Part shown: positions 1 through 64,000 of the stretch, in pieces
How the letters are laid out: each line of letters opens with the position of its first letter
How positions within the stretch are numbered: position 1 is the first letter of the stretch
Assembly (NCBI GenBank): GCA_964247055.1
Contig: OZ176050.1
Location: forward strand, 4,774,001 to 4,838,000
DNA: 64,000 nt
Direction: 5' to 3'
Source of the DNA: Paragordius varius
Lineage: Eukaryota; Animalia; Nematomorpha
Position numbers and translations under genes: made by a program
Notes under the pieces: generated by a model
What the model saw: the letters and a program-made list of their open reading frames with translations, nothing else
What the model was told of the DNA's origin: nothing
The model's database searches: none

Positions 1-1
1 T

Positions 2-3000
2 GCAGCAAAATTTGCAGTTGGAAACATTAACAACAATGATTACCATATAACACATATTAATAACGTTCCTGCCACGATCAAAAATTTGGAGAATGCGATA
101 ATTTATGAGGAACAACGGTTTACTACATCACAGCCAAATTATACGCTTAAATCTAAGCAATGGGTTGGCCTTTCCCATTATATTATGAATGTTAGTGCTT
201 GTAATATGGTAGGATGTTCACCAACATCGAAACCCAATAATTTTGTTACACCGATCAAAGGTATAGTATATAATAATTTCCTATAGATTATACGGTATAT
301 TTTATCGTGGAAAGTGTTGAAATTCTCATATAAATTTTTAATAATAAAATTTTTTATAACATTATTTCATATATGAATTTTAATTAAATGGGAATAAATT
401 TATATAGCGATTATTTTGAGTTGCTTAAGTAATTTTGCTGGGCATAAAAAAGTTATGCTGACGAATTTTTACCTTCATTCAATTTATTTGAATATGAATG
501 AATGACTGCTGAGTTAATATTTAACTTTTTGCTGGACTTCATGGACAAATTTTCTGTAGACTGATTTGTTTGAGGATAAATTGATTAGATTGGATATTGT
601 AAGGTGGGTGTCATCTGTTAATTGTTTTGACCATCTTTTTCTAGGTTTAATTCTAATCTCTATTATATATAACTTTTACAGTTCAAATTCACCTTGAACA
701 ATTCAAATTCGAACAATTCAAATTCACCCTCGAACAATTGAAATTCACCCTTGAACAATTCAAATTCACCCTAAAAATAAATTATGTGTTTTCGAACTAA
801 TATAATTCTATTAATATAAAACATATGTTTATGGTATAGTTTATTATTTTTAGTATTATTTTAATTTAAAACAAAATATTTTTTTTTGAAAAATATATAA
901 GTTATAGATAATTTTTAAACTTAAAAAACATATATTTTATTTGAGGGTGAATTTGAATTGAGGGTGAATTTGAATTGTTCGCGGGTGAATTTGAATTGTT
1001 CGAGGGTGAATTTGAATTGTTCAAGGGTGAATTATTGTTCAAGGGTGAATTTAAATTGTTTTAGGGTGAATTTGAATTGTAAATGATATATTTAAAAATA
1101 CATTTCAATCTTCAAAATTGTAATAAGTAAATTTTTATTATATTTCATAATTTTATATTATTCTAAACAGCCCCTTCAATGATTGCTATGCCCCAATATA
1201 TGCTACTAAATCAAACACATATAATGTTGAAATGGAAACCGCCACGGTTTCAAAGTGGAGAACTTTCCCATTTCGAAATTTTGGTAAACATTCTACTCTT
1301 TATTTTATTTTAGTTAAAATTTTAGGTAAAAGTTCAATTTGTATTTTTTAGGTATAGGTCAATACACTTTTTTATCCATACTAACATACACTTAAATACC
1401 CTACATAATAAATTAATGGATTTATAATGATTTCTTACGCCCGTATTTAATTAGGCGTATTTATAAATGAATGCCATACTATAATTTAAACTATAATTTA
1501 GGTATCAAAAGATGCCAAATTCTCTTCTTTATCTGATGAAACAATTTTGACGAATCGTACCCTTAAACCCGACATAAAAATTTATAAAACAGGCAATGAT
1601 AATTATGGATATGATCCAGTACTCAATATGTACACCTTTAATTTATCCATCGATTGTACCAAACTTTTTACCATGTTGGATAGGGTCGATTATTATGGTA
1701 TTACCGATAACAATAATATCATTAAAAATGGTTACACAAATATAACGTCTCTTCAACTCAATACCTCTCAAACTATTTCACCTTTGGTAAAAAAGCGTCA
1801 ACTAAATGTCCGTGAAATTACGACAAATATTATCAACATTTCTCAATCCTCATTTTTTGAGAAATTTCCAAATAATATTACAGACGTGCAATCACCACGA
1901 ACGAAGCATGAATCGCCAAAAATATTTAATAATTACACAATGTCTGCGTTTGATCTAAGAGACTTGAATAATTTTTCCAATTATTTCGTAGCAGTACGGG
2001 CCGTAGTTAAAGATCCCAATAATCCTCATGTAGGACTTCGTAAAGGTCCCTTCAGTCCACCCAAAGTCATTTCCAACGCTTGTTTTCAAAGTACGTTATA
2101 TTACGTATAATCTTTCCCTATATTTTTTTGGCATTTTTTAATTGAAAGAATGTGGACTTAAAATGATAAAACATTCATATTTAAAAAATAATTTATATGT
2201 GCATGAAAATGAAATGTTTTTTTATTATAATATGTATGTTATGGGTCAAAAGTATTTTTTTAATTTTTGTTATTCATATACTAAATTCAACTATATCATT
2301 TTTAATGATTTTTTTAACATCCAGTATTTTCATTGATGAAAACCAATGCTTTACCAACTATCGTTCATGCACGTCGTACTTATGTCATTTTGGGTGGTTT
2401 AGTATGCGCCCTATTGTTGATTCTCATGATGTATTTCACCGTTTTCCGGAAAAGGTATTATATACGTCAAATATGAAGAAAAGTTATATACAATTGTTAC
2501 AATCCAATATCGCGGTATTCATTCTTTGAAATATGTTCAAAAAGATATTAGAGATGATATAATTTTAATACGATATATGAACCTACCCAACTTTAACTTA
2601 ATTGATTCCCATTAAGAATACCGATTGTTGCATTGTATGTTTGGTTTATATTACTCGAATATGTATATGCGAAAATGATAATTATTATAAATAGACGTCA
2701 GTTGATTGATTGGGTAAGGAGTTTTGAATTAAAAGCTAATGTACCGTGGGAAGAAGGTGATTATGAGAAATTTCTAGCACAACGCAGCATGCCATCGTTT
2801 TTTGGACATCAGGGTACTCGATTTGAAGTTATCACTGATATCGATGCGGTAGAAATATTTTTTTCTATATTTTAAATGTTTTTTTTGGTTATATAATTTT
2901 TTATGATCAAATTTTAGTTTAGCTCTATATTAAAATTTAATTATATAGCAGATAAAAAACGGAAAAAATTAAAGACAAATATTTTTTTGATGACAATCAT

Positions 3001-5261
3001 ACTTTTTGAACCATAATTTTTCCGACATCAATTTTAAATAGAAACAATTTATCTCCCCTATTAGCCATACCAAAATGATAAAACAAGATTTTAATATTTT
3101 TTTAAAAAAAACTAAGTCTGTATAACTTGAATTTTCACTGTATCTCATGTTTGATGAATCCCTTTTTACTTTTTCTGGAAATCGTCAGATTCAAAAAACT
3201 CAAAATTTTAAAACTTATATCGTTTTCTAGTACATTGCCAAAAGTAAGGCCGAAGCAAAAAAGCGTCAAGAAATGGATTTATTGCGGAATGATAAAAATA
3301 TGTCACCAGATATCCCCTTAAAAAATTTAGACAATGAATTAATGGAACTACCAAAAAAGATGGAATCAGAAAACAAAACAGTTTTAAGCGACAATGAAAA
3401 AGTCTACACAATTAACAGTATAAGATTAAAATTAAATTTTTATCATAAATCATACATTGTTGAAAAATAAGTTAAGAATTTATCAGTATGTTTAATTCTC
3501 TTTAATGTTGCCATGATAAAAATTTAAATTTATACAAAGACTGCTAATATTAACCCAAAAAACTTATTTTTTCAATAAAATATACTTTTATCAGGTGATG
3601 CAGCGAGTTTGACGTCTTTGGAATCGCATGAAGCACCAAATTATTTAAATTATTTGGCCACACCTTTCCAGGATTTAGGTACGATTAAAATATTAAATCA
3701 TATAACTATAACAGTTTATCATATACTGTATTTAAAGGATTCAAGTTTTTTGAATTTACAACTATTTTTTTTTAAGTCTCATCAAAACAAATGTCTTAAT
3801 CTAATGAAAAGCATATCCAAAAGTGTGTTGCATGTTTGTCAGATATATATGTGTAAAATATTGTTTTTTTTTAGAAATGGAAAATGGTGGGAACACAACA
3901 CAGTTTGATCACAATTTTTATATGCCCTTGTCACAAAGGTTAATTTAATCATATAATCATAAGGATTGTTTTATAAAAATTTCAATATGATTGATAAAAT
4001 TTTTGCTTCAGTCCAATAACACTGCGGCAAAAATAGAGGTTAACAAATAATATTATGGAGCTAAATACTACCATCCAATGGCAAATTTTCTCCAATACAT
4101 AATATGAAAATGTTTTTGTGGTTACAAATATATAAAATTGGTTTTTATTTTTTGATCATAAAATATATATTTTGATCATAAAAATATAATAATTTTCTAA
4201 ATTTGAGGTCTAAAAGGTTTTAATTTGCATCGAAAATTGTTGAAAAACCTTTCAAAATTCCTAACTGATTTTTAAATTCAAATATTTTATGTTTTTTCTG
4301 GAATTTTCTCTAAATTCCCAAAAAATAATAACCCTTTTCTAAGTATTTTGACTCACAAAAATATTTTTTTTATAATCTAGAGAAATTTGTTATCGAATGG
4401 TATAAAGCACTATAACATTTATTTTTGGATGCGCAACTATTGACATAAGGATAATATAATAGTTTTTCTTTATAAAAACTAGGCGACTTAAATACGTTTT
4501 TACGCTATCAAAAAAGTATATTACTGAATATACTTTCAGTCTTAAAAAACTTTTTTGTCAATCAAAGCTTTTTTTCTATTCAATCCGAACGTTTTCCCTC
4601 AATTAAAACAATTTTCTTGTCGAATAAAGAAGTTGTTTTGAATGAATGGGAGTTTAGGAAAGGCCTATAGATATTTCTTTTATTGATGTTTCATTCGTTT
4701 TTTTTCTTTTTAAGACGTTCCTCCGATCAATCAAATGATTCGTGTTACCCTTATGAACAATCAAATAATTCTTCAAAATTTACATCCGATTTGTATTTTC
4801 GTCCCAAAACACCCTTGACCCAGGATCAATTAAATACTGTCATTACTAATAAAATTATTCAACAAGATGAAAATACGAAAGCAAAACCACAAAGCTCTTC
4901 TCAGCATCAACCATATCAAAATCCATACAACTATGAATACAGTGATTATGGATCATGTACTAACCCACAAACTCTGGTGCCAAAAACAGATTCCTCGCTA
5001 AATAAAACTGAGCAGCCTAAATTAAAAAACACATGCAACATTCTGGAAGAATCTAATTTACACCATTATACCAGTGATCAAGGAACCTATAATTGCAATC
5101 CTTATTATATGGACAATCATGGAGAACTAATCAAATTTGCTAATACCGACGCGGAAAATAATAAAAAGAGTCACATAACGAAAAATACATTAAATATTGA
5201 TAGAAAAAGGTATGATGACCCATCAATCACCCTTGATAAAAGTGATTATGTCGATCTCTAG
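2..5261 (+). CDS. FN3-repeat single-pass transmembrane receptor, 5' end outside the window, no kinase or phosphatase domain. Exons: <2-260, 1171-1283, 1502-2090, 2325-2454, 2695-2848, 3231-3417, 3595-3678, 3875-3938, 4715-5261
   Basis: FN3 hallmarks: YIMNVSACNMVGCS, MLKWKPPRFQSGELSHFEI, NYFVAVRAVV. TM helix in exon 2325-2454: YVILGGLVCALLLILMMYFTVF followed by RKRRQ. All 8 introns are GT-AG with matching phases. The ~345-aa Tyr/Asn/Ser-rich tail ends DYVDL*. Confidence 0.8.
679..1079. mobile_element. Foldback-like MITE with TA target duplication and subterminal ~21-bp tandem repeats in inverted orientation
   Basis: TA|CAGTTCAAATTCACC ... GGTGAATTTGAATTG|TA. The left arm has about 5 units of AACAATTCAAATTCACCCT(C/T)G and the right arm about 7 reverse-complement units. 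It lies in the first visible intron of the FN3 gene. Confidence 0.8.
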
Positions 5262-5645
5262 ATTGTTTTAATGATTTTACCAATTAGCCATGACGTTTAA
5301 AAAGTATGGGAACGCAAAAGTCCATTGGATTTCATCCGATAATCATTTGTTCAAATTTGATGAAAGAAAGAAATTAGTTGTTCAATTTTTATCTTAGCAG
5401 CTAAAATCAAATAAATGAATAATCAAAATTTTTATTTAGTGATTTTTATTTGCAACAAATCATGTAAATTAATTTACAATATATTTTTATATAAACCCTT
5501 ATATCAATGGCCAACATTACAATCGAACATAACAAAGTTGATATTTATATTTTTTATATAGTTTGAGAAGTTTTATTTATATATTTAATATCATGTAAAA
5601 TAAATTATAAAAATATTTATTTGTTTGTTTGTTAGCATAAAAATG

Positions 5646-7262
5646 TCAAATTATTTGTGAGATAAATTGTTTTATCATTTTCCGTGTTTTTGTGATCCTT
5701 TGTTTATGTTGGCTATCATCAGTCGGTCGATTCATTACGGCACAAAATATCGTTGGGCAGCAATCAGGAACTGTTTTATCTGTGTGTTCTTCTACCGTAC
5801 AAAATGGATCATTCACATACTTTTCAACATCATCGCATCTAACGTTCGTTTGTAATTTTATATTTTTAAAGTTTCTCTTTCAATATAATAATAGTAAAAA
5901 TAAATAAATTAAAAACTTTTTGAAAAGGAAAAAATCTTCGTGACATTAGGAGCTTTAAAATTTTCCATTATATATAAAAATGGTGAGTTATAAATATAAA
6001 AATCAAAAAATAATTGATAAAGTAATTATGTAACTCTTTCGATATATTATAATAATAATAAATTAAAACTTTTTGAAAAGGAAAAAATCTTCGTGACATT
6101 AGTAGCTTTGAAATTGTCTATTATATACAAAAATGGTGATTAATAAATATAAAAATTAAAAAAAATGATAAAATAATTATGTAAATAAAACGGAAAGTTT
6201 TTGGGGTGTCTAAATAGGCGATTAGGGATCACATTAATCGGTTGCTATAATAAATTTGTGTAAATTTATTAAAATTATGTTTAAAGGAGTTTTATGTCTT
6301 ATTACAACCTTATTATGATGGCTCGAAATTTGAGTTTTTTCTCATTTATGTATATCACTTTTTTGAAAATTTTAAAATGACGCTTTTTAACATTAATTGT
6401 AAATATTTTTTGGACTCTTACATCTCATTTAATTAAAAATATTTTTCAGGAACAGGGAATACTCAAGAGTAATTCTTATGTTTCAAAATTCTTAAATTTG
6501 GTCTCTTTAAACATTTTGCGGATAATTTATTGAAAAGGAAGACTTTTGGTTTCATTTCAAGTTACTAGGTCCATTTAAATTAATAACAAAGCATGTGTTC
6601 GGCTCTAAAATTTGACACTCGTCCTATAACTGTATCCCTTTCATTTCACCAAAAATTAAATACAAAATTTCCATAAATTTTACCTCCAATAAAATTCCAA
6701 AAAGTATATATTTTAAGTGAGTTTTAAAAATTAGTTATATCTGTATAATATACATAGAAGAACATGACAAGACGTACACTCCATTCACATTTTTGCATTC
6801 ACAAAGGGCACACTCATCTTTTGGTTGGATTATATAATCGGGCTCCATATCGATAATGTAACCATTTCGTATAACATGACAACCTTTTAAATATTATTGG
6901 AAATTCTGTAATATATACTATACTATATATGAAAAGAAATTAATTTAAAAATATATGATAATAATCTAAAAATATTTTCGGGCTACTTGACGGCACGCAT
7001 AGAGCTCTAATATAATATTTATATATAACAAATTAGTATTTATATGATCGGTACTATAAAACTAAACTAAATTAGGTTATTACCCTAATTTCGACTTATA
7101 ATACTAAATTAATTTTTAAGAAAAAATCCATGATAAATTAGTTTAAATAAAAATTAAAGTACAACCTTCCTTTGCATCGTTGAATCCAATGAACATATCG
7201 GTAGGGATACACAATAAACACATCACAAATACATAATAAAATATAATTTGTCCAAAAAACAT
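5646..7262 (-). CDS. Small secreted single von Willebrand factor type C domain protein (SVWC/Vago-like), 139 aa. Exons: 7262-7166, 6883-6754, 5838-5646
   Basis: Not in the ORF track. Spliced product: MFFGQIIFYYVFVMCLLCIPTDMFIGFNDAKEGCHVIRNGYIIDMEPDYIIQPKDECALCECKNVNGVYVLSCSSICDDVEKYVNDPFCTVEEHTDKTVPDCCPTIFCAVMNRPTDDSQHKQRITKTRKMIKQFISQII*. It has a hydrophobic N-terminus, a VWC-type 10-Cys pattern including CxxCxC and PDCCP, and phase-consistent GT-AG introns (420 nt total). Confidence 0.85.
5903..6185. repeat. Imperfect direct tandem duplication (~155-bp period) in SVWC intron 2
   Basis: AATTAAAA(A)CTTTTTGAAAAGGAAAAAATCTTCGTGACATTAG... occurs at ~5907 and ~6061 with scattered mismatches. 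Confidence 0.85.
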
Positions 7263-8837
7263 GAATGTCAATATAAAATTATTATATTTTTCTGATATTA
7301 ACTTTAAGCGTTTCAATTTTATATTATAATAATTTATAAATAATAGTGTTTATCAACAATCAAATCGGTTAGATTTAAGTTTTAAAAAGGATATTTTGTG
7401 TCCAGAACACACGTAAAGGTATTAATTGCACAACACATATTGTTGTTATTAATCTCTTAAAATTAATATTTTGGCAAATACCATTATTTTTATAAGGTTT
7501 TCTAATAAGAAAAATATATTAAATTAAGCCGCCGTTTCTTAATTATATTTTATTTTAGATTATATGGTTTACTTTTTGTGATATCCCTTTATTTATACCA
7601 TTACTCACACTGGACACCCCTTATAATCACCCCGAGTCGAAAAACTGGCTCAATATCGGCATCAGGATTCCTTTTATAAAAACTTAAAATTGATTTGATT
7701 ACAAAAAAATTTTCAATTGCATGTAATATTTATATTCCATAAAATTTAATTAAAAACATTAAAAATCAAATTTTATTTTTTTATTGTTTTGGCACATTAT
7801 GAGGTCGCCATGTTTATACTAAACTTTAATCAATAATGACCTAAAAACAAGGACCATCCAAAAATCAGAAATATAAAAATTTTTTTGTAATAAGCTCATT
7901 AGTATATAGATTAAGATGAGGTAATCATAGGGCTAGTTTCGCTTATGTCTAAAAATATATCTAAGATAATCAGTGAGATGTTTTAATATAATATCTCGGA
8001 GCCTTGGTTTACAATAGTGAGCAATAGAGGGAAAAAATGACTCTTTTGAGTCTACCCACGAGAGCATTAGTATCATCACATCATTGGTAATTTAGTTTCT
8101 AAGATTTTAAAATAGTATATTGGCATTAAGAGATACAAAGGGTATCCTCAATGGTTAATTTGAAATAGTTATAAGGCACATTGTAGTTAAATTATTTAAA
8201 ATATTTTTTTTGATTAACCATACGACTATCGAGACAAATATGGACAAACATTACACTGTTTAACAAATGATCGATATATAATATTTAACATGATAACATT
8301 TAAATATAAATGATCCAATCGATATGTGAAAACCCCAAGTCAAATAGTTGTGTCGTACTGATGAGTGCTAACAAGCACGAAACTGGTTTGCGAATATTGA
8401 AAGGGTTTCATATATCGTTTATAATTTCTGTTAATAATTATCTTTCTATTAATTTTCTATTTAATCTTCGATTATCATTATATTATTTTACAACAGTTAT
8501 TACAAAACATAATCAATCCGTCATTTACCATTAACTTGGATTACATTTGAGTATACTACATGATTACGCATAAAACTTTGCCTTATTTCATAATTATAAT
8601 TCAACAAAAGTTGTGCCTATAGTTTAGCGCGCCTTAGAAACCCTTGTTCAAATTGTAATATAAATCCTAATCACCAATATTATGTCACTTTTAATGCAGT
8701 ACATCACATCGTAAGTTTTTCACTGATTTCGGTACTTTTTTTAATAAAAACGGGTTAATTAATTTTAAAGTTAATTTTTAAGAAAGTTTAGTTATCTAAT
8801 TTACACATATTTGGTTCAGCTGCTTCTTATTTTATTT

Positions 8838-8845
<8 letters not shown>

Positions 8846-8877
<32 letters not shown>

Positions 8878-9250
8878 GATAAAAATTTTATATCAAATCT
8901 AAGTTCACTTAAAATCAGAAAATAAAATTTAAAATAATATAAATTTTAGGGTGAAGAAACCTAAAATATAAATGCTGATGACATATTCACTTTATGGCAC
9001 TTAGGACTGTGAAACACTGGATATGAGTGATAAAAATTTAAATTTTTCCCTCATATTAAATTGTCAGAATATAATGAAGAATAGTATCACATTGTGTAGG
9101 TGAGCTAAATAAAAATTATTTTATGCCTTTTATTTATAGAAACGAAACCTGTCATGAGTAATATGACATTTCAGAAGTTTTTGGATATCCACTTAATAAT
9201 ACAAAATATAATTGCGCATATATATATATATATATATACATATATATTTA
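8846..9250. repeat. (TA)n microsatellites at ~8846-8873 and ~9217-9245 (others at ~37362-37382 and ~44366-44390)
   Basis: Direct reading of dinucleotide runs. Confidence 0.9.
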
Positions 9251-9419
9251 TATAATTACGAGGTAAAAAATTATCTTGTGCTAAATTTACATCTTAATTC
9301 AATTTTATCGTCAATGTTAGAAAATTATTATAGTATACCTACCTGCTTTCCATTTTATATAATTGATTAAATTGACACATTTGGTTTTATTCTTTGTCCC
9401 TACATATATCTATGATTCT

Positions 9420-12400
9420 ATGTTTGTAACTCAGTTAACTTTTATTATACTGATTTCAGTTTTAGACGTTTTTATGTGCTATTATTATGGGATCAATCAT
9501 AAAAACAATCAAATAAATAATTCTATTGTTGAAAATCAATTGGGAATGCCGAAAGGTTAGTTAAAATATTAATCATTTTAATCATTTCCCTGTAATTTAT
9601 AATAAATTTTAATTGAATAATTTATATTATAATATGGTTTTCCCAAAAAAATTTGTTATCAATTAACTAAAGAAAATATATTGCAAATTTTATTTTATTT
9701 AAGTATCGAATATTACTTGATTCACAGTAAATACTATGTGACAAAACTCTTTATTTAATTTTTGCAAGGCCACTTAAACAATTTCCTCACCGGCGTTTTT
9801 CAGTTTCATTTCAAAATTAATTAAAATTAAAGTTATTAAATTTTACCTAGGGCAACATTTAGTTTTATCAAAAGAACAAAAGAAATTTCAATTACCACTT
9901 ATTTTAGTGAAATTTTAAATTTATGTGGTAAATTTTTATGTTTGGACGACGCATGAAAGGAAGGACAAAAAAAATGTTATATTTAGCACCAAAATATACA
10001 AAAACATATACGAGAAAAGTCGTAAATCAAGATATGCGCTGCAATTGAGCATAATGACCCGCAAAATTCATATTTATTATTGCTACGAAATTTTTAATGG
10101 CTTTTTCAAACTAAAACAAGCATTATACTTAATAAGGTCTAAGCGGTACATTTTTATGCACCTATGATGTGTCATGGTCAATGTTGTGTGCTATATAAAG
10201 GATAAAACTTTTTGGTTTAATTTAATTAACATTATCGGATTAATACATTTAAATCAGCGCACCCAGAGCGAATCCAAAAATAATAAACATAATTTTTTTT
10301 GTTAACCAAAGCTATATTTTTATTTAAACAGTAATAAATGGAATTATACAGACAAAACGTTACAGCTAAGGGACATATTTTTTTGAAAAGACAACTAAAT
10401 TTATATATACCCTTATTTTTTTATATAACTTTTATAATTCAAATGTTTATAATTTACATTCTATTCCATATTTTGCAATGGAAAAAAAAATTTATATTAC
10501 GGAAAATAGTTGTTTTAGCATACTTTCCGAATTGGGCCCGTTGGAGATCTAAACCCTATGATTATGATATGGAGAGAATACCCGGTAATCATATAACCCA
10601 TTTGGTGTATGCATTTCTCAGCACAGATGAAAAAGGGAATTTGCACAATGCCGAATCGGGTATTTTATTTAAAAATACTTTATATTAAAGGGCAACAATG
10701 TGCTTTTAAGTAATCAGTTGCCTTGAACTTTAAAAAGTTATACTTTCTTATTTTATAAGATATGAGCGATTTTTGCATTTCAAGTGATTTAAAAATAACA
10801 TTTGGGATTCGTATAGAGCAATGTATTATTATTAATATTATATAATTAAATAATCAAGATTAAGTTCCTAAAAACGATATAATTTCGCACAGTTATTCGT
10901 AATTATTACATTCTATTAACTTTTATGACTAAAAAAATATTAAAAGATTTTATCGTTTTATGGTTTAATTGGCTTGAACATTTCTGAGTATTTTCATTCA
11001 TAAATAGAATCCGATTTTGATAATCTCTCAAAACTAAAAACGCGGTATCCCCATCTAAAAATTTTGATTAGCATCGGAGGTTACACCTATTCCCATTTTT
11101 TCAAGTATAATATTTTATTTATTTGCTTAACTTTAACCAAAGTAAGATGGTTCAAAAAACGACATCCATGTTAAACTTTGTTGAACAGTGTGTCGAATTG
11201 CTCAATCATTACAATTTCGATGGGATTGATATAGATTGGGAATATCCATTGGGAAAATATCAAAAGCGTTATCTAAAACTTCTCCAGGTCGCAATTCTGC
11301 TAATTTTACCCTAAGCCTTTCAAATGCAAATTTTCAACGTTATTTTAATCATTTTTTTAGATCATACGGTTTGGTTTTGATGACAGTGACAGAAAATTAT
11401 TACTAACCACAGCTCTACCAGCGGGATTTCAAAATTTAATCCATTATAACATTCCTAAAATCAATAAGTATTCCGAAATATTTTAATAAAAACTTCGTTA
11501 AAACGGAATGATTTATATGAATTTATATCAATCAGATATGTTGATTTCATAAATGCTATGACATACAATTTTCATGGGAGTTGGGAAGATGTCACAGGGC
11601 ATAATTCACCTCTCTATAGCTCAGATAATCTCAATTCAGTAATAAAATATTTTTGGCCTTATATCTTTTTGAACATGTTCTATCATAGATTATTACGTAT
11701 CTGTTATATGTGTATGTTGTTCATATGAAGGTATCGGTAATTGAGTATTTGATCAAAAACGGAGCTGAAAAACACAAACTTTTAATGGGTATACCCTTTT
11801 ATGGGAGAACATTTTTCCTTAAAAATGACCAAGATTTGTTACCAGGATCACCAGCTTTCTATGGAGGGGCTGCACCTGGAAAATTTACCGGAGAAACAGG
11901 AATCCAATCTTTTTTCGAAGTATATTTATTAGTTTAGGTGAATTTTCGAGATATGCTTGTTTTTTAAATAAAGACTGACTTGGACAATTCTTGCGGAAGT
12001 ATTGTATATTTATTGGTCAAACTATCGGGATTGATTAGCATATTAATATATTATTATGGCTTAAATGTTTGTGCGGCTTTTTATTTACTTTTATCAAAAG
12101 TCTTATTTTTTAATTTAACTGAAAAACAATGGGACCGAAATCAGAACCTTTATATGTTCTTGACCAAAACCATCGCTGGTCCTTTATCTAAATTATATGG
12201 ATCCTGAACAAACGGTTCCAATTCCAATCTTTGGATTTTTGTTTAAAGCTTCCTTATATTTTTAAAAATCCGTATAATTTTAAAGTTTTTGTATTTGTAT
12301 TGAAATGTTGTGCATATAATTCTATTTGTTCACCTAAAATAAAATATTTATTAATATTTTTATGTTGCGCAAAGTTTTCGTTTAAACTGGTTAAGATTTC

Positions 12401-13491
12401 GGGCCAGTCTCCCTATACATGCTACTAAACCTTATTTACGCTAAAGTCTTTTCATTGAGTTAGTTAACTTTATTATATGTATTTATTGTAAAATATTCAA
12501 AAAATTATATTCAGATCCTGGAGAATAAACCAAAAATTTTCTTTGACCAAAAAGCCAAAGTACCTTTTGGTGTACATAATCAAACTTGGTATAGCTTCGA
12601 AGATCCTGTTAGCATTTATCACAAGGTAACAAGCACACACACACACACATATTGTATATAATTATTTTAGATAAATTATGTTTGCGATACTGCCCTGGGT
12701 GGAATAATGATTTGGGAATTGTCGATGGATGATTTGCATTATACTTTGATTAATGCTGTCACCCAAACTCTGACTTGGTCAATTAGCTGCCGTAATAAAA
12801 ATGTGAATGAAACATTGTCTCGAATCTACGAGACGAAAATATCAAAATACTATGATAATTTTGATGCAGAAAATGTTCCAAAAATCAATGATGCAAATCT
12901 TCTTATGATAAATGTATCAAATGCGTTAGAGAATGTGATGGATATTAAACATCATAACAATGTTATCGATGAAAATGGGAATATAGACGGGTCTTCCCTG
13001 GATTTTGTTGACATCATACTCGACAATGCAGTAAATGCCAATGCTTTAGACGTTTTCAATAGAAACGATGTACTTTGGGATGAATTATCTGATACGGATT
13101 ATGAGGCATTAGACGCTAATATCACTCAAAATAATTCCATGCATTATGAAAATTTTGATTCTGCCGGAAAATTAACAAGCCGTGATGTCGAATCGATATG
13201 CCAAAAATTAAGTAATGAATCCATGACCCTTATCCCACATCCATTAGATTGTAGGTAAAAACATTTTTTTTCCTTTACACTTAGTGTTGGTATTTATAAA
13301 TTTTTAACTGTTTTTTTTGCCTTAGCAAATACATAGATTGCAAAGCACCAAAAGCGACCATCCTTCAGTGTCCAGATAAATTGTTATTCAATATACACAA
13401 ACGGTTTTGTGATTGGCACACATTCACCCCCTGCCGTGTTGATAAAATTTCCATGAGTTCAGACAAAGACACCAATAAAACTGTCACTTGA
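9420..13491 (+). CDS. Secreted GH18 chitinase with C-terminal CBM14 (peritrophin-A) domain, ~595 aa. Exons: 9420-9555, 10510-10659, 11008-11104, 11143-11287, 11361-11467, 11536-11638, 11731-11919, 12515-12625, 12671-13254, 13326-13491
   Basis: Motifs: [36 protein letters not shown] (DxDxE intact), [40 protein letters not shown]. An acidic Asn/Asp-rich linker leads to a six-Cys CBM14 ([26 protein letters not shown]). Summed exons are 1788 nt and in frame. The first (signal) exon is the least certain. Confidence 0.93.
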
Positions 13492-13505
13492 ATTTATGAA
13501 CTTTA

Positions 13506-14957
13506 TTATGGTATTAAAAGCTTATCATAGTTTTCGACAGCCTTTCCAGCATAATAAAACCCTAACATTGCCGTTAAGGTTGTTAAATGCGCTCTTATAT
13601 CTGAATGAAATATGAATTTGCACATATAGATATGAGCAATTTGCCGGTTAGCAAAAATATACATTGTGGTTAGGATTGAGAACATGAGTAAATATGTCCA
13701 AAGTATATCACTCAGGAATCTTGTGAGCCAATTAAATTTGGTTTTTGGCATTATCACTGTTTCTATCCAACGTTCAGCCAAAAGCAAAATTGCGTTTATG
13801 AAGCAACCTAAAAAAATGTTGAGTGTAAGGCCATGCCATAACCATACAAAGGCAAATGATAAAAATGTGGCTGTAACTGTATCCCAGATATCATGAGTTT
13901 TAGATTTTGATCTGTCCTCCAAATAAGGTTTATATATATGGGACTTTATAAATGTGTACAATCCATAATCAAAGTATTTCCACATCATGGAGTACTTGAA
14001 TGGCCTGGTGACACAAATAGGGGCAAAGTATTTCAACAAATTGCGTTTATTTCCCCAAACTTTTGTTTTGTTATCGGTAAGAGGGTTGAATTTTGTTTCA
14101 TGGTTAAAATTAATTCCTTCAGTTTCTTTGAACATCCATAATTTTTGGTAGTAAAAAGAATTGAAACCCCATATTACCGTGTATTTTAAATGCAAAATGT
14201 GAAAATAGGAATATAGAACACCGGCTAACTCCCATCTTGAACTGTGGCTAACCACATCAGGATACTCTAAATAACGTGTATTATGGAAGAATCTAGGTAA
14301 TATATATTGCAACAATACAGTATAACCTAATAACTTAAGTACAATTTTAGCAACCTTTCCCCATTCGATTTTTTCAATTTTGATGCTAGAATTTGCATTA
14401 ATGGCATAGATATCATAGGGAATATATGGACCGAATAGATTGGTTGGATAATCTAACAAGTAATTTAAGATTAGGATATTATCAGCATCAAAAAAAATTT
14501 TAGGTGAAATCTTTTTTGATACATTCACCAATTTAAGGCATAAAATAATGTACAAATTTTGAGATTGAATATCCAAACGCCCCCAAAAAATTAATATATT
14601 CAATGCGATAAACAAGGAAAAAATATACAGTATTTTATCAACTTTTATTTGGATTAAAATAAAGATTAGGATGAACAGTATCAATGGATAACTTGCAGTA
14701 GTAAATAGGTATAATAAATTCAATACAAAAATCATGTAAATATTTGGGCATATTAAATGTAATACAAAATGCAATAAAAGTTTGGGAAAGTTGTCTAGCC
14801 AAAATTTCCATTCCGAATCTGATACATCCAAAAAGGAGTTTGATGATAATATGTTTGATAAATATCGAGTCGAAACACTGGAATATATTAGTGAGTTAAC
14901 AGCGCACAATGCATAAAATAAAATAAAAAATATTTTAAAATAGAATTCCCGGGGCAT
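13506..14957 (-). CDS. HHAT: MBOAT-family protein-cysteine N-palmitoyltransferase, Hedgehog acyltransferase (HHAT/Rasp)-like, single exon, 483 aa
   Basis: ATG-started 483-aa ORF with many TM segments. HHAT-type motifs YSMMWKYFDYGLYTFIKSHIYKP and FAFVWLWHG (MBOAT catalytic His present). Confidence 0.85.
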   Translation of the reverse strand: MPREFYFKIFFILFYALCAVNSLIYSSVSTRYLSNILSSNSFLDVSDSEWKFWLDNFPKLLLHFVLHLICPNIYMIFVLNLLYLFTTASYPLILFILIFILIQIKVDKILYIFSLFIALNILIFWGRLDIQSQNLYIILCLKLVNVSKKISPKIFFDADNILILNYLLDYPTNLFGPYIPYDIYAINANSSIKIEKIEWGKVAKIVLKLLGYTVLLQYILPRFFHNTRYLEYPDVVSHSSRWELAGVLYSYFHILHLKYTVIWGFNSFYYQKLWMFKETEGINFNHETKFNPLTDNKTKVWGNKRNLLKYFAPICVTRPFKYSMMWKYFDYGLYTFIKSHIYKPYLEDRSKSKTHDIWDTVTATFLSFAFVWLWHGLTLNIFLGCFINAILLLAERWIETVIMPKTKFNWLTRFLSDILWTYLLMFSILTTMYIFANRQIAHIYMCKFIFHSDIRAHLTTLTAMLGFYYAGKAVENYDKLLIP

Positions 14958-15254
14958 GTGAAAAACATAAGATTATGCGAATATCCACTTACACTGTGTC
15001 CCAAAAAAATAATTTGATGAAATGTATTTATGATAGAAAAATGTATCAAGATTATTATCATGGTGTTTTTGGCTTTGGCCTTTACGCGTGATATAAGAAA
15101 CACTTTTGTGGTACTCCATAATAGAAAATGGCAAATTTAAAATATTTGTAATATTTTTTTGTAAAAGCTATGTATTCTAAAAATTATCACTAAATGATAT
15201 CATAAATACCAATAAAAAGCGAAATAATATTTATAAAATATTTTATTTATTAGA

Positions 15255-16620
15255 TGTAGTCTCCCAAAATCCCAAATTTTTTTAATTTTCTAAAAGGGGC
15301 TAGTTTTTTTAAAATCAAAATGCCGGGATTGCGCAATAAATTTTAAAAATTATGCTAAATTTTGACTTTAAAAAAAAATTTTTTTAAAAAATTACATAAT
15401 TTCACAAAAATATAATATGTAGCAAAATTTGTAGCCAAGTTCATCCTTTTTTAGGCATGATGAAAACGATACAAGAACGCTTTTAGACATTTTAAAAACA
15501 CTTTTTCTATATAATTGATGATGCTGAACATTTCTATTGTCTAATAATTTTGAATAAAATGCTATGTCTTCTTTATGTCAAATGTTAATTGTTATATATA
15601 TATATTTACCAAAATTTGAACAAACCTTTAACACCTCTATTCAAATTGAGGGATCTAACCCCAAACAATGTTTAAGTTCATATTTTTAAATAAAATACTG
15701 AAAGACATGTTCTAATTTTAATTTATGCTTTTATCCTAATTTAAATTATATAAATAAGCCAAAATATATAAACAAAATTAGTTTTGAGAAAAAAGTTTTG
15801 TATCAATTTATTTGGAGGCCATTTTTATTTAACCATTTTTGCAAAATATCGTGTTTATTTCATTCTAAACTTAAAATCAAGTTTAATTTTTATTAAAATC
15901 ACATTTAACATTGATATAAACAGATAAAGTGGTATATTTTGCTTTATTTCTATATTTAGCTTATGCACACATGTCTTGTTGGCTAAATTTTATCTTTAGG
16001 TTTTACCTCTAAAGAAGCAATATCATATATTTTTGAAAGAAATATTTTTTATGTCGGGTCATTTATGATAAATAAGTGCCAACTTTTGCCATGATTTCGA
16101 TTTATTCTATATTTTTGAAATATATAATATACATGCCTGGGGTATTTAACTACCCCAAATCGAATCGAAGGACTTGTTGTATTCAAGTGTTAATATAATT
16201 CTGAAGCGATAGAAATGATCAGCAATCAAATTATATGCAAAAATATTTTTACAATATCTAAAAGCGTTTTTATACCGTTGCCATCCTGCTAAAAATAGTA
16301 GGAAGAACGCTTAATAAAATTTTGTTAAAAAATGAATTTTTTTTGTCATCTATTTTAAATTTATCGTATACCGGCATTTTTGCGTTAATTTAGAATAACT
16401 ACCCCTTTTTCAGATCAAAAAAATTGCTTCGGAGCCCATATCTAAAAGTTATTAAATTATTTTAAATATATTGTTTTGCTTTTTATAGGTAGTTTATGAT
16501 ATATTTTGTGGATAATTTTTGGAATATTTTGCTTTCATAAAAAAAATTATTTAAAAAAAGTGCGCAAATTTTGCCATTTATGGAAAACACTTACCATAAA
16601 ATGTAAATAACTTTCTTTTA
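15255..16620. mobile_element. Long palindromic non-autonomous element (family A), interrupted centrally by a TTAA MITE; boundaries approximate
   Basis: 15420-15560 is the reverse complement of ~16200-16330. Blocks at 15300-15380, 15460-15560, 16240-16330, 16420-16450 and 16555-16585 match the copy at 62410-63130 in the same order (e.g. AAAAGTGCGCAA(A/G)TTTTGCCATTT). Confidence 0.7.
15632..16188. mobile_element. TTAA-targeting MITE (piggyBac-like termini CAC...GTG), family B
   Basis: TTAA|CACCTC ... TTCAAGTG|TTAA. It carries the internal GGGGTATTTAACTACCCCAAAT..GAATCGAAGGAC motif and is colinear with the copies at 59453-60591. Confidence 0.8.
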
Positions 16621-17660
16621 AAGCTCGTAAGAGGCAAACATGCACCATAATAATCCTAATACATTTACTTATCAAAACCGTTATTAAACTACTTTCTTCG
16701 GTAAAAAATCTTTTATTTAACACAGGAAAACCTTAACCAAAACACTTTTCAAAACATTTTTTTTTAAATTTTAGGTTCTCGGATATAAAAACACCGACTT
16801 AAAATTAAATCGCCAAAAAGATAATTTACATAGCAGGAGGCTTTTCCAGATTATTTTAATGACAAGTAATTTTTTGTTATTGCGACAAGAGAACTTCATT
16901 TAGAAGAGTTAATATAGTGTTTTTTTCTATATTTCAAAAATGGCGTAAATAAATAATTAAAATGGAAATATGTTTTAGGACACTAAACGTAAATAAATAA
17001 ATAAGACTCAGATTGTGAAACTTCATTATTACTCTTATTGTGTTATGTTAGGGGTTATTAAAAAAAATTTTAACTTAAATACTCCCTTACTTTTAATTTC
17101 ATATAAATAATAGACATTTACATGTTTTTGCCAAGCTGGAATTACAAAACACTAATATATTCAAAAATGTTCTTACAATTTTGTTATTTATAAATTCTAA
17201 ATAGTACAATCCCAATAAAATAAAGAGTTATTTGTAATCAAAACTAAATCAAAAGCATTAAAAAATTAATTTATTTTACTATCATATATTTTATTTGTCC
17301 GGGAAATTCAACAAAAAATTAAAAAAAATGGTTGACGGTCTATAAATATTTTTTAATTTTACTTTTAAAAATATTTTCAATATAATGAGTACCATAGAAC
17401 TATTTTTAAATGGCTCAATGATATGGATTTTTTTGAAGTTTTATTTAGATACTCGAAGGTAATGAAGGATAACTGACTAAAAATTAATTTGTTATGGATA
17501 TATTGTGTATACATCAAACGATAGATCTTAATAATGACTATATACGCAATATAAAATATATTTATTTGTAAAAATAAAAAAACAGTGCAATATTAGATGT
17601 ATAAGGTGCTATTTCATATAAATAAAGGGTTCACATTTGAGCATTTGATTTTAGTTGCTA

Positions 17661-20118
17661 TTAATTAACTTTGTTAAAATATTCTTGCGAATCCACCGGG
17701 TTAGGTTTAATTGTAGGAGAATCAGGAGTCCAGTTAGCAGGACAGACTATTATAAAGACATATATTAGCCACAAATAATTTATTATTAATAATAGCTGCA
17801 CAATAATAATATATAATGTGAGAATTTGGACAAGATGCTAACTAACTCGATATATATTACACGCATAACAGATACTTATAATAGATCATAATTTTAAAAT
17901 AGGATTCTCGCTTTTCACGATCTCGTCATAATTATGTCAATTTATTGCGTTCTTTTAAACAATCGAAAATATCAGATTTTGGAAAGTTATAAAACAGCTT
18001 TTATTAAGAAATTGATCGACAATATTATATATATTACTAAAACTTTTGCCTTTAAACAGGAAATACGTGGAGTCCTTATTGAATTTTTATGGTCTCATAC
18101 CTTGGGCGAAAAATAGAATCAAAAAATTATTTTTGTGGACTTTGTATTGAAATAAATGGCATTTTACGGGGGGAGCGGGTAAAAAGAGGGCCTAAATTAA
18201 AAAAGCGAGCCGACTATGTTCGGCGCAATCGAAAAATAAGTAAACAAAAATTATATTTGAAATTGAATGGTTCAACACGTTTTCTGGAAAATTGTCTCAA
18301 AGACACGATTTTTGTGGACTTCTGTTTTCAAAAAAACCGTTTTTTACACGGGGTGGGCCCGAACTGGGGGCCTAATTTTAAAAAAAGAGCGAAGCTAATG
18401 CCGCGGCATTCATTAATGATTATAATTTTTGGATATTTGGATTTGAATGGGTCCACCGGTTTTCCGGAAACAGATAACAAAGCCAGTATTTTCCATTTTT
18501 ATAAATATATAAATTTGTTTTTAAGGATTAGATTTTAATTTTTCAAAAACCTATATATTCAAACGAATTACAGTGGATTAAATAAAAGAATATTTAAAGT
18601 AAAGAAATTAATATTAGGAGTAAGAAAATGAATATTAGTGAAAACAAAAAAGAAACAAAGGGCCATGATGCATGAATAAAGTATTACCATGCCCATCAAA
18701 TAAAACTAATGAAGGGAGAATATCACGTAGTAGTTTGGTAACATACTCAATACTCCAATCGGTATGGTAATGCTTACTCGTGCACCATGGCCCTTTGTTT
18801 TTTTATTTCCACTAATATTCATTTTTTTACTCCTGATATTAATTTATTTATTACAAATATTCTTTTATTTAATCCACTGTAATAACATAATTAGATAAAG
18901 CTTAGCTATGTGCAACCATCAAATAGGCCCTTATAGGGTGCGTTATTTGGTTATATAAATTAATTTACAAAAATTAGTTTTAAGTTGCAATGCAAAAGAG
19001 AAAAAGATTGCATTGCCGATAGACTTATACAATTTAGAATTAAAAAATAAATTACCTTCTCCATGCTTTTCTACAAATTGAAAGGCCTTTAATAATCTGA
19101 GAGTTTCGTCCACAGATCGACCAACAGGCAAATCATTTACGCTCATATGTTTTACGATACCATTTGGATCGATTAGAAACAAACCCCTATAAACAGGCCC
19201 CATAAAAATTTTAAAAAAATTAAAATAAAAATTAAAACATAAATTTATAAAAAGTAAGGACTAACCACACCTTTTACTTTAAATGGCCCCTATACAAATG
19301 ACAAGCCGCCTGTAAAAAACAGCGGGTTGGATGTGGGCATTAATATATAGTTTATTAGATTTTAAAAAGAAAACTTAAAAAATAACGGATACACTATATA
19401 TTTTATCTTTGTCTAGTTCGTTTCCAAAATTTAGATATACTTGCTCAACAATCTTTTAATAAATATTAATTAAGATTATTTTACAGTATTTTAGCGAAAA
19501 TATTTTATATTTATTTCCAAATTTTTCGTAGACAGCATAAAATATCTCTAAAGGTTGAATGCAGTCTGCGAATTGACTTTACCAACAATAATTAAAATAC
19601 AAAACAAAATACTGTATGCCATATCATATTAGTAAAAACCTCAATGCTACTCCCATCGTATCCAATAAAACACCATAATCTCGGGATATATTCTTGTTGT
19701 AATCAGAAAGTAAGGGAATATTCATTTTCCCTAAACCTCCTGACTTTCTGGGCGTATTTATCCATGCAAGATGACTAAAATGGGAATCAGTTGATGCGGC
19801 TATTACTTCAGTGTTTAACGATTTAAATTCATGTGCACGATCACTAAAAGCTATTATTTCCGTTGGACATACAAAGGTACTATTTATATAGAATATATTT
19901 ATTGTGATTTATATAAATCCGAATATCAAAATAATTACTTACAAATCAAGTGGGTAAAAAAACAGTACAACATATTTGCCTTTGTAATCCGTCAATTGAA
20001 TTTCTTTAAACTGACCATTAACAACAGCCTGACCTTTAAAATTTGGAGCTGCCCTCTGAACCTGACAAAAATGTCGTGCTAAATTATTACCAATAATTTT
20101 TTGAAATGAGCGAAGCAT
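17661..20118 (-). CDS. PRDX3: Typical 2-Cys peroxiredoxin, mitochondrial type, 210 aa. Exons: 20118-19943, 19879-19640, 19186-19056, 17746-17661
   Basis: Arg-containing transit-like N-terminus [17 protein letters not shown]. Peroxidatic motif [25 protein letters not shown], and resolving motif [24 protein letters not shown]. 633 nt in frame. Confidence 0.95.
18571..18879. mobile_element. Tc1/mariner-type MITE, 309 bp, long terminal inverted repeats, TA TSD (PRDX3 intron 3)
   Basis: TA|CAGTGGATTAAATAAAAGAATATT ... AATATTCTTTTATTTAATCCACTG|TA. The arms pair over ~130 bp. Confidence 0.88.
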
Positions 20119-22480
20119 GGTTGCCAGAGAGTTGAAAATATGACTTTATAATATTACCCCGGTGCATTTATTTATACTTAATTACCCTTAAATTTTTATA
20201 TGAATAATACATATTAGTATTATATGAAATTGGCTTGGACATTTATATAAATATATTGTTTTGCCTAAATATTATCAACATTATGGATAAATATATAGAA
20301 AGTAGAAGGGCTTTACGATAATTTTTGAGTGCCTTTAAATTTCAAAGATAAAATTTTTAAATTTATAATTACGTCAGGGGTGAGTTTTTATTTGAATTGG
20401 CCTCGTTTTTCTATAAATAATTTAAAAATGGTTTTTTATAACATTTCCTTACATTTTCTTTTTTTATGTCACAGAGCTTAATCTTTTAAAGACTATTGTT
20501 TCAAAAGTTGTTCTGGTTAAAATTTAATTAACTTTGTTTCCTGTTAATAGATTATAATTTTAACAGTTGTAAGTAATCAACTCCATAACATGATTAGAAT
20601 AAACAGCTTATTAAAAATCGATAAATATCAAATATTTGGTGGCAAAACGTAACCGAAAAATACTATTTGCCTGTTGTATCAGTGATTAAAAAAAAATAAA
20701 CAAAAAAATAGCTACGACGAGAAAATTTTGGAAGCATGTGCCAAAAAAGGTGGATAAAGCATATTTTTTAATTTGCCCTAATTTCTTAAATATTTTTTAA
20801 ATAATTAAATATGTAGCTCTGGGATATAAAACCACCCCAAAAGGTAATGATGCGTTCAAGACGAGAAGGCTCACTCTATTAAATATCTTTTTCAGAGATT
20901 CTTCAAATGTGACTATACCATTTTAAATAAGCCTTTCAGTTTTCCATCAATTAGGTTATTAAAACAATTATTAGGTTTGTGGCGAATTTGCGGAAAACCT
21001 GGACACCCTATTGTAAATGTGATTATTTTATATTTACGATGAAGGTGACTAGCCATTTATTTGATTTAAATCCTCAGCTTACGCCCACTCGTGGGAAAAT
21101 GCGTTTTTGAAAAAATATTGGATTACATAATTTCCAAGAGCATGGCCAATTAAACCTTTAATAATATATATTGTGGCCGAAGGTGTAGCGACTTGATTAA
21201 ATAGCCTCCCAGTTTATCTCTCTCAAAATATTGAAATATTGAAATATTGATTTTGAAATTCCGGAAAAAGTGAGGCCTATTTGAAATTAATAATGAATGA
21301 TATTAAATGCACCATTGATGAATAATTCATTTTGATACTCTCGTTTTAATCAACACTATAGAGTTTTAAAATTGGTTCCGAAGCAATTTCCTGTAAACCG
21401 TAACCTGTTCAAATTAAAAAAAAATCCAAAAAAATGCATCGAGGATGACTGAGCCACTATTTTAACTCTTTATTTAGCCGCTACCTAAAATCATGTTTTT
21501 TGCAAAGAACTAAATCTTCTCCAAAAAACATTAATCAATATTTTGGTAAATATAGAGTGGATTCCCCAATGGTCACACCTATTTGTTTAATTTAAATAAA
21601 GATTATTTTTGATTGATCCTGTTTAATCCGGTATCTGTAAAATCCACCTCGAAATAATGCTACCGTGTAAATACTTTTTTGATTCGTGTAAGCTCATTCA
21701 TAACTAGGGTCGGATTGAGTAAATATTTATAGCCCATGAATTCGTTTTATCTTACACAGTCGGCACATAACATATTCTATTGATATACATATATTCTAAT
21801 AGATATAGGATTTTAATGGTGCTTTGGTTTTGGGTTTTAAGAATGATAAAAATATTAACACTTAGTGGTGATTTCTCCATATCAAAAAATTCATTTGCGC
21901 ATAAAATTTTTTGCTGAAAGCTATATACTTCATTCCAAAAAATATAATTAATAATTTTAGGATATATCGATATCGAGAAATTACCATTAAAATTTTCTTA
22001 TATCACTCGTAAGCCCCAAACCAATGATACATTTATTTAAAGATATATATATTTCATCAGGTTTTGTTTTATAACTTCTGATTCTGTGTGCAGTGTTATG
22101 TGTAAATACATTATCATAATTCAAATCTTTTAACCTTTTCAGAAAATGATATTTACACATAAGTTATACTATGGCACATGTGTATGATGATAAAAACATG
22201 GGTTAATGCGAGATGCCTAAACGGATGTTCTTTAGTTTATTACAAATCTTTATTAGGCCCATTTACTAATTATCGTTTAGCCTGGATCACAACCACGCGT
22301 AGTCAATTATGCTAAAATTACTATCTTTTGCAAATTGAACCGGTTAAATGATAATATCGGATCAAAGTATTAGTCATTTTTTAAAACTATTAAAAAGTGC
22401 GTCTGGCGACCAATCTGAGGTCTAGCGAAAATATTTTATAATATTAATATAATCAAGTATAGAAATAGAATACCGTATAA

Positions 22481-24408
22481 CAGTGATACTCAAACCGCGG
22501 CCCGCGGGCCGCATGCGGCCCTAAGAGTACTTTAAAATTGCCCTATGACCAAATAGATACATAAATTATTTTTTTGATGAATTTTTAAAATACACATAAA
22601 CGACGTATTTTAATATTAATTTATTTTTTTTAATTTAATTTCGGTATTTTTTATTTTTTACTCAATTTGAAATTTAGAAAAATTTTCCTAGATTAAAATA
22701 ATTTCAAAATTTTGGTACACGTTGTTTTTCTGTATTTTATTTTATTTTCTGTTTTAAAATTTTTATTGCATTCCTTTTTTGTAAAGCAAGCCTTTCACCC
22801 AAACTTGCATATTCTTTTCATTGATATCTTACATCATTTTCTGATACTCATTTGCATAAAATATTTTTCAAATCAACATCATTAAATTTCGTCCTGTTTT
22901 TTTATAGCATATTTAAATTATATATCTATTTTTTTTTAAAAAAAATTACATAATATTTAAACATAAATTAAAAGGATGACATCTAATGCTAAAAAACGTA
23001 AATTATCTGATGAAAATCGCTCCTTTAAAAAAGAATAGGAAGAAAATTTTTTTGTCGTTTTTAAAAAATGTTGTTACCTTCCTTATATGTAAGGACCACA
23101 TAATTATAAAAAATACAATATGAAAAGACATCTCAATGTGCGCTCTTCGTGAGATTTTGCAACGACAACATAATCAACGAGTATACCAATGAATAATACC
23201 ACGAAAAGAAGTAATTTCCTAGAAATAATTAGCATTTTTTTCGATAATAATGGTATATGTATCAAAAATTTGGTTTTGTCCACAGACGGGTGTCCCTCTA
23301 TCATTGGAATAAACAAAGGATTTATTCCCCTTTTAAAAACAAATATAATTTGCAAAATATTTTATCCGTTTACTGCTTTATTCATCAGCAACTTGGTTTC
23401 GTGTATAAAAGATGAATCACTTAATTAAGTATTAAAACGATTGTGGATATAGTTAACATCCGTGGCAAAGAATTCAACGGCCGTAAATTCAAAAACCTTC
23501 TGAAAGATATCCACAGTGAATTTGACCATATTTGTACATCGCTGTGCGAGCTTAGCCTTACCAAAGTATTAAATAGATTTTTTGTTTCAAGGCATGAAAT
23601 TCTATTGTTTACAAAAGATACTTGAGCATTTCGGTTTTATAGGCTCATATCATTAAAGAATTCGTAGAACTTAAAAATGATTTCAGGGGGCTATATTCAA
23701 AAAGAATCGTGGGGAAGAAAGATATGTAGAGCTTTGGCAAGATGTGTCAAATAAATGTGATAATATAAGAAAATGTGCTCAAGTTATCTTAACTGTTTCA
23801 ACTTATACGTGTGAGGCGGCATACTCAAAATTAAAGTATGCCAAGAATACATACAGAAATCGCTTAACCGATGATCATATGGACGACGTATTAAGATTGG
23901 CCTGTCATGAAGCGAAACCAAATTTGTCAAAAATTATTGGTTAATAGCAAAATAAATGTTAACGAAATATTTTAATTTTTTAAATGGGGCAAAACGAGTT
24001 TTTATGGATTTACATGCGATTCGCATAAAATTCATTGTGCTGATTTAGAGTATAAATATGTGCATATGTGTCAAATAGCTATGGAATATTTGCCATTGGT
24101 TCATAGCCCTCAAAAAAATAATATATTTTATTTGGCCCGTCAAATTTTTTTGGTGAGTACCATGCCGTATATTATATGTTAGGGGTGAACATGCGGCCCG
24201 CATATGGCTCGCGAAAAATTTGGAATCTATAATTTGGCAATATATGCTTACGAAATCTTAGTAAAATTGATATTTCTTAAACAATTTTTCTAAATCAGTC
24301 TATTTAATTTGTGTTTGCATTTTACAGTCTTATGTGAGGAAGTCTTTCATAAATGCCCATATATATTTTAATAACCCCCGCGAAGCCATTGTTGGGCACC
24401 CACCCCTG
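22481..24408 (+). mobile_element. Degraded, internally deleted hAT transposon (Buster / GTF2IRD2-EPM2AIP1-like)
   Basis: Left end CAGTGATACTCAAACCGCGGCCCGCGGGCCGCATGCGGCCC, right end ...CACCCCTG. Both flanks fit NNNTANNN (CCGTATAA and ATCTAAAC) but are not identical. Confidence 0.85.
22976..23943 (+). pseudogene. hAT transposase remnant with stops, frameshifts and deletions
   Basis: Fragments: MTSNAKKRKLSDENRSFKKE*EENFF, KYNMKRH, LVLSTDGCPSIIG..KGF, VDIVNIRG...RKFKNLL, and the hAT dimerisation motif STYTCEAAYSKLKYAKNTYRNRLTDDHMDDVLRLA. Confidence 0.9.
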
Positions 24409-24699
24409 ATCTAAACAACCAAAGAAGTTTTAAAATAAAAAAACTCATTTAATCTTACCTTTAGGGGCAATAATTTAAATTGACTTGGTCGGAATATTTC
24501 ATTGAAATGCATAAATATTCCGCAAATGTAATATGCGGTTTGTTCAAGGTAAACAGTGGTTTCGTTTTCATACCTACGCCCTTTAGATAGCTAATAATAA
24601 ACCTAAATCTATAAAAACAAAGGGCTATATTAGATCATAAATGGCGAATAGTGTCTTTGATACGCCTTCAAAATCAATGAATTTGTTTTGATATGTCAT

Positions 24700-25290
24700 T
24701 TATGGATGTTATTAAACTTTGATCGAAGTCGATTTGTAGCTATTTCATAGGTGTGATTTTGACAGCTGCGGTTTTGTGTGTTGTATATCAACTGATGCAT
24801 TTTTACCTTAGTTTCTTTAGTTAAATTATCAACCCAACGCATTTTTCATCTACCGCGTTTTCTAGAACCTGCACTTTTCTCGACATTATACTCTACTTTT
24901 TTTTCTAGTTATGTGGCCGAAGTAAGAGCTTCATTTAGGAAGCCGTATAAGGATATTTTAGGTTGAATTTATCAAGAATTTCAATATTTTAAATTTTATC
25001 TTTTTAATTGATCTGAAGCAACTTTCTCCAACACCACATTTCTAAAGTATTAATATATCCTTCATCCCCCTTCTTTGGTGTCCAACTCTTTGCCAACGTA
25101 AAGCATGCTTAGAAAAATCAGAAATTTTACTAATCCGATGTTGGTTTTTGATGTCATGAGACGACAGTACATTGATATATTTTATCTCATTCGCTTTGGA
25201 GATTCTAATGTCTGGGCTGGACAGTAATTTGATTGTCCATTGTAAAGGTACTATATATATAATTTGTGAGTTTATGTGCATGATTTTTGT
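24700..25290 (-). mobile_element. RTE-clade non-LTR retrotransposon 3' remnant
   Basis: Minus-strand translation fragments SWTPKKGDEGYINTLEMWCWRKLLQI, FGHITR and GSRKRGR*KMRWVDNL, typical of the RTE ORF C-terminus, with stops. Boundaries approximate. Confidence 0.75.
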
Positions 25291-25743
25291 TTTACTATTG
25301 ATGGTTAAACGGAAGTTTAGATATTCGTTGGTGTTTGATAACTATATTTCAGCTTCATAGTGCTGTAAAAGCAAAACTGTTTTATTAAAGTATTTTGGCA
25401 AACTGTGTTCCATTTATATATGAATGCGATCATAGTCGTTAGGCCTTATTTTTTTAATTTTCCATGTGTATACATAGAATGTCCAGAAATACAATTTTTT
25501 GATCGTCAGTTTCAAAAATAAAATTCTAATATAATTTTAGTTATTGAGATTAAGCATCATAAAATAGAATAATTGATTGAAAACAAAATGATAAAAACAA
25601 AATTTAAATCCCTCATTAGTAATTATATTTGATGTCAAATCAATAAATATTTATTTTGTGTAGTATACACTCTATTCACATAGATTATATCAGGAAAATA
25701 CAGATTTTTATATTGATTAACATATAGAATATAAAGATTGTTA

Positions 25744-28700
25744 TTACCATTGTGTAATCATGATTATTATTAAACCGCAAAATACATGGATAATAAAAAA
25801 ATTATTAATTTGGCAGGTATTTCCATTCGATTTCATAGGGCTACTTATTTGATTCGTGTATAAAGCTATATCTTTGTCACTAATTTTTGAGGTATCACCG
25901 ACAAGAAAATCTCCATATCGTTCCAACATAATAACTATGACAGCGTTGGTCCAAGCGTAGTTTTCCTTTATATATATATATTATATATGGGAGAAAAAAT
26001 TATTTTACATGAAATTACTATACTAAAGTATAAATAAAAGCGTCAGAATTTTTTTACCTCATTAAATGGATAGGCATATTGTTTGTATTTGATCGTACGG
26101 ACGTCAGTCTTTAATAAGTAACATAAAATATAGGGTCAAGTTAATTATTTAAATATTTAATAGATTTGATGAAAAAATTACGTCGATAAAACTTTAGCAA
26201 GAATATATATTAAAGCACCTAGTTTAAATTAAACATAATTTGGTATTTACGCGAGGCAATAACATTATTCCAAATATTTATGTATCAATAAAAAAATCAA
26301 TTATAACCTTTTTAAAAGTCTTTCTTGTACGCCTATATAAATAATGTGCAGCATATATCCACTTTTGGGCTAGATCTCTGGCCAGGGCTTTGGCTTTGCT
26401 CGAATTCTGATTTTCAAAACCTTCTATCATAAAAAGCGTATAAGCAGGATTGGTAAATGGATAATCCCATTCATATTGTATGAGCGATTTCGATAATGGT
26501 ATTCCACCAGCATATTTCAAAAGTTCTTCATTCTAAGAAATATGATATGTCACAATACAAAGTTGTTATGCTAAAAAATATTATTAAGGTTAACACCTAC
26601 AGTTGTTAATTCAAAATTTTAATTTTTAAATTATATAAATATTCATCAATGAGTTACATTGAGGTATTTGATAATATTTTCCGTTCTTGACATATCAGAG
26701 TCGGGCGATTGGATATGTTCATAACATTGTGTAAATAAAGGCATGACATTTGAAGCATACCAATTGTCTAATAAGTTTTCCGACGTTTGATCCATATCAA
26801 ACCACATTCCCGCCTGCTCTGACCACAGAGTTTCGAGTGATCTGATTTTACTTTCTAATTGACGGTATTTGTAATGGGCTTGGGTTGGTAAGCCTAAATA
26901 AAGTAAAAATAAAACCTAATATTCAATCTCTAAATTGACAAAAAAATTTGTTTGAATTCGTAAAATAAAACAGAAAGTACAGTGTGCTCTAAGAAAATGT
27001 ATGAAAAAAACTTTAAATTATTTTTTGATTAATTTGATAGTAAACCTTAGTTATTAAATTAAAATTAAACAATTTTGTCTCTGTCACATAAATATATAAT
27101 CCTACCGTATAAGTTATAATATATACCAGCAATATTATAAAAATTTGCAAGGATACGCTCATTGGCACATAAAATAGCATTCAAATCAACCGGGATAATG
27201 TTTATAGGTGTCAATTTAGCGTGCGTATCGAAATGGATTTGAAAATTATCTTTGTCCAACAACCAACGACTCGATCTATCCCATCCAGATTCTGTCATTG
27301 TTGCTAAATTCCGATAGATCTGAGCTGCTTTTTCTACCATATAAAATATTTCTAATCTAAAATAAAATTTGAAAATTTCTAAAATGGTGATGAAGTAACA
27401 GTGGGTGTAGGGAATAAAAATAAAGATAATTTAAGCTTTATTTTTTGTTAGTGTATAACTTAGGGCTAGATGAATAAATGATAAAAATAAATTTTATTTT
27501 ACAAGTCTTTTTTAGGAATACGTTTACATAGAGATATCTCTATTACCTAAGATGGCCAACTTTAAAATAGATAAATGGAATCATTAGGTTAATAGCTCAA
27601 TTCAATTTATGATATTATTATAATCTATTGGCCTTTTATCCACGGGCAAACCAAATAAAATTTCCAAAAACGGTTAGATGGTTTATAGAATTGAACCGTA
27701 GGTCCAAACTTTTTCAATGTTTTTTTGAAAATTTTGGTAGAAGCTAACGTTCTTTGATATTTTTAAATAAAATCATGTATTTAAATTTTTCCGGAAAAAT
27801 TTGGCATATAGAAATTTTTATAATTTACATGCTTATATTTTTGTGATTTTTATCCACAGTGTATCAAAATAATAGACTACCCATAAATATAAATAGAACC
27901 ATAATCATAGCCATTAGATTATAAAAAACTGGAACAATTTAGTCAACCGTTAATTTTTAGGAAAAAATGGTTGAAATAGAAACCAGAAACAAAAAAATGT
28001 CTTAGATCGCTAAAAACGGTTCCAATGGCAATCCGTGTTAAAATTATACCGCATTTTATGTAAAAAATCTATTAATTTAATATTGTACCTACGTAAAAAA
28101 ATTAACCACAGCTTTAAGTAATATATAGATTTGAAATATTTAAAAATATTATTTAATATAATTACCAGGAAAATAAGTTGCCGTCAGAGCTACATCCTTA
28201 CTGTAGGCAAATGGTCTCTCATTTAATAATAAAAAATAAATATTATAAAAAAATTATATGATCACACAAATTTAGGCAATTTCATTATTTTAAATGACTG
28301 GGGTTTTTATTTTACATGTCTGTTGCCATGTATGAGATTTTCGTTTTAATTAGTTACTATGTGGAGAAAAAACACAGTGTTTAATACTTCATTACCTTTT
28401 CACTTTTTTGTCCTATTTTACATTTTGGGGTAGTTTCCCTAAGCTCAAATTTAAATAAACTAAAGTTGTGACAGTTATTTTTGTTAAAATTTAATTATCA
28501 AACATTTTTCTCGTGTATTAAAAAAAGCTTGCGTTTTTTACAGTTTAGTTACTTCTAGAGCCAATTGGTAAGCTCCAAAACACGCAAACAGCTATATAAA
28601 AATATTATTATAGTAGTTTTGCTAGTAAAATGTAGCCTCAAATCTTTTTACAGTTAATTATTTACTTTTGAACCATTATTTGTCTGTTGTATTAGCGATT

Positions 28701-30787
28701 TGAAAAAAATCATAGAAAAAAATGTCGGCAAAAAGTTTGAGATGAGAATTTTTTTATAATTTCACATTTTTTTAAAAAAAATTATATTATGCAGCTAAAA
28801 GGCTAAAGAAAGCATATCCAGCTATATACCTTAATTTTTAATAATAAGTGTTAAATATGCAACTAAATGAAAAACCCATATATTACAACAGACATGTAAT
28901 AATTCCCCTTTTAACAATTTAAATAAATAGCCTACAATAGCTGTCGTTACCATATTTAATATATATAACATCAAAGTCAAACGAATCTGATTTAAAATTT
29001 TACATAAAAATATATTGTGTATATAATGATACCGAGGATAATTTGTTTTAACATGGTAGGAGTGCAGTTGATGTACCTTACCTCCTCTATTTACGTATGT
29101 CACCCTGGAGTTCCAAAATTGCAATTCCCGTTCTAAGGATTGTATTGTTAATATGACAAATTCTGTATCGTTTGTAGCTTTGTAATATGCTTCCACCATC
29201 AGGGCTAATAATGGTAAACTGCTAATTCTTTCGTAATAAACACGATTCCCGTAGGGCACGAGGTTTGCCTGGTTACTAATATACAATTATTGGTGGTTAT
29301 TAAAAAGAAGTTTCTACGTTATAATAGAGTAAAATGAGAGTTAAAATCTAAAAAATTACATCTCCTGTAAATCCAATAGATTGCTGATTATCCCTTTGGC
29401 GCTTTCTGACATCCCCGACAATAGTAGGGCACGAACAATGAAATAGCTTTCACTAGCAAAATAATTTTATAAATAAATGTCCGAATATGCAAAAAATTGA
29501 TTAATAATATTACAAATATCTCAATTCATTCGTATTTTGATTTGGAGCAAAGAATCCGTGTTTGACGAAAACAGTGGAGTAGCGTGATTTGTAATGCCTG
29601 ACATTTTTGCTAACCTTGGAGTAACGTTAAATTAATAATTATATTAAGCTCAATGGCTTATCTAATACATATATGTCATAAAATTTTGGTTAAAAGCAAT
29701 AATATAAATTAAGTTTAAACCTTTCTTCCCAAATCGGTCCATTGATTGTGGATATCTTGAGCCCAAACACGCAAATTCTCGTCCTTTATTCGAGACAAAA
29801 ACTCAGGATTCGCTTTCCAATCCGGAGGGACCCAATATTCATAATCTTCCAGTATGGGTAAACTTTTATTTGTTATGTCATTGAACCAGATTCGGCTACT
29901 CAATGGTTTGTAATTGTTACGGATAAATTTGTGAAAAAGCTTTTGCCTAGATATCTGCGTTGAATTATTGCTGTCTGCAATCTTTGGTGCTATGGTTTGA
30001 AAGGCTTCTAATACTTTATCTATATGCAATACAAAAGCGTTGATGAGTGATTATAATGAGAAAAATACAGTAACGAGCACTATTATAGGCCAATCTGTAT
30101 TTTAAATGGATAAAAGGGTATTTAATTTACATGTCTGTTGCCATGTACGAGATTTTTCATTTTATTAGTTACATATCTAATTGAACACTCTATTTTTTCT
30201 CCATAATTGTCAAAAATGTACGTAAAAAAAGAAAAAATCTCCTACTAGGCAACTGATATGTAAATTATACCATTTAGCCATTTAAACTACAGTTGTGACC
30301 TATGATGTGCTCGTTACTGATTAAAGATTAAAAAAATGTAGGAAAAACTCATACCTGCGTTCGATAAAGTTTTATAGTTGAAATAATTTATTTGTTCACC
30401 AAAAAAATGAGAGGTTTGCATTGTGTGGAACAAATTGCCATAACAGAATATTTGGCTACATTATTAATACAAAATTAAATATGTATCAAAAAAATCTAAA
30501 ATGCATAAGCAATCTTTTATATTAACTAGATTAATTAAATTATCAAAAAACGAAAATTCCAATAGTATTAATGTTTGAAAATCTAAAAAGCGAATTTTTT
30601 TTTAATTTTTTCGGTTAGTAAAAACTTAGTCTTAATGAAGCCCTAAATAATTAATATATTGGATATTAAACCTGTCACAGGGAGGTAGTGATTTAACTGT
30701 AATCCATAAGATAAGTTCGATAAAAATTAAGAGAACCCCTGATAAGGATTTTAATTTTGGGGTTAAATTATCGGTTGCGGTCCACAT
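25744..30787 (-). CDS. Trehalase (GH37)-fold protein with degenerate active site, ~647 aa, N-terminal signal and C-terminal hydrophobic (GPI/TM-like) tail. Exons: 30787-30672, 30455-30355, 30019-29721, 29614-29514, 29452-29360, 29275-29033, 28215-28166, 27333-27127, 26893-26658, 26532-26308, 26108-26058, 25965-25744
   Basis: Colinear with animal trehalase: LPPCDSQIFCYGNLF, PPDWKANPEFLSRIKD..LRVWA, ESGWDRSSRW, IIPVDLNAIL, LWSEQAGMWFD, WYASNVMPL, WDYP, AWTNAVIVIMLERYGD. The 12 exons sum to 1944 nt with no internal stop. Confidence 0.9.
28300..30290. repeat. Two copies of a short palindromic repeat in trehalase-like introns (~28300-28470 and ~30105-30290)
   Basis: Shared TTTACATGTCTGTTGCCATGTA(T/C)GAGATTTT at ~28313 and ~30127. 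The second copy has an inverted counterpart at ~30235-30270. Confidence 0.6.
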
Positions 30788-33700
30788 ATTGTCTCCAAAA
30801 TGGTGAAACTTTACGATTCGGATTTTATGAAGGCTTTTTTTGGTTTCTATTTTTGAATGCGTTAAAAATCCGTATAACAGTAATAAAATGAAATTAAAAG
30901 ATCAAACACAAAAAAATAACAATAATAGGAAGAATGAGTCAAAAATTAATTTATTAGCCATTCGCATATTTTCAATTTCTAATAATAATAGCTTTTTATT
31001 ATTTTTTTATTTTATATATATTTATATATTAAGTTCAAGGTTCACCAATCTCTTTTAGAGAAAATAAAATGAATGCAAAAAATAATTAAATATGCAAAGC
31101 CAAATCCATATAACCAAAAGCCATTTACAAATTTTTTAATTATTATTTGCATTTTAAGCTTCTAAATGAGGATTGAGCTTTAATTGAATATTAAATGAAG
31201 TGATGCAATACATTCTAAATAAATAATAATTAAAATAATTGAATTTAAATAATTGAATTTGTCAAATAATTAAATAGGTCTACCAAAAATATCTAAAAAA
31301 AATCAAATTGGAAACAAAAGGTAAATTAAAATGTTACTTTATCAATCAATAATATATGTTTTGGCTGATGGAACGATTAATGATAATTGCTTTAAATTTA
31401 TCGATCAAAAATCAAGGACAGGGATTGAAATATTATTTATGATAATTATTTAATTAATTAAATTATAGTTCCTCAATATTAAGATTTATGTAATAGAAAC
31501 AGACATGTTAAAATTAATTTATGTTCAGGAATGAAACAAAATTTTTCTGAGAACTTTTGACGACAATGTATAACATAAATATACGAAAATGAATGGAAAT
31601 AAAAACAAAATACTTTGTTAGACATAAAAGTTAACTCAGAAATTTTGATAATGACTTGTGAAGAATTAAATTTGACCTTTAAAAGGAAAAAATTAGAATC
31701 GCATGCCAAACATATTTATTTGTAATACCAGCTTGCTTGTGTGCTCCATAATTTAATTTTCAAAGCAAAAATAAAATATATATAATTAGTTTTAAAATTT
31801 GTAATTATGATATTATCATGCAAGCATTTACATAGTATAATGGTTTGTGGATTTTTCTGATCAGGCAATAATACAATGACAACCTCAAAAAAATGATCCA
31901 TAAAAAATGGTTGTTGATATTGAAATATATTTGAAATTATTACCTATTTTGTATTATATGAATGATATTCGTTTGATTTAGCCTTTTTATCTAAATAATG
32001 ATAATTTCAAATAAGTTTGTAAGCATATACATGTATTACAATCTTTGGTCCATTTATGATCGAAAATTAGATATGGTTACTTATGTGAAGGTACACATGG
32101 CAGGCATCCTTTCAATTACTGATAACTAGAAAATAATGCCAAACTTATATTTGAATTTTAAGCGGGAAATTGAAGGTGGATATGATATCAAATATGGATA
32201 AATTGCGAATTAAATTTATAAACATTCCAAAAAGGAAGAATCCATGGTTTAAAACAAATTAATTAAAATAATTATCGAATCTTTAGTCAAAAAAAGTTGA
32301 AATTTAACATAAATATTCATAATATGATGATATATGTCTCTTTAGTTCAAAAGATTGAACTTTTATTGGAATAACATTTTCTGTTTAAGTGAACATAGAA
32401 GATAGATCTTTATCTAACACACAGTAGGACTTGTTGCTTACTGGGAGTTGTGTCCTATATAAATATTGTTTCTTATATAATAAGAGAATGAATATCATTG
32501 TTAGCAAAAAAGTATATTTTTTATATAAACTATAAATTTTTACTATATTATATTATGTGTGTTGAATGGAGGGGGGTCTTAGAATATTTAATAATTGTGT
32601 ATTATATAAACATTTTAACACTAAAACAAAAAGTAATGTTATGATGTGTGACATCACAAAAGAGATGTGAAAAAACACTTTTGGTCAATCAATACGAATG
32701 TAAAGAATATATAACTAAAAAAACGTTAAGATTAAAAAAAAATTTAAATGTACATACTACTGTTATCATTTCCTAAACCTCTTGAAACAATATTGCATAT
32801 ATATATTTCGTATAATGACCATTTTTGCCTTATTTGCATAATAATACTGTTTTTGACTGCGGAATCAACCAGCATTAATGAAATGAGACATTTTTATATA
32901 TACATATTATTGCAAAAAGTTGTGATCATAAATTACTTAAAAATAACGTTAAAATCTATTGAATCCATATATATCCAATACTACGATAATGTTTTATACT
33001 CTTCGAGCATAATAAAATTTTATTTTTACAAAATTAAATATATCTATATCTGTGGCAGAATGGCCGAGAAAGTGTAAATATGAGGATGGAAAAACTCTAA
33101 AAAATCAATATATATAGGCTTTAGTAAAAATATTGTTTAAATTGCGAATTTCTCTTTCTCTCTCGTGATAATTGAAATTTTTTATCGCATTAATTTAAAT
33201 TAATAAAAAAAATTTAGTTGAATATTAGTGCCTTTTGTTTTAGAGCTAATCTTTAATGGGGCTTTATGATAAAGGGGTAAGATTGGGTTGTTCACCAAAA
33301 TTATTATAAATTTAATTTATAATTTTAACACATAGACGTTTGATTGACTAAAACACACCTAGTATCTTAAGAGGTGCATATAAAATTTATGTATTTTTAA
33401 CTTTTTGAATAGATTATAATCTAAATAGGATGCCCAAATAACATTGTTAATTTTAATTTATAAATATTTTTAATATTAAAAGTTGGAAATTATAGTCGTT
33501 GCTTTTTCTGCCCGTTTTTTTGCTTCCAATATATTTAACAATATATAGGGCCGATATATTTATATAAATAATTAAATAAATAAATCTCAAAGAAATTTAT
33601 ATTTTTAGACTCCCATTTGTATCTAGCAACTTTGGCAGGATTTTGAGATTGCAAAATTAAAAATATTATCAACTTTAAAGCGACCATTTATATTTTTAAG

Positions 33701-34271
33701 CGAAAAAGATTATTATGGAAAGAAATTTAACATGATATAAAGGGTTAGATTATATTTGTAATCAATTCACTATTAATTGCAGTAATGGTAAACGAGAAAA
33801 AAACTAACCATTTATGATGTGGCATTTTTGGCAGGTGTCACAGTCCTCAAATACGTGACATGAAGAACAATAGGGTTAAAAAATCTGAAAATATTTGGCT
33901 CTAAAGGTTTCATAATCATTTCTAGTACAGATTGATGAATTTATTAGTTAATCCATGACGTTTGTCAAAAAAAATATTTTTGTCAAATTATTTGAAGTTG
34001 CAATTTTAAATTAATAGGATGATTGATTATGGATTGGCTTTAAATTTTTAAAATTGCAATTTTTATTATAAGAATTTGGTTTACGTATATAAATCAATGC
34101 TTTAAAAATTTGGCAATTTTACATCTATAATAACGAAATATTCGACATTGCATATGTTATCTAAATCTAATTTTAAGAGGCTAAAAATAATTATATATTT
34201 CAGATAAAAACAACTCACAGACAGCATCAAAAACAATTGAGTTCTAATTAAACACACCTTGAATAACAATA

Positions 34272-35380
34272 TAACTGGTGTATTCATAAGTTATTACCAT
34301 TTCAACCAAAGGAAGACGCCAGAAAAAAATAGGCAGGCGATTAATTTAATACATACCCCATTTTGTCTATCTGACCACAAAAGTTGAATTTACCCAAAAC
34401 TAGCGAAGTAATCATGTCGATAGCAACTTATATTTCTCATTCAGTAATCATGTTGAACTTTGTGACTGAAAAGCAACATTTATGGCTCGCATGAAGAAAA
34501 ACGCTGTTGAAAGTTATCGATATGGTGATTCAACTCATCGATTAAAAGATGTGAAAAATGGTTTCAAAAACGATCAAATGTGAAAAATAGTTAGCGCTCT
34601 GGCAGACAACTGCGAAGATGATAAAGTGTGAATGATGACCCAACTCAAATCTAAATCTATAGATGTGTAATAACCATGGGAAATATCAATAAACTCTGTA
34701 AATGGGTCGCACACAATATGAAAGAACGTCAAATTAAATATCGCAAGTGACTTGTGAATCCTGCTTCGACGTCACAAAAAAATAGTTTTTGTATAGAATT
34801 GGGACTGGTGTTGAGGGCTTTATTTTGCAAATCCAAAACGAAAAATGTGTGATTTTCGTCAAGCCGTTTGATCCACAATAAGGCCAATTTTTTTCGAAAA
34901 CAGCTGTGTGTCTTGTGAAACCAGATCGGTATTGTGTTTCATGAACTTTTGAAGTTCTTTGAAATTTTGTTATTACTATACTATCACTAACAAATATCTA
35001 ATTAAGACTATACATTAATCAAAAAACCGGAATGAGGCAGAAAACATGGCTACACGATTTTGCTACATGACGAAGCAAAATACATTTATATCGACTCGAT
35101 TAATTTTTCCGATCCACTGAACTCTCTGACTTGGCGTTAGCTGAGTGATATTACTTCGCATCAATGAGGCAAACCCTTGCAGAGAACTACATTAAAAATT
35201 TCGAAGATGTTGAAAGTTTGACTAATGGTTTGCCGCCAAAGTCCTGTTTTTTCTGGCACGGCGTTCTATTACCTAGGAGATGAGCGAAAAGCCGATGACC
35301 AATATTTTGAATATAATAATTAACTGATTTTATTTTAAAATACATGTGCTTTTACAAAAAACGGTATGAACAGACCTATA
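34272..35380 (+). mobile_element. Heavily degraded Mos1-like (mauritiana-type) mariner; transposase remnant ~34450-35315
   Basis: Fragments in order, split by frameshifts: MLNFVTEKQHL, KNAVESYR, CEKWFQK, KWVAHNMKERQ, FLYRIGTG, YFANPKRK, GIVFHELL, ILLHDEA, SMRQTLAE..IKNFEDVE, DDQYFE*. TIRs are only vaguely recognisable. Confidence 0.8.
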
Positions 35381-36023
35381 ATCTTACAATTTTCAAAATT
35401 GGAGAACCAATTTTATAGGTTTAAAGATTACGCTCTGGTTTATACAACACCCTGAGGTATGCACCGTAAATGTTTGACAAGCTTTTTTTAAAATATACAT
35501 TCTTTATATTATAAAAAAACTTAAGATTAAAATGTAGTGCAGAGTTTCTTAGATAATTTGAGAAGTCAAACGCTTTTATTCAAGCTTTAAAAATTAAACG
35601 ATTAGAAATTGTTCTTTTATCATTACAAATATATGTTAATGAATTGTGTTAATTACAAAAATTATAGGCAAAAATATTTCTAGTCAGCGGTCAATTTTTT
35701 GTTCTAAAAAGCATATCATTAACTCGTCCAAAAAACTCAGTGTCTCAAAAAGTACAACATATACTACCGAATTCGAATATATGAGTAATGAAAATTTAGC
35801 CATTCATAAAAACGGGTATCATTAATTTATTTGTAAATGGGGGGAATGTTTCTGCTTTCTCATTTGTTATTTTATGATATAAATAATTATAATAATTTAA
35901 AGTCATTAATATACACATATAAAAAAGATATATAAAATTTGGGGTAATACACACACACGTGTGTGTGATTAAACAATATTGCAGCATTGGTGGTTTTAGT
36001 TTTAGTGATTGCAGCACAGTAGT

Positions 36024-39848
<3,825 letters not shown>

Positions 39849-40972
39849 TCATGAGATCGATACTCACAGATGTTTTTAAATATGTTTGAAGGTAAGCGTG
39901 TTTTCATAAACAATTATTTATAATTAGGCGTTTTTGTATGATTACTTTGCAAAAATGTTAAATATAAAAATCATTATGCCATTATTGTTTAATGACCGCA
40001 TTAATAATTTCTATTAAAATTTTTCAAATTGAAAATTATGCACCTTAATTTATTTAGTTTTGATTGGAATCAATATTATTGTAAACATCTTGAACTTTAT
40101 AGAACGCATCAAAGCGTAGACATATTTGTGGTATATCGCACAAATTTATGTACCAATTCTTTAGGACCCATGTACCAATGGTCAAATTATTTTATAATTT
40201 TTCCCCAACATTAATTTATGTAGAAAGAAAGCGTAAAAAGAATACCATTCCATTATTTTAGGGCCCAGAAATATAAAAAATAACACAATGACTATAATAA
40301 TTTTTTGTCCGCTTATTCTAAAAAATTTTAAAATTAGGTCATTCTAAATTAGGGTAAATATAATTATTTATTTGTAAAGGTTCAGCATATAATTTTTCAC
40401 AAAATTATTTCTCATAATGGGTTTAAATGTTTTTGCTAAATTAGTTAAACTTAATTGCCTTTAGCAAGTTTCAGGGCGATTTCAAATGTTAACAAAAAAG
40501 ATCCGATTGGGCCAAAATTAAAAATATGCCATTTATTAACTTTAAAATGGATTATAAAAACATTTATACATTTCAAAATTAAAAATTTTTGACATAAACA
40601 TTTTGCCAACAAGAGTATCAACAGAAATTTAAATCAAAATTAAATACAATTTTAAATATACCTTAGCAATAATTATTTGTAAAATAATTGTTTTTCGAGT
40701 TTATTTTATGCGGATTGATATAAAACTTAAAAAATTCTATAATATAAATATATATATAAATATTATTTGACAATATACCATAAAAATTTAAAAGGCTTTA
40801 TTCTCCTATAGATAAAATACTTACACCTCCAAGATTGTATTTTTATATTTTTTTACATTTTGTTTCGATGCCAATGTATATAATTTTTTTACTAAAATTA
40901 ATTTTCGGCAAAATGTAAAACTTCAATAAAATAGGTATGATTTTGTGCATGTAAAAAGATACATACATCAAC

Positions 40973-43900
40973 ATGAGCCAAACTAAAGAAAAAAGCTCGC
41001 CGCTTGTGGGTATAGGCGATGTATCTTTGCTAATATTATGTGCTGTCCTGACTTATTTTTATTTCTTTTTTCGAAGGAAACAAAAAGTACCAACCACCAC
41101 CATAAAATTGATGTACACTTTTAATTATATTTTAGCGATAATTTTGAAACACAATCAAACGAAAGTATAATACAAAAGCAAGTTAATGGGGTAAATAACC
41201 ATATTTATAGTTAGGGCAAAACATTTTTTGTGTTTTTTGGCTCACAAACTGGGACTGCTGAAAGTTTTGCCGCTAGATTGGTTCAAGATGCAAAAAAGTA
41301 TGAACTGAAAGGTTCATCCATTGATCCAGAAGAATGTGATGTGGTATGTCTACTATTTATAAATTATTAGGTTTTATAAATATAAAAGTAAATAATCTTT
41401 CATCATCATAAGCATCTCTTAACACAGTTTTAGAACTAAAAAACTGTTTTAAAACGTTTTTTGGGGACTGGAACCCCGGTTTTAAAATATAAGAATTTTA
41501 ATTTTAAAGTTTAGCTTGTTCAGAAAAAATTGCGAACAAAATTTGTCTTTTTATGATTATATTTGGCTCTTTATACATAATCTATTAAAATGATTTAGAA
41601 AAAATGGCACCTATATTAAAATTATTTGACAATAAAAATGGACCTATCATAATTGTGCAATAAGTTATGTAACCCGAACCAAATAATAATTTCGTGAATA
41701 AAATCTTTTTGAACCAAAACCGTTCTTTTTCTAGATACATTAGCCTTAACTTACTAATCAAATAAATGATGATTTACAGGAGGAAATACCAAATTTATGT
41801 TCGGTTCCAAACAATATCGTTTTATTTGTTTCAGCGACGTATGGGGAAGGCGACCCAACCGATAATAATCGCGATCTTTATGAATGGTTGCAAAGCTCAA
41901 ATCCAAATTTTCATGGGATTAGTTATGCGGTTAATATATTTTTTTGTATTTTGAAATTTATTGTCTTACTTTTTGTTTAATTTATTTTTTATCTTAGGGT
42001 TAGACTTTGTTTTTATAACATATTGGCTATCTTTGTTTAATTTTGTATAAAAAGTGTATACAATATTTATGATCGCTTTTTACGCATAATGGTTTTTACT
42101 CTTTTAGCAATAATTAATAACAATTATATTTTACCTTTTTCTTTTATGTTTTTAATACGTCACTATTTTTTTAATGGTTAATTTACCCTAAGGCTATTTG
42201 AACCTTTCACAAAAATATATAATGCGTATCTTTAATTGCTGCATTTAAAACTACAATTGTTATATTATTCATTATATTTAGGTTTCGCCTAATATGTTGT
42301 GCAACTATTATATCTTAAACATTTTTGATGTCTATCTTTCTGACTTATTTTTCATTAAGGAAAAATCTTTTTAATTTTTTATGCTTCAGTTTTAAGAATT
42401 ATCTAACCTTATATATTAGATCTGATATTGATAAAAAATTATATTAATATGTGTCAATATTGCACCTAATATTAACAATTAACGGCATTAGAAAGGTCAA
42501 ATATTTTCTTACTTTAGTCCTAAAATTATTTAAACAAAACGCAAAACATGAAATACTAATATATTTTTTTACACAGAAAACGTTTTTTTCTTTTTTATTC
42601 TATATTTGTTATATAACAATTATAAATTATAAGATTGAGTGTGTAACCAATTTACATCTCTTTCTCTTATATCCTAACTCAAAACGATAGGTAATATAAT
42701 TATGGTTCAAAAAAATGTTTATTTAAAGAATAAATTCTTTATCTTTTGTATATTAAATGTTAATAATTTTTTGTAGGTATTCCATTTAAGTTTATTCGAT
42801 TTTTTTATATTATGATTACAATTGTAAAATGTAAAATAATGTGATACATATCCATTTTACGACCTAAAACGTTACTTTATATCTAAAATCAGTTAAAGTA
42901 AATAATTATTAATAAAAATTTGTCCTTGCTTACATTTTACTGTACACAATTTACAGGTATTTGGTTTAGGCAACAAAACTTATGAACATTTCAATGCTAT
43001 GGGAAAATATTTTGATCGCAGGCTTGAGGAATTAGGTGGAACGAGAATATGTGATTTGGGTTTAGGCGATGATGATGCATGGTTTTACTTACTTTTTTGA
43101 AATAAAATAATCTAAAAAAAAATTCAATTTTATTTATCATTAACGAATATATTTTTGAATTTATTATTTATAAACCTGGAATTAGATGTATAAATTATTA
43201 TAAATATTTAATTAATTTAAGCTTAAACTAGTCTAAAAATAAATTTGCAAAAGTATTTTAAATATGAAATTTATCAATCAAATCAGTATTATTTACAGTA
43301 AATAAAAATGATAAATATAAATCTATTATATAGATTGTTTGACTCGCTCGCTTATCAAAAAAAATATTTAAAAGTTTATGTTATATAAAAGTTATGAAAC
43401 TACAAAAAAAAATTTTTTTACTATAAAATGTCTCCTATTTTTAGTATCGAAGAAGATTTCATTGGATGGAAAGAAAAGTTTTGGGCTGAAGCTGAAAAAC
43501 TTTTTGATCTCAAACTCAAATCCGGAGATGAGCCGTAACACTTTTATTTGATTAATTTCATTAATTTTTAATAAAATTTTTATTCAAAGTTGTTAAATTT
43601 ATTATTAAAGAGATTATGTTTTTTGTACGAATAATTATTTTTTTAATTTTCTAGAGAGCGACAATTCAAACTTATAAATCATACAGCCAATGGACAAACG
43701 ATCCCCAAGGATAAAATATTTACCGGAGAATATTTCCGTCTTGGATCATATCGGAATCAAAAAATGTAATTTTAATTAGTAAATAGTAAAAATATAAATA
43801 TTTATTTACAAATTAAAATATAAAATTTATTCTATGAAGCATATAAATAGTTCAAATAGAATAAAAATGTAAAGTCTAGTATTGAGCCTAAAAAGGAATA

Positions 43901-56600: not shown

Positions 56601-59228
56601 ACAAATGTGTTTGTCAGTTTAAACCGTAACAATTTCATAGTATATACGGGTATCGTAGCTTTTTAATGGTTTTTTTAAACGTTTCTGTAAAGTAAAATTA
56701 TAGTTAATCACTTAACTAAATTGAATCCAATACTAAATTAATGTACTCGCATAACAAATTAAATAATTTTCTGAATTTGTAAAGATAAATATGCACACAT
56801 AAATAAAATATTTACTCATTATATTCTTTAGACATGGTTTCATATCCAACAATCTCCTTTTGCAGTTCTTCAATCTTGCCATTTAACGTGTCTATTTCGG
56901 TTTTAAGGGTTAAAATTGCTTCGTCATTCTTACTCAAATTTTCTTTTAACTTTACATTCTAAATCATTATATATCAGTTGGGGAAATAAACCATAGCCTG
57001 TTCCGATTCATAATTAGCCGCAAGTTTTTCATGTTTATTACGCAAAACATCGTATTCCAAACTAAGGATAAAATCTTGTTGATTATTAGTCTCTGGTTTC
57101 TAAATCATATAAAAATCAAAAATTTATTAAAAAAAAGTGCATTTTTATCCCTATTTAAATTTGTATTCTCATTTAATAAATTATCAGGATATAAAGTATA
57201 ATTAGCATGTCATATAATAATGAAAATTACGTCTTTCTGAAGTATACGCTTTTTTAGGTGGTCAACATCGTTTTGTGAATCAAATAAATTTTGGGCTTCT
57301 AAATTTTCATTTTTCAAAAGTTTTTCAGATTCCTTGATTGTATTAATATCCTGATTATCAGGCTCAATAATATTTTTTGGATTTTCGCCCTCAATTAAAG
57401 GTTGAATTTCTGAACAGTTTTTATTTGGAATGGTTATGTTTGTTGGCAATTTATAATTAAATTTCCCCTCATTCGGTTGAGATAGAGTATTAAGTTCCAA
57501 TCTTAATTCCATAAATTTAGCTACAGTTTTATCCAATTCGTGCTTTGTTTTCTATTGATACGTTATTTAATAAAATAATAAGGACCAGAAGCGATGATAT
57601 TCATTATAAAAATTTTTTATAGTTTTCCCAAAATCTAATTACATTATCAATAGAAATCAAAAATGAACTAAAATTTGATCTTAGTATATAACCGAAAATT
57701 GCTAAAATCTATTCGAAAACTAAAATTCGGAGTTTACAAAACCATTTGGAAATATCAAAGATCTATGAATTATTTTTTTACAAAACCAAAAGAAAAATTA
57801 TGCTTAAAAATGCCGATTTAAAAACATTACATGATTTTATATAGGTTAATTCAATAAATAAATATCCATTTCAATATAATACATATATATATAAACTGTA
57901 TTATACCACATATTTATTAACCATTAAAAAAAAGTTTACGGATAAATTTCAAAGTGATAATAGATTTGCAATGATACTTTATGATTTTCCCGTTCCTCAT
58001 TAAGTTTATCCTGAGTCCACGTTAATGTTAGAGCTTGAGCCTGTATGTGATCTTTTTGCAATTGAAAATCTCTTTTTAACACATTGTTTTCTTTAACCTA
58101 ATTTATTTTTAAATTAATTATTTTGAATGTCATTAAATTGGTAATAAATAAATTTAATATTCCTAACAATTATTAATAATAATATTTTTAATCGATTAAA
58201 AAATAATAAGTATTTAATAAAGTTGTTATGAAATCGCAAACATACCATTTAATCATTCATATTTAAGTTAAAAAAAGTTTTTTTAATATAAGATACATAT
58301 GAAATATGACCATTAAAATTTAGATGATTTTATGTAGATTTTTATAATAAAAAACTAGATTTTTAAAAATAAACGATGCAATTATTTTATTTAAAAAACC
58401 TACATAATCTTTTAATAATAATATCAAGAAAATTATTAATCGTCAAATTGTAGGTAGTAGATTTTGGAGATTAAACAAAATTTAAATATGTTGTAAATGT
58501 TTGCATAAAACAACATTACTTTATCATCCAACAATGATGTGGTTTTGTTAAGATCATATAATGTATTTTTGAGTTTTTCATTCAATTTATCACGAACTTT
58601 GGTGTCCCGATTATATAAATCGGATATTTTTTCACATTTAGACTTCCAATCCAACATTTCTTTTTCACTTTTTGCAAATTTTAAAATCATTTCATTTTTA
58701 TCGTTGGAAGCTTTAGCTAAATCATATTGAATCTAATTGTAATAAATCGGGATACTTTTCCATTATACTCTTTATTCATCTTTTCCATGTTATATAACTG
58801 AGTTTTGTGTAAATTTTCTTTGGATTCAATCATTTCTTTGAGATTATTGATATTATCTTGCATAAATTTTAACCGTTCTTCCATCTAAATTTAAAATATG
58901 TTAACATCTTTCATGTCCTTTTGAGCATGTATATATTTCATGTGTATGTCAGAGTCATTTAAAGCTTTATTGACTTGTTTTTGATAATTTTGCCTGTATA
59001 AAATTAATTATATTCCTACTTGACAAGGAGATATATCAAAGTAAGTATAATTTGTTTTGAAGCATTCTCATAATCCATCAATGCCTCCAAATCATAGGAT
59101 ACTTTTTGCAATACAAAAGGTAGCTTCAACAAACATGATAAATTGCTATCAGCGGATTTCCATGAATAATTTGTTTTAAATTTTGTCACATAAGATAAGG
59201 CATCCGTGTCGCTTCTCAGATCATTCAT
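53674..59228 (-). CDS. CCDC186: Coiled-coil domain-containing protein 186 (CCCP-1-like), ~882 aa. Exons: 59228-59020, 58993-58906, 58884-58756, 58732-58520, 58097-57978, 57551-57231, 57099-56992, 56958-56816, 56521-56341, 56087-56013, 55982-55898, 55820-55741, 55609-55367, 55033-54696, 54385-54319, 53960-53823, 53784-53674
   Basis: Matches recalled CCDC186 motifs: KNEMILKFAKSEKEMLD, LTWTQDKLNEERENHK, KQKNLLELTENLTSDNA, LLIDKSIKLQRALLKRKEKIELLNDHIIRLQDELHKKAKIIQ, and LNDKLQMLLEESLLKIIVLKEGMENLGQEI. The 17 exons sum to 2649 nt in frame. The 5' exons are the least certain. Confidence 0.85.
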
Positions 59229-59452
59229 TCAAATTTCATACTGACAAGCATTTTAAATAAATAAATGAATATTTAAATTTTATCAAAATGTATTAATCTT
59301 TATTAGCTAATATATGAACATAAATATATGATTCATAAAAATTTAATGACTAAATTTATCTGAGGAGTCATTTTTTTGATACACGTGGGATTTACACATA
59401 TTTTTCATGTTTTTTTATTTTAGCATCATTGTTATCTGGACTAAATATTTAA

Positions 59453-60591
59453 CACTTCGATTCAATTTGGGGTATCTAAATACCCCAGACTAAATTTGAG
59501 TTACGATTTTGTAAAAACTCTCAAAGGAAACGGTCCCAATTTATTTTTATGCTTCTATCCTAACAAAAATTATATAAATATGCCAAAATATCTACATAAA
59601 ATTTTGTTTTGATAAAAAAGTTCCATGTCAAACTACTTCGACGTCATTTTTATTTTGCAAAATTTTTGCAAAATAGCGTCTTCATTTAACACTTGGATAC
59701 AACACACTTATTTTAGTCCTTCGATTCAAATTGGGGTAGTTGGATACCCCAGGCCTGTTTAAAATTAAATTCTTTAAAAATATGGAAGGAATCAAAACCA
59801 TGGCAAAACTTTGCACTTAAATAAACCGAATAATTTAAAAAATTTTATTCAAAAATACTTGATATAATTTTTTTTAAGCTAAAACCGAAAGAAAAAAATT
59901 TCGTCAACGTCACAAGTGGGAAATCGTAAAAAAAAATAATACAAAATAAACCGCTATTTCTATTTCTATCAATGTTAAATGTAATTTAAATAAAAAAATA
60001 GCCTAAATTTTACCCTTAAAATTAAATGAAGACGATATTTTGCAAAATTTTGTAAAATAAAAATGGCGTCGAAGTAGTTTGACATGGAACTTTTTTTTCA
60101 AAACAAAATTTTATTTTTTGGCATATTTATATAATATTTATTAGGATAGAAGCATAAATTTAAATTGGGACCCTTTCCCTCAGTAGTTTTTTAAAAATAT
60201 TAATTAATATTTAGTCTGGGGTATTTAGATACCCCAATTTGAATCGAAGTGTTAATTTTAAGGGAAGAATTAAAGCTAATTTTTTATTTAAATTACACCT
60301 AACATTGATAGAAATAGAAAAGCGTATTTTGTATTATTTTTCAATTTTACCATTTACACATGTTACGTTGACTAAATTTTTACCTTTCGGTCTTAGCTTA
60401 AATTAAGTTATATCAAGTATTTGTCGATAAAATTTTTTATATATTTCGGTTTATTAATGTTATATAAGTGCAAAATTTTGCCATGGTTTCGATTACTTCC
60501 ATATTTTTTAAAGAATTTAATTTTAAACACGCCTGGGGTATTTAACTACCCCAATTTGAATCGAAGGACTAAAATGTGTTGTATCCAAGTA
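59453..60591. mobile_element. Family-B TTAA MITE (outer copy) split by a second family-B copy
   Basis: TTAA at 59449-59452 then CACTTCGA; right end CCAAGTA then TTAA at 60592-60595. With the insert removed it is colinear with 15632-16188. Confidence 0.85.
59690..60251. mobile_element. Family-B TTAA MITE (inner copy), inverted relative to the outer copy
   Basis: TTAA(59686-89)|CACTTGGATAC ... GAATCGAAGTG|TTAA(60252-55). Confidence 0.88.
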
Positions 60592-60711
60592 TTAAAAAAA
60601 TACAATGGTATAAAATTGATTACGGGTAACCGCTAAATGATACAGGTATCCCTAAATATAAGTCTACACAACCTTAAAAATTAACACGTGTTTTTCTTAT
60701 CTTCAATTTAA

Positions 60712-60890
60712 CACTTGGCTATAATACATTCATTTTAGTCCTTCAGTTTGGAATAAAAATGATATGGCAAATGTTTGAACTGATATAACATTGATGAACC
60801 GATATATGAAGCAAAATTTATTCGAAAAAACTTAATAAATTTTTGTTGATAACCGAAGTTAAAAATTTAGCTAATATTGCCATGTGTGGA
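60712..60890. mobile_element. Truncated, older family-B MITE end
   Basis: TTAA|CACTTGGCTATAATACATTCATTTTAGTCCTTC resembles TTAA|CACTTGGATACAACACACTTATTTTAGTCCTTC at 59690. Confidence 0.55.
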
Positions 60891-62409
60891 GTGTTACCAA
60901 TTTTTTTTGACGACTTGCAATTTTTTCGAGTCATGACTAGCTTTCATATGATAGAAAAAAATAGACATTAGGCGACTTAAGTCAAGCAAGACTTGACTCG
61001 TAGGTGATAAAAAATCATATGATTTAGTAAAACTTGCAGATATTGCAAGTTAGGTGTAGGACACACTTGACAGATTTAAAAATATGGATAAATCATTTTG
61101 AACTATTTATGTATATAATTTAGGTTTATATAGATAAAACGTTTGTTAATGCTATATACTGTTTGTTTAATAATCTTTGGCTAATTAACTTATATAAAAT
61201 TAATTAGATACAAACTTTGCTAATATTTATGAACAAAAATTTTATCAATTTCGTGAACCCGAAAAAAGAATCTGATATAAATATTATTAATTGAATATTA
61301 ATGTTTAAAATTTTCCTATCTTCGTTTTACATAAAATAATAAATGCTAAAAGTTACTTCACCATAAAACATGGAAGTTTATTTCATCATAAATTTATTTC
61401 AAATGTAATGTTGATAATCAATTTGATATAATAATATATTATTTACAAGTGTTTTAAGATACAATCTTCATATAAATCAAATTAATTCTTATCTAATTTA
61501 CAAAGCATTGTTTTCAAACATTACCATCTATATCTAAAATATTAATTTCTTTTATGATGAATCAGATCAGCAAACCCGTCCATTTAGATAATAAAATTAA
61601 ACATTTAAGCTATATAATGAACCAATTCTGAAAAACTTCGAAAAATTTTTTAATAGTCTGCATGTGATATCACGTTGTCCACAAAAAGAGAGGGACGCCT
61701 TTTTTAATATTAATATGACCATAAAAGGCAATCAGCAAAGGATGTATCAAATTTATGGCGGAAAATACTTCATGGAAGAAAACTCCGCTCGTGTTTTAAA
61801 CTTAATTTACCAATTTGATTCAATTTAATATTAAAATAATAAGGTGAAATAAGATTAGTTTTAGGTAAAAAATTGATTTGGAACCGGTTTCGAATTCGGT
61901 ATAATTAAAGAAGATGGCCCTTTGACATGCAATATTAAAAAACATAAAATTAGTTAAGCATTTAAAATCAAAATTGAACCGACAGTTGTTGGCACATTCT
62001 CTCAATATTCTTTTGATAATAAAAAGCACTTATTTAGCCCAATATATTAAGGTTAAGAAATAATTTTAGAAAATTTTAAATTTTTACATATCTTAGTAAA
62101 TTTACATTGCTTTATTCAAATCATTGCCTAATAATGTTATATATTGTTATAACACTGCGTTTAAAATAGGGGGGTTTAAAAAAATATCCTGATTAATATA
62201 TATATCCTGAGAGGAAAATGTATCGAGATTATAATGATACTTTTGGTTTTAGCCCTTACTAATTAAGATAGTTTTATAAACTTTTTTGGTAACTGCTATA
62301 TATCAGAAAATGACAAAATTTTCGCATATTTTGTATAAATCTTTCTTGGTGAAAGCTAAATGCTTTATTTCAAATATCACTAGCATAACAATTTATAAAA
62401 TTTTAATTT

Positions 62410-63130
62410 TTTGATGAGGGCACAGAAAGTCCCAATATCCTTAGTGAAACGCAAAAATGCCGAGTTAGCGCGATAAATTTTTAAATGTATGTTAAATTTG
62501 GACATCAAAAAAGTTTTTTTCCAAAAAAAATGGACATTTCTTTTACGCCAAAATTTTGGTGAAGCGTACTTTATACTATTTTGAGGCATTATGGAAACGG
62601 TATAAAAACTCTTTAAAATGTTTTATATATAATTCGATGATGCTGAACATTTCTATCACTCCAGAATTTGAAATATCCGCTTACCCTTAAATTTATTTTA
62701 TTTACATTGTGTTTTTCACGAGCAAACGAACCATTAAATTAAAATTCTCTGATAAGTAAAAAATGTTCAATATAAAAAAGGTTTGTGTAATATCCTAAAG
62801 CGATTTTATACTGTTTCTATCATGCCTCAAAATATCAAGTAGGATTCAACAAAATTTGCTAAAAATTAAATTTTTAAGCGAAATATCCATTTTTCTGAAA
62901 AATTTTTGTGTCAAAATTTTATTTTTGCGTTCATTTTAGGAGAACTAGACCATACTAGCGGCAAAAATTGGGACTTTGGGAGCCCACATGTAAAAATAAA
63001 AAACTTATAATATTGTGATACTTTTTATATTTAGTTTATAATGTATTTTAGTAATATTTTTTGGAAGGAAACTTCACCAAAAACTTTTATTACCAAAAGT
63101 GCGCAAGTTTTGCCATTTTCTGATATGGAT
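62410..63130. mobile_element. Family-A palindromic non-autonomous element (uninterrupted copy); boundaries approximate
   Basis: 62540-62660 is the inverse of ~62750-62870. Colinear similarity to 15255-16620. Confidence 0.7.
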
Positions 63131-64000
63131 CAGGTACCAAAAAATCAAAAATTACTTTCTAAAATCACTCAAAAGGGCCAAACCCAAAAGTCCATGATAA
63201 TTTTCGATTATATATATATATTTGATCAAGGTTTTTTTTGTGGACACTGTGTAATACAAAATATCCTACACGATCTTTAATCAAATATTTTATCGTTAAT
63301 CAAATTACGTTTATAATTTGTAATTTGTTTTTGCAAAATATTAGACAAATATAAAATCGAGACACTTATTTACCGATATAGCAAATCAAACATGGTTAAA
63401 ACTAGTTTTGATAGAATGTACAAAGTCAATAAATTAAGTACATATAGAGTAAACAGAGGTGACTTAAACACAACCAAAAAAATGCAAAATGAACCAGTTT
63501 TTTGCGAAATTCAAGATAAATTAAGTATTGCGCAAAAGAGCTAAGACACAAACTTAAATTAATTATAACATTTCATTTATTTGATTTTAATTGTATAATG
63601 ATTAAAAATAAATATATATAGATATATATTAATTGGGTCATCATTCTAATAAAAATATATCAAAATGAAAGATCAAATTTAAATATTGTATAATTTGTTC
63701 GCTTTTATAACCATAAATGTATAGGGTTACATATAATTCTACGGTTTATTTAAATTAAACAATTTAATAAATACTAAAATGAATGCAACTATTATTGGTC
63801 GATTAGGGATAAAATTTGATTAAACATACACCATTCCATGCAAATGTTTTTTGTGAACACAAAATTGTGATATCGAAGATTAAATAAATATTATATTTAT
63901 AGATAGATATATAATTTAGTCAAGTTTGTAAAGTCGAACTATGATTTGAGGTAAGGAGACATTATTATTTAAGCAATTATTATTGTTTGTAATATAACTA

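What the first reader, a model, noticed from the sequence alone, without database searches (positions are those of the whole stretch)
25744..30787. Intact but apparently catalytically dead, membrane-anchored trehalase homolog (GH37 pseudoenzyme or neofunctionalised receptor)
Seen: a perfectly spliceable 12-exon, ~647-aa ORF with a signal peptide and hydrophobic C-tail, in which nearly every GH37 signature is rewritten while scaffold motifs persist. PGGRFxExYYWDSY becomes PNQNTNELRYFESY; PNGxRxYYxxRSQPP becomes PYGNRVYYERISSLP; RPES becomes RPFA; QWDxPNxWAP becomes EWDYPFTNPA; MYEKYDV becomes TFKKTDV; the GGGGEY..QxGFGW loop becomes KYKQYAYPFNEENYAW. Known (E. coli TreA numbering, from memory, to be verified by alignment): catalytic acid D312 in SGWDFSSRW is kept (SGWDRSSRW), but catalytic base E496 appears to be Lys, and substrate contacts R152, W159, D160, N196, R205, Q207, E279 and E511 are changed. 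Inference: purifying selection keeps the fold but not trehalose hydrolysis. It could be a surface lectin, sensor, decoy or scaffold, or an enzyme for another substrate.
Basis: partly seen in the sequence, partly recalled or inferred. Interest (0 to 1): 0.8.

Follow-up and report, generated by a model that had tools for sequence, protein, structure and literature searches.

The report
Conserved catalytically disabled trehalase-like surface protein
This worm genome's only trehalase-family gene is intact and shared with the horsehair worm Gordionus, but its catalytic base and most sugar-binding residues are replaced, so it very probably no longer splits trehalose and has taken on another job at the cell surface.

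Summary
On the minus strand, 25744-30787, lie 12 GT-AG exons (1944 nt, 647 codons plus stop). Seven exon segments hit Pfam Trehalase (PF01204) in colinear order. Every quoted motif is present. In E. coli TreA numbering the acid D312 is kept, but the base E496 is Lys. R152, R205, N196, Q207, E279, W453 and the GGGGE511 loop are replaced.

New here: an exhaustive search of 1.84 billion representatives finds one orthologue, Gordionus 'trehalase-like' XP_065318389. It is about 45% identical, has the same exon layout and the same linked Acatn gene, and shares derived residues (E496K, N196Y, Q207S, E279F, W453N, Y157R). It is predicted as a complete GH37 barrel (pLDDT 89.7).

In the window's 110 Mb genome this is the only GH37 locus. 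No trehalose-6-phosphate synthase or phosphatase domain is detectable, and a positive control worked.

Best reading: an old, selectively maintained GH37 pseudoenzyme or neofunctionalised protein, secreted and probably GPI-anchored, in a probable hairworm.

Untested: expression, enzyme activity and the anchor. The spliced protein was never joined; the Gordionus protein served as proxy.

The parts
30672..30787 (-). Exon 1. The start ATG is at 30787 and is the first ATG of the open frame. It encodes an N-terminal hydrophobic segment (GVLLIFIELILWITV), a likely signal peptide, followed by ...PPCD.
   Evidence: donor GTTTAA
30355..30455 (-). Exon 2. It encodes (S)QIFCYGNLFHTMQTS..., the conserved animal-trehalase N-terminal 'IYC.G.LL..VQ' block. 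The following DSKxFVD block is altered to NYKTLSN.
   Evidence: 68% identical to Gordionus over 19 aa
29721..30019 (-). Exon 3 (99 full codons), matching PF01204 profile positions 55-99. The acceptor at 30019 was chosen because it keeps KVLEAF, which is homologous to the canonical 'vvLqaF'. Acceptors at 30013 to 29989 cannot be excluded without RNA.
29514..29614 (-). Exon 4. It carries the remnant of signature motif 1: APNQNTNELRY in place of PGGRFxExYY, so R152->N.
29360..29452 (-). Exon 5. It encodes (F)ESYFIVRALLLSGM..., so W159->F and D160->E.
   Evidence: 67% identical to Gordionus
29033..29275 (-). Exon 6. It encodes PYGNRVYYERISSLPLL... (N196->Y, R205->I, Q207->S) and extends to ...HVKTNYP|R.
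   Evidence: this exon was the query of the exhaustive search
28166..28215 (-). Exon 7. It encodes (R)PFAYSKDVALTATYFP. R277 is kept and E279->F (RPES becomes RPFA).
27127..27333 (-). Exon 8. It encodes ...MTESGWDRSSRW...PVDLNAILC. The catalytic-acid equivalent D312 is kept (codon 27278-27280). The acceptor at 27333 was chosen because it gives the same spacing as Gordionus.
26658..26893 (-). Exon 9, matching PF01204 profile positions 334-394.
26308..26532 (-). Exon 10. It carries the remnant of signature motif 2, EWDYPFTNPA (N451->F, W453->N), and ends in ...KTFKK. The first of the two Lys (codon 26311-26313) aligns with the catalytic base E496.
26058..26108 (-). Exon 11. It encodes TDVRTIKYKQYAYPFNE, which replaces the Gly-rich GGGGEY loop.
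   Evidence: aligned by eye to Gordionus IDVNNYAKKYPEIEE
25744..25965 (-). Exon 12 with the stop codon (25744-25746). It encodes ENYAWTNAV..., then ...SSPMKSNGNTCQINN followed by a 15-residue hydrophobic tail (FFIIHVFCGLIIIMI) that ends 3 residues before the C-terminus. This layout resembles a GPI-attachment signal.

Best explanation
This is a real, intact, single-copy gene of the GH37 (trehalase) family in an AT-rich worm genome, most likely that of a horsehair worm.

It encodes a secreted protein of 647 residues. The protein keeps the whole (alpha/alpha)6 trehalase barrel and is held at the outer face of the cell membrane by a C-terminal hydrophobic tail, probably exchanged for a GPI anchor. 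The anchor is inferred, not shown.

The inverting hydrolysis machinery has been dismantled. The general base Glu is a Lys, two of the three essential arginines are gone, and both signature motifs and the Gly-rich lid are rewritten.

The same replacements occur in the orthologue of Gordionus, which is only about 45% identical overall. The active site was therefore remodelled before the two lineages split, and the protein has been kept under selection since.

I conclude that it no longer hydrolyses trehalose. It most likely works as a non-catalytic, ligand-binding surface protein (a pseudoenzyme). This would parallel the chitinase-like lectins, Klotho and the amylase-like heavy chains of amino-acid transporters, which are surface proteins built on disabled glycosidase folds.

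The rest of trehalose metabolism (canonical trehalase, TPS, TPP) is not detectable in this genome, so the gene looks like the co-opted remnant of a lost pathway.

Shown: gene structure, residue replacements, orthology, predicted fold of the orthologue, single copy.

Inferred: loss of activity, secretion and anchoring, a binding function.
For: - Gene model: 12 GT-AG exons give 1944 nt in one frame. Exon GC is 36.6% against 28.3% for the whole gene. The chance of no stop in about 640 codons is about 10^-23.5.
- Family: PF01204 hits on 7 exon segments, colinear.
- Residues: alignments to TreA and AtTRE1 keep D312 and give E496->K, R152->N, R205->I, N196->Y, Q207->S, E279->F and W453->N. The defining GH37 features are taken from PMC6007452 and PMC9450901.
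- Departure from the family: 22 of 65 near-invariant GH37 columns deviate in the window protein and 29 in Gordionus, against a canonical median of 3.
- Orthologue: it is the only close hit among 1.84e9 representatives. It is Gordionus XP_065318389. It aligns colinearly over exons 2-12 at 34-68% identity per exon.
- Shared derived states: 11, including E496K. In a further 9 columns both proteins are derived but differ.
- Gene structure and linkage: intron positions coincide at five junctions, and the loci have the same GC. A single-copy Acatn gene is linked tail-to-tail in both genomes.
- Fold: the AF2 model of the orthologue has pLDDT 89.7 and pTM 0.87. Its top structural matches are AtTRE1 and TreA at target-normalised TM 0.83-0.86. 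Pfam covers profile positions 3-512 of 512 but at 259 bits, against 447-591 bits for canonical trehalases.
- Rate: the terminal branch is 2.0 against a median of 0.71.
- Own genome: this is the only GH37 locus with three different queries. No PF00982 or PF02358 match was found. The positive control PF00343 was recovered as 12 exon hits.
Against: - No RNA evidence for transcription or for the splice junctions could be obtained.
- No activity or binding data exist.
- The catalytic acid is retained (D in the window protein, E in Gordionus), as are R277, W311, W447, D448 and R199. The pocket is therefore remodelled rather than destroyed, which fits a new catalytic activity as well as it fits binding.
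- The fold was predicted for the Gordionus protein only, and no coordinates were available to look for a substitute base.
- The GPI or transmembrane anchor rests on a hydropathy pattern alone.
- The six-frame genome scans score only the best candidates, so absence of a paralogue or of TPS is strong but not absolute.
- Organism identity is indirect.
Confidence: 0.65

Rival explanations
1. Neo-enzyme. The protein still catalyses a reaction, but on another substrate or by another chemistry. One possibility is phosphorolysis, with the retained acid (D/E) and an anion bound by the Lys-Lys/Arg pair that replaced the base. This would be analogous to GH65 phosphorylases, which share the barrel and acid of GH15 hydrolases but lack the base (from my own knowledge of those families).
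For: The acid is kept as D or E. The Lys at the base position is identical in both species and is followed by K or R. 11 derived states are conserved between proteins that are 45% identical; 55% of the doubly derived columns share the new residue, against 34% identity at variable columns. This points to a selected pocket. Several pocket residues are kept (R199, R277, W311, W447, D448).
Against: No activity other than trehalase is known for GH37. Nine formerly invariant positions differ between the two orthologues, including R152 (N versus L) and R205 (I versus Y), which is loose for a precise catalytic site. In Gordionus G310 becomes I and D312 becomes E right at the acid. An extracellular GPI-anchored phosphorylase would be unusual.
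Confidence: 0.2
2. It is still a working trehalase that uses non-canonical residues, with another carboxylate acting as the base.
For: The fold is complete and the acid motif SGWD.SSRW is kept. A parasite of insects bathed in trehalose would be expected to need a surface trehalase (inference from host biology).
Against: The base is Lys in both species. Two of the three arginines reported as essential for activity are lost, and both signature motifs and the GGGGEY loop are gone. 22-29 of 65 near-invariant positions are changed. The Pfam score is less than half that of canonical trehalases.
Confidence: 0.07
3. It is a decaying pseudogene or an unexpressed relic.
For: No RNA support was found. 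The branch is long. The remainder of the pathway is absent.
Against: 647 codons without a stop in 28% GC DNA have a chance of about 10^-23.5. All 11 introns have GT-AG ends that keep the frame. Exon GC is raised. An intact orthologue with the same intron positions, linkage and derived residues exists in Gordionus, and its gene set came from an RNA-seq-guided annotation pipeline (10.1101/2023.06.26.546503).
Confidence: 0.04
4. It is a gene-model artefact: wrong exon choices, or unrecognised ultra-short introns, hide canonical motifs.
For: Other notes on this genome report 21-33 nt introns that gene finders miss (s1-310072, s1-310042). Two acceptors (E3 and E8) are chosen by homology only.
Against: The altered motifs align position for position, without indels, to the canonical ones. 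They recur in the independently annotated Gordionus protein. No other reading frame or segment of the locus matches PF01204 or a canonical trehalase.
Confidence: 0.02

Closest known systems
Canonical GH37 trehalases (E. coli TreA/Tre37A, Arabidopsis TRE1, insect Tre-1/Tre-2, GPI-anchored vertebrate TREH)
   Same: Full-length PF01204 domain and the (alpha/alpha)6 barrel. The animal-type N-terminal block IFCYG..HT.Q. The catalytic-acid motif SGWD.SSRW, PVDLNA and the WD.P core. A signal peptide plus a C-terminal hydrophobic tail, as in membrane-bound animal trehalases.
   Different: The base E496 is Lys. R152 and R205 are lost. The signature motifs PGGRFxExYYWD and QWDxPNxW[PA]P and the GGGGEY loop are rewritten. 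22 of 65 near-invariant positions are changed. The Pfam score is under half and the branch about three times longer.
Gordionus sp. m RMFG-2023 'trehalase-like' XP_065318389.1 / CAK9299123.1 (automatic annotation, not described in the literature searched)
   Same: It is the orthologue, with the same 12-exon layout, intron positions, Acatn linkage and GC content. It shares the derived residues Y157R, N196Y, Q207S, E279F, W453N, P455A, E496K and G523A. It has the same N- and C-terminal hydrophobic segments.
   Different: It is only about 45% identical. In Gordionus the acid is Glu and the preceding Gly is Ile (SIWEESSRW). Nine formerly invariant positions carry different replacements.
Second GH37 domain of Strongyloides ratti 'Trehalase' A0A090LBJ2
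   Same: It is a degenerate trehalase domain in a related phylum, with the base Glu replaced (by Gln) and the acid motif lost.
   Different: It groups with nematode trehalases in the tree, so the degeneration is independent. It sits in tandem with a canonical domain, so that genome keeps an active copy.
Glycosidase-fold pseudoenzymes of other families: GH18 chitinase-like lectins (YKL-40, insect IDGFs), GH1 Klotho co-receptors, GH13-like 4F2hc/rBAT (from my own knowledge)
   Same: They are extracellular or membrane-bound proteins that keep a glycosidase fold after losing a catalytic carboxylate, and they act by binding.
   Different: They belong to different folds and families. No GH37 example was found in the papers searched. 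The ligand here is unknown.

Membership tests
GH37 / Pfam PF01204 (fold-level family) | Significant full-length match to the Trehalase profile | tested here: met
   Seven exon segments score above or near the 21-bit cut-off, colinearly at profile positions 55-475. The orthologue scores 258.6 bits over positions 3-512 of 512.
GH37 / Pfam PF01204 (fold-level family) | (alpha/alpha)6 barrel superposable on solved trehalases | tested here: met
   The test was done on the Gordionus orthologue only. The model has pLDDT 89.7, and Foldseek gives target-normalised TM 0.83-0.86 to 7e9x, 7eaw, 2jf4 and 2wyn. The window protein was not folded, because the joined step was left out.
Active alpha,alpha-trehalase (EC 3.2.1.28) | General acid Asp (TreA D312) in SGWDFSSRW | tested here: met
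   SGWDRSSRW in exon 8. Gordionus has Glu at this position.
Active alpha,alpha-trehalase (EC 3.2.1.28) | General base Glu (TreA E496) in M/F-E-K-Y | tested here: not met
   Lys in both the window protein and Gordionus. Glu is present in 39 of 42 canonical representatives.
Active alpha,alpha-trehalase (EC 3.2.1.28) | Three essential Arg (TreA R152, R205, R277; PMC6007452) | tested here: not met
   R152->N and R205->I; only R277 is kept.
Active alpha,alpha-trehalase (EC 3.2.1.28) | Signature motif 1, PGGRFxExYYWDxY | tested here: not met
   The sequence is PNQNTNELRYFESY.
Active alpha,alpha-trehalase (EC 3.2.1.28) | Signature motif 2, QWDxPN[GA]W[PA]P | tested here: not met
   The sequence is EWDYPFTNPA; only W-D-x-P is kept.
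Active alpha,alpha-trehalase (EC 3.2.1.28) | Glycine-rich loop GGGGEY | tested here: not met
   It is replaced by IKYKQYAYP.
Active alpha,alpha-trehalase (EC 3.2.1.28) | Hydrolysis of trehalose to glucose | not testable with these tools
   This needs an enzyme assay.
GPI-anchored or membrane-bound trehalase architecture | N-terminal signal peptide and C-terminal anchor signal | tested here: inconclusive
   There are hydrophobic segments at both ends (Kyte-Doolittle hydropathy 2.9). Small residues (SNG) lie about 8 residues before a 15-residue tail that ends 3 residues from the C-terminus. Gordionus has the same layout. No SignalP or NetGPI was available.

The most novel reading that the evidence does not exclude
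Horsehair worms grow inside insects, bathed in trehalose-rich blood, and feed through their body wall. On this reading they have lost trehalose metabolism altogether and have converted their single trehalase into a conserved surface protein with a new job. One version is a sensor, receptor or transporter partner for a host haemolymph ligand. The other is a GH37 enzyme with new chemistry: the acid is kept and the base is replaced by a cationic Lys-Lys/Arg site, as in phosphorylases derived from hydrolase folds. Either would be the first non-trehalase function in GH37.
Probability: 0.2. Interest if true: 0.8.

Novelty: new variant of a known kind. Interest (0 to 1): 0.62.

Why it matters
GH37 is regarded as a one-activity family, trehalase. 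A conserved lineage that keeps the barrel but has a Lys at the base position would be its first pseudoenzyme or neo-functional branch.

The biology adds weight. The carrier appears to be a hairworm, a gutless parasite that grows in insect haemolymph, where trehalose is the main sugar. Yet its genome shows no working trehalase and no trehalose synthase.

This raises testable questions about how these parasites feed on or sense their host. It also offers a natural experiment in how a glycosidase pocket is re-purposed.

Practically, automatic annotation calls the Gordionus protein 'trehalase-like'. Metabolic reconstructions would therefore wrongly credit these worms with trehalase activity.

Tried and rejected
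- RNA evidence. The single run search found no RNA holder. The one RNA-guess run that I laid held nothing of the gene. Runs X3, X6 and X7 gave only short low-depth pieces plus an intronic repeat. They allowed neither an expression test nor a dN/dS-type comparison.
- Word-index search with the Gordionus isoform. It found only that protein and a few canonical trehalases, and no further members of the clade.
- Organism and divergence yardstick using the single-exon MBOAT-like ORF. There were no hits at E<=1e-10.
- Flanking ORFs. Only an MBOAT domain turned up, with no functional link.
- Literature. I found nothing on inactive GH37 proteins or on trehalose metabolism in Nematomorpha, and no open paper listing TreA ligand contacts.
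- Scan notes. None mention trehalase.
- dN/dS against Gordionus was not computed. At about 45% protein identity in AT-rich genomes the synonymous sites are saturated.
- Canonical trehalase in Gordionus was not tested. No tool searches that genome.
- Joined step left out. The spliced full-length protein of the window gene was never assembled, translated as one piece, searched or folded. All searches were exon by exon, by reference. Exon DNA was pooled inside one script only to count GC.


Full report
**1. What is in the sequence**

The region 25744-30787 is about 28% GC. On the minus strand it carries twelve open segments. Frame-consistent GT..AG junctions join them into this model:

| Exon | Coordinates |
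|---|---|
| E1 | 30787-30672 |
| E2 | 30455-30355 |
| E3 | 30019-29721 |
| E4 | 29614-29514 |
| E5 | 29452-29360 |
| E6 | 29275-29033 |
| E7 | 28215-28166 |
| E8 | 27333-27127 |
| E9 | 26893-26658 |
| E10 | 26532-26308 |
| E11 | 26108-26058 |
| E12 | 25965-25744 |

- The exon lengths sum to 1944 nt, which is 647 codons plus a stop.
- Two acceptors were picked by homology. The E3 acceptor at 30019 keeps KVLEAF. The E8 acceptor at 27333 gives the same spacing as the Gordionus protein.
- E6 runs on past '...RGGK' to '...HVKTNYP|R', which restores the canonical spacing before the RPxx motif.
- Exon GC is 36.6%, against 28.3% for the whole gene.
- About 640 codons without a stop have a chance of roughly 10^-23.5 in DNA of this composition.

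**2. Family**

Scanned exon by exon, seven segments match Pfam Trehalase (PF01204) in colinear order, at profile positions 55 to 475. Exons 8 and 10 also align to solved trehalases, E. coli TreA and Arabidopsis TRE1.

**3. The active site**

I took E. coli TreA from the K-12 record. I aligned it onto the window by tblastn. I also built an alignment of 42 canonical GH37 representatives plus TreA and the Gordionus protein, and added the window's exon peptides as separate fragments.

| TreA position or feature | Window protein |
|---|---|
| D312 (acid) | kept (SGWDRSSRW) |
| E496 (base) | Lys (TFKK\|TDV) |
| R152 | N |
| W159 | F |
| D160 | E |
| N196 | Y |
| R205 | I |
| Q207 | S |
| E279 | F |
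| N451 | F |
| W453 | N |
| GGGGE511Y loop | IKYKQYAYP |

- Published work names the defining features of active GH37 trehalases (PMC6007452; PMC9450901). These are D312 and E496 as acid and base, three essential arginines, two signature motifs and the Gly-rich loop.
- Only the acid and one arginine (R277) survive here.
- Of 65 columns that are at least 85% invariant in the canonical set, the window protein deviates at 22. The canonical median is 3.
- That each changed residue contacts the substrate was not checked against a paper, apart from the arginines and the motifs.

**4. It is not a one-off**

- An exhaustive phmmer search with exon 6 against 1.84 billion cluster representatives found canonical trehalases at 36-47% identity in that exon, with no near-identical entry.
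- One hit, P0003, carries the same derived motifs.
- It is a Gordionus sp. m RMFG-2023 (horsehair worm) protein. Its full-length isoform is XP_065318389.1, labelled 'trehalase-like' (P0158, 625 aa).
- Among the 157 family sequences fetched (the 150 listed hits of the exhaustive search plus those), it is the only one with PYGNR...SS.P instead of PNGGR...RSQPP.

**5. Orthology with the Gordionus gene**

- P0158 aligns colinearly to exons 2-12 at 34-68% identity per exon, and about 45% over 467 aligned columns.
- The Gordionus locus (L018) has the same GC, 27.5%, and one-to-one exon correspondence.
- Intron positions coincide at the five junctions that could be mapped.
- The Gordionus gene lies tail-to-tail next to an Acatn gene.
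- In the window's genome the single Acatn locus lies about 55 kb away on the same contig, in the same relative orientation. By chance, a single-copy gene would fall that close in about 0.1% of cases in a 110 Mb genome.

**6. Shared derived residues**

At the 65 near-invariant columns the two proteins compare as follows:

| State in window and Gordionus | Columns |
|---|---|
| Both ancestral | 34 |
| Both derived, same new residue | 11 |
| Both derived, different residues | 9 |
| Only one derived | 11 |

- The 11 shared derived states are Y157R, G167A, G192N, N196Y, Q207S, E279F, W453N, P455A, E496K, F518Y and G523A.
- Identity at the doubly derived columns is 55%. Identity at variable columns is 34%.
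- The remodelling therefore predates the split of the two lineages, and at least part of it has been retained since.
- In Gordionus even the acid is changed (SIWEESSRW: G310I, D312E).

**7. Fold**

- I used the Gordionus orthologue as proxy, with an alignment that includes the window's exon peptides as separate rows.
- AlphaFold2 gives mean pLDDT 89.7 and pTM 0.87.
- Foldseek's best matches are Arabidopsis TRE1 and E. coli TreA, at target-normalised TM 0.83-0.86.
- Pfam covers profile positions 3-512 of 512, but at 259 bits against 447-591 bits for canonical animal trehalases.
- In an ML tree the Gordionus protein sits among animal trehalases on a terminal branch of 2.0 substitutions per site, against a median of 0.71. 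Its exact position is unresolved.
- The degenerate second domain of a Strongyloides ratti tandem trehalase groups with nematode copies, so it is an independent case.

**8. Genome context**

- The window's assembly is 110.5 Mb in 44 contigs.
- It was scanned in six frames with the Pfam model, with the divergent protein and with a canonical trehalase. Every hit falls in this one gene.
- No GT20 trehalose-6-phosphate synthase (PF00982) or trehalose phosphatase (PF02358) match was found.
- A positive control, glycogen phosphorylase, was recovered as 12 exon hits with best E 2e-36.
- These scans score only the best candidates, so absence is strong but not absolute.
- The immediate neighbours in the window are unremarkable.

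**9. Organism**

- Names are coded.
- My own evidence is that the only orthologue is from Gordionus, with matching GC (26.9% in 10.1101/2023.06.26.546503), matching gene structure and matching linkage.
- Unchecked scan notes also call the genome hairworm-like.
- Published nematomorph genomes are 200-300 Mb (10.1101/2024.06.11.598342). This 110 Mb assembly would therefore be an unusual or different member, and the identity stays probable, not shown.

**10. Ends of the protein**

- Exon 1 has a hydrophobic core (GVLLIFIELILWITV) after a short basic stretch.
- Exon 12 ends in ...KSNGNTCQINN, then 15 hydrophobic residues, then TQW.
- There is no charged cytoplasmic tail.
- Gordionus has the same layout.
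- This pattern fits a signal peptide plus a GPI-attachment signal, as in vertebrate TREH (my own knowledge). No predictor was available.

**11. Expression**

No RNA run holds the stretch. The laid runs show only fragments and a high-copy repeat in introns 2 and 6. Expression is therefore untested.

**12. Interpretation**

- A decaying pseudogene is excluded. The evidence is the intact frame, the splice sites, the raised exon GC and the conserved orthologue.
- A still-active trehalase is very unlikely, because the base, two essential arginines, both signature motifs and the lid loop are lost in both species.
- A conserved protein on a trehalase scaffold with a remodelled pocket remains.
- I favour a non-catalytic binding role (about 0.65). 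Three things support this. Nine formerly invariant pocket positions differ between the two orthologues. The acid itself varies. Surface pseudo-glycosidases are a known pattern in other GH families.
- A new catalytic activity (about 0.2) is not excluded. The D/E acid, the Lys conserved at the base position and several retained pocket residues are compatible with it.

**13. Novelty**

- Searches of the open literature found nothing on inactive GH37 proteins or on trehalose metabolism in Nematomorpha.
- The Gordionus protein exists only as an automatic 'trehalase-like' annotation.
- I therefore rate this a new variant of a known kind. It is of moderate to high interest because of the parasite's trehalose-rich niche and the apparent loss of the whole pathway.

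Noticed in passing
window 28280-28800 and 30100-30300: A dispersed repeat lies in introns 6 and 2 of the gene, in the same orientation, with the core ACATGTCTGTTGCCATGTAYGAGATTTT. It shows very high contig depth and many variants in runs X3, X6 and X7. This suggests a high-copy element, possibly MITE-like.
   Followed up: no
window 49748-51515 (minus): A full-length eukaryotic 18S rRNA gene (Rfam RF01960, 1523.7 bits, model positions 1-1831 of 1831). It agrees with scan note s1-310187.
   Followed up: partly
window 13509-14957 (minus): A single-exon 483-aa ORF with an MBOAT acyltransferase domain (PF03062, E 4.8e-11). The word-index search found no relatives at E<=1e-10.
   Followed up: partly
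P0002 (Strongyloides ratti A0A090LBJ2, 966 aa): This tandem 'Trehalase' has a canonical first domain and a degenerate second domain, with Gln at the base position and the SGWD motif lost. In the tree the second domain groups with nematode copies, so it is an independent case of GH37 degeneration.
   Followed up: partly
window 25744-30787, runs X3/X6/X7: Runs labelled as three other (coded) organisms, from three other studies, hold identical 151-nt pieces of this locus at low depth. This would fit parasite DNA inside host or environmental samples.
   Followed up: no
G000:C1:4740454-4744373 (outside the window): The single Acatn (PF13000) gene lies about 55 kb from the trehalase-like gene, tail-to-tail. 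In Gordionus the two genes are 0.3 kb apart. This is conserved linkage despite a very different spacing.
   Followed up: partly
L018 13800-14420 (Gordionus locus): In Gordionus the introns between exons 6/7 and 7/8 are only about 40-50 nt. In the window gene the same introns are 817 and 832 nt.
   Followed up: no
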